DNA of 64,000 bases from Alphaproteobacteria bacterium. GTDB taxonomy: Bacteria; Pseudomonadota; Alphaproteobacteria; Rs-D84. The translations under genes and the position numbers were made by a program. The notes below the pieces were generated by a model. It was not told the DNA's origin. It saw nothing but the letters and a program-made list of their open reading frames with translations, and searched no databases. Positions 1 to 64,000 of this stretch are shown piece after piece. Location: positions 154,546-218,545 of the forward strand of contig JAFTPS010000014.1 in the NCBI GenBank assembly GCA_017463185.1, in the 5' to 3' direction. Within the stretch, counting starts at the first letter, position 1. Each line of letters opens with the position of its first letter.

Positions 1-12
1 CATTCCACATCC

Positions 13-1239
13 CTAAAAAACGTATCTCAAAGACAAACCACCTGTGTGATTAACCACATCTGTATGTAATCTTAAATCATAATTTAGGCGTAAATTTATG
101 CCGCTAATATTATATTCAGCCCAAATGCCAAATTCTGCCCCCAGTGGTCGTTCTGTGTCTTCTATTTCAAAATTGTATTTATATCCCAATACATCTAAAT
201 CTACTTTATTGTCTGGTTGTGTAATATTATATTCAACAAATGCACGACCACCCAATACAAAATCACCAATCGCATGTTCATAACCCGCCCCTGCAACAAC
301 ACTATAAAAATCACTTTTGGATTTTTTTAAGTATTCACTGTTTTGATTTAATTCTATATTTGTGTATCTGATACCAATTTCTGGACTTAATCCGTATTCT
401 GTTTTATAACCCGCCATAACCGATGCAAACAAACCAGATACATCACCATTATTCAATTCACTATCTATATACTCATAATCTGCAAAGTTATACGCAACCA
501 GCCCATTTACATAGAATTTGCTCGGTTGCCATTTTGAATATAAAAATACACTGCCTGTATCAAATAATATATCAGACGGATTTATATCTATATCAACATT
601 TGAATAACTGTATCCCGCACCCATTAAAACACTATCTGACAACTGTAAATCCGCCCCCAGAATAACCCCCAGTCCATTTGTTGAATAATTGTATTTACCA
701 GACTTATTCATTGAATTAAGTAATGTTGTTCCCCATACAGAAAACTTATCATCATTAAACCCTATATTACCAAAAACAGAATTATAAATATCAATATTAT
801 GTTGTTTTACAATATTTCTTGAAATGCCAATAACCGATAAATCCGTCAATTCAGAAACATTATTCGCAACCCAATTATCAAATTGATTTTTTAAGTCTGC
901 TACATTCTGTAAAACAAATTCATCCCCCTCTAAACCTATTTCCTTATCAAAATTTTCAAACGTTATACCAGAATAATAAAATTCACTTGGACTATAAGGT
1001 GCCTGATATTCATAACCGTTTCCATCACCCAACCATTCTGTTTGAGTTAATACTAAACTATGTTCAAACGGTTTATAATAATAGTAAATATCTGAAATTT
1101 GTGTTAATTGTCCAGCCGCAGCATATGCAGGGTCAATAACACTATACATATTACCATCATATGAAACCAACGTTAAATCCACTGCATGTGCAGAAATTGC
1201 ACAAAATATACCAACCAAACCAAATATTATCTTTTTCAT
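13..1239 (-). CDS. Outer-membrane beta-barrel protein (autotransporter/OMP-like), signal peptide
   Basis: N-terminal signal peptide MKKIIFGLVGIFCAISAHA. Gly/Tyr-rich amphipathic beta-strand pattern throughout and a C-terminal ...LSLRYVF ending in aromatic Phe, typical of OM beta-barrels. Preceded by the conserved structured leader (copy 1). Confidence 0.55.
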   Translation of the reverse strand: MKKIIFGLVGIFCAISAHAVDLTLVSYDGNMYSVIDPAYAAAGQLTQISDIYYYYKPFEHSLVLTQTEWLGDGNGYEYQAPYSPSEFYYSGITFENFDKEIGLEGDEFVLQNVADLKNQFDNWVANNVSELTDLSVIGISRNIVKQHNIDIYNSVFGNIGFNDDKFSVWGTTLLNSMNKSGKYNYSTNGLGVILGADLQLSDSVLMGAGYSYSNVDIDINPSDILFDTGSVFLYSKWQPSKFYVNGLVAYNFADYEYIDSELNNGDVSGLFASVMAGYKTEYGLSPEIGIRYTNIELNQNSEYLKKSKSDFYSVVAGAGYEHAIGDFVLGGRAFVEYNITQPDNKVDLDVLGYKYNFEIEDTERPLGAEFGIWAEYNISGINLRLNYDLRLHTDVVNHTGGLSLRYVF

Positions 1240-1490
1240 ACTACACCCTTTGTAAAAAAAACACCGCCAATAAAGGATATTGACGGTCGGGCGTTTCCAA
1301 AAATCATACTGTAAATGACTCCCATTGCGTTCAGGTTGCCCTTATTGTATTACAACGGGTGGCCCGACCAAAGGTCAGGCATAACGATGCGAATGCACCA
1401 TTTGCAAAAGTGGATAACGATGCATATCGCACCGTACAGTATGGGCTTTTGGAACCCGAACCCGCTAGTCCCCTATCGGATTCAATACTT
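1240..1490 (-). promoter_or_regulatory. Conserved structured 5' leader, copy 1 (terminator hairpin plus U8 abutting the RBS; upstream complementary antiterminator segment)
   Basis: In RNA orientation the leader reads ...GGGUUCGGG...CCUGACC..GGUCGGGCC...UAUGAUUU..GCCCGACCGUCAAUAUCCUUUAUUGGCGGUGUUUUUUUU-ACAAAGGG-N7-AUG. GGUCGGGC is complementary to GCCCGACC, which overlaps the terminator stem. The same architecture and motifs recur at 9328-9595 and 16493-16715. Confidence 0.55.
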
Positions 1491-1534
1491 ATAATAACAG
1501 TAAATACCTATAAATGCAAAAAATAAAAAAACGA

Positions 1535-2188
1535 CTAAATTGTTTCATCAACAAGCTTAGATATAAAATCTACAAAATCACTGGAAAATTTTATATCCAA
1601 ATTTTCATTACAAGAGATTAAATTTTTAATATTTTCTATATTTTGGAAATCTAGCCAACATTCATCACCTGTTTTACATGGGATAATCCTATCAGCCTCA
1701 CCTTTATAAAAGGCAGCAACCATAGGATTAATAAAATGATTATTTTGTTCACAAAAATCCTGCCACAACATAACAACATCGCCTCCATGACACATAGATA
1801 AAAAATCTTCACCATTCATGTAATTAAAACATAATTTTACGGGCAAATTAGCAACCCTTAAACCACGAGGCAAATTTACAAGAGCACGATTTATTTCTTG
1901 CTGACACATTTCTTTTATTTCTTCTAAAGATAAGTTATTATATTTTCTCTTAAATAGATCTACATCTAACCAAATACACAGCTCATCAAAATCACCTTTT
2001 ACAGATTTTAAAGCATCCTTTATTCTTGATATATAATTACTTACTGTTATACCACCACATAAATTACTAGACATTATAGTAACAATTTGCTTATCTGTAT
2101 ATTCTCTAAAAAACTTTTTCAATACTTTTATATACCTTTCTTCGCTTCCACCCTCACAAACCACCAAAATATATTTATATACACACAT
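1535..2188 (-). CDS. RloB/TOPRIM-like small protein (AbiLii / DUF4276-like partner of an ABC-type ATPase)
   Basis: N-terminal motif ILVVCEGGSEERYIK matches the RloB/OLD-TOPRIM (v)EGxxE signature. 217 aa; its start overlaps or abuts the upstream ATPase gene (2188 vs 2198). The gene is very AT-rich compared with its neighbours. Confidence 0.55.
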   Translation of the reverse strand: MCVYKYILVVCEGGSEERYIKVLKKFFREYTDKQIVTIMSSNLCGGITVSNYISRIKDALKSVKGDFDELCIWLDVDLFKRKYNNLSLEEIKEMCQQEINRALVNLPRGLRVANLPVKLCFNYMNGEDFLSMCHGGDVVMLWQDFCEQNNHFINPMVAAFYKGEADRIIPCKTGDECWLDFQNIENIKNLISCNENLDIKFSSDFVDFISKLVDETI

Positions 2189-2197
2189 GTCAAACCC

Positions 2198-3541
2198 CTA
2201 ATCCAAAATAATAGGCTGCCCCCTATACATCCCAGAAACATACCTATCTCTGAAATTAACCTCATTCCTTTTTTCTATAGAAGATAATCTAACCAAGACA
2301 GAACCGTTTTTTTTGTTTTTATTAACAAAGGCAAATTCATCTGTTTTATAAATCTTATTTTCTAAAATATCAGTTGTATGCAAAGTAGCTATTAGCTGCG
2401 CTCCATTCTTATTCAAATTTTTATATTTAAACCTTTTAATTAAACCTTCTAAAACTTTTGGATGTATAGAACGATCCATTTCATCTATTATAATCAAAAC
2501 ACCTTTTTCAACTGCCCCTAATATTAAACCAGCCAATTTAAATATTTCTTGAGTACCAACGGATAATTCATTATGAAAATTAAAAGGAACATCTTTTCCT
2601 GTATCATCTTCTAAATAAGGAATAATATCATCAACATAAACCTTGTCTTCATCAAAATTTTTTATAAAATCAAACGGAATTTCAACATTCATCAAACTCT
2701 CTTGAGAATACTCTTTATATTTATGCTCAAAACGTTTAACATCTACATCAAACATCTGAATAAACTTTGATATTTTATCCAAACTAACACATATATCTTC
2801 ATCCTTATCAGAATCAGCTAAATATCTAATAGAAGAAAATGCTCTTAAACTATCTTTTGCTGAAATTATTTTTATATTATTAGAAATATAATAAAAAACA
2901 TCCGATAACCTACTATCTAAGTTAGGAAATTGCCAAACAAATTTTTCTAAAAAAGTATTTTTTTGATAATCTTGTCCATCCTTACCACGAACAATAGCAG
3001 CAGTTTCGTATATTTTATCTAACAAAACATAATCAAAACCATCACAGTCAATATTATCAAAATAAGTTTTTTGATTTTCTATTTTGTATATAGATATATT
3101 ATTAGTTAAATCAATTAATTCTTCATAAACAATGGAATTCTCATCAAAAGCCAAAATATAACTATACTTACGTGAATTAACAAAAAATTCTATACTAAAA
3201 CACGTTGGTTCTTTTATAAAACGCAATTTGTTTGGTTGATACGAAGAAAAAACCAAACCATCTACTACAATCTCACGAAAAACTTTTATCGCCTTAACTA
3301 TATTACTTTTACCACTAGCATTAGGACCATATATACATTCCACAGGAACAACCCTGTCAGCAATTTTTTTTGTTGGTTCCAATGCATAAATTACATCTTT
3401 CTCAACCAATCTTTTTTGGCCAAAAGACATATCCAACGTCAAATCAACAATGGATTTAAAATTTTTTATATTTAATCTATACAACATGTTTTTTACCTTA
3501 GGCGAGCATATTATACCATAAAAAAGAAAAAAATTCAACAA
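2198..3541 (-). CDS. AAA_21/ABC-type ATPase (AbiLi / RloA / PARIS AriA-like defense ATPase)
   Basis: Walker A GPNASGKSN near the N-terminus. A long helical middle region, then Walker B/D-loop LIIIDEMDRSIHP and an H-loop-like ATLHT near the C-terminus; this split ABC ATPase architecture is typical of the AAA_15/21 family. Forms an operon with the TOPRIM-like gene. Confidence 0.65.
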   Translation of the reverse strand: MLNFFLFYGIICSPKVKNMLYRLNIKNFKSIVDLTLDMSFGQKRLVEKDVIYALEPTKKIADRVVPVECIYGPNASGKSNIVKAIKVFREIVVDGLVFSSYQPNKLRFIKEPTCFSIEFFVNSRKYSYILAFDENSIVYEELIDLTNNISIYKIENQKTYFDNIDCDGFDYVLLDKIYETAAIVRGKDGQDYQKNTFLEKFVWQFPNLDSRLSDVFYYISNNIKIISAKDSLRAFSSIRYLADSDKDEDICVSLDKISKFIQMFDVDVKRFEHKYKEYSQESLMNVEIPFDFIKNFDEDKVYVDDIIPYLEDDTGKDVPFNFHNELSVGTQEIFKLAGLILGAVEKGVLIIIDEMDRSIHPKVLEGLIKRFKYKNLNKNGAQLIATLHTTDILENKIYKTDEFAFVNKNKKNGSVLVRLSSIEKRNEVNFRDRYVSGMYRGQPIILD

Positions 3542-3630
3542 TAAACAACTTTTTTGTTTATATTATAAAAAAACAAACACAACAAACACAAAAACACATA
3601 CAATAATATTATTATAAACAAAAAAATTGT

Positions 3631-4803
3631 TTATAATACCACAAACCCCAGCATTTTATCTGTGGCGGTTTGCATAGAATCACGAATTGGGTCAACGGTC
3701 AGGCGACTATAAACCTGTGTTGCGCTGGTGGATTTATGGCCAAGTGATTTACCAATAACCGGCAAACTGGCACCCGATATTGCCTGCCACGACCCCATTG
3801 TGCGACGCAGGTCATGAATCCGCATATCTGTGATGTTTGCCGCCTTTAACAAAGATTGCCACGGACGTTTCGGGTCTTCCAGATGTCCACTGGCACTTTT
3901 ACTACTCGGCAATACCCAACCTTTTTTCTTGCCTTGATTGATTTTTAACAGCAATTCACGCAACTGATTCACCATTGGAATCTGCAACGGTTGCCCACCT
4001 TTGGAATCAGGCACATATATCAACCCCGACGTAAAATCAACATGTTCCCAGCGCATAGTCAGCACATTATTCCGCCGCATCCCAGTCATCAGCGATATCA
4101 TCACATAGTTTTTGAACACATCGTTTTTACATTCCGCCAAGGCCGTCCAGAACCTTTTTAATTCATCACCATTCAAGAATCTGTCCCGACTTTTTTCTGT
4201 AAATTTACGAATTCCGCCGGCCGGATTACCACGTAACCCCATTAAGCCCTTTTTCACTGCAATCACATACATATGCTTAATCAACGACAACACCCGATTG
4301 GCCGTATATGGACTGTGTGTTTTACAAGTCTCCGCATGCAGGCGTTCAATCTCGTCCGCTTTGATACTTAACAACTTGCGATTATGAAATTGATTCAACC
4401 GGTGCTTGAACACACTGTCATCATTTACAACCGAATGTTGCTTTTTATAGATTGTGGAATATTCGGGTTTATAGATATTTTCATAAAACTGGCGCAGGGT
4501 CATATCATTCAGATTTTCCCGTCTTTGAATACTGGGGTCTGTGCCATTAGTCGCCATTTCTTTTAAGCTATGCGCCTGCCGCCGTGCATCACACAGTTTA
4601 ATCTGCCCCACACGCCCGATTTTTATACGCTTTGGTGTGCCTTGGAATTTCATATAGGCATAATAAGTCTTTGCCCCGCCATAGGTCACAATAACACACA
4701 GACCATCATGACTGCCCGTGTCATAATAAACCGCCTGCCCCGATGCAGGAACGGCTAAATTTTCCAACGCCCGTTCTGTAAAATTGATACGATTTGACGA
4801 CAT
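3631..4803 (-). CDS. int: Tyrosine site-specific integrase (P4-type)
   Basis: 390 aa. C-terminal catalytic residues R..HDLRRT..HKSTSATQVYSRL (R-H-R-Y), with an N-terminal arm-binding region. The gene directly abuts the Bro-N gene and lies about 1 kb from a tRNA 3'-end fragment. Confidence 0.85.
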   Translation of the reverse strand: MSSNRINFTERALENLAVPASGQAVYYDTGSHDGLCVIVTYGGAKTYYAYMKFQGTPKRIKIGRVGQIKLCDARRQAHSLKEMATNGTDPSIQRRENLNDMTLRQFYENIYKPEYSTIYKKQHSVVNDDSVFKHRLNQFHNRKLLSIKADEIERLHAETCKTHSPYTANRVLSLIKHMYVIAVKKGLMGLRGNPAGGIRKFTEKSRDRFLNGDELKRFWTALAECKNDVFKNYVMISLMTGMRRNNVLTMRWEHVDFTSGLIYVPDSKGGQPLQIPMVNQLRELLLKINQGKKKGWVLPSSKSASGHLEDPKRPWQSLLKAANITDMRIHDLRRTMGSWQAISGASLPVIGKSLGHKSTSATQVYSRLTVDPIRDSMQTATDKMLGFVVL

Positions 4804-5634
4804 TTATTCTTTAGCCACACGCTTTAACAGTTTTGAATTTGTGCCCGACACAACCCTTTTTCCGGTTTCTTGTTCCAGCTGTAATCGTGCCTGACGGGCA
4901 ACATTACCGCCACGCTTGGCCACCGCCATATTTTGTGCCAGTCCCATTGGATTTTCATTTTTTGCAATCTCGGTCGCAGACAGTTCCGCCAACATATTCA
5001 GAACCAATTCAGCATTCGTCATATTATCACGCAAGGATTCTTTCTTTAGCCCTTTGTGCTGTTTATATTCTTTGGTCTTCATACCCGACCAAGAACGTGT
5101 AATTTCATCTGTCAGCAAGGCGTATTCCAATCCTTTCTTAATTCCACCCTTGTCCCATTGATTGGTCAGGTCTTTACGAATTTCAATAGAACGCAACCGC
5201 TGGGCAATCCATTCATCCGAATAACCCAACCGCTGGTAATAATTCAATGCACGTTGAATTGCGATTTCGGGGTCTGATATTTCATCAATTCTTTCACTAC
5301 CCACACTGGCCAGCCACAACTTAAATGGTTCTGCTTTCTTAGATGGCACAGATTGAATCAAGCGCAACAACTGTTCTGTGTCCGCCACATCGGTCATACG
5401 CAACTTGCCATCTGGTGCAACCAATTTCAACTGGTTACAATTTGTAACCGTTTCATTTCCTTCCGCCTTCAGACGGCTTTTCAAAACCTTCCAATAATTA
5501 CGTGAATGTTGATAATCCGATTCCGTCAATGCTGCAATAACATCAACAATGGAAAAATACCACTTTTCAGCATCCGCATCCCATTGGGTTCTGATATTTG
5601 TATCTTGGAACAGTTTTAGTGTCGTATCCGTCAT
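4804..5634 (-). CDS. Bro-N domain protein (DinD / phage antirepressor KilAC-like)
   Basis: N-terminal Bro-N-like segment WDADAEKWYFSIVDVIAALTES...YWKVLKSRL and a C-terminal KilAC-like region. 276 aa, a length matching the DinD family. Contiguous with int. Confidence 0.55.
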   Translation of the reverse strand: MTDTTLKLFQDTNIRTQWDADAEKWYFSIVDVIAALTESDYQHSRNYWKVLKSRLKAEGNETVTNCNQLKLVAPDGKLRMTDVADTEQLLRLIQSVPSKKAEPFKLWLASVGSERIDEISDPEIAIQRALNYYQRLGYSDEWIAQRLRSIEIRKDLTNQWDKGGIKKGLEYALLTDEITRSWSGMKTKEYKQHKGLKKESLRDNMTNAELVLNMLAELSATEIAKNENPMGLAQNMAVAKRGGNVARQARLQLEQETGKRVVSGTNSKLLKRVAKE

Positions 5635-5784
5635 TTTTTACCCCTGTAAATTTGACCCGTTATCTTTTTCGTTTTGCTACCAATTTTTATTAAATCTTGT
5701 TAAAGTTATTATGCGACACAATACGCAGAAAATCAAGAAAAATTAAACAATATTAAACAATGTTAAACACTTGACCCGTTAACT

Positions 5785-5819
5785 GAAGATCAGTGGTTCA
5801 AATCCATTCCCCGCAACCA
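5785..5819 (+). other. tRNA 3'-end fragment (T-arm GGTTCAAATCC plus acceptor 3' strand plus CCA); putative att repeat of the integrase island
   Basis: The sequence ...agtggTTCAAATccattccccgcaACCA has a T-arm and acceptor 3' half. There is no complementary 5' acceptor strand or D-arm upstream, so it is a fragment and not a functional tRNA gene. Confidence 0.5.
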
Positions 5820-5889
5820 GTTTTAATAAAAAATGCCCCTAATCCGGGGTGTTTTTTATTAAACCAAAATTATTTTATCCCAATCAAAA

Positions 5890-5914
5890 AATCACCCAAA
5901 TGGGTGATTTTTTA
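5890..5914. terminator. Bidirectional intrinsic terminator (tcaccc-aaa-tgggtga flanked by T/A runs)
   Basis: Perfect 7-bp stem followed by a T-run, immediately downstream of the lipoprotein operon end. Confidence 0.5.
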
Positions 5915-6931
5915 TCATTTTGATATATCAGATATCAATATTTCCATCAATTCATCTGACACTTTTTTTACCAATGCATTTTCAACTGTATTACACGATG
6001 CGCCAGATTCATAATGAATTGACTTTGAAACAGAATCAGTGGACACAATTTCCATTGTTGCAGTTTCTATAAGTTTATAGGAAACAGTCAATTTAGCATC
6101 TGTTTTTTGAACTTTTTCGCCTGTCAATTGAATAGTTTTATCTGTACGATTGATATTAAATCTTTCAATTCTACCAACCAACAGATAATCAGCTATTTCC
6201 AATTGTTTTAATTTATTTAAATTTTCTCGTTTTGCTATATCATCATTCAGTAATCCTAATTCTTTTGCTTGTTTATCAAAATTACTTCTGTCGACAACGG
6301 TCAATTTTTTTGACCTAGAGATATCCTTTTCCCACGCTGTTATTAAATCAGCATCTGTTAAACAATCCCATTTTTTCTTGCCTTCAAACCCTGTTATCAC
6401 CACACTATATTTTGATTTTTTTACCAAATCTGGTGAAACATAGTCATCTGTGACAAATACTTTTGCTTCAATCTCGACTGTATATTTTCCTTTTTTTTCT
6501 GATACAGATTTTACAGAATATCCCTCTATTTTTCCTTGATATTTTTGGTTGATATTTCTTTCTTCTATGCGCAAAGATTCATCAATTTTTCCACCTTTGT
6601 AATCTACAAAAACATCTTCCTTATAATCTGCTGAAACCTGTTGTTTATCATCATCAAACCAACCATCCGTAATTGATTTAAACCAAGATTTCTTTTCAAC
6701 CTTTGCTTTTATTTCACGTGTATCTTCCAGATGATAATCAGCAGAAACTATTTTCGCACTGTCTGCACCACCAGACACCACAGAAGTCTGTCTTATAGCA
6801 TTATCAATCGCATCAATAGTAGCTTCATATTCTGATTTTCCGTATCCCGTTGCACCTACATTTTGAATTTTTGCATTTGCATAATTTATAACACCGCAAA
6901 ACATTAAAAATACAATGAAAAATTTTTTCAT
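5915..6931 (-). CDS. Secreted protein, possibly CsgG/LpoB-fold lipoprotein-operon component
   Basis: Signal peptide MKKFFIVFLMFCGVINYANA (start taken at the internal Met). C-terminal ...KYSVVITGFEG..ADYLLVGRIERFNI.. resembles CsgG-family motifs. Last gene of the four-gene operon. Confidence 0.4.
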   Translation of the reverse strand: MKKFFIVFLMFCGVINYANAKIQNVGATGYGKSEYEATIDAIDNAIRQTSVVSGGADSAKIVSADYHLEDTREIKAKVEKKSWFKSITDGWFDDDKQQVSADYKEDVFVDYKGGKIDESLRIEERNINQKYQGKIEGYSVKSVSEKKGKYTVEIEAKVFVTDDYVSPDLVKKSKYSVVITGFEGKKKWDCLTDADLITAWEKDISRSKKLTVVDRSNFDKQAKELGLLNDDIAKRENLNKLKQLEIADYLLVGRIERFNINRTDKTIQLTGEKVQKTDAKLTVSYKLIETATMEIVSTDSVSKSIHYESGASCNTVENALVKKVSDELMEILISDISK

Positions 6932-6991
6932 TTTTACATCCTTTTTTGTAAAAAAACACCCAAACAAAATTTGAGTGTTTTTTATATTCGT

Positions 6992-7594
6992 TTACCAGGT
7001 TTGAGTATCTTTATCCACCAACTTTTTAATAATCTTATAATCTGACCATAATTCAGTACCATCTGATACATCCGTCAAAGATAAATCAAAAGTATATTCA
7101 ATCAGTTTATTTCTGCGATCAACATTTGTATTTTTTTGAGAAATACGCCCTGTCAGTGATAAATCAAATGCTTTTACTGTATTATTTTTCTTTACTGTTG
7201 ATTTATCAACCAACGAAGATTCGGCCAATTCTCTGGACGCAGCAACATCTGAATTTCTGTTTGAACCAAAAGAATTAGTTGCTTTTACATTTCCACTGCG
7301 TCTGACTTCTTTGGTTATAAACATTGTTAAATCGCGCATATTCAGCCGTTGTTGTGTATCATTTACAATTTCCGAAACCTTCATAATATATGGCTGACCA
7401 TTTGGTTTTGGGCTGGCCAATTCATGTGCCAGCATATCATTTAACATACTTTGGGCAGCAACTTCAAAATCATTACTTGATAATGTTGCAGATACAAATT
7501 CCTGGGATTCTGAATCAGTCAATACTTTTGGACTAGAAGAACATCCCACCCCCATAAAAGCTATTGCAATCATTAAATAAAAAACTTTTTTCAT
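6992..7594 (-). CDS. Lipoprotein (DUF799/LpoB-like?)
   Basis: Lipobox MGVGC|SSS. 200 aa. C-terminal pattern LSLTGRISQ...FDLSLTDVSDGTELWS is reminiscent of LpoB/CsgG-like folds. The family assignment is tentative. Confidence 0.4.
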   Translation of the reverse strand: MKKVFYLMIAIAFMGVGCSSSPKVLTDSESQEFVSATLSSNDFEVAAQSMLNDMLAHELASPKPNGQPYIMKVSEIVNDTQQRLNMRDLTMFITKEVRRSGNVKATNSFGSNRNSDVAASRELAESSLVDKSTVKKNNTVKAFDLSLTGRISQKNTNVDRRNKLIEYTFDLSLTDVSDGTELWSDYKIIKKLVDKDTQTW

Positions 7595-7607
7595 TTTTTT
7601 CCTTTTA

Positions 7608-7979
7608 TTATTGTTCTATTTTTGTATTTGATACATAAACTTTATAATCCACAGCCTTGCTTGATGGCGCGACAATGGTCCAATAAAAAGGCAATCCTTT
7701 TTTAACTGTCTGTTTTACATATTTAGACAACAAAGTATTTATTTTTATTCCACTATCATTAAACCAAGCTGTTGAATAATACAAATCTGTATCATTATAC
7801 ACTTCACCAGAAACGGTTATTTTCATATTTCCATTTTCTACATATTCAACCCCATTGATACGAATATTTTTTATACAATCGTCTGGCAGGCTATCTATAT
7901 GTATATGTTCAGGATTCAGATTTTGGGTGGTCGTACAACCACCCAAAACAATTCCTAAAATACAAATAATTTTTTTCAT
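7608..7979 (-). CDS. Small lipoprotein (DUF4810-like?)
   Basis: Lipobox LGGC|TTT. 123 aa. Sits in the operon between two other lipoproteins. Confidence 0.4.
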   Translation of the reverse strand: MKKIICILGIVLGGCTTTQNLNPEHIHIDSLPDDCIKNIRINGVEYVENGNMKITVSGEVYNDTDLYYSTAWFNDSGIKINTLLSKYVKQTVKKGLPFYWTIVAPSSKAVDYKVYVSNTKIEQ

Positions 7980-7992
7980 AATTTACCTGTAT

Positions 7993-9327
7993 TTAGTTCA
8001 GTTTACCAACAACTATTGCTGGCACTGCATTTGCCGTTGGGATACGAACAAATACAATTGCATTTTCAATACCTTCTGGGATAACAACTTCTAAGCCATC
8101 ATTGATAAATAATTTTCTATCAACAGGCATATTGACACGTGCCGTTTGAATTTCTGTTGGTATAGAATCCCAAGATCTTAAATCCCACGGTTTCTTTACA
8201 CTCATAACCCCGGTTACTGCCGCCGCTGTTGCTGCTGCCCTAAACGGAGTATCCTTAGCCGCTTCATTTGCTGCATATCCTGCTGCAGTTGCGGCGGCAA
8301 TTTTTCCAATTTCAAACGCTACTGAACTTATAATATTACGTGTCTTATATTTGTTATAATCAGTTTTAACAACAGAATCAACATTTACTAATTGTTGTGT
8401 TGTAACCGTTGTATCGCCAGATTTAACACTTATTGTTTCTAATGCTTTGGTTCCTGGGAATACATCAGGGATAGTCAGTTCAATACCCGCTTCAACCCCT
8501 AATGCTGACAATGGTTGTGTCAAAGGTTTCAAAACATCTGGTACCAATGAACGTTTTTGCAATTGTCCAACCATACCGTTTTCAAAAACAACATAAACAC
8601 TTCCTTTTTTCAAACCAGCAACATCTGATTTAACAAAAGTATTTTTTGGTGCAAATTTTGCAACTCTGCTCATACCATTGTTCGCATTACTATAATCACC
8701 GCTGGCACCATCATACAACGCCATCAACCAAGTAGTATATGGATTTGCATAATCTTTCATTGCGGTAATATCATCATCCAAAGACGATACATCTTTACTA
8801 ATGGAATCAGTAATAGAATCCAAACTTGGCACATTGATACCAAATTCTTTTAATATTTTTTGATCTTCTTTAAATTTCTCTTGTTCTTTTGCAATTTCAT
8901 CACTATTTTCGCTTATATTTTCTTTTTGTAAATCATATACCTGATTAAACACTTGCTTTGCATAAGAATCATCATTTGCAATCAGTCCAATTCCTTCATA
9001 AGTCTTGAACATAATCTTTTCATAACTTTTGATTTTATATGATGAATCTTCATCGGTTTCACCCTTTAATATAGAATTTACCGGTGAAAAACATGTTTCA
9101 AGTCCTTCTGCATTATTTGCCCATAAATATGCATTACCACACTGCAATCCACCCAAATAAACATTATTCGGTTCTTGATTTAATACAGTTGCCTTAGCCA
9201 TCTTTTCTGCTGCAACTTCGTAATTACCATTTGAAAAATCCTCGCGATATTGTTTGGAAATTTCTGCGTAATTACCATTACAGGCCGCCAATACCAGACA
9301 TCCTGTCAATAAAGTTATTTTTTTCAT
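7993..9327 (-). CDS. Lipoprotein, first gene of the four-gene envelope operon
   Basis: Start taken at MKKITLLTGCLVLAAC (lipobox LAAC). Ala/Thr-rich C-terminus. Immediately preceded by leader copy 2. Confidence 0.45.
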   Translation of the reverse strand: MKKITLLTGCLVLAACNGNYAEISKQYREDFSNGNYEVAAEKMAKATVLNQEPNNVYLGGLQCGNAYLWANNAEGLETCFSPVNSILKGETDEDSSYKIKSYEKIMFKTYEGIGLIANDDSYAKQVFNQVYDLQKENISENSDEIAKEQEKFKEDQKILKEFGINVPSLDSITDSISKDVSSLDDDITAMKDYANPYTTWLMALYDGASGDYSNANNGMSRVAKFAPKNTFVKSDVAGLKKGSVYVVFENGMVGQLQKRSLVPDVLKPLTQPLSALGVEAGIELTIPDVFPGTKALETISVKSGDTTVTTQQLVNVDSVVKTDYNKYKTRNIISSVAFEIGKIAAATAAGYAANEAAKDTPFRAAATAAAVTGVMSVKKPWDLRSWDSIPTEIQTARVNMPVDRKLFINDGLEVVIPEGIENAIVFVRIPTANAVPAIVVGKLN

Positions 9328-9595
9328 TGCACATCCCTTTGTTAAAAAATAAACCGTCAATGGAATTTGACGGTCGGGGAGTTAGCAAATCATATATGTC
9401 AATGATTCTGTCGCTTTTAGGTTTCCCCTGTTGTATAACGAACAGCCCCCCGACTGATTTACAGTCAGGGATAAATAACGACACAAAACCACAGGAATGA
9501 CATCGGATAACGATGCCATACGCAATTTTGCACCGGACATATAAAGGCTTGCTACAGCCCCGAACCCAATTCCCATTGGATTCATTTCCTAGTTT
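9328..9595 (-). promoter_or_regulatory. Conserved structured 5' leader, copy 2
   Basis: RNA orientation: GGGUUCGGGG...CCCUGAC..CAGUCGGGGGGCUGUUCGUUAUACAACAGG...UAUGAUUU...CCCCGACCGUCAAAUUCCAUUGACGGUUUAUUUUUU-AACAAAGGG-N8-AUG. Terminator-like hairpin plus U-tract. GUCGGGG is complementary to CCCCGAC. Confidence 0.55.
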
Positions 9596-9620
9596 AACAT
9601 AAAATATATAAAAAAGGCAA

Positions 9621-9650
9621 AAACAAAAAACGCCGCCAATCGGCGGGTTT
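9621..9650. terminator. Intrinsic terminator (cgccgccaatcggcggg flanked by A- and T-runs)
   Basis: GC stem-loop with a poly-A upstream and poly-T downstream. Lies downstream of rpmJ on the minus strand. Confidence 0.5.
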
Positions 9651-9785
9651 TTATTTTTTCTTGAATCCCTGTTTCGCTTTGAATTTTGGATTATCAGGGT
9701 CAATCAAGATAACTTGCTTTCCACGACGGATTTGTTTAACATTACCGCGTTTCTTCCAAGCCTTTAAGGAACTTAAAAATTTCAT
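9651..9785 (-). CDS. rpmJ: 50S ribosomal protein bL36 (type B, non-zinc form)
   Basis: A 44-aa ORF absent from the ORF track (below the size cutoff): MKFLSSLKAWKKRGNVKQIRRGKQVILIDPDNPKFKAKQGFKKK. This closely matches the YkgO/bL36 type-B pattern MKV.SSLK..K.R....IV.R.G...VI.K.NPRFKA.QG. It sits between the leader and a terminator. Confidence 0.8.
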   Translation of the reverse strand: MKFLSSLKAWKKRGNVKQIRRGKQVILIDPDNPKFKAKQGFKKK

Positions 9786-10039
9786 GTCGTTATCCTTTTT
9801 ACAGTGGCGATTATAAACATATTTTTTGAAAAATCAAATAATAATATTATTTATTGTTGTTTTAGTAGGGGCTGTTGAAATTGTTGATTTTAGAGTTTTT
9901 AGATTTTTTTAACCGTTTTTCAACAAAAAAATCCCAGGTTTATGGGGTGTTTATGCATTGTTGTTAAAAAATGCCCCTGTTTAATCAACAGTTGAAAAAT
10001 ATGCTGTTTTTAACACTTTTAACAAAAAGTTGGCTTGAC

Positions 10040-10080
10040 CTTTTTATGCTTGTTGAAAAATGTTGAAATTGTTATAATTC
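10040..10080 (+). promoter_or_regulatory. Putative promoter with extended -10 (TGtTATAAT) for virB3-virB4, embedded in TGTTGAAA iterons
   Basis: tgtTATAATtc at 10070-10080. The motif TGTTGAAA recurs four times on the + strand and once inverted within 9870-10070. Confidence 0.4.
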
Positions 10081-10101
10081 AAATACCGCGGGAGGGAATT
10101 T

Positions 10102-10398
10102 ATGAAACAGCAGGTTTTGAAAGCATTGGCAAATCCGGCGCACATATTTTATGTGCCATATAATTTAGCTGTGCTGAATTTTATATCGCTGTTCATTATT
10201 TTTGCGATTATTTTTATAACAGCGATGGTTGTAACGCGTGGAAAGATGGCGATAAATCCACTGTATTTCTTGGTTGTTGTGATAATAACACATTCAATAA
10301 TTGCAATTTTTTCTAAGCGGGACCCACAACTGGGCCAAATTGTAACGGCAAAAATTCAGTTGATGAAACGTAAAATACCCAGAAAATTGGCGGCATAA
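10102..10398 (+). CDS. virB3: Type IV secretion system protein VirB3-like
   Basis: 98 aa with two TM segments. Size, topology and position directly upstream of virB4 support the call. RBS ggaggg lies 8 nt upstream. Confidence 0.6.
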   Translation: MKQQVLKALANPAHIFYVPYNLAVLNFISLFIIFAIIFITAMVVTRGKMAINPLYFLVVVIITHSIIAIFSKRDPQLGQIVTAKIQLMKRKIPRKLAA

Positions 10399-10401
10399 GA
10401 T

Positions 10402-12828
10402 ATGAACACTATAAACGGATTTTTTGATTACTTTGCGGGCAGTGGATTTCCAATCACTTTGACTATTTTGGTGATGGTTGTTTTGTTTGTTTTTATTGTT
10501 TTAATGATGTTTGTACCAACTTTGACGCGTCGTATATTTCCGCATTTTGGATATGCCAAGTACTCAAATTACCTGCCGTTTGGAACGGTTTATAATGATA
10601 ATTCTATGTCATTGACCGATGGTGGATTGGTGCGCGCATACCGCGTGGCTGGTGTTCAAACCAGTATGCAGGATGACGCAACCAAAGAAAAATTTTTAGA
10701 ATTACGGGCGCAGTTATTTAATCAGATACGCGACCCGAATGTTGTTTTGCGTTTTTATATGGTGCGGGACGCGGCCGACGAAAATACGGATTATGAATTT
10801 GATCAACCGACTTTGCAAAGTATTTATAATAAATGGCGTGGCCAGGGATTAAAAATTTTCTTGAACAGTTATTATATAACCATATCTGTTTATGGACCAA
10901 ACGCGCGCGAAAGGTTAAATCAATATGGTAATTACATAGAATCAATATTAGCGGCGTATCGTCCACAAGTTTTACGTAATGACAGTTCTGATAATATGGC
11001 ACGATTTTTTGGTCGTATATTATCCCCTATTTCAAAGCCTGCACCTATGCGTGCTGATAATAATATCGCAAATCTGACAACGGTTGATGATATTGAATTT
11101 TTGCGTGATGGTATTGTACGTTATATCAGTGGTGGCAATCAATCCTTTGCAGCGTGTGTTTCTTTCAAGATATCACCGGATTATTTGGACGAAGAATTCT
11201 TTGATACTGTATCAACCATCCAGACAGAAATGATTTCTATGAATGGTTTTCGTATTATGGGTAATGCTGATATAGAAAGTACTATCCGTCAACGCCGCAG
11301 TACGGCTGATGAAAACACAACATCAACCGAGGAACAAATATCATCAGCCCAAAGTGCAATGGATGAAAATATATCTGGTAATCAAAGTCTGATAAATTAT
11401 TATCCTTTATTTGTAATATTTGGTGCAACCCGCGAAGATTTACAAAAATCAGTTGCAGAATTTAAAAAAATAGCCGCACAATTTGGTATTTCACCTATTG
11501 TTGAAACATTTGCATCCCAGGTTTCTTGGTTTGCACAAATTCCGGGATTTGATACATTTCCGCGCAGTTTTAAATTATTATCCCGCGCGGCGGCGATTTC
11601 AATTCCTATGTCAACCCAGCCACGTGGTGTTGAAAATTCTGATTGGGGGCCTGGCCCATTGGTTGTTTTTCCAACCGCCCAGGGAACACCGTACCAGTTC
11701 CAATTCCACGTATCGGACAAGCCTGCCGCCGTGGCACATACACTTACAATTGGTCCAACCGGTGGTGGTAAAACAACCTTGTTCAGTTTTCTGATAGCGC
11801 AATCTTTACGTCATCCAAAACTAAAAGCGTTTTTCTTTGATCGTAACAAAGGTGCGGAAATATTCACATTGGCAGTTGGTGGAAAATATATCACTATGCA
11901 GGGCAAAGAAAAAAATACAGACCCCATGGCACAAAATTTCCTGACGCGTTTAAACCCACTTAAAATGCCAGATACTGCGGCAAATCGCGCATTTTTACGT
12001 CGCTGGTTTGCGATTATATCGGGCCAGAATGATGCGGCATCGGCCGATGAAATCGCACGCGCGGTATCTGTGAATTTTGATTATTTGTCCGACCAGGATA
12101 AATTGTTAAAAAATTTATGGGAAAGTTGTTTTTCTTCATCTGGTAATATGCGCCCTGCCCTGAAAAAATGGATTGACCCGTTGCAGTACGGTGATATGTT
12201 TAATGATACATCTGATACATTAGATTTACAGGCGCGTCTTACAACATTTGATTTTACCGATATTTTACAAGATGAAACATTGGCCCCGGCGGTAATATCG
12301 TATATATTGCACAGAATAAATAATATCACTGTATCGGGTGGTAATCCTTCGTTGATTATGATTGACGAAACCGCTCCTATGTTGGAAAACAAAATGTTCC
12401 GTGACAGTTTTATAGCCGGCCTGCAAGAGGGGCGTAAAAATCGCCAGGCATACATGGCTGCATTCCAGCGCGCAAATGTTCTGGATAAGTTAGGAATTGG
12501 TGATGTGGTTCGTGGCCAAGCCCAGACAGTCTTGTTTTTCCGCAACCCAGCGGCAGACAGCAACGATTATGCACATTGGAATTTAAATCCATTAGAAATG
12601 GCGTTTATCCAAGGCAAGGCTTATCCTAACTTAAAACGTGCTTTGTTATTATCACGTCCTGTCACAGGTGAATCTGTGATTTTAAACACAGAATTGGGTG
12701 GATTGGGCAATTTATTGCGTTTATTTGAATCTGGGCGTTCGTCTGTATTACTGGCCGAAGAATTATATAAAATGTACGGCAATAATTTTGTAAATGAATA
12801 TCTAAAAAAACAGGGCGCGGCCGAGTAA
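10402..12828 (+). CDS. virB4: Type IV secretion ATPase VirB4/CagE/TrbE family
   Basis: 808 aa with N-terminal TM helices, Walker A GPTGGGKTT and Walker B IMIDETAPML. Overall architecture matches VirB4. Confidence 0.85.
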   Translation: MNTINGFFDYFAGSGFPITLTILVMVVLFVFIVLMMFVPTLTRRIFPHFGYAKYSNYLPFGTVYNDNSMSLTDGGLVRAYRVAGVQTSMQDDATKEKFLELRAQLFNQIRDPNVVLRFYMVRDAADENTDYEFDQPTLQSIYNKWRGQGLKIFLNSYYITISVYGPNARERLNQYGNYIESILAAYRPQVLRNDSSDNMARFFGRILSPISKPAPMRADNNIANLTTVDDIEFLRDGIVRYISGGNQSFAACVSFKISPDYLDEEFFDTVSTIQTEMISMNGFRIMGNADIESTIRQRRSTADENTTSTEEQISSAQSAMDENISGNQSLINYYPLFVIFGATREDLQKSVAEFKKIAAQFGISPIVETFASQVSWFAQIPGFDTFPRSFKLLSRAAAISIPMSTQPRGVENSDWGPGPLVVFPTAQGTPYQFQFHVSDKPAAVAHTLTIGPTGGGKTTLFSFLIAQSLRHPKLKAFFFDRNKGAEIFTLAVGGKYITMQGKEKNTDPMAQNFLTRLNPLKMPDTAANRAFLRRWFAIISGQNDAASADEIARAVSVNFDYLSDQDKLLKNLWESCFSSSGNMRPALKKWIDPLQYGDMFNDTSDTLDLQARLTTFDFTDILQDETLAPAVISYILHRINNITVSGGNPSLIMIDETAPMLENKMFRDSFIAGLQEGRKNRQAYMAAFQRANVLDKLGIGDVVRGQAQTVLFFRNPAADSNDYAHWNLNPLEMAFIQGKAYPNLKRALLLSRPVTGESVILNTELGGLGNLLRLFESGRSSVLLAEELYKMYGNNFVNEYLKKQGAAE

Positions 12829-12832
12829 ATCC

Positions 12833-13441
12833 TTGAAAAAAATAATTGCTATTTTTTGTACTTTGTTTTGTTGCCGGGCAATTGCCAATGATTGTCTGGC
12901 GTACAAATTAAATCCGCGAATTTTTATTGATAGCCCCGATTGGCAACGGCGCGTGGTACAACCCCTGGCACCAATGGATTTGTGGCACGGAAATGTGGTT
13001 GCAACATTGGTTGATAATTATGATATTATTGCCAACAGTACACCGGTTGAAAATGGTTTTTGTGTTGCGCTTAAAACGGTAAATGCAACCGTCGGATACA
13101 GTGATTTTTTAGTAAAAATAGATATGAGACACGCACCGGAATCGTGTTCTTATAATGCGGTTTTATCACACGAAGATGCACATATTCGGACATATCTGAA
13201 TGTTATAAATGATTTTAAGGGTGAATTGCAAAAATCTGTATTTTCCGCGGCTGATTCTATAATGCCTATATTTGTCCGTAATAAATCAGATTTAGATGCG
13301 GCAATTGATATGATGAATAATGAATTGCAATCACATCCAGATTTAATTTTAATAAAACAAAAAATTCACGCGGCTCAGGAAATTCGTAATAAACGTCTGG
13401 ATATGAATGATGATGGCGCAGAACTTAAAAAGTGTATCTAA
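12833..13441 (+). CDS. Secreted protein of unknown function, translationally coupled to virB4 (possible T4SS periplasmic component)
   Basis: TTG start 4 nt after the virB4 stop. Signal peptide MKKIIAIFCTLFCCRAIA. 202 aa with no recognisable catalytic motifs. Confidence 0.4.
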   Translation: MKKIIAIFCTLFCCRAIANDCLAYKLNPRIFIDSPDWQRRVVQPLAPMDLWHGNVVATLVDNYDIIANSTPVENGFCVALKTVNATVGYSDFLVKIDMRHAPESCSYNAVLSHEDAHIRTYLNVINDFKGELQKSVFSAADSIMPIFVRNKSDLDAAIDMMNNELQSHPDLILIKQKIHAAQEIRNKRLDMNDDGAELKKCI

Positions 13442-14042
13442 TTCCAATTTTTAATTCACTTACTTGTCTAAAAAAATCGTGTCGTACTGGCGCATACATA
13501 AACATAGTTCGTATCGCGGCTTGCTTATTTATATTATAAATCGCACCAATTCCAATTCGTGGTGCGGCACGATGGGTTGATACGGTTGTATCAATTCCAT
13601 CATATACACCGTTTTCCATTTCGCGATAATATGCATCTGTTTCAAAAATAAAGTTTGCAACACCAACAGATATTATGGCTTCCAGCCCGCGAAAGATATT
13701 ATAATATGTCTGAATATTCGCACCATAAATTTGATAACTTATTTGTGTTTTTAATTCCAGCCAATTGTATTCGTTGGTATAGCGGCTTTTTTCTGTATTT
13801 GTATCAAACGAATACCCATAAAAAATTTCCGCACCAAAACATTTGTTAAATCGTGCACCTGCATTGACTGTCACCGCGCCATATTTATCAGATATGTGAA
13901 CTGGATTTTCATTATAATCAACAAAAGCCAAACTTAAATCCACACCTACATATGGTTTAAAAGATTCTACTAATGGTTGTCGTATATTGGCATAACTTGA
14001 CACAGGTAATATAATAAAAAGTAAAAATAAAATGCGTATCAT
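13425..14042 (-). CDS. Small outer-membrane beta-barrel protein (OmpW/Omp25/OmpA-like 8-strand barrel)
   Basis: Signal peptide, alternating hydrophobic strands, and a C-terminal IGIRYTF. Confidence 0.55.
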   Translation of the reverse strand: MIRILFLLFIILPVSSYANIRQPLVESFKPYVGVDLSLAFVDYNENPVHISDKYGAVTVNAGARFNKCFGAEIFYGYSFDTNTEKSRYTNEYNWLELKTQISYQIYGANIQTYYNIFRGLEAIISVGVANFIFETDAYYREMENGVYDGIDTTVSTHRAAPRIGIGAIYNINKQAAIRTMFMYAPVRHDFFRQVSELKIGIRYTF

Positions 14043-14092
14043 ATATGATATTTTATAATTAAATTACACATATGAACATACGAATGTATTCA

Positions 14093-14773
14093 TTAAAAAT
14101 CGTTTTTGAATGCTTCTATCATAGCATTATTCACTTCTTCGCCAGATAAACCCGCCTGGCGCAGAAATAAAATTTGTGCATCATTTGGTCTGTAAATACT
14201 TGCACTGTGTTCCGCCGATATTGGTTCGGCACTGATACGTTGTGATGGCATAAATTCAATTTTTGCGTTTTGTTCGGCCAAAGCACTGAACCCAATATCT
14301 GACTCACACCCATCACATCCATTATCAATAATCGCAGTACCCGATAATTTAGATTTTGAATTTTCCCGGCCAAATAACTTAGTTTTTACAAAAATGCCGG
14401 TGTTTTTTTCCGTGTGATGTGCTGTACAGTCATATTCAAATTCGTTTTCATTTGTTATCATAACTTGACCGTAAATTTCAGAATTTTTTCCGGCGTTTTT
14501 AATAAAAATGTTTAAAAAAGCCGGCTTTTTTATTTTTATGTCTGCGCTAAAAAAAACTTTCTGGTTTTTAACCAATACGTCAATATTTAACCGGTTTTTC
14601 CCGGTGATTTCGCCAATGTATATAATATGTACTGGTAAATCATAATTTTTATCAATGGGCGCATTTTCCAATGTTGATAAATCGGCCATATATATACCAT
14701 CACGGAAAACAATTGTTTCCGCCGGAAAGGTTTTTATATTGAATTCATTCCACAGGTATGACATATTAAACAC
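14093..14773 (-). CDS. SufD/SufB-family protein (short, stand-alone)
   Basis: The C-terminus ...SAEHSASIYRPNDAQILFLRQAGLSGEEVNNAMIEAF matches the SufB/D C-terminal signature (HgAt.G.ld.eqLFYL.sRGi.eeA...gF). At 226 aa it is about half the length of canonical SufD. No sufB/sufC is adjacent. Confidence 0.55.
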   Translation of the reverse strand: MFNMSYLWNEFNIKTFPAETIVFRDGIYMADLSTLENAPIDKNYDLPVHIIYIGEITGKNRLNIDVLVKNQKVFFSADIKIKKPAFLNIFIKNAGKNSEIYGQVMITNENEFEYDCTAHHTEKNTGIFVKTKLFGRENSKSKLSGTAIIDNGCDGCESDIGFSALAEQNAKIEFMPSQRISAEPISAEHSASIYRPNDAQILFLRQAGLSGEEVNNAMIEAFKNDF

Positions 14774-14791
14774 ATTATAAAGGATTTAATT

Positions 14792-15871
14792 ATGGGATTC
14801 AATTGTGGAATTGTGGGCCTGCCAAATGTTGGCAAATCCACATTATTTAATGCTTTGACACAAAGTGCTGCGGCGGATGCACAAAATTATCCGTTTTGTA
14901 CCATTGAACCAAATACTGGACGTGTTGTTGTACCGGATGCAACATTACATGAACTTGCGCGTGTAGCTGGTTCCCAGAAAATAATTCCAACACAATTAGA
15001 AATTGTGGATATAGCCGGGCTGGTAAAAGGCGCATCCGCAGGCGAGGGATTGGGTAATAAATTTTTGGGAAATATCCTGTCAACAGATGCAATAATTCAC
15101 GTTGTTCGTTGTTTTGAAAATGATGATATTGTCCACGTAAACGGGCGTATAGACCCATTATCAGACATTGAAACTATTGAAACAGAATTGATGTTAGCGG
15201 ACCTGGAAAGCATAGATAAACAAATAAAAAACTTGGAAAAAAAGGCCCGTGGTCTGGATAAAGATGCTATAAAATTATTAGCCGATGCGAATGTAATAAA
15301 AACTAACCTTGAAAAATCAATTCCGGCACGCAATGGCGATGTTGATGCATCTCCATTTAATCTGTTGACATCAAAACCGGTTATTTATGTTTGTAATGTG
15401 GAAGAATCCGCAGCCGCCACCGGTAATAAATATTCCGATATTGTAAAACAAAAATTTGGCAATACGGCGGATGTCTTGGTTATTTCATCAAAAATAGAAA
15501 TGGAAATTTCACAAATTGTTGACCCAGACGAACGTAAAATGTTTCTTGATGATTTGGGGTTGTCTGAATCTGGTCTGGACCAGGTAATAAAAACAGGATA
15601 TAAAACATTGGGCCTGCAAACATATTATACCATAGGACCCAAGGAAGCACACGCCTGGACTATCACAGTCGGTATGACAGCACCACAGGCTGCTGGTAAA
15701 ATTCACACTGATTTTGAACGTGGATTTATCCGTGCCGAAGTTATCAGCCCCGACGATTTTATATCCTTGGGTGGTGAAGTAGCGGTTAAAGAGGCCGGCA
15801 AAATGCGCTTGGTTGGTCGTGATTATATAATGCAACCCGGTGACATTTGCCATTTTTTGTTTAATACATAA
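14792..15871 (+). CDS. ychF: Ribosome-binding ATPase YchF (Obg-family GTPase)
   Basis: MGFNCGIVGLPNVGKSTLFNAL G1 motif. C-terminal TGS domain. 359 aa. Confidence 0.9.
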   Translation: MGFNCGIVGLPNVGKSTLFNALTQSAAADAQNYPFCTIEPNTGRVVVPDATLHELARVAGSQKIIPTQLEIVDIAGLVKGASAGEGLGNKFLGNILSTDAIIHVVRCFENDDIVHVNGRIDPLSDIETIETELMLADLESIDKQIKNLEKKARGLDKDAIKLLADANVIKTNLEKSIPARNGDVDASPFNLLTSKPVIYVCNVEESAAATGNKYSDIVKQKFGNTADVLVISSKIEMEISQIVDPDERKMFLDDLGLSESGLDQVIKTGYKTLGLQTYYTIGPKEAHAWTITVGMTAPQAAGKIHTDFERGFIRAEVISPDDFISLGGEVAVKEAGKMRLVGRDYIMQPGDICHFLFNT

Positions 15872-15882
15872 ATAAAAATGTT

Positions 15883-15914
15883 AAAAAAACACCGGTAATT
15901 GCCGGTGTTTTTGT
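15883..15914. terminator. Bidirectional intrinsic terminator (caccggtaattgccggtg)
   Basis: Perfect palindrome flanked by A- and T-runs, between the convergent ychF and OMP genes. Confidence 0.55.
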
Positions 15915-16492
15915 TAGAAACGATAACCAATACTGGTTGTTATGGCAAAACCAGATGTATCAACTGTATATTCATAACCGTTTACATCAGTTTCAAAATT
16001 CATAATTTGATATTCTAATCCACCCTTTATAGACAGATTATCATTGAAATTATATTTCACACCGGCGCCAATGCCATAGGCAACGGCTGTATCATCAAAG
16101 CTTAAACTTCCGTCATCATATTCCATATTTGCAAATCCTAATTCTGCTGAAATGTATGGTTGTGTTTTTCCGTCCAAGAATGGAACAATAGCTCTTAAAC
16201 TAACACCAAATATTTCTTCCGTTTCTGTTTCTGAAAATTCTGGTGCAATACCAATTTGAATACCGTCAAAATCAATGCCGACATATGCAGAACCATTACC
16301 GTTAAAAGCAGAAGAATCTGCTTCTGTAATTTTTGTTCCGTCTAATTCATATTCCGCAGATGTGTTTGAATACAAACTGATTCCATATTCAATAAAAAAT
16401 CGTGGGTTTAATTTATTTTGTTGAACACTTTCTTCTGCAAAAGAAGTCACCGGCAACAAAGCCAATGCGGCAATTATTGAAATTTTTTTCAT
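15914..16492 (-). CDS. Small outer-membrane beta-barrel protein (Omp25/OmpW-like)
   Basis: Signal peptide MKKISIIAALALLPVTSFA and a C-terminal ...TTSIGYRF. Preceded by leader copy 3. Confidence 0.6.
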   Translation of the reverse strand: MKKISIIAALALLPVTSFAEESVQQNKLNPRFFIEYGISLYSNTSAEYELDGTKITEADSSAFNGNGSAYVGIDFDGIQIGIAPEFSETETEEIFGVSLRAIVPFLDGKTQPYISAELGFANMEYDDGSLSFDDTAVAYGIGAGVKYNFNDNLSIKGGLEYQIMNFETDVNGYEYTVDTSGFAITTSIGYRF

Positions 16493-16715
16493 ATTTTCTC
16501 CCTTTGGTTAAAATTTAAACCGTCAGAAATGACGGTCGGGGTGGTTGATAAATCATAGTTTAGGAAATGACTCTGTTGTCTTTGGGAAAATCCCTGTTAT
16601 ATAACAAACAGCCCCCCGACCGTTATAGGTCAGGGATATTTCAGTGTGTAATAAACACTGCCTAAACTATTGGGTTATCACACCCCGAACCCACATCCCT
16701 GCAGGTTCATTAAAA
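16493..16715 (-). promoter_or_regulatory. Conserved structured 5' leader, copy 3
   Basis: RNA orientation: GGGUUCGGGG...CCCUGACC..GGUCGGGGGGCUGUUUGUUAUAUAACAGG..UAUGAUUU..CCCCGACCGUCAUUUCUGACGGUUUAAAUUUU-AACCAAAGGGAG-N4-AUG. Confidence 0.5.
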
Positions 16716-16803
16716 AGTATATATTAAATATCACTACTTTTCAACCCAAAGCAAAAATATATAAATAATTCATATAAATTAAAATTTCTCAGGAACACAA
16801 TAG

Positions 16804-16884
16804 ACCCCGGCCTGCGCCGGGGTGACGATTAGTTATTTGTATATAGATTTTAGACTCGTCATACCGGCGTAGGCCGGTATCCAC
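16804..16884. repeat. Two GC-rich REP-like palindromes upstream of the GIY-YIG gene (ccccggc-ctgc-gccgggg; ataccggc-gtag-gccggtat)
   Basis: GC-rich hairpins in an AT-rich context. Homologous hairpins flank the second GIY-YIG paralog at 63552-63577 and 63968-63997. Confidence 0.5.
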
Positions 16885-16939
16885 TGCGTTCTTGATAGTC
16901 CTTGCACTTGAATATAAAAAACAATAAAATTAAATTATT

Positions 16940-17254
16940 ATGAAATCTGGTGGTTGGATTTATATTTTATCAAATAAAAAAATGGGTACTTTGTATGTTG
17001 GTTCAACAACCGATTTAGTTGGACGAACATGGCAACATAAAAATCGTTGGATTCCTGGTTTTACATCCAAATACAATATTGATAAACTGGTGTATTATGA
17101 ATGGCATGACAGTCTTGAAAATATGGTTTTGCGTGAACGTCAAATAAAAGAATGGAAACGTGCATGGAAATTAAGACTAATAATAGATTTTAACCCCGAT
17201 TGGCTTGATTTATATAATGAGTTGTTAACTAAATCAGGCTATATCCCAGAATAA
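16940..17254 (+). CDS. GIY-YIG nuclease family protein (UPF0213/COG2827-like)
   Basis: GIY-YIG core ...GWIYILSNKKMGTLYVGSTTDLVGRTWQHKN... About 70% identical to the paralog at 63596-63910. Flanked by 24-bp direct repeats: caggaacacaatagaccccggcct at 16790-16813 and cacagaacacaatggactccggcct at 17261-17285. Confidence 0.75.
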   Translation: MKSGGWIYILSNKKMGTLYVGSTTDLVGRTWQHKNRWIPGFTSKYNIDKLVYYEWHDSLENMVLRERQIKEWKRAWKLRLIIDFNPDWLDLYNELLTKSGYIPE

Positions 17255-17343
17255 AAACATCACAGAACACAATGGACTCCGGCCTAGTATCACCCACAAA
17301 AATTTTCAATTTTTGCGGGACCCGAAGCCGGGGTTATGTGCAA

Positions 17344-17406
17344 TCACTACCCACTAACCACTTACACTAACCACTATAAAAATCCCGCCATTGGCAGGAT
17401 TTTTAT
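17344..17406 (+). ncRNA. Candidate small RNA 3' end: CA-rich motif (cactaaccacttacactaaccacta) followed by an intrinsic terminator; copy A
   Basis: A 33-nt motif nearly identical to 43881-43913, in both cases immediately followed by aaaaatccc-GC hairpin-tttt. No ORF is present. Confidence 0.3.
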
Positions 17407-18428
17407 ATATACCATTCAACTGTTTTTATAATGCCGGTATCAAATGTTTCATCAGCGCGCCACCCCAGCTCTGTTTCCAGTTTGGTTGCATCAATTGCAT
17501 ATCGGAAATCGTGACCGGCACGATCAGCAACAAATGTAATCAATTCTTCATACTTTTTGCCATCGGCGCGCGGACGCTTTTCATCCAGTATGGCACAGAT
17601 TGTTTTTACAATTGTAATATTGTTGCGTTCATTATGCCCGCCAATATTATATGTTTCACCTGCACGTCCTTTGTGGAAAATTAAATCAATTGCCTTGCAG
17701 TGGTCCAGCACATACAGCCAGTCACGAACATTTTCACCCCGTCCGTAAATAGGCAAAGGTTGCAATGCCAACGCTTTGCCAATAATATGCGGAATCAGTT
17801 TTTCATTATGCTGTTTTGGACCATAATTGTTGGAACAATTTGATGTTGTTACATTCATTCCATATGTATGATGATATGCGCGTACCAGAAAGTCAGACGA
17901 TGCTTTTGATGCTGAATATGGACTGTTTGGTGCGTATGGTGTATCCTCGCGGAACATACCAGTTGCGCCCAATGCGCCATAAACTTCATCTGTTGAAATA
18001 TGATGAAAACGTGCATCTTCATAGCCTGATTTTATTTTACCGGGCCCATCCATCCAATGCTTGCGTGCCGCATCCAGTAAATTAAAAGTTCCTATAATAT
18101 TAGTATTGATAAATGCGCGTGGTCCTTTTATAGAATTATCCACATGACTTTCTGCGGCAAAATGGATTACACCACGAATATCATTTTCTGTAAATAATTT
18201 TTCAATTAAATCCACATCGCAAATATCGCCCTGAACAAAAGTATAGTTGGGCATATTTTCACATTCACGCAAATTATCCAGATTTCCCGCATATGTCAGT
18301 TTATCCAGATTGATAATTTTATATTCGGGATATTTTTCACAAAAATATGGAACAAAATTAGAACCAATAAATCCCGCACCACCTGTGATTAAAATTGTTT
18401 TATACATTTTTCCAAACCTTTTTTCCAA
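17403..18428 (-). CDS. rfbB: dTDP-glucose 4,6-dehydratase
   Basis: TILITGGAGFIGSNFV Rossmann motif, the NLDKLTYAGNLDNL hallmark, and a YxxxK catalytic pair. The true start is probably the internal Met (MYKT) at 18407. Confidence 0.9.
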   Translation of the reverse strand: MEKRFGKMYKTILITGGAGFIGSNFVPYFCEKYPEYKIINLDKLTYAGNLDNLRECENMPNYTFVQGDICDVDLIEKLFTENDIRGVIHFAAESHVDNSIKGPRAFINTNIIGTFNLLDAARKHWMDGPGKIKSGYEDARFHHISTDEVYGALGATGMFREDTPYAPNSPYSASKASSDFLVRAYHHTYGMNVTTSNCSNNYGPKQHNEKLIPHIIGKALALQPLPIYGRGENVRDWLYVLDHCKAIDLIFHKGRAGETYNIGGHNERNNITIVKTICAILDEKRPRADGKKYEELITFVADRAGHDFRYAIDATKLETELGWRADETFDTGIIKTVEWYI

Positions 18429-19210
18429 TGTTGAATTTCAATACCAAAAGTCGTTTTAATTTTTTCTTTGTCTAAAACGCTGTAAAACGGGCGTACAGCA
18501 CGTGTTGGATATTGTGCGGACTTGATTGGGTTGACGCAACATTTAAGCCCCGACATATTCATAATTTCACACGCAAAATCATACCACGAACAAACCCCCA
18601 TATTTGTAAAATGATATATCCCGGAATTTTGTTCCGACATCTGTGGAATAATTTTTACAATTGCCGCGGCCAAATCGCCGGCAAACGTAGGTGTGCCTAT
18701 TTGATCAGCAACGACATTGATAGATTCTTTTTCTGCACCAAGTTTCCGCATAGTCTTTACAAAATTATTTCCGTGATTGCTGTACAGCCAAGCTGTGCGA
18801 ATAATAACCGCGCATTTTGCATTTTCCAATACCGCTAATTCACCGGCACGCTTTGTTTTTCCGTACACAGACACTGGATTTGTCGGCGCGTCGGCATCAT
18901 ATGGTGTATGCGCCGTTCCATCAAAGACATAGTCCGTGGAAATATGAATAATTTTTGCACCACTTTGTGCCAAGTTTCGCGGACCATCTGTATTTATTTT
19001 TGTTGCGATATCTATTTCGTCTTCGGCCCGGTCTACCGCCGTATAGGCGGCACAGTTGATAATTACATCAATATTATTTTCACGCACAAAATTTTTTACC
19101 GCCACCGCATCTGTGATATCCAGCATATCAACATCCGCACAAATCGCATCCGGCAACAGTTTTGCAATTTCCGTCCCCAGTTGCCCTTTACAACCCGTTA
19201 TCAGGTACAT
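18389..19210 (-). CDS. rfbD: dTDP-4-dehydrorhamnose reductase
   Basis: MYLITGCKGQLG N-terminus, 273 aa, positioned between rfbC and rfbB. Confidence 0.8.
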   Translation of the reverse strand: MYLITGCKGQLGTEIAKLLPDAICADVDMLDITDAVAVKNFVRENNIDVIINCAAYTAVDRAEDEIDIATKINTDGPRNLAQSGAKIIHISTDYVFDGTAHTPYDADAPTNPVSVYGKTKRAGELAVLENAKCAVIIRTAWLYSNHGNNFVKTMRKLGAEKESINVVADQIGTPTFAGDLAAAIVKIIPQMSEQNSGIYHFTNMGVCSWYDFACEIMNMSGLKCCVNPIKSAQYPTRAVRPFYSVLDKEKIKTTFGIEIQHWKKGLEKCIKQF

Positions 19211-19739
19211 CTTTTAACCCCTTGGCTTGTCTGTCTTTGTCACTTGTAATAATTTTATCGGCCGGCACGCGCCAATCCACCCCAATATCTGGGTCATCAA
19301 AACGAATACCAAATTCTGCCCCTGGCGCATACAGATTATCACACTTGTACGCAAATACCGCCGTATCGGACAGTACCGAAAACCCATGCAAAAATCCGCG
19401 TGGAATAAAAAGTTGACGTTTATTTTCGTCTGATAATTCAACGGCTACATATTTACCAAATGTTGGCGAATTTTTACGAATATCAACGGCTACATCTAAT
19501 ACACATCCCGATAATACGCGCACCAGTTTTGCTTGGGCGTGTTCCCCCAGTTGACAATGCAGACCGCGTACAACGCCGTATGTGGATTTAGATTGATTAT
19601 CCTGGACGAATTTATTTGGAATACCATTTTTGATAAATTCAGCTTCGTTATAACTTTCAAAGAAATATCCGCGTGCATCGGTAAATACGCGTGGTTCAAC
19701 GATTATAACGCCGTCTATTTCTGTTTTAATAAAGTTCAT
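19188..19739 (-). CDS. rfbC: dTDP-4-dehydrorhamnose 3,5-epimerase
   Basis: 183-aa cupin with ...DARGYFFESY...GLHCQ... motifs. Confidence 0.85.
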   Translation of the reverse strand: MNFIKTEIDGVIIVEPRVFTDARGYFFESYNEAEFIKNGIPNKFVQDNQSKSTYGVVRGLHCQLGEHAQAKLVRVLSGCVLDVAVDIRKNSPTFGKYVAVELSDENKRQLFIPRGFLHGFSVLSDTAVFAYKCDNLYAPGAEFGIRFDDPDIGVDWRVPADKIITSDKDRQAKGLKDVPDNGL

Positions 19740-20613
19740 GTTTTTCCTCGTATACTTTCTGCAAATAATCTTTATAATTCCCGGCTTTTAATTCGTTTAT
19801 CAAATCCAGCATTTGTGTGTCATTGATAAAACCTTGTTTGTATGCAATCTCTTCTATACAGGCGATTTTAAGGCCTTGACGTTGTTCAATAATCTGAACA
19901 AATTGCCCGGATTCCATTAAACTATCTGGTGTTCCTGCATCCAACCAGGCATTTCCACGTCTCATTGGGACAACGGACATACGCCCCTCGCGCAGGTATT
20001 CATTATTCAAATCTGTTATTTCCAATTCGCCGCGTTGTGATGGTGTTAAATTGCGGGCACGTGCCACAACATCGCCCGGATAGAAATACAGTCCCACCGA
20101 CGCATAATTTGATTTTGGATTTTTGGGTTTTTCTTCTATGGAAATGGCGCGATGGCTTTTATCAAATTCAACAACACCGAATCTTTCTGGGTCAGATACA
20201 TGGTACGCAAATATGGTTGCACATTTGCCGGCGTTTTTGGCAACCTCTGCCTGAAAAGACGGCAGTTGTCCACCCATATAGAAAATATTATCCCCCAGAA
20301 TTAAACATACATCATCTGTGCCGATAAAATCTGCCCCAATCGTAAAAGCCTGGGCGATACCTTTGGGTTCTGGTTGTACGGCATATTGAATATTTAATCC
20401 GATTTTTTTACCATCCCCAAACAGTTTTTCAATATTCGGCGTATCCTGGGGCGTGGAAATAATCAAAATATCACGAATCCCGAACATCATCAGTGTTGAT
20501 AACGGATAATAAATCATAGGTTTATCATATACCGGCAATAATTGCTTAGATGTAGTTTTTGTCAGCGGGTAAAGGCGTGTCCCACTGCCCCCCGCCAGGA
20601 TAATTCCTTTCAT
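19726..20613 (-). CDS. rfbA: Glucose-1-phosphate thymidylyltransferase
   Basis: MKGIILAGGSGTRLYPLT signature. 295 aa. Confidence 0.9.
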   Translation of the reverse strand: MKGIILAGGSGTRLYPLTKTTSKQLLPVYDKPMIYYPLSTLMMFGIRDILIISTPQDTPNIEKLFGDGKKIGLNIQYAVQPEPKGIAQAFTIGADFIGTDDVCLILGDNIFYMGGQLPSFQAEVAKNAGKCATIFAYHVSDPERFGVVEFDKSHRAISIEEKPKNPKSNYASVGLYFYPGDVVARARNLTPSQRGELEITDLNNEYLREGRMSVVPMRRGNAWLDAGTPDSLMESGQFVQIIEQRQGLKIACIEEIAYKQGFINDTQMLDLINELKAGNYKDYLQKVYEEKHELY

Positions 20614-20687
20614 AAAGCATCCTTTTTATTGTTTGAAGTTCAAAGAACAGTTTGATATTAGTCAAAAGATATATATAAATCAACCGA

Positions 20688-22307
20688 TTAAATATTCATT
20701 AGTTTATCTAACTTTTCCTGGGCGGATATTATATCGCTGTCAACGGCGCAAATCTGCGTACGCACAGATTCGTCACCACCCAATAATTGGGCCGTCAATT
20801 CACGCTTTTGTATATTCAGTTTTTCCAAATATCGCTGAATTTTTAAAGATACAATATATTTTTCCGCTGCTGTTTTATCAAATGTCAAATCCGCCGCCAC
20901 ACCATCAAAATCAATGTTTAGTGTTCCTAAAAATTCCATATACTGTTCGGCCAATTCTGGAAAATTATTTACAATATAAATCAGTGTACCTTTTGTAATC
21001 GCGTCAACATCCGGCAAAGCAATATTGACCGCGGAATTATTTTTTTTCCATTTATGCCATGAATTAAATTTGCGCGCGTTGTATTCTTTCTCAAATTCAG
21101 ATTTAAGGTCAGGGTCTGCAATTTTTTCTAATTCTTTTTTCAGGAATTTTTCCGCTTGGCTGCGTCCCCCGGGGGTTGATACAACAAAATTTTTATTTGC
21201 TAATTCCCATAAAAAATCAACCAATGGCATAGCGTCATCAATAATTTTGCGCATAGCATCCACGCCACCGGTTTTAAGTATTTCATCTGGGTCTTTGCCA
21301 CCACTAACAAAAGCAAATCTTACATCTGATGTATCACGCAAAAACGGCATCATAATACCGCACGCACGTCCAGCCGCCTTTTGCCCTGCCCCGTCCCCAT
21401 CAAAACAAAATGTAATATTGCGATTTGATTTACAAAGTAATGCAATATGGTCCTCAGTCAAAGCTGTTCCCAATGGTGCAACCGTTTCAGGAAATCCATT
21501 TGTTTGCATTTTTATTGCGTCTATTTGTCCCTCTACCACGATGGTGCGATTAGCGCGATGAATTGCATCGCGTGCAAAGTTTAATCCAAACACGGTTTTA
21601 CGCTTGTGGAAAATATCGGTATCAGTTGTATTTATATATTTGGGCTCAGACCCATCCAAACTGCGTCCAGAAAAGGCAACAATTTTGCCGTTTGCATTAA
21701 ATATAGGAAACATCAATTTATCGCGGAAAAAATCATACATACCATAATCGCTGCGCCGACACAGCCCCGAATCAATCAGGTGCCGTGAATTTGCATATTT
21801 GTTTGCAATAATATTATTTTTTGGTGCATACCCGATACGATATTTTTTTATCAGTTCATCAGAAAATCCACGATTTCGTGCGTATGCAAGGGCATGCGCC
21901 CCATCGTCAGTAAATAATTTTTCCGCATATGTTTGTGCGGCGCGTTCGCATATATCAAATAAACTTTCCTCGCGTTCAACAATGCGTGGGTCGCGTGGTT
22001 TATAGTCCGGCATTTTTAAGCCAGCCTGATTTGCTAATTCACTAATCGCCGCTTTAAAATCCATATTATTATGTTTCATTGTGAACGATATAATATCACC
22101 GTGTTCACCACAACCAAAACAGTGATAAAATCCCTTTTCTTCGTTCACAGAAAAACTGGGGGTTTTTTCATTATGAAACGGACAGCATCCCCAATAATTT
22201 TGTCCCTTGCGCGTCAAAGGCACAACGCGTCCAACAACATCAACCACAGACAGGCGCGCACGCAGTTCATCGGTAAAGTTGGAATAGTTGTACTTGCCAG
22301 ATGCCAT
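20688..22307 (-). CDS. dnaG: DNA primase
   Basis: Zinc-binding CPFHNEKTPSF...CFGCGEHGD motif, a TOPRIM core, 539 aa. Confidence 0.9.
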   Translation of the reverse strand: MASGKYNYSNFTDELRARLSVVDVVGRVVPLTRKGQNYWGCCPFHNEKTPSFSVNEEKGFYHCFGCGEHGDIISFTMKHNNMDFKAAISELANQAGLKMPDYKPRDPRIVEREESLFDICERAAQTYAEKLFTDDGAHALAYARNRGFSDELIKKYRIGYAPKNNIIANKYANSRHLIDSGLCRRSDYGMYDFFRDKLMFPIFNANGKIVAFSGRSLDGSEPKYINTTDTDIFHKRKTVFGLNFARDAIHRANRTIVVEGQIDAIKMQTNGFPETVAPLGTALTEDHIALLCKSNRNITFCFDGDGAGQKAAGRACGIMMPFLRDTSDVRFAFVSGGKDPDEILKTGGVDAMRKIIDDAMPLVDFLWELANKNFVVSTPGGRSQAEKFLKKELEKIADPDLKSEFEKEYNARKFNSWHKWKKNNSAVNIALPDVDAITKGTLIYIVNNFPELAEQYMEFLGTLNIDFDGVAADLTFDKTAAEKYIVSLKIQRYLEKLNIQKRELTAQLLGGDESVRTQICAVDSDIISAQEKLDKLMNI

Positions 22308-24550
22308 TATTTTTTCTTAGCCTTTTTGTTTATCATATCAATTGCTGTTTCTAAATCAGGTTGCGTTGCAACCGATACATTTACACGATTTGATGAAATA
22401 TACGGACCGTAACGTCCCGTTGGATAAAAGAAAATCATCTTTTTGGTTTCGGGGTTTTCTCCGATTTTTATTGGTTCGGCTTTTTTGCCTGCATTTGCCA
22501 ATAATTCACGTGCCGCATCCAGTGTGATTGTTTCTGCGGTGTATTGTTTGGCCGCAACATTTTTTGCACCATCGGTCACATATGGGCCAAATTTTCCAAC
22601 ACGAAATTCTATTCCGTCCCCCAGTTCAACCGCATCAGATTGCACTGTTTGTGGTTTTACATCACTGTTTTTTGTATTTTGTTCATTGTTTTTTAGTTGT
22701 TTAGTATATTTACAGTTTGGATATTTTTCACAACCAATAAACGGTCCAAACTTAGATAGTTTTATCCCCAATTTACCACCACATTCTGGGCATATATCAT
22801 TACCATCCGCGAACAAGTGATTGTGCATAAATATGTTTATTTCATCAATAATATCGGATGTTTTTATTCCACGTGCGCCATCAATCATACCACTGGTTGG
22901 TTCCCAGAAATTCTTCAGTGCAATTATTTTATCCTGTTTTCCATTTGAAACATCGTCCAATGTATCTTCTGTTTTTGCGGTAAAGTTCACATCCACCAAA
23001 TCTGTAAAATATTTGTTCAGATATGATGCGATAACCCATCCGCCACTTGTTGGGTGAAAGCGGCGTTGTTTATCCTGTTCCACATAAGCACGGTCAACAA
23101 TTGTTGACATAATTGTTGCATATGTTGAAGGACGACCAATCCCCAGTTCTTCTAATTTTTTTACCAATGATGCTTCGGTATACCGTGGTGGTGCCTGTGT
23201 AAAGTGCTGTTCGGGGATAATTTCAGAAACGGCAATTTTATCGCCAATATTCAATGATGGTAATTTTGCTTCTTTTTTATCATCTTCATCATCTTTATCC
23301 TCGGTATAAACTTTCATAAAACCATCAAATGTGCGCGTAGACCCGACCGCGTGAAATATTGCAATTTTATTTTCTGTTTCAATATCAGCAGCAACCGAAT
23401 CAAATTCAGCATTTTTCATCTGACAGGCGATTGTTCTTTTCCAGATAAGATTGTATAACTTTGCCTCGTCCCCAGATAAATTTTTTGCAGGTCCTTCAAA
23501 ATGTGTTGGGCGAATAGCTTCGTGTGCTTCTTGTGCGTTTTTAGATTTTGTTGCGTAAACATTTGGTGTTTTTGGCACAAAGTTTTCACCGTATTCACGC
23601 GCAATAAAGCCGCGGATTTCATTTACCGCGTCCGCATTCAGGTTTGTTGCATCGGTACGCATATATGTAATCAACCCTTGTTCATACAGGTGTTGAGCCG
23701 CACTCATTGTGCGTTTTGATGCAAAGTATAATTTACGCGCCGCTTCCTGTTGCAGGGTAGATGTTGTAAAAGGTGCGGCTGGTTTTCGTGTGGTCTTTTT
23801 CTTTTCAATATTGATAACGGATGCTGCGATTTCAGGCGTACCTATTTTACCCAAAATATCATCAACCATTGATTTGTTTTCAATGGTCATTTTTTCAATT
23901 TTTTGTCCATTGAATTTTACTAATCCTGCATTGAACATTTGTTCTTTGTTCTTTGCACATTGCGCATTGACAGACCAATATTCAATGGGCTTAAAACTTT
24001 CTATTTCTTTTTCGCGATCAACGACCAATTTTACAGCCACCGATTGCACGCGTCCCGCAGATTTTCCCAGATTTCTGCGCCATAATAATGGTGAAATACC
24101 AAACCCAATCAGGTAATCTAACGCCCGCCGCACCAGATACGCATCAACCAAATCTTGGTCTATTTCACGTGGATTGGCAATGGCTTCTTGGACAGCTTTT
24201 TTTGTGATTTCATGAAAAGCTACACGATATACTTTTTTATCTTTTAATAATTTTTTGTTTTTTAATATATCTAATAAATGCCATGCAATGGCCTCGCCCT
24301 CGCGGTCAGGGTCGCTTGCTAAATATACGGCATCGGCTTTTTTTAATTCTTCGGTAATAAGTTTTATTTGTTTTTCTTTACCCGGCATAATTTGCCATTT
24401 CATTGCAAAATTATTTTCCGTATCAACACTGCCATTTTCCGGCACTAAATCGCGCACGTGACCAACCGACGCAATCACGCGCCACCCATTGCCCAGGTAT
24501 TTTTCAATGGTCTTTGCTTTTGACGGAGATTCCACAATCAGTAAATTCAT
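22307..24550 (-). CDS. topA: DNA topoisomerase I
   Basis: Start taken at MNLLIVESPSKAKTIEKYLG (TOPRIM). C-terminal zinc ribbons CPECGG...CEKYPNC. The ORF-track N-terminal extension is likely spurious. Confidence 0.9.
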   Translation of the reverse strand: MNLLIVESPSKAKTIEKYLGNGWRVIASVGHVRDLVPENGSVDTENNFAMKWQIMPGKEKQIKLITEELKKADAVYLASDPDREGEAIAWHLLDILKNKKLLKDKKVYRVAFHEITKKAVQEAIANPREIDQDLVDAYLVRRALDYLIGFGISPLLWRRNLGKSAGRVQSVAVKLVVDREKEIESFKPIEYWSVNAQCAKNKEQMFNAGLVKFNGQKIEKMTIENKSMVDDILGKIGTPEIAASVINIEKKKTTRKPAAPFTTSTLQQEAARKLYFASKRTMSAAQHLYEQGLITYMRTDATNLNADAVNEIRGFIAREYGENFVPKTPNVYATKSKNAQEAHEAIRPTHFEGPAKNLSGDEAKLYNLIWKRTIACQMKNAEFDSVAADIETENKIAIFHAVGSTRTFDGFMKVYTEDKDDEDDKKEAKLPSLNIGDKIAVSEIIPEQHFTQAPPRYTEASLVKKLEELGIGRPSTYATIMSTIVDRAYVEQDKQRRFHPTSGGWVIASYLNKYFTDLVDVNFTAKTEDTLDDVSNGKQDKIIALKNFWEPTSGMIDGARGIKTSDIIDEINIFMHNHLFADGNDICPECGGKLGIKLSKFGPFIGCEKYPNCKYTKQLKNNEQNTKNSDVKPQTVQSDAVELGDGIEFRVGKFGPYVTDGAKNVAAKQYTAETITLDAARELLANAGKKAEPIKIGENPETKKMIFFYPTGRYGPYISSNRVNVSVATQPDLETAIDMINKKAKKK

Positions 24551-24554
24551 TTCC

Positions 24555-25700
24555 CTAACTTCCTTTGGCAGATAATTGTTGGTCTTTGTGAATATGCGCG
24601 TTTTGGCACAGTCCGAACCCAAACATCAGTGATAACAGACTGCTGCCGCCAAACGACATCAGCGGCAACGGCACGCCAACGGTTGGCAATAATCCCAAAA
24701 CCATAGAGATATTTATAAAGTAATAAATAAAAAAGTTCAACATAAAACCAAAACAGATTAGTTGCCCAAACCGATTGCGACATGTTTTTGCCGCCCAAAA
24801 CAATGCGATAATAATCCATGAGTATACAGCCAATAATCCAAATGCGCCAATAAATCCAAATTCTTCGCCCAGCATAGTGAAAATAAAATCGGTCTGTTTT
24901 TCCGGCAGGAAAGATTGCTGGGATTGCGAACCGTTCATATATCCTTTGCCAGTGATACCACCGCTGCCAAAAGCGATTTTAGCCTGGGTTATTTGATAGC
25001 CTGCGCCCTGAACATCGCTGTCGGGATTTACAAATGTAATCACGCGTTGACGCTGGTAATCGTGCATACCACCAAACCAGATAACCGGGGCCGCCATACA
25101 TCCTAATATTGCCGCAATAATAAACCACTTTTTATTTGCCCCAACAATATAGAACACTCCAACAGTAATCATCCCCAACGACAGGGCTGTTCCCAAATCA
25201 GGTTGTGCAACAATTAAACCAAATGGCACCAAGAGCATCAATCCCGGCACCAGATAATTTTTAAATTGTGATAATTCCACCGAATTAAACCACGCAAAAT
25301 ATCGCGCCAATGCCAATACCAGTGCAATTTTAATCAATTCAGACGGCTGAATATGAATAATCCCCAGATTTAACCACCGCTGCGCCCCCATACCCGTATG
25401 CCCAACAAATGTCACCAAAATAATCATAATCAGTGCAATGGCATAAATCAGATATGCGGATTTTAACCATGTCTTGATATTTGTAAATGCCGCAAAAAAG
25501 AAAACACCAAACCCCAGCAATATTTTCATCAACTGTGAAAACGCAAAGGGTCGCCAATTACCGCCACCGGCCGAATACAGCACCACAATTGATATCGCCA
25601 GCACCATACACATAGGCACAAACAGTCCCCACGAAAAACGCGACAGTTTTTCCGACAATGTCATCATATTTGCATTTGAAACGCGGGTCTGGCGTGCCAT
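24555..25700 (-). CDS. mrdB: Peptidoglycan glycosyltransferase RodA (SEDS family)
   Basis: 381-aa polytopic FtsW/RodA-family protein, adjacent to the PBP2 and mreCD genes. Confidence 0.85.
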   Translation of the reverse strand: MARQTRVSNANMMTLSEKLSRFSWGLFVPMCMVLAISIVVLYSAGGGNWRPFAFSQLMKILLGFGVFFFAAFTNIKTWLKSAYLIYAIALIMIILVTFVGHTGMGAQRWLNLGIIHIQPSELIKIALVLALARYFAWFNSVELSQFKNYLVPGLMLLVPFGLIVAQPDLGTALSLGMITVGVFYIVGANKKWFIIAAILGCMAAPVIWFGGMHDYQRQRVITFVNPDSDVQGAGYQITQAKIAFGSGGITGKGYMNGSQSQQSFLPEKQTDFIFTMLGEEFGFIGAFGLLAVYSWIIIALFWAAKTCRNRFGQLICFGFMLNFFIYYFINISMVLGLLPTVGVPLPLMSFGGSSLLSLMFGFGLCQNAHIHKDQQLSAKGS

Positions 25701-25701
25701 T

Positions 25702-27477
25702 TTATTTATCCCCCTTTAACAGTTCGCGCATAACCGCGGCCGCGCTGCGAGCGGCCGGGCCACTGCCCCCGGAATGCTCGGTTATAACACATACGGCATA
25801 TTTTGGATTATCCGTTGGTGCATACCCAACAAACAAACCGTGATTTCGCATATTCCATTTTAATTGTTCGTTGGTTAAAACACCTTTGGCGCGTTCCGCC
25901 TTAGAAATACTGCGTACCTGGGATGTTCCGGTTTTGCCACCCATTTTTGCCCCGTTGACATTTATCGCGCTGCCCGCGGCCGTTCCCCCCGGTTTTGTCA
26001 CCTGTTCCAGTCCATTTAACACAAAGCGGATATTTTTCTGTTGCAGGTGCATAGATTCAAATACCGGCTTTTTGTTGTCATAAATCAATCTGGGGACAAC
26101 CTGGGTATTTGATGTTGCGCGTGCAATCATTACTGCCATTTGCAGGCAATTTGCCAATATAAAACCTTGGCCAATGCCGGAAATAACGGTATCCCCGTGA
26201 ACCCAGCGACTGCCAATTTGTTTTTCTTTCCAGTATCTATCTGGAATAATGCCTGGCATTTCGCGTGATAAAATATCATCCATATATTTTTGCGTAAATC
26301 CCAGACGCACCGCCATAGCCTTTATCGCGTCAATTCCAATACGCAGGGCGATTTGATAAAAATAAATATCGCACGAATGCTTTAATGCCCCAGCCAGGTC
26401 CACCCAACCGTGTCCCTTGTCTTCCCAGCAATGATATCTGCGGTCGCCATAGTCCCAATGTCCAGGACAGAAAATCTTTTCTTTGGGTGTGATTGCACCT
26501 GATTCTAATGCGGCCAGTGCAACAACAATTTTAAATGTAGAACCCGGGGGGTACAGACCTTCTATGGTTTTGTTCATAAATGGTTTTGCATAATCAGCGC
26601 GCAGTGTTTCTATATATTCGTCGCCGTCATCACCACTAAATATATTTGGGTCAAAACTGGGGGTGGACACCATTGCCAAAATATCCCCGGTTTTTATATC
26701 CAGCACAACCCCACACCCCGACCTGTGCTGGGTCAGTGCATCGTACAGTGCGCGTTGCGCCCCGTCATTTATGGTTGTTTGAACATCACCACCAATAATT
26801 GGGGCAATGTATTGTGATTTATCCTCGCCCGTGACGCGACCAACCGCATTGGTAATCATAACGGTTTGCCCCGCCGTTCCCTTCATAACATCATCAAAAC
26901 GTTTTTCCAGCCCCGTCACCCCAGTTGTGAAAAATGGTGCGTTTGCAACCTGTTGTCGTGGTTCGCCCACATAGCCAAAAATCTGGGCGCCAGCTGGCCC
27001 CAGTTCATACACACGACCATATCCGCTTTCCACATGTAATCCTGGTAAATTGCGTGCCTGTAATCGTGCCAGTGTATTCCAATCAGCATTTTCACTGACC
27101 AGAACAGGTTGAAATTTCAATTGTTTTTTTATTTTAGCACGGATGCGGTCAACGCGCTTTTGTTTCAGGTTTAATTCCCGTGCCACAATATCAACCAATG
27201 AATTTATGTCATGTGATTCCTCTGGTACAATGTAGATACGATAAATCGGTGCGTCGCGTGAAATAGGTGTGCCGCCGGCCGTCAAAATTCGTCCTCGTTC
27301 CGGCATATTTATTTGGATACGAAATGAATTATTTTGACTTCTTCGTGTGTATTCGCGGTAATTAAATACCTGCATCTGCAACATACGCAAAATCAGCACA
27401 GATGTCAGCACCGCCCCTGCTGTTAAAAACAGTGCGCTTCTGCGATCAAAAGTACGTGAAACCTCTGTATCAATCAT
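25702..27477 (-). CDS. mrdA: Penicillin-binding protein 2 (elongasome transpeptidase)
   Basis: STFK (SxxK), SGI.. and KTGTS motifs plus an N-terminal TM segment. Start taken at MIDTEV; the ORF-track extension to 27534 is probably spurious. Confidence 0.85.
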   Translation of the reverse strand: MIDTEVSRTFDRRSALFLTAGAVLTSVLILRMLQMQVFNYREYTRRSQNNSFRIQINMPERGRILTAGGTPISRDAPIYRIYIVPEESHDINSLVDIVARELNLKQKRVDRIRAKIKKQLKFQPVLVSENADWNTLARLQARNLPGLHVESGYGRVYELGPAGAQIFGYVGEPRQQVANAPFFTTGVTGLEKRFDDVMKGTAGQTVMITNAVGRVTGEDKSQYIAPIIGGDVQTTINDGAQRALYDALTQHRSGCGVVLDIKTGDILAMVSTPSFDPNIFSGDDGDEYIETLRADYAKPFMNKTIEGLYPPGSTFKIVVALAALESGAITPKEKIFCPGHWDYGDRRYHCWEDKGHGWVDLAGALKHSCDIYFYQIALRIGIDAIKAMAVRLGFTQKYMDDILSREMPGIIPDRYWKEKQIGSRWVHGDTVISGIGQGFILANCLQMAVMIARATSNTQVVPRLIYDNKKPVFESMHLQQKNIRFVLNGLEQVTKPGGTAAGSAINVNGAKMGGKTGTSQVRSISKAERAKGVLTNEQLKWNMRNHGLFVGYAPTDNPKYAVCVITEHSGGSGPAARSAAAVMRELLKGDK

Positions 27478-27925
27478 TGGCGACCCTTTTGAAAATGGCG
27501 CAACTGGGTAAATAAAGTGCCGCCGACCACGCAAAAATCCATATGCCGCGAATTAAATTTGCAAAACTAAAATCCATAATCAATAAAACAATCAATCCAA
27601 GACCAATAAAAAATAAAAAAGCCAATGCCCCGTCCATATCCATACGGCTGATATCAATATAGCTTTGAAAGCCATTGACCGAATACCCCAGGCAATAAAT
27701 CGCCAACCATAAACAGACACTGTTAAATTGATAGTCCAATAAAAAACACATTAAAATCGCAAACGGTGTAAACCACGGTATGCGCCGTACAAACGAATAG
27801 TAAAAAATAGGAATAATTGCCAAAACACCGGCCGGATTCCAAAATGGTACAGCCAATCGCCACAGCGCAAGCGTTACTAAAAACGGAAACGCCACGTGTA
27901 AAACTTTAACTATTTTTTCTTTCAT
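27470..27925 (-). CDS. mreD: Rod shape-determining protein MreD
   Basis: 151-aa polytopic membrane protein between mreC and mrdA. Confidence 0.7.
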   Translation of the reverse strand: MKEKIVKVLHVAFPFLVTLALWRLAVPFWNPAGVLAIIPIFYYSFVRRIPWFTPFAILMCFLLDYQFNSVCLWLAIYCLGYSVNGFQSYIDISRMDMDGALAFLFFIGLGLIVLLIMDFSFANLIRGIWIFAWSAALYLPSCAIFKRVAND

Positions 27926-28752
27926 TTATATTCGTTATTTGTATCAAATTGCAAAACCATCACCCGCAACAAAGACGCAGGATTTATGATTTTTACATCT
28001 GTCTCGTTTTTCATTTCACCGACAATCAATCCATCCGGTAAAACACCGCTAATATTACTGGTGACCAGTTTTATACCACCTGTCGCCTGAAATTCCGGGT
28101 CGCTGAAAAATCCCATAACTGGCACTCCTGACCCATCGCCACGCATAAAACCATAAACTTCGGACCCGACAACACGCACGGCAATATTTGTATCACTGTC
28201 CGTTAGGGCGCGTACACGCGAAAAATTCGGTGCGGCATCAATAACAATGCCAACCAATACCATATCGGGTGATACAACAACCTGGCCCGGTTCTATGCCA
28301 CGATTTGATCCACGATTTATAATATATGTATTGTGACCCATTGCGCTGTTGTCATGAATAACATTGGCAATAACGGTTTTGCGCGGACTGTTTTGTACCA
28401 TATCCAATTTACGAACCAACTTTTGGTTTTCCGCAATTGCAATATCACAGGCGTGCTTGTTTGCCAATGCCGCGTCCAACCGTACGCGTAATTCTTCGTT
28501 TTCATCGCGCAGTGTGGCTAATTCGCGCACATTATCAATCGTATTTCCAATCACACGCACGGGCCACGTAATAACATCACCCACGACCTGGGCCACCGGT
28601 ACAACCACATGTGATAAAGCATTCATCAATTTATAATCCGGTTTTGCAATCATAATATATATAAACAGCACCGGCAACACCGCGCCGGCCGCAACGGATT
28701 TAATCAGTGGATATACCTTGGAAGATAGTTTGTTCTGGTTCATCGGGCGCAT
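27922..28752 (-). CDS. mreC: Rod shape-determining protein MreC
   Basis: N-terminal TM segment, a coiled coil (LRDENEELRVRLDAA), and C-terminal beta domains. Start taken at MRPMNQ; the ORF-track start at 28827 is an alternative. Confidence 0.8.
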   Translation of the reverse strand: MRPMNQNKLSSKVYPLIKSVAAGAVLPVLFIYIMIAKPDYKLMNALSHVVVPVAQVVGDVITWPVRVIGNTIDNVRELATLRDENEELRVRLDAALANKHACDIAIAENQKLVRKLDMVQNSPRKTVIANVIHDNSAMGHNTYIINRGSNRGIEPGQVVVSPDMVLVGIVIDAAPNFSRVRALTDSDTNIAVRVVGSEVYGFMRGDGSGVPVMGFFSDPEFQATGGIKLVTSNISGVLPDGLIVGEMKNETDVKIINPASLLRVMVLQFDTNNEYK

Positions 28753-28882
28753 TTTAGTCACAAAAAGGTAATTATTCAATAAAAACTTGATTTTTCCTTT
28801 AATTATGCCAAAATAGCACTCAGTCAAAGTGGCAAGGCATTGCCATCAGACCAGAAAAACATATCTACAAAAAGGATAAAAA

Positions 28883-29086
28883 ATGCCAAAATTAAAAACA
28901 AAGTCGTACTTAAAAAAACGTGCGTCTATGACCGCGACCGGTAAAATCCGTGTTGCCCGTAACGCCCACAAGAAATTGCTGCGTAAAAAATCTGCGCGCG
29001 CAAACAATGCGGGTTCTAAACCACAGTATTTGAACGAAAATATGGTCGGACAGGCTAAAATCCTGGCTCCATACGGTTTGAAATAA
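28883..29086 (+). CDS. rpmI: 50S ribosomal protein bL35
   Basis: MPKLKTKSYLKKRASMTATGKIRV... matches the L35 pattern. Confidence 0.85.
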   Translation: MPKLKTKSYLKKRASMTATGKIRVARNAHKKLLRKKSARANNAGSKPQYLNENMVGQAKILAPYGLK

Positions 29087-29099
29087 TAGGGGGTAAGTT

Positions 29100-29468
29100 A
29101 TGGCAAGAGTAAAACGCGGAACAACCGTAAAACAAAAGCACAACAAGATTTTGGCGCGCGCCAAAGGTTATTTGGGCCGTCATCATTCAACATATCGCGC
29201 CGCCCGTGAAAAAACGGAAAAAGCGGGTCAGTACGCATATCGCGATCGTCGCGTTAAAAAACGTGAATTTCGTGGTTTGTGGATTGTTCGTATCAATGCC
29301 GCTGTGCGCGCAAACGGTATGACTTACAGCCAGTTTATGAATGGCTTGAAAAAGGCTGGCGTTGCCCTTGACCGCAAGGTTTTGGCCGAAATGGCATATG
29401 CGGGTGATGCAAACTTCACAAAATTGGTTGATACAGCGAAACGATTTAGCACCGCCGAATCTAAATAA
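29100..29468 (+). CDS. rplT: 50S ribosomal protein bL20
   Basis: [24 protein letters not shown]... is canonical L20. Confidence 0.95.
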
Positions 29469-29496
29469 TCCCTTGTCGGTGGGGTAATTGTTTTGT

Positions 29497-29531
29497 CATA
29501 ATAAAGACCGTCAAAAGACGGTCTTTATTTA
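29497..29531 (+). terminator. Intrinsic terminator / attenuator between rplT and pheS (aaagaccgtc-aaaa-gacggtcttta)
   Basis: Perfect 10-bp stem followed by a T-run, 30 nt upstream of the pheS start. Confidence 0.55.
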
Positions 29532-29561
29532 TTATACTAATTTTATCTAAGGTAAAAGATT

Positions 29562-30509
29562 ATGCAGGAACAGATTAAAAATATAAATAACTTGGACGAA
29601 TTACAAGCGTTATATACTGCCACATTTGGTAAAAACGGTACGATGACCGTGCGGTTAAAGGAAATGAAAAATCTGGACAATGACGCGCGTGCCGCGTTAA
29701 ACCGTGAAAATCAGACTTTGCGTGAATTGTTTAAAGTCCGTCAAACCGAAATAGAAAACGCGGTGTTGATGGCGGGATTGGAAAAACAAAAATTGGATGT
29801 GTCATTAAACCCAATGCCGGAAAATCGTGGAACTTTGCACCCATTGACACAAAGTTTAACTGAAATAGCATCTATTTTAGAATCTTTTGGCTATACAATG
29901 CATACCGGCCCAGAAATAGAGGATGACTGGCATAATTTTACCGCTTTAAATACACCGGCCCATCACCCTGCCCGTGATATGCAAGACACATTCTTTTTGC
30001 CAAATGGAAATGTTTTGCGCACCCAGACATCTGCAATTCAAATTCGCGCAATGGAATCAGATGGTGTGCCAATTAAAATGTTTGGGATTGGTTCTACCTA
30101 TCGCAAGGAAATGGATGCCACCCACAGTCCAATGTTTCATCAGATAGAAGGGTTGTATATTGATAAAAATATAACAATGTCTGATTTGATTGCTGATATT
30201 CGTGCATTTTTATCACGCTTTTTTGGAATTGATAATGTGGAACTGCGTATCCGCCCGTCATACTTTCCATTTACCGATCCCAGCATAGAAGTGGACCTGA
30301 AATGGCGGGGTTCAAAATGGCTGGAAATTATGGGGGCTGGTATGGTTCATCCAAATGTTCTGCGTAATTGTGGCATTGACCCAAATGTGTACCAGGGCTT
30401 TGCTTTTGGTTTTGGTTGGGATCGTTTGGCAATGTTGAAATACAACCTGCCAGACATTCGCCAGTTTTATGACAGTGATGTTCGTTGGTTAAAAAACAGT
30501 GGATTTTAA
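29562..30509 (+). CDS. pheS: Phenylalanine--tRNA ligase alpha subunit
   Basis: Class II aaRS motifs (FPFTDPS...GAGMVHP). 315 aa. Confidence 0.9.
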   Translation: MQEQIKNINNLDELQALYTATFGKNGTMTVRLKEMKNLDNDARAALNRENQTLRELFKVRQTEIENAVLMAGLEKQKLDVSLNPMPENRGTLHPLTQSLTEIASILESFGYTMHTGPEIEDDWHNFTALNTPAHHPARDMQDTFFLPNGNVLRTQTSAIQIRAMESDGVPIKMFGIGSTYRKEMDATHSPMFHQIEGLYIDKNITMSDLIADIRAFLSRFFGIDNVELRIRPSYFPFTDPSIEVDLKWRGSKWLEIMGAGMVHPNVLRNCGIDPNVYQGFAFGFGWDRLAMLKYNLPDIRQFYDSDVRWLKNSGF

Positions 30510-30524
30510 TTTAGGGGTACAGAA

Positions 30525-32828
30525 ATGAAATGGACACTTGATTGGTTACAACAATATTTAAAAACGGATAAAAACGCCGAACAAATTGCGGATACCCTGA
30601 CGCGTATAGGGCTAGAGGTAGAGGAAGTTGTTTCCCCTATATCGCCTGTTGCGGCAAAAATTATTGAATGCAAACCACATGAAAACAGCGATCATTTGCA
30701 CGTATTGATGGTGGATGATGGTAGCGGCACATTGCGTCAGGTTGTTTGTGGTGCGCCAAATGCGCGTGTTGGTTTGATTTCTGCATTGGCGATACCAGGC
30801 TGTGTTATTGACGGACATGAAATTACATCTGGTAAATTACGCGGTGTAGTATCCGATGGAATGATGTGTTCGGCCCGTGAATTGGGAATCAGCGATGACC
30901 ACAGTGGCATTATAGAATTACCCGCCGATACAAAAATTGGTTCACCTGTTGTTGAATCCAAGACGGTTTTTGATGCTGGTATTACCCCAAATCGTCCGGA
31001 TTATTTGTCTGTGCGTGGTATTGCGCGCGACCTGTCTGCGGCGGGTGTTGGTGAATATATTGATGTGGCGGCACATAAATTATCCACCATTGCGGGTACG
31101 CGCAGTGTAATTTTAAAAACCGATAAATGTGGTGCATACAAATTGTGCGAAATTCATAATATCAATATAGCCCCCAGTTGTAATGATATTGCATCTCGTC
31201 TGCGTGCAATTGGCATAAATCCAAAAAATGCCGCTGTGGATGCAACGAACTATATTTGCTATGATATGGGTCAACCAATGCATTGTTTTGATGCGGATGA
31301 AATTGTTGGTGATATAACCGTCCGTATGGCACAAAACGGTGAAAAATTTACAGATCTGTTTGGAAACGCGCACGATTTGACAGAATCTGATATGGTTATT
31401 GCTGACAATGCTGGGATTTTAGCATTGGCGGGTGTAATTGGTGGTGCGCGTGGCGCAACAACCGACAATACAAAAAATATAATCCTGGAATCCGCATATT
31501 TTGACCCGGTATCGGTCCGTAAATCGGCCAAGCGTTTGGGCCTGTCAACCGATGCATCGTATCGCTATGAACGCGGCATAGATCCAACGATAACCGGACC
31601 TGCAATCGCATATGCGGCGGATATTATTATGTCGGCCTGTGGTGGGGAAATTGTCGGTACTTTTGCCGCTGGCAATGACGCTGATTCTGATGTTAAAATT
31701 GCATACAGTCCAGAATATTTTAAGCAAAAAACTGGAATTGATATGGATATCAATACTCAGCATGATATTTTAATTGCGCTGGGCTATAAAGTTGATTGTG
31801 CATCTAATCCATGGATTGTTGTACCCCGCCCTGCCCGTGTGGATGTTCAAATCCCGGAAACGATTGTTGCGGATTTAATTCGTATCTATGGATATGAAAA
31901 AATCGCAACCGCGTCTAAGCATACATCGGGTGAAGCCAAGCCACACAATACGCATGATTTATATATCAAACGGGCTTTGAGTGCGCGCGGATTAAATGAA
32001 TGTCGTTCGTTTGGTTTCGGAAATTCTGTAATGGAAAATTTATTGTCTGATAAGCCAATTGTAAAAATAGCAAATCCAATCACAACAGATTTTGATACAA
32101 TGCGCAATGGTCTGTTGGGTGGATTGTTGACCGCGGTATCAAACAATGAAAAACGTGGTTTTGCGGACATGAATTTATTTGAATTGGGAACGGTGTTTGA
32201 TGGTGATACGCCTGGGGCTCAACATACATCATTGTGTATAGTTCGTACGGGTAATACCGCACCAAAACATTGGTCGTCACGCAATCGTTGTGTTGATATC
32301 TATGATGTCAAAGCAGATTTAATTGCATTGCTAAACGGCCAGCGTTTTACGGTATCCACCGAGAACGCACCTCTATGGGCGCATCCATTCCGTTATGGCG
32401 CAATAATGCAGGGCAAGAAAAAGATTGCTGAATTTGGTGAATTGCATCCGTCAGTCGCAAAAAAATTGCGTATAAAAACAAACACAGTTATCGCAATTGT
32501 GGATAATGTTGAAAACCTGCCTGGGGCGCATCGGCCGCGACACATAATATTGTCGGAATTTCAGCCAATAACCCGCGATTTTGCGTTTATTGTAAATGCG
32601 GATATGCCGGCTGAAAAATTGACGGGCGTTGCCATGTCCACAGACCCGCGTATTACAGATGTAGTTGTGTTTGACGCATTTGAAATGGCTGAAAACCAAA
32701 AATCAATCGCGTTCACAATTACAATCCAGCCGACAGACAATATGACCGACGCGGATTTGGCTAAATTACAGACCTGTGTAATAGATGCCGTTGAAAAAAA
32801 GTGTAATGCAAAAATTCGTGATAAATAA
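30525..32828 (+). CDS. pheT: Phenylalanine--tRNA ligase beta subunit
   Basis: 767 aa containing tRNA-binding, B3/B4, B5 and FDX-ACB domains. Follows pheS. Confidence 0.9.
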   Translation: MKWTLDWLQQYLKTDKNAEQIADTLTRIGLEVEEVVSPISPVAAKIIECKPHENSDHLHVLMVDDGSGTLRQVVCGAPNARVGLISALAIPGCVIDGHEITSGKLRGVVSDGMMCSARELGISDDHSGIIELPADTKIGSPVVESKTVFDAGITPNRPDYLSVRGIARDLSAAGVGEYIDVAAHKLSTIAGTRSVILKTDKCGAYKLCEIHNINIAPSCNDIASRLRAIGINPKNAAVDATNYICYDMGQPMHCFDADEIVGDITVRMAQNGEKFTDLFGNAHDLTESDMVIADNAGILALAGVIGGARGATTDNTKNIILESAYFDPVSVRKSAKRLGLSTDASYRYERGIDPTITGPAIAYAADIIMSACGGEIVGTFAAGNDADSDVKIAYSPEYFKQKTGIDMDINTQHDILIALGYKVDCASNPWIVVPRPARVDVQIPETIVADLIRIYGYEKIATASKHTSGEAKPHNTHDLYIKRALSARGLNECRSFGFGNSVMENLLSDKPIVKIANPITTDFDTMRNGLLGGLLTAVSNNEKRGFADMNLFELGTVFDGDTPGAQHTSLCIVRTGNTAPKHWSSRNRCVDIYDVKADLIALLNGQRFTVSTENAPLWAHPFRYGAIMQGKKKIAEFGELHPSVAKKLRIKTNTVIAIVDNVENLPGAHRPRHIILSEFQPITRDFAFIVNADMPAEKLTGVAMSTDPRITDVVVFDAFEMAENQKSIAFTITIQPTDNMTDADLAKLQTCVIDAVEKKCNAKIRDK

Positions 32829-32932
32829 AAATTTTGATTATGCTTATCACCCCGCATAAACTTAGTTTTTGCGGGGTATTTTTTATTGAAATTCTATGCT
32901 GATTTGCTATGCTTTGAACAAAGGAATTTTTT

Positions 32933-34498
32933 ATGGACAGCAATTACACAGTTTTAGCCCGCAAATACCGCAGTCAGGATTTTAAATCACTGATAGGTCA
33001 GGATGTTTTGGTCAAAACCTTGACCACTGCAATAAATACTTCACGTATTGCGCACGCATATATTTTTACCGGTATTCGTGGTACTGGTAAAACCAGTACG
33101 GCCCGCATATTGGCCAAGGCTTTAAATTGCCTGTCATCGGACCATGCAACATCCACCCCATGTGGTGAATGTGAAAATTGTCGTGCAATTGCGGCGGGGC
33201 AGCATATTGATGTTATGGAAATTGACGCTGCGTCCCATACGGGCGTGGATAATATGCGTGATATTCTGGACGCTGCACAATACCGCCCAACAAATGGTCG
33301 CTACAAGGTTTATATTATTGACGAAGTTCATATGTTATCCACCAGTGCTTTTAATGCTTTGTTAAAAACATTAGAGGAACCACCTGCCCACGTAATTTTT
33401 ATCCTGGCTACAACCGAAATCAGAAAAGTCCCCGTGACAATTTTATCCCGGTGCCAGCGTTTTGACCTGGTCCGTGTTTCGGTTGAAACATTAAAGAAGC
33501 ATTTTGCCTGGATTGCTGATGCTGAAAAAATAGAATTATCTGATGCGGCAAATGAATTGTTGGCGCGTGCCGCCGACGGTTCGGTTCGTGATGGATTGTC
33601 CCTGTTGGACCAGGCGATTGCCCAAACCGGTGGTCACGTGGACGAGGGTGCGGTCCTTGATATGTTAAAGCGCGCTGACCGTGGCGTTGTTGTTGATTTT
33701 ATGAAAACATTGTTATCGGGTGATGTTGCGCGCGCCCTGAATAAAGTGGACGAAATATATAACAATGGTGCGGATTTGGCAATGTTATTGACGGATATGA
33801 TGGAATGGACACACTGGGCAACGCGTATGCATCCGTCTTTGCGTGCGGGCGAGGCTACTAATTCCCCATATACTGCCGACCAGCGCGACCAGATTATGGA
33901 TATAAATTCGCGTATAACATTAAATACCCTTTCCCGTATATGGCAGGTTATGGTTGCATCTGTTTCCGAAATGCAGGCGGCGGGTAATCAGAAACAGTGT
34001 TTTGATATGTTGATAATTCGCCTGATGCATATTGCTGATATGCCTTCTGTGCCTGAAATTTTGAAACAACAGGAATCTGAAAATCGTATGCGCGATGTTA
34101 AAAATATTTTGGCGGATCGTATGGCGCAATCGCAACCCGAACCAGAAGCCGCCAAATCCGCCGTATGCGTAATAAGTTCTGCGGGTGACTTGGCGTGCGC
34201 ATTACAGGACAGCAAGGAAATATTACTTTATTCATATTTTAGTGGAAATATAGAAGTTTCCGAAATAACTGACGGTCATATCAAATATTTTGACCGCAAA
34301 GGTGACGCGGATTTTGCACATAAATTAGCATCCTGGTTAAATGATAAAACGGGACATCCTTGGACATTGGAACGTGTCAGCCAATCTGTGAATGTTCATA
34401 CTGTGTCGGAACAAAAACAAGAAGAATTGGTTGCAGATCCATTGGTTGCCAGCGCGATGAGTTTGTTTGAAAATGCAGAAATAATCGGGGTAAAATAA
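32933..34498 (+). CDS. dnaX: DNA polymerase III subunit tau/gamma
   Basis: GIRGTGKTSTARILAKALNC Walker A, the zinc module C..C..C..C and the SRC motif. Confidence 0.9.
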   Translation: MDSNYTVLARKYRSQDFKSLIGQDVLVKTLTTAINTSRIAHAYIFTGIRGTGKTSTARILAKALNCLSSDHATSTPCGECENCRAIAAGQHIDVMEIDAASHTGVDNMRDILDAAQYRPTNGRYKVYIIDEVHMLSTSAFNALLKTLEEPPAHVIFILATTEIRKVPVTILSRCQRFDLVRVSVETLKKHFAWIADAEKIELSDAANELLARAADGSVRDGLSLLDQAIAQTGGHVDEGAVLDMLKRADRGVVVDFMKTLLSGDVARALNKVDEIYNNGADLAMLLTDMMEWTHWATRMHPSLRAGEATNSPYTADQRDQIMDINSRITLNTLSRIWQVMVASVSEMQAAGNQKQCFDMLIIRLMHIADMPSVPEILKQQESENRMRDVKNILADRMAQSQPEPEAAKSAVCVISSAGDLACALQDSKEILLYSYFSGNIEVSEITDGHIKYFDRKGDADFAHKLASWLNDKTGHPWTLERVSQSVNVHTVSEQKQEELVADPLVASAMSLFENAEIIGVK

Positions 34499-34499
34499 A

Positions 34500-34958
34500 A
34501 TGAAATGTGAATCAGGACGTTCTTTGATAGAGGTTATCGGTGTATTGGCTATTGCTGGTATTATGACCGTTTCGGCGGTTGGAATGTATAATATGATACG
34601 CAAAAATCAGTCGCGGATGATTGCAAATTCTGAACTGGAACAAATTGCATCTGATACAAAAATCTTGATGGAAATGCGTGGCACTTACGAAGGGGTGTCC
34701 ATTGATTATCTTATCAAAGCTGGTGCATTAAAATCAGATGTTGCGCCACTGGGGGGTGATGATTGGTCGGTTATATCCAGCGTGGATGGCGAATCCTTTT
34801 CCATAAATTTGACCCAGTTATCCCAGGGCGAATGTAATTATTTTACAACATCTGCGCCAAAATGGGTGTCGGCAATTGTTGTCAATGGATATGAAAACGA
34901 TGGTGCTGACCATTGCTTTTCATCTGATACAAATCAAATATCATTTATTGTGGAATAA
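34500..34958 (+). CDS. Type IV pilin-like protein (class III signal; N-methylation domain; C-terminal disulfide loop)
   Basis: MKCESG|RSLIEVIGVLAIAGIM has Glu at +5 after the G cleavage site and a hydrophobic alpha1 helix. The C-terminal Cys...Cys pair is 28 residues apart (disulfide-bonded D-region), as in type IVa pilins. The gene starts 2 nt after the dnaX stop. Confidence 0.6.
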   Translation: MKCESGRSLIEVIGVLAIAGIMTVSAVGMYNMIRKNQSRMIANSELEQIASDTKILMEMRGTYEGVSIDYLIKAGALKSDVAPLGGDDWSVISSVDGESFSINLTQLSQGECNYFTTSAPKWVSAIVVNGYENDGADHCFSSDTNQISFIVE

Positions 34959-35639
34959 ATGCGTATAACAAAATTATTTTTTGTTGGATTGTTTTCTTTA
35001 TTGATGGTGGCGTGTGCCCCCTATCACAGTCCAGACCGTGCCACCTGGCGTACATACCTGAACGGGGCCAGTTTTACCGATATGACCGAAACCAGTCGTA
35101 TTGCCAAGCGTCCCGTATACTTGGGGGCTGGCGGTGTATTGGTAACGGATATTGTTTCGTCCGCCAAAATGGAATACGGGGACAAAACAACAAACGATAA
35201 TGCCATCGCAACATATTATATGGCCAATCTAGAATACGAATTATATGATGCTTTACGAAAGCCCGGAATTTCTGTTCAGCGTGCCGGTACAGATGTGGTT
35301 GTGATATTGGTGCGTGACGCGATTATGGAATTAGATGTTGCTGATATTTCCCAAACCGGGGATGACACATTAAAAACAATCGCAAAAATATTAAAAAAGC
35401 ATAATGCAACATTCTTGGAAATTGCGGGTTATACCGATGCAATGCGTGATACAAATGCGGCATATGCCCTATCGCTGGATATGGCCCAGCGTGTTGCGGT
35501 GCATTTATCACAGCACGATGTAAATACTGCGCGTATGTTTATTGTGGGGCGTGGTTCGGCACGTCCAATCGCCGCCCAGGATGACATAGGTCGCCTGACC
35601 AATCGTCGTGTAGAATTGCGTATTGCGCCCGCCCGCTAG
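34959..35639 (+). CDS. OmpA-family lipoprotein (peptidoglycan-binding OmpA/MotB C-terminal domain)
   Basis: Lipobox LMVAC. C-terminal GYTDAMRDTNAAYALSLDMAQRVAVHL...NRRVELRI is the OmpA_C signature. Translationally coupled to the pilin-like gene. Confidence 0.7.
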   Translation: MRITKLFFVGLFSLLMVACAPYHSPDRATWRTYLNGASFTDMTETSRIAKRPVYLGAGGVLVTDIVSSAKMEYGDKTTNDNAIATYYMANLEYELYDALRKPGISVQRAGTDVVVILVRDAIMELDVADISQTGDDTLKTIAKILKKHNATFLEIAGYTDAMRDTNAAYALSLDMAQRVAVHLSQHDVNTARMFIVGRGSARPIAAQDDIGRLTNRRVELRIAPAR

Positions 35640-35694
35640 TAAAATAATATCAAGATAAGTTTCTCTTTTACTTTCAATTTTTTATTGTTATAGT

Positions 35695-36390
35695 GTGGCT
35701 ATAACAAAACAAAGGACGGAAAAAATGGCTACAAAAGCAACAGAAAATAAAGTCGTAAAAAACTATAAAAAGACTGGTATTATCGCGGCAATTGTTATTG
35801 TTGTTGCGGTGTTGGGTGTTTGGGCGGTTCGTGCGCTGAACGGTGGTTCGTCTGCATCTGTATCAGAGGCGATGGAAGTTGTGACCAGCGACGCTGCAAA
35901 CGGCGCAAATATGCGTATCGCGGTTATTCGTATGGACGAAATCCAGACCCAGGCGGCGGCATTAAAAGACCTGCGTGCGCAAAAGGAAAAATATGAATCA
36001 AAATTGCGTGATGAATTAACCCGCGACCAGAAGGCATTGGAAAAAGAAAAAGCAGAAATTGAAAAGTCCCAGGATGTATTATCCCGTGAAGCCCTGCAAC
36101 GCCGTGTTGTTGACTATCAAAACAAAGTCACTAAATTACAACGTGATTTGACCGAACGCGCACAAAGCATTGAGGCGTCATATATGAAAGCTCTTAGCGA
36201 TTTACAGGCAAAACATCTGGACCCGATTATAGAGGGTGTAATCGCGAAAAAGAATTTGTCATTGGTTTTGGATGGTCGCTATGCGCGTACAGGTGCGGAT
36301 GCAAGTAATCTGGACATCACAGACGAAGTAATCAAGGCGTTGGATAAAAAAGTATCCTCGGCCAAAATGGAAACACCTTTGGGGTTCTAA
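35695..36390 (+). CDS. OmpH/Skp-like periplasmic chaperone (coiled coil)
   Basis: N-terminal hydrophobic anchor, a long coiled-coil region, and a MRIAVIRMDEI.. start typical of OmpH-family proteins. 231 aa. Confidence 0.45.
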   Translation: MAITKQRTEKMATKATENKVVKNYKKTGIIAAIVIVVAVLGVWAVRALNGGSSASVSEAMEVVTSDAANGANMRIAVIRMDEIQTQAAALKDLRAQKEKYESKLRDELTRDQKALEKEKAEIEKSQDVLSREALQRRVVDYQNKVTKLQRDLTERAQSIEASYMKALSDLQAKHLDPIIEGVIAKKNLSLVLDGRYARTGADASNLDITDEVIKALDKKVSSAKMETPLGF

Positions 36391-36397
36391 TTCTTAA

Positions 36398-36428
36398 AAA
36401 ATCCCGCCATCGGCGGGATTTTTTTTGC
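36398..36428 (+). terminator. Intrinsic terminator (atcccgccatcggcgggat + T8)
   Basis: Perfect GC palindrome followed by a poly-T. Confidence 0.6.
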
Positions 36429-36632
36429 CACTCGTGTTCTTTTTTACGAATAACGAGTTCCAAGTAATGAATGACGATAAATGCTTGAAAACCCATAAAT
36501 ATGCTTTATAATTTACGGGTGCGAAGATGAAATTGTTCTTTTATACATTTTTGTGCAAATGTATGAATGAATGATTTTTCTTCGCGTTGTGAAAAAAAAC
36601 AAAAAAACTTAAAAAATAATGGAGAAAAACTA

Positions 36633-38804
36633 ATGTTATTTGGTTTATTTAACAAAGATGAAAAGACTCATCTGAATAATCCTGTTGTTGTTGAATTCCC
36701 ATATGGTGATGAAACACTGCGTCTGGAAACGGGCCGTATGGCGAAACAGGCCAACGGTTCTGTATTGGCAACAATGGGGGGGACAATGGTTTTGGCAACT
36801 GTGTGCGCCGAAAAATCTGCGGTAGAGGGCCAGGATTTCTTCCCTTTGACCGTTGATTACCAGGAAAAATTTGCGTCTGCTGGTCGTATTCCGGGTTCGC
36901 GCGACAGACGCGAAGGAAAAGCGTCAACCGCCGAAACATTAACTGCGCGTTTGATTGACCGTCCAATCCGTCCGTTGTTTCCGGAAACTTTCAAGAACAA
37001 AGTTCAAATCATCGCCCAGGTATTTTCTTATGACAAGAAGAACCAGCCAGACATTCTGGCGATGATTGCGTCATCTGCGGCATTGGCACTGTCGGGTGTT
37101 CCTTTCCAGGGGCCAATTGGTGCGGCACGTGTGGGGTATGCTGATGGTAAATATTTGTTAAACCCATCCAAAAAAACAACCGAAGATTCCGAAATGGATT
37201 TGGTTGTTGCCGCGACCAAGGACGGCGTTTTGATGGTTGAATCTGAAATTGGAGAATTGGACGAAGCAACGGTTTTGGGTGCGGTTAAATTTGGTTTTGA
37301 TGCGCAGCAGCCTGTTATCGCCGCAATCAACGAATTGGCGGAAAAGGCTGGCAAAGACCGCTGGGCAACACCGGAAAAGACCTCAGAACAAATCGCAATG
37401 GAATCCAACTTTGAACAGTTTGCACCCGCGATTGAATCCGCCCTGCAAATCAAAGAAAAATTAGTTCGTCTGGAAACATTGGCGGGCATTCATGCCGACG
37501 CCAAGGCGCGTATCCCTGAATTATTCCCGGAATCCGAACGTGCCGCGTCAACGTTGGAATCTTGGGCAGACGAAGTTATAGAAAACCTGACTGCGCGTAT
37601 TATGCGTGGCAATATCTTGTCGGGCAAACCACGTATTGACGGTCGTGATAATAAAACCGTGCGTCCAATTGAAATTGAATTGGGCGTATTGCCACGTGCA
37701 CATGGTTCTGCGTTGTTCACGCGTGGTGAAACCCAGGCACTGGTGTCTTTGACATTGGGTGGTGGCAAAGATGCGTTGCCAATTGAATCACTGGACGGGT
37801 CCGAGGAACGCGATTTTATCCTGAATTATAATTTCCCGGGATACTCTGTTGGTGAATGCAAAGGCTTAAAGTCACCAGGTCGTCGTGAAATTGGTCATGG
37901 TAATTTGGCGTGGCGTGCTGTTCATCCGATGGTTCCAACCCGTGATAAATTTGACTATGTAATCCGTATTGTGTCTGACATTTTGGAATCCAACGGTTCT
38001 TCTTCTATGGCGACCACATGTGGTGCAACATTGGCGATGATGGACGGTGGTGTTCCAATGACACGTCCGGTTGCGGGTATTGCAATGGGCCTGATTAAAG
38101 AAGGTGAAGACTATGCCATTTTAACCGACATCTTGGGTGACGAAGACCATCTGGGTGATATGGACTTTAAAGTGACAGGTACCGACCAGGGTATCACAGC
38201 GTTGCAGATGGATATTAAAATCACATCTATTACATTTGAAATCATGGAACGTGCCTTGGCCCAGGCAAAAGATGGTCGTATGCACATCTTGGGTAAAATT
38301 GAAAAAGCAATCAAAGCCCCGCGTGCACACGTATCTGAGTATGCGCCCCAGGCTTATACAATGAAAATCAATCCTGACAAGGTTCGCGATGTTATCGGCA
38401 AAGGTGGCTCTGTTATCCAGGCTTTGACCCGTGAAACTAATACACAGATTGATTTAGAAGATGACGGCACAATCAAAATTATGGCTGTCGCCAAAGAAGA
38501 TGCCGATGCCGCTATTGCGCGTATCAAAGACATCGTAGCCGAACCAGAGGTTGGCGAAATCTACGAAGGTGTTGTATCTGGGATGAAAGATTTTGGATTG
38601 TTTGTAAAAATCCTGAATGGGTTTGAGGCAATGGTCCATATTTCTGAAATCACTGGTGAACGCATTGCCAAAATAGAAGATACAAAAATCAAAGAAGGCG
38701 ATAAAGTGTTCGTAAGATATCTGGGGGCCGATAAACGTGGTAAAACGCGTATGTCTATGGTTGGGATTGACCAGAAAACAGGTAAGGAAATTGTAAAGGA
38801 ATAA
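36633..38804 (+). CDS. pnp: Polyribonucleotide nucleotidyltransferase (PNPase)
   Basis: Two RNase PH domains, KH (..IGKGGSVIQAL..) and S1 domains. Start taken at MLFGLFNKDEK; a sigma70-like promoter TTGAAA-17-TATAAT lies at about 36485-36514. Confidence 0.9.
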   Translation: MLFGLFNKDEKTHLNNPVVVEFPYGDETLRLETGRMAKQANGSVLATMGGTMVLATVCAEKSAVEGQDFFPLTVDYQEKFASAGRIPGSRDRREGKASTAETLTARLIDRPIRPLFPETFKNKVQIIAQVFSYDKKNQPDILAMIASSAALALSGVPFQGPIGAARVGYADGKYLLNPSKKTTEDSEMDLVVAATKDGVLMVESEIGELDEATVLGAVKFGFDAQQPVIAAINELAEKAGKDRWATPEKTSEQIAMESNFEQFAPAIESALQIKEKLVRLETLAGIHADAKARIPELFPESERAASTLESWADEVIENLTARIMRGNILSGKPRIDGRDNKTVRPIEIELGVLPRAHGSALFTRGETQALVSLTLGGGKDALPIESLDGSEERDFILNYNFPGYSVGECKGLKSPGRREIGHGNLAWRAVHPMVPTRDKFDYVIRIVSDILESNGSSSMATTCGATLAMMDGGVPMTRPVAGIAMGLIKEGEDYAILTDILGDEDHLGDMDFKVTGTDQGITALQMDIKITSITFEIMERALAQAKDGRMHILGKIEKAIKAPRAHVSEYAPQAYTMKINPDKVRDVIGKGGSVIQALTRETNTQIDLEDDGTIKIMAVAKEDADAAIARIKDIVAEPEVGEIYEGVVSGMKDFGLFVKILNGFEAMVHISEITGERIAKIEDTKIKEGDKVFVRYLGADKRGKTRMSMVGIDQKTGKEIVKE

Positions 38805-38808
38805 TTGT

Positions 38809-39171
38809 ATGAAGCCTGAACAATTAAATTGGACGGATAAACAATGGGCATCCCACCTGGCGTGGGATGTCCGTGATATCCCAGCATTACGCAAATGGGT
38901 GACAGAAAATTATTTTCCGGGTATTGCAAAAAACAAAGAAAATGGAAAGTTTGTTTTCTTTATTACTAAACTGGACCGGACACCATCGGGGGCAACACGG
39001 GTATTACCATTTGTTTCATCCGACAAAGAATTTGAATCTTTGACACTTGCAACCCAGTATGCTAACCAGGAAATTTTACCACGTATGGAATTTTCACCCG
39101 TTGTTGCTAAAATGATGGGTGTGCCAATGCGTGCATTACAAATGTTGCATATCAACGAAAAACAAAAATAA
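38809..39171 (+). CDS. Hypothetical protein (120 aa)
   Basis: ORF coupled to the pnp stop; no recognisable motifs. Confidence 0.3.
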   Translation: MKPEQLNWTDKQWASHLAWDVRDIPALRKWVTENYFPGIAKNKENGKFVFFITKLDRTPSGATRVLPFVSSDKEFESLTLATQYANQEILPRMEFSPVVAKMMGVPMRALQMLHINEKQK

Positions 39172-39184
39172 AACGGGGGGATAA

Positions 39185-39484
39185 ATGGATATGGAAAATT
39201 TAATGGCCCAGGCTGCTGCCCTGCAAAATAAAGTTGCCGCGGCCCAGGAACAATTGGCAAAAACTGTGGTCAAGGGTATTGCCACGGATGGCACATGTAT
39301 TATTGATATGACCGGTAAATATGATTTGGTAAAACTTACCATTCGTCCGGATATTTTATCCCGTGGTGCGGATGTGGTGGCGGATGCTGTTATGGCGGCC
39401 TATCATGATGCCAAGACCAAAGCCGACAATATTATTGACACGGTTATGGGTGATGCCACCGCTGGCATACCAATGCCACAATAA
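39185..39484 (+). CDS. ybaB: Nucleoid-associated protein YbaB/EbfC
   Basis: 99 aa; MDMENLMAQAAALQNKVAAAQEQLAKT... matches the YbaB family. Confidence 0.85.
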   Translation: MDMENLMAQAAALQNKVAAAQEQLAKTVVKGIATDGTCIIDMTGKYDLVKLTIRPDILSRGADVVADAVMAAYHDAKTKADNIIDTVMGDATAGIPMPQ

Positions 39485-39583
39485 AAAACTTGTCTTTTAA
39501 TATAATACAGTGTAAACTGCACACCAATGAAACAGGCAACAATAATTATTATTAAATAATCGGCAACTGCGCTTCTGCGGTGG

Positions 39584-39611
39584 CTGGGGCGCATATGCGC
39601 CCGTTTTTAAT
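39584..39611 (+). terminator. Terminator-like palindrome GGGCGCATATGCGCCC + T5, 20 nt upstream of the ileS start (candidate leader attenuator)
   Basis: Perfect 7-bp GC stem plus gttttt. There is no room for a promoter between it and the ileS ATG. Confidence 0.4.
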
Positions 39612-39626
39612 ATAAAAACAGACAGG

Positions 39627-42600
39627 ATGAAAAATATGTCATACAAAAAAACAGACCCACGCCCAGACTTAACCGCCTTGGAACAGCAAATGTTGTCCAA
39701 ATGGGCATCTGAAAACACTTTTCATAAATCATTGGACAAGACTAAATCGGGTCGTCCATTCTCGTTCTATGATGGTCCCCCGTTTGCAAATGGTTTACCA
39801 CACTGGGGGCATTTGGGGGTATCTGTTGTCAAAGATATGGTTGCGCGTTATCAAACAATGACGGGACGTCATGTGTCACGCGAACTGGGGTGGGATTGTC
39901 ACGGTTTGCCTGCGGAAAATTCGGTTGAAAAAAAGCAAAATCGCCCCGCCAAGGATATTGTTGCGTGCGACGGTATTGCGGCGTTCTGTGATATGTGCCG
40001 CAGTGACGTTATGACATATACAAATGAATGGAATCATTTTATTACCCGCATGGGTCGCTGGGTTGATATTGGCGATGGGTATGGTTATAAAACCATGGAT
40101 AAAAATTATATGGAATCCATGCTGTGGACATTAAAGGAATTGTATAACCGTGGTCTGTTGTACAAAGATTACAGTGTAAATCCATACGACTGGGTCAATG
40201 GCACCGTTGTTTCTAATTCCGAAGCGTCCCAGGATTACCGTGAAATTGTTGATGATGCAGTGACGGTATGGTTCCAATTAGAAAACGGCGACCGCGCAAT
40301 TGCCTGGACGACAACCCCGTGGACATTGCCTGCGAATTCTGCATTGGCGGTAAATCCGAATATGGAATACCTGCGCATGGCGGACAGTGATGGTGCAATC
40401 TATGTTATCGCCGCCAGCCGATTAAAAGCATATGAAAAACAGTTCGCCAACGCAACTGAAATTGGGCGCATTATGGGTGCAGATTTGGTCGGGTTGCATT
40501 ATACGCCATTGTTTCCATACTATGCAGGCACATCTGAATTATTATACCAGGTAATCCCAGCCGACTATGTATCTGATTCTGATGGTACAGGTATCGTACA
40601 TATCGCGCCGGCGTATGGGGCGGATGACTTTTGGGCGGCAAAAAATATTGACCCAAAATTCCCAGTTCTGTTGAACGTTGACACATATGGTAATTTTGAT
40701 GAAACAGTTATTGATTTTGCGGGTCAAAATATCTTTGACGCAACACCTGCGATTTTGGATTGGCTGAAATCAAATGGTCGCCTGGTCAAAAAAGAACAGT
40801 ACAAGCATTCGTATCCATTTGGCGACCGTTCAAAAGAAAAGTTAATTTATCGTGCGACGGATTCTTGGTATATTGATGTGCCAAAAATCAAGGATAAATT
40901 ATTGGCAAATAATGCCCAGGTGAATTGGACATCGGCGGGTGAACGTTTCCGTTCATGGATTGAAAACGCTCGCCCATGGTCAATATCGCGCAATCGTTTC
41001 TGGGGCATGCCATTGCCAATCTGGGAACGTGATGGCGAATATATGGTGTTCGGGTCAATCGCAGAACTTCAGGAATTCTTTGGCGTAGAAATAAATGATT
41101 TGCACCGTCCGACATTGGATAAACTGACCAAAGACGGTTGGACCCGTATCCCCGATGTATTGGATTGCTGGGTGGAATCTGGGTCTATGCCATGGGCGTC
41201 ATTGCATTACCCATTTGAAAACGTGGATAAATTCAACGCAACATTCCCGGCGGATTATATCATAGAAGGCCAAGACCAAACCCGTGGATGGTTCTATGCG
41301 TTAATGGTTTTGGCAACGGCATTGTTTGATAAACCCGCGTTCCGTGCGGTATCTGCCAATGGTATGGTGGTTGATGAAAACAAGAAAAAGTTTTCAAAAT
41401 CCCTGCGTAACTTTGTGAACCCTGCGGATCAGATTGAACAATATGGCGCAGACGCAGTGCGATTATATATCCTGGGGTCTAATTTTATGAAGGCTGAACC
41501 TGTTCCTGTGGACAAAGATGGCAAAGTATTCGCAGAATCTACAAAAACGATTCTCACGCCACTGTGGAATGCGTATCACTTCTTTACACTGTACGCAAAC
41601 GCCGGAAATGTTATCGCGCACGAAATGACAAACCCAACAAACCCGTTGGATAAATATATCTTGGCGGAATTGAACATGTTGACGGACATTGTGCGCGACG
41701 CGTTAACCGAATACAAACCAGATGTCGCCGTCAAAGAATTTGTGCGTTTCCTGGATATCTTGAACAATTGGTATATTCGTCGTGGTCGTGCGCGTTTCTG
41801 GGACGAAGAACAGGACGCATTTGATACTCTGTACACGGTTTTGACACGATTCTGTCGTACACTGGCACCGTTTGCGCCATTTGTATCTGAATATATCTAT
41901 ACGAATCTGACGGGTGACGAATCTGTGCATTTAACATCGTTCCCAGAATCGGGTGACGCGGACAATAAAATTGTTGATGATATGCGTCGTGTACAGGCAA
42001 TTGTATCCACTGGTAAACAGTTGCGCGAACAATATAAATTGCGTAATCGCCTGCCGTTAAATTCTTTGACTGTTGCGGGTGCGAATATGCCCGAATACGC
42101 AGATATCATTCGTGAAGAATTGAATGTAAAATCGGTTGTGTTCCGTGAAACATTTGATGATGTGGCGGACAGTTTTGTATACATGATAACACCAAAAATC
42201 GGTGCTCGTCTGGGTGGTGCATTAAAAGACATAATTCCGGCCGTCAAGCGTGGCGATTATGAATTGTCGGGCGATAAATTGGTCGCGGCGGGTCATGAAT
42301 TGAATTCGGACGAATTTGAAATGCGCCTGAATATGCGCGATGGTGTATCTGGTGCGGCATTACCAGATAATACGGCTGTGGTCGTACTGGATACAGAAAT
42401 CAATTCCGAACTGGTCGCCGAAGGTTTGGCAAACGACGCCCTGCGCTTTATCCAAGACACGCGCAAGGCCGCAAACCTGGACGTATCTGACCGCATTGTT
42501 TTGACGTACAGTGCAGACCCGGCCCTGGCAAACGCGCTGGAAAACCATAAAAAACGAATAATGCACGAAGCGTTAATTGTTGAAATGACCACCGGCGACG

Positions 42601-42659
42601 GTGAATATGAAACCGAAATAGAAGGCTATAACCTGAACATTTCTGTAAAGAAAGCATAA
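39627..42659 (+). CDS. ileS: Isoleucine--tRNA ligase (long type-2 form)
   Basis: HIGH-like PPFANGLPHWGHL, the WTTTPWTLPAN editing-domain motif, and KMSKS-like KKFSKS. 1010 aa. Confidence 0.8.
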   Translation: MKNMSYKKTDPRPDLTALEQQMLSKWASENTFHKSLDKTKSGRPFSFYDGPPFANGLPHWGHLGVSVVKDMVARYQTMTGRHVSRELGWDCHGLPAENSVEKKQNRPAKDIVACDGIAAFCDMCRSDVMTYTNEWNHFITRMGRWVDIGDGYGYKTMDKNYMESMLWTLKELYNRGLLYKDYSVNPYDWVNGTVVSNSEASQDYREIVDDAVTVWFQLENGDRAIAWTTTPWTLPANSALAVNPNMEYLRMADSDGAIYVIAASRLKAYEKQFANATEIGRIMGADLVGLHYTPLFPYYAGTSELLYQVIPADYVSDSDGTGIVHIAPAYGADDFWAAKNIDPKFPVLLNVDTYGNFDETVIDFAGQNIFDATPAILDWLKSNGRLVKKEQYKHSYPFGDRSKEKLIYRATDSWYIDVPKIKDKLLANNAQVNWTSAGERFRSWIENARPWSISRNRFWGMPLPIWERDGEYMVFGSIAELQEFFGVEINDLHRPTLDKLTKDGWTRIPDVLDCWVESGSMPWASLHYPFENVDKFNATFPADYIIEGQDQTRGWFYALMVLATALFDKPAFRAVSANGMVVDENKKKFSKSLRNFVNPADQIEQYGADAVRLYILGSNFMKAEPVPVDKDGKVFAESTKTILTPLWNAYHFFTLYANAGNVIAHEMTNPTNPLDKYILAELNMLTDIVRDALTEYKPDVAVKEFVRFLDILNNWYIRRGRARFWDEEQDAFDTLYTVLTRFCRTLAPFAPFVSEYIYTNLTGDESVHLTSFPESGDADNKIVDDMRRVQAIVSTGKQLREQYKLRNRLPLNSLTVAGANMPEYADIIREELNVKSVVFRETFDDVADSFVYMITPKIGARLGGALKDIIPAVKRGDYELSGDKLVAAGHELNSDEFEMRLNMRDGVSGAALPDNTAVVVLDTEINSELVAEGLANDALRFIQDTRKAANLDVSDRIVLTYSADPALANALENHKKRIMHEALIVEMTTGDGEYETEIEGYNLNISVKKA

Positions 42660-42660
42660 A

Positions 42661-43332
42661 ATGTCACTCTCGCCGCAAAGATATTTTGAACTGGTTCCCC
42701 CGACCGTAGACATGACGATACGGTCGGAATTGTATCACACAAACGAATTTAACTTTGCGGTGGCGGTGATTTTGTCGGCCCAGGCGACTGATAAAAAGGT
42801 AAACGAAGTCACGCCTGAATTATTCCGCGTCGCACCAACACCACAGAAAATGTTGGAATTGGGAATTGATGGACTTAAAAATCATATTCGTGTTATTTCA
42901 TTTTTTAATAACAAGGCAAAAAACATAATTGCGCTTAGCGCGCAATTATGTAAAGAGCAAAGCGCAGAGAGCAAAGAGCAATTAGATTATAAGTTTCCAC
43001 TAGAATACCACAATCGCGATGCGTTGATGAAATTACCCGGCATTGGTCAGAAAACCGCAAATGTTGTGTGTAATGTTTTGTGGGGTGCACCGAACATAGG
43101 CGTGGATACACACGTTTTCCGCAATGCGCACCGATATGGTTGGGTGGATGAAACGGACAACACACCAGAAAAGGTGGAACAGAAATTGTTAAAAAAAATT
43201 CCACGTAAATATCATGCGATTGTAAATCATGTAATGGTCCTGCATGGCCGCTATACGTGCAAGGCTTTGCGTCCAGATTGTAAAAATTGCCCCGTGGCAA
43301 ATTGGTGTCCCGCCCCAGATAAAAAAATTTAA
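42661..43332 (+). CDS. nth: Endonuclease III
   Basis: HhH-GPD (LPGIGQKTANVV) and an [4Fe-4S] cluster motif C-x6-C-x2-C-x5-C (CKALRPDCKNCPVANWC). Confidence 0.85.
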   Translation: MSLSPQRYFELVPPTVDMTIRSELYHTNEFNFAVAVILSAQATDKKVNEVTPELFRVAPTPQKMLELGIDGLKNHIRVISFFNNKAKNIIALSAQLCKEQSAESKEQLDYKFPLEYHNRDALMKLPGIGQKTANVVCNVLWGAPNIGVDTHVFRNAHRYGWVDETDNTPEKVEQKLLKKIPRKYHAIVNHVMVLHGRYTCKALRPDCKNCPVANWCPAPDKKI

Positions 43333-43686
43333 TTATATGATTTTATCAAATTCCTGTCTGCGTTCATGATATATTTTATCGTACACGCGATAATTGCTTT
43401 CACGATTGATGATTTTCTCTAAATCCTGTAATACAGATTTCAGATTCAGAAATGCACTAAACACCGCAGTATATATTTCTTCGTGTGTCGGTCTGTTTTT
43501 GCGCGATTCAGTTATTGCCTGTGCGATTTCCAACAATGTTTTATTTTTTGCTTCTTCGTTCATGACCGTACCCCTATCGTAAAATCCCACTTTGTGGAAT
43601 AAACAAAAACCGCATTTGAAAACAAAAGCGGTTGGAGTTTTAGAACAATTAAGCGAATTGCATGCCTTATTCAATATATTCGGCAT
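43333..43686 (-). CDS. Hypothetical small protein (true start possibly at internal MNEEAKN, about 76 aa)
   Basis: ORF only; no motifs recognised. Confidence 0.25.
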   Translation of the reverse strand: MPNILNKACNSLNCSKTPTAFVFKCGFCLFHKVGFYDRGTVMNEEAKNKTLLEIAQAITESRKNRPTHEEIYTAVFSAFLNLKSVLQDLEKIINRESNYRVYDKIYHERRQEFDKII

Positions 43687-43880
43687 ACTCCAACCGCAAT
43701 GGTCGGAGTATTTAACACCTCTTCAGGTGCGCTCAAAGGGTTCTAAAGCCCCACACTGAAAAACCTCAGTGCCAGCACATTATATGATATATAAAATACA
43801 ATTTCAAATGCTTAGATAAATAAAAGTTTATCAGAGTGGTAAGTGTTTGCACTATAATGTGCGGCATTCGCCACACGCAT

Positions 43881-43941
43881 TCACTAATCACTAACCACTT
43901 ACACTAACCACTAAAAAATCCCCCCATCTGGGGGATTTTTT
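43881..43941 (+). ncRNA. Candidate small RNA 3' end: CA-rich motif plus intrinsic terminator; copy B
   Basis: tcactaatcactaaccacttacactaaccacta followed by aaaaaatcccccc-atct-gggggatttttt. A possible promoter (ttatca..N19..tataat) lies about 60 nt upstream at 43818-43848. Confidence 0.3.
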
Positions 43942-45274
43942 AGTCATATGGATTTTCGGATTTTTCATAATCTATTATAATCGGCAGGTGTTCCCACTTT
44001 AACGCCGTCGCAATTCCACGCCGTAAATATCGTGTGTATGATTCGGGGATATCCGATGCACCGCCGACATTTATTGTAATTTTCATTGGGTGGCGACCGG
44101 TCTGGCGCGCAAATTTTATTTTCATTGGACGTTTTAGACGCGACATAGGTGGCTGTCGTTCCGCAACCAATTTTTCCACAATGCGGTTTACCAAACTGGT
44201 TGGTGCCTGGGCCATTGAAATATCCCATTGTTCATAAATGCGTCGGAACATATTCTGAACACCCATCCCCGTTTCCGCGGATACGGCCAAAATCATAGGC
44301 TTTATAATTTGATGAAAAGAATTTGAAAATTGATGTTTTAACTTTAACAATTTTTCATCGCGAATTTCAGGTTCAACCAAGTCCCACTTGTTCAGTGCAA
44401 CACACAAAATTTTGCCCGCGTTATACACACGTGCGGCAATTCCCAAAGCCTGGTTTTCAATATTACGCGTAGCATCCACCATTAAAATAACCACATCTGC
44501 CTTATCAATTGCATCCAGTGATTTTAACGCAGACAATGTTTCAACATCATCTGTCACCCCCGCTTTGCGGCGCAGACCCGCCGTATCCATCAGAATGATA
44601 TCGCGTCCATAAAATTTGGTCGGGATTTTTACTGTGTCGCGTGTAATTCCCGGCGCATCCATAACAATCTGACGCCGCTCCCCCAGGACGCGATTTACAA
44701 ATGTAGATTTTCCAACATTTGGCTGGCCCAAAACGGCAATTTTAATACGGTTATCGGTGGCCTTGTCTGGGGAGGGCTGGGTTGCTGCATCACCCGCAAT
44801 TTTGTCTAAAAATTCATAGATTTCCGTGAATCCGGTCTTGTGCTCGGCTGAAATTAAAACAGGTTCACCAAACCCCAGTTTATAAAAATCGTGAATATTC
44901 CCCAGTCTTTTTTGTGATTCGGATTTATTGACCAACAATAAAATCGGTGCCTTGGTTTTACGACGAACCAATCGGGCCCAGTCTAAATCCTTGCTTGTCA
45001 AGCCAACGCGTCCATCAACAACAAATAAAACGGCATCGGCATCAGCAATTGCCGCAATTGCCATATTTGTGGAATCCAGCGCAATCCCAGATTTTGCGCT
45101 TTCCAAACCAGCTGTATCAAATAATTGATATGGGCGATTACAAAATACCCCCCCCATACAGTCACGGGTTACCCCAGGACGGTCGTGAACCAGCGCGTCC
45201 CGCGTTCCTGTCAGGGCGTTATAAAGTGTTGACTTGCCCGTGTTCGGGCGACCTGCAATAGTTATCTTTATCAT
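43940..45274 (-). CDS. der: Ribosome biogenesis GTPase Der (EngA)
   Basis: Tandem GTPase domains (GRPNTGKST, GQPNVGKST) and a C-terminal KH-like domain. Start taken at MIKITIAG. Confidence 0.9.
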   Translation of the reverse strand: MIKITIAGRPNTGKSTLYNALTGTRDALVHDRPGVTRDCMGGVFCNRPYQLFDTAGLESAKSGIALDSTNMAIAAIADADAVLFVVDGRVGLTSKDLDWARLVRRKTKAPILLLVNKSESQKRLGNIHDFYKLGFGEPVLISAEHKTGFTEIYEFLDKIAGDAATQPSPDKATDNRIKIAVLGQPNVGKSTFVNRVLGERRQIVMDAPGITRDTVKIPTKFYGRDIILMDTAGLRRKAGVTDDVETLSALKSLDAIDKADVVILMVDATRNIENQALGIAARVYNAGKILCVALNKWDLVEPEIRDEKLLKLKHQFSNSFHQIIKPMILAVSAETGMGVQNMFRRIYEQWDISMAQAPTSLVNRIVEKLVAERQPPMSRLKRPMKIKFARQTGRHPMKITINVGGASDIPESYTRYLRRGIATALKWEHLPIIIDYEKSENPYD

Positions 45275-45340
45275 TACTTTTTCCATTGATTTTTTGTAAT
45301 TATAAAGCAAAAATATAAATAATCAAATGGGGGCGTAAAT

Positions 45341-45937
45341 ATGAAGAAAAAAATCAAAAATGGATTTCGTCACGTGCGTGACATAGTTGTCAATCCAAAG
45401 CGTTATTTTACAAAGATTGTTGCTGACGGTAATCTAGAGGAATCTATGTTAAAGGCTTTTATGTACGGCCTGTTGGGTGGATGTTTGGTATTGTTGTTAC
45501 GTTTGTTGGGTGGTGCAACAATCACATTGGGTTCTGTATTTACAGCAATTGTAATAGTCCCGGTTTTGGCGGTGGCATTACTGTTCGTTATGGGCGGGTT
45601 GCTGATGCTGGTATCAGAAATTACCGGGGGCGAACGCGACTGGGAAATAGCTATAAAAGGCCTGGCATCAATATTCTTTATCTATCCGATGATTTTGGTG
45701 CTGAATGCATTGGCATTTAATTGCACTTCTATGTGGGTGATAAGTTTGCTGGTTGATATTTACATATTATTCCTGTTTTATAATATTTCCGTGTATTGTA
45801 TGCGTGGCAAGCGTTCAAATGTAATTGTGGTGATTGGAATATTAGCATTATTTATCGCAACCGTATATGCCACAGATTATCGCATAGGTTGGTTTATGTT
45901 AAAAAATACCAGTGCTACCTTGGCGTGTCTGCTATAA
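45341..45937 (+). CDS. Polytopic membrane protein (Yip1-domain-like)
   Basis: 198 aa with about five TM helices; no catalytic motifs. Confidence 0.35.
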   Translation: MKKKIKNGFRHVRDIVVNPKRYFTKIVADGNLEESMLKAFMYGLLGGCLVLLLRLLGGATITLGSVFTAIVIVPVLAVALLFVMGGLLMLVSEITGGERDWEIAIKGLASIFFIYPMILVLNALAFNCTSMWVISLLVDIYILFLFYNISVYCMRGKRSNVIVVIGILALFIATVYATDYRIGWFMLKNTSATLACLL

Positions 45938-46024
45938 AACACCCGGCAAATGCCGGGATTTTTTATTGTACCAATATAGAACATTCAATGTTATAATACT
46001 CTTAAATTTTTCAAGAGAGAGATT

Positions 46025-46747
46025 ATGAAACCCAAATCAGAAAATATAATTTCATTACAACATATCAACAAAAGTTTTCCACTGGAAATTGGTGGTGAAC
46101 AACAGGTTTTATTTGATATAAATTTTAATGTGCGTGTTGGCGAGTTTGTCGCAATTATGGGGCCATCTGGGTCGGGCAAATCCACATGTATGAATATTAT
46201 TGGTGCATTGGATACACCGTCATCTGGCACATATGAATTATATGGTCGTAATGTAACCAATCTGACCACCGATGAATTGGCGATTGTACGAAACGAACAT
46301 ATTGGTTTTGTGTTTCAACAATTTAATTTGTTGTCAAAGCGCAGTGTGCTGGACAATGTAATGTTGCCGTTGATGTATCGTGGTATGACAATGGCCGAGC
46401 GTCAATCCCGTGCCCGCGAAATGTTGCGTCGCGTTGGATTGGAAAATTTTGAAACATACCTGCCCAATCAGTTATCCGGTGGTATGAAACAGCGTGTTGC
46501 CATTGCGCGTGCATTGGCGGGGGACCCTAAATTGATTCTGGCGGATGAACCAACGGGTGCGCTGGACAGTAAAATGGGTAATGAAATTTTGAAATTCTTT
46601 AAGCAATTAAACCAAGAACTGGGGATAACAATTGTTATGATTACCCACGAATTTGATATTGCCAAATATGCGGACCGCCTGATACATATTCGCGATGGCA
46701 AAATCAATTATGATGGGCGTATTCCGCGGGACGAGCGTAATTTATAA
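46025..46747 (+). CDS. ABC transporter ATP-binding protein (MacB/LolD family)
   Basis: Walker A GPSGSGKST, ABC signature LSGGMKQR and Walker B ILADEPTGALD. Confidence 0.9.
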   Translation: MKPKSENIISLQHINKSFPLEIGGEQQVLFDINFNVRVGEFVAIMGPSGSGKSTCMNIIGALDTPSSGTYELYGRNVTNLTTDELAIVRNEHIGFVFQQFNLLSKRSVLDNVMLPLMYRGMTMAERQSRAREMLRRVGLENFETYLPNQLSGGMKQRVAIARALAGDPKLILADEPTGALDSKMGNEILKFFKQLNQELGITIVMITHEFDIAKYADRLIHIRDGKINYDGRIPRDERNL

Positions 46748-46750
46748 TAA

Positions 46751-47983
46751 TTGTGGGGGGAATCTATGACATTTAACGATATTATCAAAGAATCATGGCT
46801 GTCAATCAGTGGCAACAAAGTCCGTTCTTTTTTAACGGTATTAGGTATTATTATCGGCGTTATGGCGGTTGTGATAATGGTCGCTGTTGGTGAAACTGTG
46901 CAAAAGCAAATCACAGACCAGTTTTCATCACTGGGGACAAATACGATTATGATTCGTGCTGGCGCGGCCCAGACCGCAGGTGTCCGCACGGGCAGTCGCC
47001 AAACCCTGACAATGGATGACGCAGAATTTATCGCAAAATTACCCGATGTTATGGCGGTCACACCGGTCCAGAACGGCGCAGCCCAGGTAATTTACGGTAA
47101 TAAAAACTGGGCCACATCAATGGTCGGTGTGTATCCAGATTATACAACCGTTCAAAATGTTGAAATTGAATACGGCACATTTTTTGACCAGGCGGCGGTC
47201 CGTAATGCATCCACTTATGCGGTAATTGGGCCCGAAACGGCCGAAGAATTGGGGATGGATAAAAATCCCGTTGGCCAGGTTATTCGTATTCAAAACACAC
47301 CGTTTACAATTATTGGTGTGACGCGGGCTAAGGGTGATTCCGCAATGGGCAGCCAGGATGATATGGTAATCATTCCCGTGACCACATTGAAAAAACGCCT
47401 TTCGGGCAGTCGTTTCCCCAATGCGGTCCAGATGATAGCCCTGAAATTATATGAAAATTCGGACAATAACCTGGCCATTGACCAGATTACCGCCCTGTTG
47501 CGCGACCGCCATAAATTAAAAGACGACGCGGCGGACGATTTCCAAATCATGGATATGAAACAGATTATGGAAACAATGAATAATGTGACTGGATATTTGA
47601 AATTATTACTGATTGCTATTGCAGCGGTATCGCTGTTGGTTGGCGCAATTGGAATTATGAATATGATGTTGGTGTCGGTTGCCGAGCGTACACGCGAAAT
47701 CGGTATTCGCAAGGCAATTGGCGCGCGCGAACGCCATATTATCACGCAATTTCTGGCCGAATCAGTTATGATTTCATTTATTGGTTCTATGGTTGGTTTG
47801 ATATTGGGGGTTGGCCTGTCCCAGGGTGTGGGGCGTTTTGTAATGGGATACAATGTCCCGTTCAGTGCCTGGCCAGTGGTGCTGTCGGTCACCGTTGCGG
47901 TTGTGGTTGGATTGTCATCGGGTGTAATGCCCGCGATGAAGGCCGCAAAACTGAATCCAATTGACAGTTTAAGACATGAATAA
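46751..47983 (+). CDS. ABC transporter permease, FtsX/MacB-type with periplasmic domain
   Basis: 410 aa: TM1, a large periplasmic domain, and three C-terminal TM helices (FtsX fold). Follows the ATPase gene. Confidence 0.8.
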   Translation: MWGESMTFNDIIKESWLSISGNKVRSFLTVLGIIIGVMAVVIMVAVGETVQKQITDQFSSLGTNTIMIRAGAAQTAGVRTGSRQTLTMDDAEFIAKLPDVMAVTPVQNGAAQVIYGNKNWATSMVGVYPDYTTVQNVEIEYGTFFDQAAVRNASTYAVIGPETAEELGMDKNPVGQVIRIQNTPFTIIGVTRAKGDSAMGSQDDMVIIPVTTLKKRLSGSRFPNAVQMIALKLYENSDNNLAIDQITALLRDRHKLKDDAADDFQIMDMKQIMETMNNVTGYLKLLLIAIAAVSLLVGAIGIMNMMLVSVAERTREIGIRKAIGARERHIITQFLAESVMISFIGSMVGLILGVGLSQGVGRFVMGYNVPFSAWPVVLSVTVAVVVGLSSGVMPAMKAAKLNPIDSLRHE

Positions 47984-48060
47984 GTAAAATAATCAAAAGG
48001 GACGGCAGTTTCGTCCCTTTTAGTTTCTTGAATAATTTTATTATTCCTATTATAATTTAT

Positions 48061-48261
48061 CCGTCAACGGGTTTTCCGTTGACGAGGCCTGATAACCTCA
48101 CTCAGTGCGTCGGAATAGATTTTTCTTGTTGCGACGTTAAATCATCTCCTGACCCCGGTCAGGAGGGTTGTGAATATATTGAATAAGCACGCAATTCACT
48201 GAGTTGTTATCAGCCTCCTGACCACCTAAATACGGTGGTTTTGTTTTTATCTGGAGGAAAA
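48061..48261 (+). promoter_or_regulatory. Structured 5' leader with long-range P1 stem, internal hairpin and RBS-proximal terminator hairpin (candidate riboswitch/attenuator)
   Basis: gaggcctgataacctcactcagtg (48085-48108) pairs with cactgagttgttatcagcctc (48194-48214). The inner hairpin is ctcctgacc-ccg-gtcaggag. cctcctgacc is repeated at 48213. accacc-taaatac-ggtggt + tttgttttt lies immediately before the RBS ggagg and ATG. Confidence 0.4.
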
Positions 48262-48627
48262 ATGAAATATCTTTTAACTTTTGTTTTTGGAATATTTTTG
48301 GCAACAAATGCGCAGGCTGTACCCAGTACAGTTTGCATGACGCGCATTGAATGCCAGACGGAATTAGCCACCCTGGGCAGCACATATCGCTGCTGTGCAC
48401 GAACCCAGACATCCTATACCTGTCCCACGGGCTGGCACGCATTGGGGACATCAACCTGTTATCGGTTGCCGGTGGCCAACGGCGAATCTGACCAGAAAGG
48501 ATACCTGGGCACAAAATACGGCAGTTGCGCTGTCATATCCAGCACCAAGACCTGCTATTACACAACGACGGGAACATGTCTGGCAACGGATTTACCCATA
48601 GATTCAGAATTAGAGGCTATTCAATGA
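48262..48627 (+). CDS. Small secreted cysteine-rich protein (121 aa)
   Basis: Signal peptide MKYLLTFVFGIFLATNAQA. The mature region has 10 Cys. RBS ggagg. Confidence 0.5.
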   Translation: MKYLLTFVFGIFLATNAQAVPSTVCMTRIECQTELATLGSTYRCCARTQTSYTCPTGWHALGTSTCYRLPVANGESDQKGYLGTKYGSCAVISSTKTCYYTTTGTCLATDLPIDSELEAIQ

Positions 48628-48911
48628 GGAAACTAATTGTGTCCCTGCTCTTGTCTGTTCTGTTTTCGCCCGCGTTTTGCTCTTGTAAAGAAACCGGCAC
48701 AGTTTATGTCGCATGCAAACCGGGATATTATCTGGAAAGTTATGATTGCAAACGTTGCCCATCGTCCGGCGGCGTATATGGCACAACCGTTGATAATAAC
48801 AAGGGCGACATAACCAGTTGTTATATCCCAACCGACAAATTATCGGCAGAGGATAACAGTGGCTATTTTACCTGTGGGGCGGATACATATTATGTAAAAC
48901 CATCACAATAA
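48624..48911 (+). CDS. Small secreted cysteine-rich protein (95 aa)
   Basis: Signal peptide MRKLIVSLLLSVLFSPAFC, with 8 Cys in the mature region. ATGA overlap with the upstream gene. Confidence 0.45.
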   Translation: MRKLIVSLLLSVLFSPAFCSCKETGTVYVACKPGYYLESYDCKRCPSSGGVYGTTVDNNKGDITSCYIPTDKLSAEDNSGYFTCGADTYYVKPSQ

Positions 48912-48938
48912 AAATCCCGGCATTTGCCGGGATTTTTA

Positions 48939-49211
48939 TTACTTACGCAGACCCAATTTTTTAATCAGTTCCTCGTAATCAGCCACATTGCGCTTTTTGA
49001 TATAAGCCAACAATTTTTTGCGACGGTTTACCATCAGCAACAGACCGCGTTTTGAATGTTGGTCTTTGTGATTGGCTTTCATATGTTCTGTCAAATTGCG
49101 AATGCGTTCTGTCAAAACTGCAACCTGGGATTCCGCGGAACCACCATTATCTTTTTCAGTTGTTTTATACGCCTGAATCAGTTCTGATTTTTTTTCTTTT
49201 GTCACGGACAT
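48939..49211 (-). CDS. rpsO: 30S ribosomal protein uS15
   Basis: 90 aa; ...[19 protein letters not shown]... is canonical S15. Confidence 0.95.
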
Positions 49212-49228
49212 TTTATTTCCTTTTAGTT

Positions 49229-50104
49229 TTATATCGTTCGTTTTGGGCGCAACTTTCCATCCACAATCGTGCCAATCCCAATGAATATTTCACCGTTATA
49301 GACCCGCCGTGGACCGCTATTGCCACCCACATTGATAAAGCCACCGTTTTTATAAAATTCGGTATCTTTATCGCCCAGATTCTGAACCGGAATGTCCCCC
49401 AGCCCAAAATCAATTGGTTTGAGATATTGTCCCAAATTCCTGCTATTATTAAACAGATTTTCCAAAAAATCAAGTTTTACAGCATCTTTTACATCAAAAC
49501 CGTTGGTCTGTGTTCGGCGTATCATATCAACGGTTGCCATCGCGCCACACATTTTGGCAATATCTCGTGCAATGCTGCGTACATAGGTACCACGACTGCA
49601 TCGTACCCGAAAATCCCAGGATTTTCCCCGTACACCACAAAATTCTAAATCAAAAATTTCTATTTCGCGCGGTGGTATTTCAATCGCCCCACCCTGTCGT
49701 GCTATATCATATGCGCGTCGTCCATCAACATGTACGGCCGAATAAAGTGGTGGCGTTTGCATAATTTTACCAATTAAATTTGGTATCACAGCCCGCACGA
49801 CATTCTGGCTTGGGATAAAATCATCGCGTGCAATTTCACGCCCCGTTATATCCAGCGTATCTGTTTCAAATCCAAATTGCAGGGAAAATAAATATTCCTT
49901 GGTATGGGGATTGGTTGCTTCTACAAATGGAATCATTTTTGTGGCATCGCCTATCGCGATTGGCAGTACGCCCGTTGCCATCGGGTCCAGCGTTCCAATA
50001 TGTCCAAATTTTTTTGTCCCCAGTATACGTGCTACACGCCCACCTGCCGTGCGTGAAAACAGCCCGCTTTCTTTGTCTAAAATAATCCAACCAGATTGTG
50101 CCAT
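49229..50104 (-). CDS. truB: tRNA pseudouridine(55) synthase
   Basis: [19 protein letters not shown] catalytic Asp motif. Confidence 0.9.
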
Positions 50105-50107
50105 CTT

Positions 50108-52624
50108 TTATCCAAATAAACTCAGTTGTGGTGGCGTGTTGTCTGCAATTGGCGCTTTCTTTTTCTGGGGGGCGTGTATCTGTGCACATTCCGGTACAAT
50201 TTGTGGTTCACTGTTTTCCAATGCGCTTAAAACACATTCAGCACGTGCCACAACTGATGCCGGCATGCCCGCCATTTTTGCCACATGAATCCCGTATGAA
50301 CGATTGGCCACCCCCGCCACAATTTTATGCATAAACACAATTTCGTTATTGTGTTCGCGCACATCAATGGTCAAGCACGATACATTGTTTAAACCGCCGT
50401 TATTTGTCAGTGCTGTCAATTCGTGGTAATGCGTTGCAAACAGTGTTCTGGGTTGCATTTTGTCCAGGTATTCTAATACCGCCTGGGCAATAGCCATCCC
50501 ATCATATGTTGCTGTACCTCGCCCTATTTCATCAAAGATTATAAAAGAGTGTTTTGTTGCTCGGTTCAGAATATTGGCGGTTTCGCTCATTTCCACCATA
50601 AATGTGGATTGTCCCGCCGCCAGGTTGTCCGACGCACCCACACGACTAAATAATTGGTCGCATACACCGATTGTGGCACTTTGTGCCGGCACAAAGGACC
50701 CCAAGTGTGCCAATACCACAATAATCGCATTTTGGCGCAGGTATGTGGATTTACCCGCCATATTTGGCCCGGTCAATAATGCAATCGCGCGTGCATTCAA
50801 ATTGCAATCGTTTTTAACAAAATTATCCCCGCGCATCCGCAGAACCATTTCAATTACGGGATGTCGCCCGCCCACAATATCAAACGCGCAATCATCGGTT
50901 ATTGTTGGGCGCACCCATGAATATTTTTCTGCGACACACGCCAGGCTGACCCAAACATCCGCGTCTGCCAATAAATCCGCTGTCCCCAGCAAATCATCCG
51001 CGATGGCGCGAATTTGTTCAATAAAACCCGATATAATTTCGGCCTCAATCGCTGCGGCCTTTTCCGCCGCGCTGCGAACATCGTTGTCCAAATCAATCAA
51101 ACGCGCGGTTGTAAAACGCATATTTCCGGACATAGTCTGGCGATGAATAAACCCTGATTCGGGCTTCATCAGTATGTCTGCGCGCGCGGATGGAACCTCT
51201 ATAAAATACCCCAGAATATTGTTGTATTTGATTTTAAGGTTATGAACCCCGGTTGATGCAACATATTCGGCCTGTAAAGATGCAATTGTTTCCTTGGCTC
51301 CGTGTGACAGCCCACGCATATGGTCCAGTGGCCCATTAAATCCATCACGAATAACCCCACCATCACGGAAAAATGTCGGCAGTTCATCCGCCAACGCACG
51401 GTTTAATTCCACCGCAAGTGCGCTGTGAGTATTTATTTCCTGGAATCTGTTTGCCAATCCTGCATCCAGACGCGACGATAAAATCTGGGCCCGTGGTAAT
51501 TCAATCATAAAGTCCGCCACATGTCGCATATCGCGTGGTGTCCCACGCCCAGACAATAATCGCGATAAACTGCGCCCAACATCCGGCACAGATGATAAAA
51601 CATTGGCCACCATTGTCATAACATCATTGTTTAATAAAAAATGATTTATGTGTGTCTGGCGTTTTTGAATTTCATCCCTGTCCGCTGACAGACTACGCAA
51701 ATACGCGCGCAATTTACGCGCCCCTGCGGCGGTTTTTGTGTTATCCAACACATCCATCAGGCAAGACCCACCGTCATTTATCGGCGTGTCAATTTCCAAA
51801 CTGCGCCAGGTCGCCGAATCAATCAACAACTGGCGACCGGACTTAAAAGTGTATGGTGCGCGAAATGTAATAGTTGCCCCGCGCTGGGTATTAAATAGAT
51901 ATCCTGCCAACAGGCAAATTGCGCTGTCGGGACGTATGCCCGTGTCAACACCAACCGCCCCGCCGAATACACGCATTACAACCATATCTATATCCGCACG
52001 ATGATACAATTTTTCATACACCGGGGTTGCTTTGAACGTATCGCGCAGTGATTGGATAACCGTTTCCTCGGCCGCACCGAATGGGAAAATAACCTCAGCT
52101 GGGTTTATGCGTACCAAATCATCAACTGCATCCGCGGTTTGTCCAACAAAAAATTCACCAGTTGAAATATCGCAACCTGCAATGTCATATTGACCTTTTT
52201 CCATTGGCGCAACTGCCACCAGAAAATTAGATTTTTTTGGTGTCAGTAAATTTTCATCTGTCAGTGTTCCGGGCGTTAAAACACGAATAACTTTGCGTTC
52301 TATAAACTTGTGTCCGCGGGCTTTGGCCTCGGCCGGGGTTTCCATTTGTTCCACCAATGCTACCTTAAAACCCGCCCGTACCAGACGACCAAAATAGTTG
52401 TCCGCCGCGTGCCATGGAATCCCACACATGGGAATGTCCGCGCCATCCGCATCCGTACCGCGTGCCGTTAAAACCAGCCCTAAATTAGAACTGATAGTTT
52501 TTGCATCGTCAAAAAACGATTCGTAAAAATCCCCCAGACGAAACATCAGCAACGCATCTGGATTTTCCGCTTTAATATCCACATACTGTTGCATAACCGG
52601 GGTCAGTTTGCTTTTTTCCGCCAC
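50108..52624 (-). CDS. mutS: DNA mismatch repair protein MutS
   Basis: 838 aa with Walker A GPNMAGKSTYLRQ and ABC-like DEIGRGT. Confidence 0.9.
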   Translation of the reverse strand: MAEKSKLTPVMQQYVDIKAENPDALLMFRLGDFYESFFDDAKTISSNLGLVLTARGTDADGADIPMCGIPWHAADNYFGRLVRAGFKVALVEQMETPAEAKARGHKFIERKVIRVLTPGTLTDENLLTPKKSNFLVAVAPMEKGQYDIAGCDISTGEFFVGQTADAVDDLVRINPAEVIFPFGAAEETVIQSLRDTFKATPVYEKLYHRADIDMVVMRVFGGAVGVDTGIRPDSAICLLAGYLFNTQRGATITFRAPYTFKSGRQLLIDSATWRSLEIDTPINDGGSCLMDVLDNTKTAAGARKLRAYLRSLSADRDEIQKRQTHINHFLLNNDVMTMVANVLSSVPDVGRSLSRLLSGRGTPRDMRHVADFMIELPRAQILSSRLDAGLANRFQEINTHSALAVELNRALADELPTFFRDGGVIRDGFNGPLDHMRGLSHGAKETIASLQAEYVASTGVHNLKIKYNNILGYFIEVPSARADILMKPESGFIHRQTMSGNMRFTTARLIDLDNDVRSAAEKAAAIEAEIISGFIEQIRAIADDLLGTADLLADADVWVSLACVAEKYSWVRPTITDDCAFDIVGGRHPVIEMVLRMRGDNFVKNDCNLNARAIALLTGPNMAGKSTYLRQNAIIVVLAHLGSFVPAQSATIGVCDQLFSRVGASDNLAAGQSTFMVEMSETANILNRATKHSFIIFDEIGRGTATYDGMAIAQAVLEYLDKMQPRTLFATHYHELTALTNNGGLNNVSCLTIDVREHNNEIVFMHKIVAGVANRSYGIHVAKMAGMPASVVARAECVLSALENSEPQIVPECAQIHAPQKKKAPIADNTPPQLSLFG

Positions 52625-52653
52625 GATAAATCCGTTTTATTATTTGTATGAAA

Positions 52654-52848
52654 TCATGCACCGACTTTTAATGTTTCAATTTTCAATTCGGCTTCTTTTA
52701 ACAATTGTTCGCAGTATGCTTTCAATTTGATTCCCTGTTCATATGCTGCGACCGAATCGGCCAACGGTAATTCGCCAGATTCCATTTTTTTTACCAGTTC
52801 CATCAACTGCTTGTACGCATCTTCAAAACTCAACTTATTTTCGTCCAT
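52654..52848 (-). CDS. xseB: Exodeoxyribonuclease VII small subunit
   Basis: 64 aa; FEDAYKQLMELVKKMESGELPLADSVAAYEQGIKL matches the XseB pattern. Confidence 0.8.
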   Translation of the reverse strand: MDENKLSFEDAYKQLMELVKKMESGELPLADSVAAYEQGIKLKAYCEQLLKEAELKIETLKVGA

Positions 52849-52932
52849 TTTTATCCCCTTAAAATCACGAATTTACGGTACAAAAAGAAACGAAAATATG
52901 CAATAAAAAAACGCCCAAACGGGCGTTTTTTA

Positions 52933-53352
52933 TTATTTAACGGTTGTGGTTGCATTACGATTCCACTTCCAGACTTCTTCGCCTGTACCCTGTACCAAAG
53001 GACGTTCTTTGCCATAGGAAATAGTGGAAATGCGACTTGCATCAACGCCGTCATTCACGATAACTGCTTTTGCAGCATTTGCACGGCGTGCACCCAAAGC
53101 CAAGTTGTATTCTGTTGAGCCACGTTCGTCGCAATTACCAGCGATTTGGATTTTTGTATCTGCGTGGTTTTTCATATACAACGCCTGACCCAGCAAATTA
53201 TCTTTTGCTTCGTCAGAAATTTCAGATGAATTTAACGCGAAGAATACGCGCTGTTCGTTCAAATCAGCTGGTTCTACAATCTTAGATGAACCGCCACATG
53301 CGGCCAACAAGCCTGCAATACCCGCCAACATAGCAAAGTTTTTAATTTTCAT
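52933..53352 (-). CDS. pal: Peptidoglycan-associated lipoprotein (OmpA family)
   Basis: Lipobox LLAAC, with the OmpA_C motif ...NLALGARRANAAKAVIV..G.....I...SYGKERP. Confidence 0.75.
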   Translation of the reverse strand: MKIKNFAMLAGIAGLLAACGGSSKIVEPADLNEQRVFFALNSSEISDEAKDNLLGQALYMKNHADTKIQIAGNCDERGSTEYNLALGARRANAAKAVIVNDGVDASRISTISYGKERPLVQGTGEEVWKWNRNATTTVK

Positions 53353-53429
53353 GAAAATACTCCCTTGAGTTTCTGTTGCTCGTGTTCTATTGTACTATAA
53401 AATGTTTGAATTATCAAGGAAAAACACTT

Positions 53430-54200
53430 ATGTCATATAACGCGTTGATGGATTTAAATTTGGCTGGCGTGCGTTGGGAATTGACAGACACGCCGAATCT
53501 GGTGGGGCAAAATCGCGCCCCTGCCCAGTCGCCCGCAACGCCTGCACCATTGGCGGGCGGGGACCCGGCGCGTACATCGGCTATCGTTGTGCCTCCAATT
53601 GCGCCCGCTACAACCGTGTCATTGGATACTGTGCGCGCAATGGCTTCTCGCCCAAATGATATGAGTGCACTGAACCGTATGATTGGTGAGTTTAATCATC
53701 CACTGCGTACGGCGGCAACAAATACCACCCTGCCCTTTGTCGCATCAAATCCAAATGGGCTGGTTATTTTAACGGATATCCCATCATCGGACGATGACGC
53801 AACGGGAAAAATCCTGTCGGGCGCGTCTGGGGAATTGATGGATAAAATGTTGGCTGCAATTGGAATGTCGCGTGAAAATGTGTCTATTGTGCCAATGCTG
53901 TTTTGGCGCACGCCTGGTGGGCGCAGTCCTTTGCGCGCGGAATTGGATATGGCACGCCCTTTTGTGGACCGTGCGCTGGAATTGCTAAATCCGCGTGTTA
54001 TTTTAACATTGGGCACTTTACCGGCAATGGAAATAGCGGGAATCAACCTGGCAAAGGCCCACGGTAAGCCAATTGCCCAGGAAAATGGATACATAATTAT
54101 GCCCATATTTCATCCAAATTATTTGATATTAAAGCCCGCCGCCAAACGCGAAGTGTGGACTGCATTGCAAAATGTTCAAAATATCTTGAAAAACGCGTAA
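53430..54200 (+). CDS. Uracil-DNA glycosylase superfamily protein (family 4/5-like) with N-terminal Pro/Ala-rich linker
   Basis: Motifs GASGELMDK..G, ...VSIVPMLFWRTPGGRSP... and HPNYLI (equivalent to the HPSPL motif). A GC-rich low-complexity segment PAQSPATPAPLAGGDPA lies near the N-terminus. No 4Cys cluster. Confidence 0.6.
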   Translation: MSYNALMDLNLAGVRWELTDTPNLVGQNRAPAQSPATPAPLAGGDPARTSAIVVPPIAPATTVSLDTVRAMASRPNDMSALNRMIGEFNHPLRTAATNTTLPFVASNPNGLVILTDIPSSDDDATGKILSGASGELMDKMLAAIGMSRENVSIVPMLFWRTPGGRSPLRAELDMARPFVDRALELLNPRVILTLGTLPAMEIAGINLAKAHGKPIAQENGYIIMPIFHPNYLILKPAAKREVWTALQNVQNILKNA

Positions 54201-54279
54201 AAATAAATAATAATTTGACAAAATAATAACAAAGGAGCCTACAATTAAACCTTCATTTAACCGTGATAATCGTCGCGAT

Positions 54280-54792
54280 ATGGGACCGCGTATGAACAAT
54301 CGGATTTTCGCAAAATCTGTTCAGGTAATCAGTTCTACTGGCCAGAATATGGGTGTTATGCCCATTGCCCAGGCTTTACAAATGGCCGCGGATGATGGAC
54401 TGGATTTGGTTGAAATCAACGCCAATGGTGCTGTGCCAATTACCAAAATTATGGATTATGGTAAATTTAAATATGAACAGAAAAAGCGTGCGTCAGAGGC
54501 TCGTAAAAATCAAAAAACGATTGAAATGAAAGAGGTTTGGGTAAAACCATTCATAGAAGAAAACGACCTGAACATCAAAATGAAAAAAGTTTTTGAATTT
54601 TTGGCTGACGGCAACAAAGTAAAAATTGCCGTAATGACTCGTGGCTCTAAAAAGGTTCTGGCCCGTGGCAAGGATGCCGTACCAGAATTATTTGCCCGTA
54701 TTATGGAAATGATTGGGGACAAGGGGGCATTGGAATCTAAATCCAAACCCGACGAACGAACGAAATCAATTATCGTTGCGCCCGCAAAATAA
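54280..54792 (+). CDS. infC: Translation initiation factor IF-3
   Basis: 170 aa; ...VRVI..G..LGV....AL..A...GLDLVEI... The true start may be a non-ATG codon (AUU), as is typical. Confidence 0.85.
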   Translation: MGPRMNNRIFAKSVQVISSTGQNMGVMPIAQALQMAADDGLDLVEINANGAVPITKIMDYGKFKYEQKKRASEARKNQKTIEMKEVWVKPFIEENDLNIKMKKVFEFLADGNKVKIAVMTRGSKKVLARGKDAVPELFARIMEMIGDKGALESKSKPDERTKSIIVAPAK

Positions 54793-54814
54793 AAGCCGGC
54801 ATTTGCCGGCGTTT

Positions 54815-55678
54815 TTATATGTTTAATTTCGTTTGCATTTCAATCAATACTGGGGTATTTATCCCCAGGCTTTTTGCCCGTGCAATCAACCCGCGCAGGG
54901 CGAAAATACCTTCTACTGTACCTTCGGGGGTGTTGCCTTGGGCGATTGCCATACCACCTGCATAGTTGCGGCTGGTTGCCGATGTTGCCGACAGGAACAA
55001 GTCCCCTATTCCACATAGTCCCAGGAATGTACGCAAATTTCCCCCCGCGGCCAGTCCCAAATCCACAACTTCGTTCCAAGCGCGTGTAAATATCATCGCG
55101 CGGTCATTTTCACCCTGGGCGGCAATACTGTTGTAGCCGCATATCAGTGCAACCGCATTTTTTCCAACACCACAAACCTCGGTTCCGATAACATCACTGC
55201 TTTCCACCAGGTATAATTTATTCAGTATTTCGCGTCCTGCATTCAACGCGCGTGTCGTTCCTGCAAGTGTAGAGCCTGTTGGTACGCCGCGTGCAACCTC
55301 GGCTGCGAATTGTGGACCTGACAACACACCAAAGTCACTGCATTCTGGTAATTCGGTTTGCAGAATTTCCGACATAAATTGCCCGGTACTGCTTTCTGCG
55401 CCTTTGGTGCATATAATAATCGGTTGACCGTTATATACATTACGAGCTTTGCGCAACGTTTCGCGGAAATATGCCGCAGGGGTTACAATCAACCACGCAT
55501 CCATATCGCGCATTTTGCCCATATCGTCGGTTACATTCAGGTTTTGTGGTGTTGGTACACCATCAAATACTTTATGTTCCCCGTCATATGACCATAACAT
55601 TACATTTGCGCCACCTCGCGCAGATATTATGCTAAGCGCAGTTCCCCATGCGCCCGCACCAATAACACCAACATTCAT
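54815..55678 (-). CDS. gpsA: Glycerol-3-phosphate dehydrogenase [NAD(P)+]
   Basis: MNVGVIGAGAWGTALS Rossmann motif. 287 aa. Confidence 0.8.
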   Translation of the reverse strand: MNVGVIGAGAWGTALSIISARGGANVMLWSYDGEHKVFDGVPTPQNLNVTDDMGKMRDMDAWLIVTPAAYFRETLRKARNVYNGQPIIICTKGAESSTGQFMSEILQTELPECSDFGVLSGPQFAAEVARGVPTGSTLAGTTRALNAGREILNKLYLVESSDVIGTEVCGVGKNAVALICGYNSIAAQGENDRAMIFTRAWNEVVDLGLAAGGNLRTFLGLCGIGDLFLSATSATSRNYAGGMAIAQGNTPEGTVEGIFALRGLIARAKSLGINTPVLIEMQTKLNI

Positions 55679-57294
55679 TTTATTTTCCTTAGTTTTCTTT
55701 CAATTATGGGGACGACTGTCAATCCATCATCAGACAATTCAATAGCACGCAAGTATGCATTACGGGCATTTTCGTATTCACCCACCTCTACATACAGGTC
55801 CCCCAGGTGCTCAAATAAAGACGAACACGTCTCGGATACTTCGCCAACGCGTTCCAATACATCCAGTGCGGCAATCACACCTTCGCGCACCGCGACCACA
55901 CATCCCAACGTATCCCACGCCAAGACATCGGTCGGATTTCGTTTTACTAAATTCATTGCATATTCATACGCGTTTTCAATTTCGCGATTTTGTGCGGCCC
56001 ATATTTTTGCCTGCAAAGAAACGATTTCGCCATCAATCATCAGTGTGTCTGATGCGGTGCGAATATCATCCTGGGCGGCTTTCAGGTCGCCAAACGCATA
56101 GTGAACCTGGGCGCGGGATTTAATGAAAAACGCCCTGCCCGCTTCATTTAATTCGTTGCTGTCCAATGCGCGGTCAATCACACGCAGTGCCGACCGTTTA
56201 TTTCCATGCTGAATATGATATCCAACCAGTTTGTTTGCCGCCGGTACAAACAACGGATGGTCGCGCATAACCTGTTCCAGTTTTTTTATATCGCCACCAT
56301 TTTCCGCATCGCGTAATACAGCGAATAAATAGAAAGGGCTGTCTGGGTTTATCTTGGAAAAATATTTTTGATAATCGCCAACATTATTGTAAAAGAATTG
56401 CCCCAGATAATAATTTATTGCGTCTGCGTTTTTACCAAAATCTGGTGCGGTAATTTCTGCAAATCGTAACAATAATATTGCCAAATCTGAATACATCATA
56501 ATCTGGGTGTGTGACACATTTTGAACCAAACTGAACCCCAGTTGATTTTCATATCCGCTATACATTGACCAGTCTGGGATATTGTCGTAATCGGACATAA
56601 ACAGCCCGCCCGGGCGGGTTGTAAATTCCGCCCGCAAAGCATCTGCTTTATCAGCCATATCGTGATGAGTATAAAACGACATTATATACAGATAGTCGTT
56701 TATATTCATAAAATCGGGCGATACTTTTTCAAAGTATTCTGCTGCTTTGTCTTGGTCGCCTAATTCTGCATAAATTTGTCCACAAATAAATGATTTCCAG
56801 GATTCGTTTGTAGGCAGTTTATCAATAAAATTAAAAGTTTTTGTTCTATAATCATTTTTTATTGCTGACCAAATCCGCAACGGTGCCGCCAATGCAGATT
56901 CGTCGTTTTTATGGCGATTGTGTAATTCTTTCCATTCGCCTTGTTGTACCAGATATGCGTCATAAATCAGGCGGGCTGGCATACTTTTTTCAGATTTTAA
57001 CAATTTTGCATTCTGTGGCATATAACCGCTCAGGAACTCGGATATATATTTTGTGTTTTGAACAATCGGATATTCTGTTTCCGTCAATGCGTATGAAAAA
57101 TTGGCGGCACTGTCAAAGTCATTGATATAAATTGCGTGCTGTGCCGCCAAGAAATTACCATATTTAGATGCGGGAAAATGATATTGTTCCCCTGCGCTGT
57201 TTCTTTCGCCAATATGATGCCATATTGCTGTTCCTGTTACCGCTATGACAGCAAACAAACTAATGCCTATAAATAATTTCTCTATTTTTCTCAT
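55675..57294 (-). CDS. TPR-repeat protein with N-terminal signal anchor
   Basis: Start taken at MRKIEKLFIGISLFAVIAVTG. Multiple 34-aa TPR-like repeats, e.g. ...AYEYAMNLVKRNPTDVLAWDTLG... Confidence 0.55.
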   Translation of the reverse strand: MRKIEKLFIGISLFAVIAVTGTAIWHHIGERNSAGEQYHFPASKYGNFLAAQHAIYINDFDSAANFSYALTETEYPIVQNTKYISEFLSGYMPQNAKLLKSEKSMPARLIYDAYLVQQGEWKELHNRHKNDESALAAPLRIWSAIKNDYRTKTFNFIDKLPTNESWKSFICGQIYAELGDQDKAAEYFEKVSPDFMNINDYLYIMSFYTHHDMADKADALRAEFTTRPGGLFMSDYDNIPDWSMYSGYENQLGFSLVQNVSHTQIMMYSDLAILLLRFAEITAPDFGKNADAINYYLGQFFYNNVGDYQKYFSKINPDSPFYLFAVLRDAENGGDIKKLEQVMRDHPLFVPAANKLVGYHIQHGNKRSALRVIDRALDSNELNEAGRAFFIKSRAQVHYAFGDLKAAQDDIRTASDTLMIDGEIVSLQAKIWAAQNREIENAYEYAMNLVKRNPTDVLAWDTLGCVVAVREGVIAALDVLERVGEVSETCSSLFEHLGDLYVEVGEYENARNAYLRAIELSDDGLTVVPIIERKLRKIK

Positions 57295-57316
57295 AATGTA
57301 TGATAGAATAACGCTT

Positions 57317-57877
57317 ATGGATAATAATGTCAAATTTGAACAGTATGCACAAATGTTGCGGGAATGGTCCGGGCGTATGAACCTGGTCGCGCCCAGCACA
57401 TTGCCCGATATAAAAACGCGTCATTTTGCGGACAGTGCTCAACTGGCGAATATTTTACCGCGTGATGTTGATGTTGCTGATTTGGGCAGTGGTGCTGGTT
57501 TTCCAGGGGTTGTGTTGGCAATATTAGGGTGGCGGGTAACCTGTATTGAATCTATTGGTAAAAAGGTTGCGTTTTTGACCGCGGTAAAGGAAAAGTTAGG
57601 GCTGGATAACCTGACAATTTATCACGGTCGTGTTGAAAATTTTGTCCGGGATTTGCCGGCAAAAACACCAAATTTAGTATTTACGGCACGGGCATTTGCG
57701 TCATTGTTGAAAATTATGGATTATGTAGCATCTACAAAATGCCGGCTTTTTTTACTAAAAGGCCGGGAAATAGAATCTGAAATAGCCACCGCAAAAACAA
57801 AATATAAATTTAGTTATGATTTAACCCCATCGCGTACCGGGGACGGTTTTATAATTTCTGTGCGTTTTGACCGGTAA
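57317..57877 (+). CDS. rsmG: 16S rRNA (guanine527-N7)-methyltransferase RsmG (GidB)
   Basis: SAM motif DLGSGAGFPG. Located upstream of parAB, as in the conserved gidB-parA-parB arrangement. Start taken at MDNNVKFEQY. Confidence 0.85.
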   Translation: MDNNVKFEQYAQMLREWSGRMNLVAPSTLPDIKTRHFADSAQLANILPRDVDVADLGSGAGFPGVVLAILGWRVTCIESIGKKVAFLTAVKEKLGLDNLTIYHGRVENFVRDLPAKTPNLVFTARAFASLLKIMDYVASTKCRLFLLKGREIESEIATAKTKYKFSYDLTPSRTGDGFIISVRFDR

Positions 57878-57889
57878 TTTCATATGAAA
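57878..57889. promoter_or_regulatory. parS-like palindrome TTTCATATGAAA (copy 1)
   Basis: A 12-bp perfect palindrome matching parS (TGTTTCACGTGAAACA) at 13/16 positions when extended. Part of a ~45-bp direct repeat with 58091-58137. Confidence 0.35.
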
Positions 57890-58088
57890 TAAACGTTATT
57901 ATGTTGATTTTAGCGTGATTTCCAATTTGTTAAAAAATAGGCGTTTTTGCCGGTGTTATTGCTGTATTTGCATCGTGTGATGTCGCTGAACCCGGTGTCA
58001 GCAGTTATTGTGATTGACCAAGAAAATAGTTTTTTGGATTTTATAATGTTGCTATTATAATAAAAATATAAATTTGTCTACAAAACAG

Positions 58089-58104
58089 TGTTTCATATGA
58101 AATA
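58089..58104. promoter_or_regulatory. parS-like palindrome tGTTTCATATGAAAta (copy 2), 115 bp upstream of parA
   Basis: Same palindrome; 13/16 match to consensus parS. Confidence 0.4.
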
Positions 58105-58217
58105 AAAAATATTTGTTTGATTTTAGGTTATATTTTGTTTGTACGTGTTTAATGCCTTGACCGAATCGTTGCGATTTAATAAGGTAAAAAACAAAAGTAG
58201 GACACTAGGAAAGGAAT

Positions 58218-59000
58218 ATGGTACGAATAATCGCTTTTGCAAATCAAAAGGGCGGGGTGGGCAAAACCACGACCGCAATAAATATAGGGGCGTCATTGGC
58301 GGCAATCAAAAAACGTGTGTTGCTGATTGATTTAGATCCCCAGGGAAACGCCGGTACGGGATTGGGGTTTGTGCGTGCTTCACATCGCCAAAGTGTTTAT
58401 GGGGTGATTATGGGGACGGCAAATGCCGCGGACAATATTCTGTCCACAGCGGTGCCAGGAATGCATATTTTGCCATCTTCCCAGGCACTGGCGGGCGCAG
58501 ATTTAGATTTGCAAGGGATGGATAATATGGAATATCGTCTGCGCGATGCTTTGCAGCCGATTTTACCACACTATGATTATATTTTACTGGACTGCCCGCC
58601 TGCTTTGGGAACCTTAACTTTGAATGCATTGACAACAGCGGACAGCGTAATTGTTCCTTTGCAGTGCGAATTTTTTGCACTAGAGGGTATACAACAGCTG
58701 ACCGAAACAATCAAAGCTGTAAAGCAAAAATGGAATCCTGACTTAGAAATTCTTGGGGTGTTACTAACTATGTACGACCGCAGATATGGTTTGACGCGCG
58801 CTGTTGATGATGATGTGCGAAAAACATTTGGTGATTTAGTGTTTAAAACTGTCGTGCCACGCAATGTTCGCGTGTCAGAGGCACCCAGTCACGGGAAGCC
58901 CGCATTGTTTTATGATTTTAATTCAACTGGTGCCCAGGCATATTTGCGTGTTGCAACCGAAGTTGTACAACGAACCGAAGGGGGCGAAAATGTCTTCTAA
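58218..59000 (+). CDS. parA: Chromosome partitioning ATPase ParA (Soj)
   Basis: Deviant Walker A KGGVGKTTTAINIGASLA. 260 aa. Confidence 0.9.
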   Translation: MVRIIAFANQKGGVGKTTTAINIGASLAAIKKRVLLIDLDPQGNAGTGLGFVRASHRQSVYGVIMGTANAADNILSTAVPGMHILPSSQALAGADLDLQGMDNMEYRLRDALQPILPHYDYILLDCPPALGTLTLNALTTADSVIVPLQCEFFALEGIQQLTETIKAVKQKWNPDLEILGVLLTMYDRRYGLTRAVDDDVRKTFGDLVFKTVVPRNVRVSEAPSHGKPALFYDFNSTGAQAYLRVATEVVQRTEGGENVF

Positions 59001-59868
59001 ATTTGGATTGGGACGCGGTTTGTCCGACCTTAAAAATGAAATGGGAAATATTCCAGATATTAGTATTTTAACCGGAACAGAGCGTGTTATTGTAAAGCAA
59101 GTGCCTCTGATTCAAATCGGTGCAAATCCGGACCAGCCCCGTAAAACATTTTCCGATGCAGAATTGGCTGATTTGGCCGCTTCAATTCGTGAAAAAGGTG
59201 TTTTACAGCCTATTATTCTGCGAACTGTTACAGGGCGGCCTTATATGTATGAAATTGTCGCGGGCGAACGTCGTTATCGTGCATCTCAGATTGCGGGGTT
59301 AAATGAAATTCCTGCGTTGGTTAAAACCCTGTCCAATGAAAACGCGATGGAAATCGCATTGATTGAAAATGTTCAACGCGAAAATTTAAACCCAATAGAA
59401 GAGGCCAACGCCTATAAAAATTTGATGGAACGTTGTCAGTATGAAATGGCGGATGTGGTTCGTCTGATTGGCAAATCTGAAAGTTATATTCGTAACTGTT
59501 TGCGTCTGACAGGGTTGCCAGATGCGGTAAAAAAAATGTTAGAGCAGGGTGATTTATCTGCATCCCACGCACGAACAATTGCCGCATCTGCTGACCCATT
59601 GGCGTTGGCTGAAAAAATAATTGCTGAAAAATTATCCGTTGCCGCAACGGAAAATATGGTAAAAAACGCACCGCGTGCCACGAATGCGCGTCCGCGTGTA
59701 CAAAAAACTATTGACCCGGCAACGGTGCGTGAAATTGAAACGCGTATTCGTGCGGCAATTGGCGTTCCCGTAAAATTGACCGAGCGTCGTGGTGGGGCAG
59801 GGCAGATTACATTATCTTTTTCAACCCGCACACAAATGTACGAATTGGTTGATACTTTGACTAAATAA
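58990..59868 (+). CDS. parB: Chromosome partitioning protein ParB (Spo0J)
   Basis: Start taken at MSSKFGLGRGLSDL. ParB box GERRYRAS and an HTH region. Overlaps the parA stop. Confidence 0.9.
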   Translation: MSSKFGLGRGLSDLKNEMGNIPDISILTGTERVIVKQVPLIQIGANPDQPRKTFSDAELADLAASIREKGVLQPIILRTVTGRPYMYEIVAGERRYRASQIAGLNEIPALVKTLSNENAMEIALIENVQRENLNPIEEANAYKNLMERCQYEMADVVRLIGKSESYIRNCLRLTGLPDAVKKMLEQGDLSASHARTIAASADPLALAEKIIAEKLSVAATENMVKNAPRATNARPRVQKTIDPATVREIETRIRAAIGVPVKLTERRGGAGQITLSFSTRTQMYELVDTLTK

Positions 59869-59892
59869 AAAAGCCGGCTTTTGCCGGCTTTT

Positions 59893-60957
<1,065 letters not shown>

Positions 60958-61020
60958 TTATGATTTTTTTGAACTATAAATCACGATACTTAAAAAATCA
61001 AGGCAACCCGATAAATTTAT

Positions 61021-61401
61021 TTGATTTATCAGATAATCTGGTATTATAAGCGCACTATGCGTGATACTATAAAGGCTCATAAAGATTTTTTAATGGCTGA
61101 CGGCGACCCGTCGGCCCGCAGTGCATTCTTTTTAATTCGTGCGAAAACGGCGCGTTTTGCGGATAATCCGCGTTATGGTCTGACGGTGACCAAGCGTACT
61201 TTTCGTCACGCTGTGGACCGTAATCGTGCCAAGCGTTTGTTGCGCGATTGGGTTCGTTTTAATGAAAAATTATTACGCCCAGATTTGGACTATGTTTTTA
61301 TTGCCCGTCGTGCGATATTGGACGCAACGCGCACCGATGGTCGGGTCGCGATGAAAAAGGCCTTAAATTACCTGCGTAAATTAAAGACAGATGAACAATA
61401 A
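61021..61401 (+). CDS. rnpA: Ribonuclease P protein component
   Basis: The RNR-like motif ...RNRAKRLLRDWVRF... plus overlap with yidD support the call. True start possibly at MRDTIK (61057). Confidence 0.75.
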   Translation: MIYQIIWYYKRTMRDTIKAHKDFLMADGDPSARSAFFLIRAKTARFADNPRYGLTVTKRTFRHAVDRNRAKRLLRDWVRFNEKLLRPDLDYVFIARRAILDATRTDGRVAMKKALNYLRKLKTDEQ

Positions 61402-61627
61402 ACTTTCGTTATCAAAGCGGATTGCGATTAGTCTGGTGCGCGTGTACCAGGCGGCTATTTCCCCATTTGTCGGGGGCAGGGCGGCGTGTCGTTTTATCCC
61501 CAGTTGCAGTGAATATACCCGGCAATCAATTGAAAAGTATGGGGTGTTTCGCGGTATAGTTTTAGGGGCGCGTCGTATTCTGCGTTGTCGCCCCGGTGGT
61601 GGTTTTGGGTACGACCCTGTTCCTTGA
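61391..61627 (+). CDS. yidD: Membrane protein insertion efficiency factor YidD
   Basis: 78 aa; ...YQAAISPFVGGRAACRFIPSCSEYTRQSIEKYG... is canonical YidD. Confidence 0.9.
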   Translation: MNNKLSLSKRIAISLVRVYQAAISPFVGGRAACRFIPSCSEYTRQSIEKYGVFRGIVLGARRILRCRPGGGFGYDPVP

Positions 61628-61690
61628 CAACGGGGCTGATTATGGTACAATTCGGTCTGACCGAAAAATAACAGATAAAGGATTTATATT

Positions 61691-62131
61691 ATGTCTTTTC
61701 GTGCAACAGTTGAATCAATGTCCAAAATTATGGATGAAATGGGCATTACGGAATTAGAGCTGGAACGCCAGTTTTTGTTTGGCGTGTACCGCAAACACAT
61801 TCATTTATCTAAACAGACGGGCACAACCGCGGTTGCTATGCCATCCTTGCCGGTGGCTGAGGCTAAATCCACCAACGCAGAACCCGCCCCAGTCAGTGGT
61901 TATTCATTAAAATCGCCAATGGTGGGGGTTGTGTACCTGGCCCCGGAACCTGGCGCAGACACTTTTGTAAAGGTTGGCACATCGGTAAAGGTCGGCGATA
62001 CAGTTGCTTTGGTAGAGGCTATGAAAACGTTCAATCCGATAAAATCTGACAAAGATGGCGTGGTCAAGGAAATCTTGGTATCGGATGGCGCGGCGGTTGA
62101 ATTTGACCAGCCCTTGATTATCATTGAATAA
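61691..62131 (+). CDS. accB: Acetyl-CoA carboxylase biotin carboxyl carrier protein
   Basis: Biotinyl-lysine motif EAMKT; C-terminal lipoyl-like domain. Confidence 0.9.
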   Translation: MSFRATVESMSKIMDEMGITELELERQFLFGVYRKHIHLSKQTGTTAVAMPSLPVAEAKSTNAEPAPVSGYSLKSPMVGVVYLAPEPGADTFVKVGTSVKVGDTVALVEAMKTFNPIKSDKDGVVKEILVSDGAAVEFDQPLIIIE

Positions 62132-62144
62132 AAACAGATAAAAT

Positions 62145-63494
62145 ATGTCACAAATAAAAAAAGTATTGATTGCCAATCGTGGCGAAATCGCACTGCGTGT
62201 AATTCGTGCGTGTCGCGATATGGGTATACGCACGGTTGCGGTGTATTCAACCGTTGACCGTGATGCAATGCATGTACAGTTGGCGGATGAATCCGTATGT
62301 ATTGGTCCAGGACCGGCCCGTGATTCATATTTAAACGAATCTGCAATTTTAACGGCGGCATTGTTGACTAATGCGGATGCAATTCACCCGGGATATGGAT
62401 TTTTGTCTGAACGTGCCGACTTTGCACAAAAGGTTGAACAGCACGGAATGATTTGGATTGGGCCATCACCGGAAATGATTATCCGTATGGGTGATAAAGT
62501 AAATGCTAAACAGACCGCAATTGAATGTGGGCTGCCCGTTGTGCCGGGGTCTGATGGCGCGTTAGAATCATTAGATGACGCCCTGGCCACCGCTGAAAAA
62601 ATTGGTTATCCAGTTATGTTAAAGGCATCGGCCGGTGGTGGTGGTCGTGGTATGCGCCCCGTTATGAGTGCCGGCGACATGGCAGAGGCGTATCAGCTGA
62701 CTAAAAATGAGGCCAAGTCTGCCTTTGGTGATGATACGCTGTATATGGAAAAGTTATTGTTACATCCGCGTCATATAGAATTTCAGGTTCTGGGCGACAA
62801 ACACGGTAATGTGGTAATATTTGGCGAACGCGATTGTTCCTTGCAACGTCGTAATCAAAAAGTGATGGAGGAATGTCCCGCCGCTGCGTTATCCCAGAAA
62901 CAGCGTGATGATATGATAGATATTTGCAAAACCGCGGCCAAAAAAATGGGCTATACCAATGCCGGAACATTTGAATTTATGTTTGAGGACGGTAAATTCT
63001 ATTTCCTGGAAATGAACACCAGATTACAGGTGGAACATCCCGTCACAGAAATGGTATATGGCGTTGATTTGGTGCGCGAACAAATCCGCGTTGCTGCCGG
63101 TGAAAAATTGGGTTATACCCAGTCTAATGTTGTCCCGCATGGTCACGCGATTGAATTTCGTATCAATGCCGAAGACCCCGAAACTTTTATCCCAAATCCT
63201 GGAAAAATCACATTATATGCACCCTCGGGTGGATTGGGGGTACGTGTTGACAGTGCGGTCTATACCGGGTACGCGATTCCGCCGACATACGATTCAATGA
63301 TTGCAAAATTGATTGTTCACGCCCAGAATCGCCCCGCGTGTATTATGCGTGCAACGCGCGCCCTGGACGAGTTTGTAATAGAAGGTGTAAAAACCACTAT
63401 CCCATTACAACAGAAATTATTATCCAACAAGGATGTAAAACAATTAAACTTTGACAATCATTGGTTGGAAAATTTCTTGAAAAAAGATGAATAA
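62145..63494 (+). CDS. accC: Acetyl-CoA carboxylase biotin carboxylase subunit
   Basis: ATP-grasp fold with MSQIKKVLIANRGEIALRVIRAC. 449 aa. Confidence 0.95.
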   Translation: MSQIKKVLIANRGEIALRVIRACRDMGIRTVAVYSTVDRDAMHVQLADESVCIGPGPARDSYLNESAILTAALLTNADAIHPGYGFLSERADFAQKVEQHGMIWIGPSPEMIIRMGDKVNAKQTAIECGLPVVPGSDGALESLDDALATAEKIGYPVMLKASAGGGGRGMRPVMSAGDMAEAYQLTKNEAKSAFGDDTLYMEKLLLHPRHIEFQVLGDKHGNVVIFGERDCSLQRRNQKVMEECPAAALSQKQRDDMIDICKTAAKKMGYTNAGTFEFMFEDGKFYFLEMNTRLQVEHPVTEMVYGVDLVREQIRVAAGEKLGYTQSNVVPHGHAIEFRINAEDPETFIPNPGKITLYAPSGGLGVRVDSAVYTGYAIPPTYDSMIAKLIVHAQNRPACIMRATRALDEFVIEGVKTTIPLQQKLLSNKDVKQLNFDNHWLENFLKKDE

Positions 63495-63551
63495 AAACCC
63501 GGCATTTGCCGGCGTTTTTATATTCAAACAATTTGGTCCCTGCGGGGCAAT

Positions 63552-63577
63552 AGATACCCGCCTGCGCGGGTATGACG
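63552..63577. repeat. GC-rich REP-like palindrome (atacccgc-ctgc-gcgggtat) flanking GIY-YIG paralog 2
   Basis: Homologous to the hairpins at 16804-16884. Confidence 0.45.
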
Positions 63578-63595
63578 CGAGTTTTTAGCTATATG

Positions 63596-63910
63596 TTATT
63601 CTGGGGAATAGCCCTCAGCCAAAAGAATATCGTTATACAAATCACGCCAATCAGGATTTTTTTGAATTATTAGTCTGTATTTCCAATTACGATTCCATTT
63701 TTTTAACTGTCGTTCGCGCGCAACCATATTTTCTAATCGCTCGTGCCATTCATAATAAACCAATTTATCAACATTATATTTGGATGTAAAACCTTTGATA
63801 GCTTTGTTTTTGTGCTGCCAAATTCGTCCAACTAAATCAGAAGAAGAACCAATGTATAATGTCCCCATGGGACCGCTTGCTAAAATATAAACATATCCAC
63901 CAGATTTCAT
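63596..63910 (-). CDS. GIY-YIG nuclease family protein (paralog 2)
   Basis: MKSGGYVYILASGPMGTLYIGSSSDLVGRIWQHKN... is about 70% identical to 16940-17254. The ORF-track N-terminal extension to 63994 runs into the flanking palindrome and is likely spurious. Confidence 0.75.
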   Translation of the reverse strand: MKSGGYVYILASGPMGTLYIGSSSDLVGRIWQHKNKAIKGFTSKYNVDKLVYYEWHERLENMVARERQLKKWNRNWKYRLIIQKNPDWRDLYNDILLAEGYSPE

Positions 63911-63967
63911 AATGATATTATGATAATAACCGCATATCTTTTCAAACAAAAATTCATCAACACAGCC

Positions 63968-63997
63968 GTCATACCTGCGCAGGCGGGTATCCATTGC
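63968..63997. repeat. GC-rich REP-like palindrome (cgtcatacctgcgcaggcgggtatcc) flanking GIY-YIG paralog 2
   Basis: Near-identical to cgtcataccggcgtaggccggtatcc at 16858-16884. Lies at the window edge. Confidence 0.45.
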
Positions 63998-64000
63998 TAG

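Follow-up and report, generated by a model that had tools for sequence, protein, structure and literature searches.

A structured RNA leader with two alternative folds in an Enterousia-like alphaproteobacterium and its relation to sRNA-Xcc1

In a 64-kb stretch of DNA (hereafter the window) from a Candidatus Enterousia-like alphaproteobacterium, whose lineage has genomes of 0.75-1.0 Mb, two small genes for cysteine-rich proteins are preceded by a long leader, which an earlier note had called riboswitch-like. This raises the questions of whether the leader is a genuine structured RNA, to which known RNA it is related, and whether it would sense a ligand or control the genes behind it in another way.

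Structure of the leader and covariation of its two folds

The region 48057-48250 combines a promoter, a 5′ hairpin, a long-range helix of about 20 bp, a 9-nt sequence present twice on both sides of its own complement, and an intrinsic terminator. The minimum free energy (MFE) of the leader was -80 kcal/mol compared with -51 ± 4.3 for shuffled sequences (z = -6.8), and none of the 200 shuffles was as good. The elements are listed below.

48028..48056, +: sigma-70-like promoter, TTGAAT-17-TATAAT; an equivalent promoter lies 5′ of every homologous leader
48062..48084, +: P0, perfect 9-bp hairpin at the 5′ end (arms 48062-48070/48076-48084); 7 of the 7 P0 pairs counted across leaders had changes on both sides
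48084..48108, +: 5′ strand of P1, with P1a (GAGG), P1b (CUGAUAAC) and P1c (ACUCAGUG); first part of the putative 'lock'
48108..48136, +: P2, variable hairpin; a GC hairpin plus U-tract at the same position in relatives
48146..48154, +: up-copy CUCCUGACC, 5′ arm of P3; second part of the putative lock
48157..48166, +: switch strand GGUCAGGAGG; alternative partners are the up-copy in fold A (P3) and the down-copy in fold B (B1)
48167..48196, +: P4 hairpin with the conserved loop GAAUAUAUUGAAUAAG at 48172-48187; the loop flanks GAAUA..AAUAAG are also found in bona fide sRNA-Xcc1
48192..48213, +: 3′ strand of P1 (48197-48204 and 48206-48213); in fold B, the P5 hairpin plus linker instead
48214..48223, +: down-copy CCUCCUGACC; in fold A, partner of P1a and part of the terminator; in fold B, partner of the switch strand
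48220..48248, +: intrinsic terminator GACCACC, loop, GGUGGUU (48220-48240), then U-tract; the 5′ arm shares 4 nt with the down-copy
48253..48257, +: ribosome binding site (RBS) GGAGG, read from the sequence, 4 nt 3′ of the terminator; ATG at 48262

The elements claimed in the earlier note were recovered with small adjustments. The long-range P1 helix (48084-48107/48197-48217) is present as three segments, 48084-48087/48214-48217, 48089-48096/48206-48213 and 48100-48107/48197-48204, and the hairpin enclosed by it, CTCCTGACC/GGTCAGGAG, has 9-nt arms at 48146-48154/48157-48165 with a gap of 2 nt, effectively 8 bp with a 4-nt loop. The duplicated element is found as an exact second CTCCTGACC at 48215-48223, inside the 10-nt CCTCCTGACC (48214-48223), the complement of which is GGTCAGGAGG at 48157-48166, and the terminator with its T-tract to 48248 abuts the RBS as described. 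The GAGG..CCUC of the P1a region could also form a local hairpin (Px), and P5 of fold B is made by CAAU at 48192-48195 paired with GUUG at 48203-48206. Neither a leader peptide in the leader nor a consistent -10 element of an internal promoter in the P4 loop was seen. The P4 loop is self-complementary (AAUAUAUU), but this was not relied on because it is not conserved in all variants.

Two folds compete for these strands. Fold A, the lock plus the terminator, is the MFE structure of the leader, and fold B, a three-way junction using up the 5′ arm of the terminator, is the MFE structure after removal of the 5′ lock. In full leaders, fold A was more stable by a mean of 11.2 kcal/mol, and the core alone folded as B with about 3 bp of the terminator remaining.

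The homologous leaders that the earlier note had proposed to look for were found: 26 full-length copies in 83 related loci and at least 74 further core matches in the 80 gut metagenome loci searched; the pattern scan matched at least 120 stretches. Together with viral contigs, more than 100 further copies were obtained from related metagenome-assembled genomes (MAGs), gut metagenomes and viruses. In a plain MAFFT alignment, 86% of the fold B cells were paired and the covariation score was 0.388 compared with 0.172 for shuffles, none of the 500 shuffles reaching it. The corresponding values were 92.6% and 0.515 in a covariance model (CM) alignment, and 95.5% and 0.520 for 72 independent metagenome sequences, in which 17 of the 19 pairs had compensatory changes (15-17 of 19 across alignments). 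For fold A, the full leaders in a plain MAFFT alignment yielded no more than fragments with RNAalifold, because the variable loops misalign, and the helices were therefore fitted by an anchored search. This gave 93.3% pairing, a score of 0.869 compared with 0.226, and double changes in 32 of the 36 pairs, although the alignment was fitted by hand with gaps written as N, so that these pair counts lean towards structure. When leaders with a shuffled 5′ half were used as the control for the fitting procedure, near-perfect helices were found in 5.6% of them, compared with 74% of the real leaders. Moreover, the fold A architecture was the MFE in nearly all 27 leaders despite their differing P0, P1b and P1c sequences.

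The up-copy, switch and down-copy co-vary in 46 distinct triples, at least 10 sequence variants changing together, and differences between the up-copy and down-copy are mostly wobble-compatible. Both pairings of the GGTCAGGAGG strand are kept by compensatory changes across many copies, which bears out the mutually exclusive terminator and antiterminator pairings of the earlier note. From this comparative evidence, we regard the region as a real, highly structured RNA leader with two mutually exclusive folds, predicted to be terminated or read-through.

Relation to sRNA-Xcc1

Neither the window nor nine viral loci had a match in Rfam at gathering thresholds, and it was only the E-value mode on short stretches that revealed a link to a known family. 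In a 121-nt search, the window core (48157-48231) matched sRNA-Xcc1 (RF02221) over model positions 1-87 of 87 with 29.5 bits (E = 9.3e-4), below the Rfam gathering score of 53 bits; as positive controls, bona fide Xcc1 copies in an Stx2 phage scored 69.3 and 74.5 bits. In the other direction, model R1, built here, found one of these bona fide phage copies with 39.2 bits (E = 7e-9), and intermediate sequences recognised by both models link the core to bona fide members. The three-way junction of Xcc1 is present as a 9-bp outer helix around two hairpins, with 86-95.5% pairing and 0 of 500 shuffles as good, and alignment to the Rfam consensus located the sequence signatures GG..GGRGG, the loop GAAUA..AAUAAG and the CYCC..CCACC tail. 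In addition, bona fide Xcc1 copies in an E. coli Stx2 phage have the same lock, terminator and RBS context, before Ant genes; one such Ant leader lies at 41160-41430 of MN067333. Of the novelty expected in the earlier note, the lack of a match at the gathering threshold stood, but the leader appears from these matches to be a distant, sub-threshold relative of sRNA-Xcc1, and hence not completely novel.

sRNA-Xcc1 is a small RNA carried by integrons, transposons and phages, and occurs in Xanthomonas, Xylella and E. coli Stx phages. Xylella has it in multiple or clustered copies, and in Xanthomonas an RNA of about 88-100 nt was detected (PMC12189769, PMC2996969); copies lie 5′ of an ORF6N protein in APSE phages and of symE in Xanthomonas cassettes (10.1101/2020.03.17.996009; 10.1101/2025.06.18.660453). 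The window leader shares with it the outer helix GGNNNGGRG/CYCCNNNCC, the second short hairpin and the ACC-rich tail, as well as the multi-copy occurrence on mobile DNA just 5′ of small regulator or toxin genes. In contrast to sRNA-Xcc1, the P4 loop of the window leader is without the inner ACCCG..GGGG hairpin, and the leader has multiplied, by estimate, to dozens of copies in one genome of 0.75-1.0 Mb. The literature consulted portrays sRNA-Xcc1 as a trans-acting sRNA and not as an attenuator, and a member of that family would be expressed as an independent RNA of about 88 nt. The window core starts about 95 nt past the predicted transcription start and is one section of a longer leader, to which a lock (P1, P3), strong and covarying, and a canonical terminator also belong.

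Sibling leaders, cargo genes and mobility

Five leaders of shared design were found in the window and none in five shuffled windows. The four siblings are as follows.

43598..43780, -: second leader, same subtype as the 48057 leader (core 43625-43698, 83 bits); 5′ of a 76-aa ORF (43333-43562, -)
16500..16712, -: type 2 leader, shared architecture with a different central module (z = -6.1); 5′ of an outer membrane protein (OMP) beta-barrel gene (15914-16492, -)
9345..9585, -: type 2 leader; 5′ of a lipoprotein-like gene (7993-9327, -)
1245..1500, -: type 2-like leader; 5′ of an autotransporter-domain gene (13-1239, -)

By BLAST, the leader matched no cultured-phage genome and a phage-contig variant matched no plasmid. 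An ORF preceded by a Shine-Dalgarno sequence lies 15-60 nt past the terminator in about 72-90% of the copies, always on the same strand; for roughly a quarter, which are 'orphans' or stand in tandem arrays, no ORF follows. One locus (L133) carries tandem orphan leaders equipped with promoters and terminators of their own, another (L140) head-to-tail arrays of the core, and one copy (L074:12274) is without a terminator. A tblastn search for Hfq, ProQ and CsrA found no match in the collected loci, which are a sample of the genome and not the whole. At the window locus, the leader and its cargo lie between two terminators.

47995..48021, +: bidirectional terminator after a macB-like gene; upstream edge of an accessory insert of about 0.93 kb
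48262..48627, +: cargo gene 1, 121-aa signal-peptide protein with 9 Cys; divergent partner ORFs share CC..TCP(S/T)GW..KGY..G(T/S)C
48624..48911, +: cargo gene 2, 95-aa signal-peptide protein with 7 Cys; family motif CKPGYYL..C.RCPSSGGVYGTT.DNNTG.ITSCY
48905..48942, no strand assigned: bidirectional terminator common to rpsO; downstream edge of the insert

The lengths of the two proteins, their signal-peptide-like N-termini and the overlap of the genes by ATGA were as the earlier note had given them, and the cysteines numbered 9 and 7, not 10 and 8. An orthologous pair of ORFs, with identities of 88% and 93% and an excess of synonymous changes, indicates that both genes are conserved and real. 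In agreement with the earlier note, Pfam and NCBIfam placed neither protein in a family, as nothing scored above the cut-off (weak 'Bubble' match, 17 bits), but the 95-aa protein is a member of a conserved family of 22 clusters; a relative gave a weak Ephrin_rec_like match (E = 6e-4). The structure prediction suggested in the earlier note was made for the 95-aa protein by AlphaFold2 with 23 sequences, and with a mean pLDDT of 49 the model was unusable. Other cargo comprises XRE-like HTH proteins, small helical proteins, OMPs, autotransporters, and the antirepressors Rha, AntA and Bro-N. The Cys-rich pair is thus just one among many cargo types, and a specific link to the leader is not supported.

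In another locus (L003), the ancestral terminator and rpsO come immediately after the macB stop codon. No target-site duplication was seen at the insertion, and leader plus cargo travel to different genomic sites as one cassette.

A proposed self-locking attenuator and its alternatives

We propose with moderate confidence that the leader is a default-off transcription attenuator of about 190 nt belonging to the Xcc1 superfamily, a self-locking derivative of the three-way-junction RNA. The 3′ two-thirds (48157-48231) can fold like Xcc1, with B1 (switch GGUCAGGAGG/down-copy CCUCCUGACC), P4 with its invariant AU-rich loop, and P5. Since B1 takes 4 of the 7 nt of the terminator 5′ arm, fold B would act as an antiterminator. 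The 5′ third would be the lock, in which the up-copy 9-mer holds the switch strand in P3 and a 20-nt strand traps the P5/linker/CCUC region in the long helix P1; through these two captures the terminator would be free to form. Read from the sequence in this way, the default state would be premature termination with a product of about 190 nt, and the downstream genes would be on only if the lock is kept from closing during transcription. The genes gated would be the two Cys-rich secreted proteins here, XRE-like regulators and surface proteins elsewhere, and antirepressors in phages. Candidates for opening the lock are a factor binding the invariant P4 loop, RNA from sibling or orphan copies, and transcription kinetics. 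However, because fold A is far more stable and no trigger was found, fold B may form only after processing and not during transcription, and a purely cis-regulatory role does not explain the orphan and tandem copies.

The logic of the three elements is that of trp-type attenuators, T-boxes and riboswitch platforms, with the lock as anti-antiterminator and B1 as antiterminator, followed by the terminator. Like classical attenuators, the leader is promoter-proximal with a gene within tens of nucleotides, but no leader peptide, tRNA-binding specifier or recognisable aptamer was seen in it. Another likeness is to the P1/P7 c4 antisense RNA (RF01695), the P4 CI RNA and Gifsy-1 IsrK, phage 'immunity' RNAs that each derive from the leader of the very operon under their control. 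These have the layouts a1b1/a′b′/a2b2 or seqA/seqB/seqC, and common to them and the window leader are one sequence flanked by two complementary copies in one leader, premature termination as the output, and, in the phage relatives of the window leader, control of antirepressors. Unlike in c4 and CI, where the target overlaps the RBS, the down-copy (48214-48223) lies 30 nt 5′ of the RBS (48253-48257) and overlaps the intrinsic terminator; moreover, there was no evidence of RNase P processing and the Enterousia cargo is mostly not phage genes. The Rfam C4 and IsrK models did not match at E <= 10 (window leader) or E <= 5 (phage variants). Two other candidates were rejected. Tandem cores in L140 recall the RNA array of a type III toxin-antitoxin system, in which a terminator and a cognate endoribonuclease toxin gene follow, but the genes behind the leaders are of mixed kinds, with no match to a toxin family. 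An integron attC site would have a GTT core, which on comparison by eye is absent from the switch sequence in its GGTCAGG variant.

The leader could instead be mainly a gene for a trans-acting sRNA like sRNA-Xcc1, P1 c4, P4 CI or IsrK, whose terminator just ends the sRNA; the released or processed RNA would act on other transcripts, such as sibling leaders with shared switch and copy sequences, and the downstream gene would be a passenger or a target of the network. Such a role is plausible and compatible with the attenuator model, though as the main function we hold it to be a possibility well behind an even chance. Orphan leaders in tandem with their own promoters and terminators (L133), the core arrays (L140), the classification of the nearest Rfam family as sRNA, and the same switch sequence, GGUUGGAG, in most copies of one genome all favor it, and phage relatives precede antirepressor genes as c4 and IsrK do (10.1101/2020.03.17.996009). 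Against this, the RBS and ORF at a fixed short distance in the majority of copies leave no room for a promoter, and no complementary target was found for the conserved loop. P1b and P1c, in addition, are copy-specific, which restricts the greater part of the lock to action in cis.

A ligand-sensing riboswitch, in line with the 'riboswitch-like' of the earlier note, in which P4 plus the junction would bind a metabolite or second messenger and so select the terminator or antiterminator fold, was not supported and is improbable. A terminator/antiterminator expression platform with strong covariation of both folds is what it predicts, and the two central-module types on one platform could be two aptamers; c-di-GMP riboswitch regulons are multi-copy before surface and regulatory genes, and the spread of the leaders resembles them. 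Yet the invariant positions are GGAG, CUCC and the 15-16-nt AU-rich loop of the P4 hairpin, and a loop of that kind is not what a ligand pocket typically looks like. The junction strands and linkers vary or covary with the lock, no conserved junction pocket was seen, the cargo is without a common metabolic theme, the sister subtype swaps the central module, and among the relatives are tandem arrays and copies that precede phage antirepressor genes. Least probable is a repeat acting at the DNA level (MITE or recombination site) with no RNA function, as might be thought from the multi-copy insertions at different sites and the direct repeats around an inverted repeat. The pairings are G-U-tolerant and strand-specific (18 bits on the reverse strand compared with 83 bits), each copy has a promoter 5′ and a terminator plus RBS 3′ in fixed orientation, no target-site duplication was seen at the insertion, and the switch sequence is without an attC GTT core.

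Numerous pathogens of plants and animals, as well as phages, carry annotated sRNA-Xcc1, and in this locus and its relatives the Xcc1 fold is one state of a two-state leader ending in a terminator. Shiga-toxin phages have the same arrangement before their antirepressor genes. From this a concrete hypothesis, which mutations could test, can be drawn for the mechanism of sRNA-Xcc1 and for a possible control of antirepressor leakiness. More speculatively, and with a low probability, the symbiont, with its genome of about 0.9 Mb, may use a single family of self-locking switches, derived from a phage antirepressor-control RNA (sRNA-Xcc1), to gate accessory, surface and regulator genes, by estimate dozens of them. 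Its copies, together with the promoter-bearing orphans and tandem arrays, may talk in trans via shared switch sequences as a genome-wide, RNA-only 'immunity-like' network, and in that case the function of sRNA-Xcc1 would be that of the antiterminator half in a bistable leader. The leader marks the mobile surface and secreted gene cassettes of the organism and, with five copies in 64 kb and genomes of 0.75-1.0 Mb, would be one of the dominant regulatory devices of this reduced-genome gut symbiont.

The leader locus and its insertion

The macB-like gene at 46751-47983 shares 80-91% identity with 80 MAG loci under the names Enterousia or Alphaproteobacteria, and the source of the window is a Candidatus Enterousia-like alphaproteobacterium. 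The structured leader RNA (48057-48250) lies between this gene and two small ORFs, with the following elements.

Elements of the leader region
47995-48021, terminator downstream of macB
48028-48056, promoter TTGAAT-17-TATAAT
48062-48084, P0, a perfect 9-bp hairpin
48084-48087/48214-48217, 48089-48096/48206-48213 and 48100-48107/48197-48204, P1, a long-range helix in three segments
between the P1 5′ strand and P3, P2, a variable hairpin
48146-48154 (CTCCTGACC) with 48157-48165 (GGTCAGGAG), P3 hairpin
P4 hairpin, with loop GAATATATTGAATAAG
48215-48223, second copy of CTCCTGACC
48220-48248, leader terminator
48253-48257, RBS, followed by the start codon ATG at 48262

The structured leader proposed in the earlier note was thus recovered in the sequence with its P0, P1, P3, duplicated 9-mer, terminator and RBS, as were the two ORFs of 121 and 95 aa with their ATGA overlap; the cysteines, given there as 10 and 8, were counted as 9 and 7. 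The fold energy of the leader RNA was -80 kcal/mol versus -51 ± 4.3 in shuffles (z = -6.8).

At the related locus L003, rpsO directly follows macB with no insert, and therefore the terminator, promoter, leader and both ORFs together represent an insertion of approximately 0.93 kb. No target duplication was found at this insert. In L081, the syntenic orthologue, the core (the 3′ part of the leader, 48157-48231) was identical to that of the window, and the genes were approximately 8% different, with synonymous changes over-represented.

Two mutually exclusive folds

Fold A, composed of P0, P1, P2, P3, P4 and the terminator, was the minimum free energy (MFE) structure in nearly all of the 27 full-length leaders, despite wholly different P0, P1b and P1c sequences. 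In alignment A6, which was anchored and hand-fitted with gaps as N, and in which the fitting is biased towards pairing, 93.3% of cells were paired, the covariation score was 0.869 against 0.226 in shuffles and at most 0.127 with slid partners, and 32 of the 36 pairs showed changes on both sides. Because the fitting favours pairing, it was rerun with a shuffled 5′ half; near-perfect P3, P1b and P1c were jointly obtained in 74% of real leaders and 5.6% of these controls.

In fold B, the strand complementary to both copies of the 9-mer (the switch) forms helix B1 with the downstream copy, enclosing P4 and a new hairpin, P5, made from the J4/1 linker and the internal loop of P1. With 33 cores aligned by plain MAFFT, fold B showed 86% pairing and a score of 0.388 versus 0.172 in shuffles, and the alignment to R1, our covariance model of the core, gave 92.6% and 0.515. 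For 72 distinct metagenome sequences outside model building, the values were 95.5% and 0.520, and 17 of 19 pairs were compensatory. The P5 loop, which is unconstrained, is formed by the 3′ strand of P1c, and the P5 stem is unpaired in fold A, so neither fold accounts for the covariation of the other. Folds A and B are mutually exclusive, and both are under selection as judged from covariation. The triplet of upstream copy, switch and downstream copy itself covaries across many variants, including CUCCAACC, CUCCUGACC, CUCCUGCC, CUCCCGAC and CUCCCACA. Pairing of the upstream copy was poorer than that of the downstream copy in 42 of 46 distinct triplets, mostly through G-U wobbles, a comparison biased by the picking of downstream copies for good pairing.

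In full leaders, fold A lay on average 11.2 kcal/mol below the best B1-containing fold (range 0.3-16.9), fold B was the MFE structure of RNA from the switch strand onward, and B1 formation reduced the terminator to about 3 bp. From these energies we infer that the 5′ third would act as an anti-antiterminator, or lock, and B1 as the antiterminator, with a default OFF state of termination and conditional read-through. The mutually exclusive terminator and antiterminator states suggested in the earlier note are supported by the covariation of both folds and by the energetics. No leader peptide was seen in the leader. Across leaders, the terminator ends 15-60 nt before the start codon, too close for a separate promoter to fit.

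The P2 region of L069, L048, L040, L099, L101, L103 and the phage variants contains a GC-rich internal hairpin and, after it, UUUUUUAUG(C/U)C, together resembling a terminator or pause site. This hairpin and U-rich element inside the lock are conserved from E. coli phages to Enterousia; in the window leader, the GC hairpin is apparently lost and AUUUUUCUU retained.

Copies, cargo and mobility

Searching with nhmmer, using the leader and then a profile, detected 26 full-length homologues among 83 related loci, including a second copy in the window (43598-43780, minus strand). The conserved-core pattern also occurred in 16 contigs of IMG/VR and in at least 120 stretches of metagenome DNA, and the metagenome matches listed include human-gut assemblies and other JGI/ENA contigs. 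A descriptor scan for a hairpin whose 5′ arm is repeated 35-130 nt downstream, before a T-run, gave five leaders for the window against 0 for five shuffled windows. Three of these five, here called type 2, keep the entire lock, switch and terminator architecture with the central module replaced.

Type 2 leaders
~16500-16712, minus strand, upstream of an OMP beta-barrel gene
~9345-9585, minus strand, upstream of a lipoprotein-like gene
~1245-1500, minus strand, upstream of an autotransporter-domain gene

Their switch is GGUCGGGG, with upstream partner CCCUGACC and downstream partner CCCCGACC, and the conserved central module reads ..GUUAUAYAAC..GAGUCAUU..AUGAUU; the shuffle test, applied to the 16.5-kb copy only, gave z = -6.1. 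Leader density was one per ~13 kb in the window and one per ~40 kb in macB neighbourhoods, which with the published Enterousia genome size of 0.75-1.0 Mb (PMC12306168) gives an estimate of dozens of copies per genome.

Three kinds of cargo occur in the Enterousia loci. Small XRE-like HTH proteins make up approximately half (weak HTH_3, HTH_19 and HTH_31 matches), and the others are small helical proteins and signal-peptide, often Cys-rich, proteins. Among metagenome copies with sufficient flank, an SD-preceded ORF was found behind 50 of 69 and none behind 19; the 50 ORFs comprised 24 small non-secreted, 18 signal-peptide-like (up to 41 Cys) and 8 larger proteins. The family of the 95-aa protein comprises 22 clusters (~91 aa, six conserved Cys; motif CKPGYYL..C.RCPSSGGVYGTT.DNNTG.ITSCY). 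The earlier note had advised looking for such leaders with Cys-rich pairs in relatives, and at three other genomic sites the leader core and a divergent 121-aa-like partner ORF again precede a member of this family. The leader and its diverse cargo show cassette-like linkage. Directly 3′ of one Cys-rich pair, a weak reverse-oriented core-model match (L099:3341-3419, minus strand, 24.9 bits) may be a degenerate core copy.

The intergenic site beside nth (HhH-GPD) carries a Cys-rich cassette in L101 (1689-3297), and the equivalent site of the window (42661-43780) carries a different leader and a 76-aa gene in opposite orientation, which suggests an insertion hot spot. Heptamer-like repeats TAGTGGTTAGTGTAAGTGGTTAGTG(A/G)(T/G)TAGTGA occur at 43882-43915 and 17352-17390 (minus-strand reading), right after bidirectional terminators, the former just upstream of a leader promoter and the latter ~0.6 kb upstream of a type 2 leader; leaders in L073, L074 and L058 are likewise preceded by similar GTTAGTG runs. 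Between the 17.3-kb block and its leader is a 104-aa ORF (16940-17254, plus strand), GIY-YIG-like by eye, with the GC-rich repeats ccggggtctattgtgttc / ccggagtccattgtgttc on its flanks. Scattered over other Enterousia loci (L037, L070, L140) are repeats of a related kind, 'gtcattgcgag..caatccag'.

Relation to sRNA-Xcc1 and mode of action

Calling the element one of no known family is not supported as it stands. No Rfam family reached its gathering score in the window or in nine viral loci, but the window core matched the whole model of RF02221 sRNA-Xcc1 below threshold (29.5 bits, E = 9e-4 in a 121-nt search; gathering 53). The sRNA-Xcc1 helices map one to one, the outer helix to B1 and the first and second hairpins to P4 and P5. 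Divergent viral-contig variants, upstream of Rha, AntA and Bro-N antirepressor genes, reached 28-34 bits against RF02221 and 58-76 against R1. BLAST from their 5′ region led to E. coli Stx2 phage Lyz12581Vzw, where a bona fide Xcc1 copy is found twice, at 69.3 and 74.5 bits, in each case just 5′ of an annotated antirepressor CDS; R1 also detected one of the two (39.2 bits). By eye, the Stx2 phage leader repeats these elements: the strand GAGGCCUCGAAAACCUC..CCCAAAAG is complementary to the 3′ part of the core, and there are an internal hairpin with U-tract, a P3 that is weak and a terminator of CACCAC..GUGGUG. On these sequence and structure matches, the leader core is homologous to the Xcc1 fold. 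In this Stx2 phage (MN067333, L104), lock, sRNA-Xcc1, terminator and antirepressor gene form a module that is present twice in tandem at 40.6-41.5 kb. The phage records have no annotated feature under the BLAST match, and the L104 CDS table has none in both intergenic regions.

The arrangement of upstream copy, switch and downstream copy resembles P1 c4 (a1b1 / a′b′ / a2b2) and P4 CI (seqA / B / C); unlike in these, the downstream copy overlaps the terminator and not the RBS. The C4 and IsrK Rfam models had no match in the leader or the phage variants. In published work, Xcc1 RNAs precede an ORF6N-protein gene in APSE phages and symE in integron cassettes of Xanthomonas, and they occur five to a cluster in Xylella (10.1101/2020.03.17.996009; 10.1101/2025.06.18.660453; PMC12189769), and the searchable literature mentioning sRNA-Xcc1 describes no mechanism, lock or attenuator role.

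The riboswitch label of the earlier note is not supported as stated. A small-molecule riboswitch is unlikely, since no conserved pocket is seen, the cargo has mixed functions and the core also occurs in tandem arrays. A trans-acting or self-regulating RNA, in the style of phage-immunity RNAs, is a serious rival, compatible with the attenuator. In L133 (150-1000), four complete leaders, each with promoter and terminator, stand in series with an ORF (84 aa) behind the last only; in L140 (168-565), the ~77-nt core occurs at least five times head to tail, with no ORFs in between and the downstream copy of one unit serving as the upstream copy of the next, ahead of two complete leaders and an XRE-family gene. 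The RNA is thus also present without a gene behind it, and this rival stays serious. The leader family is a conserved, strand-specific, bistable RNA, and we classify the element as an expanded relative of the sRNA-Xcc1 kind whose attenuator architecture is newly recognised.
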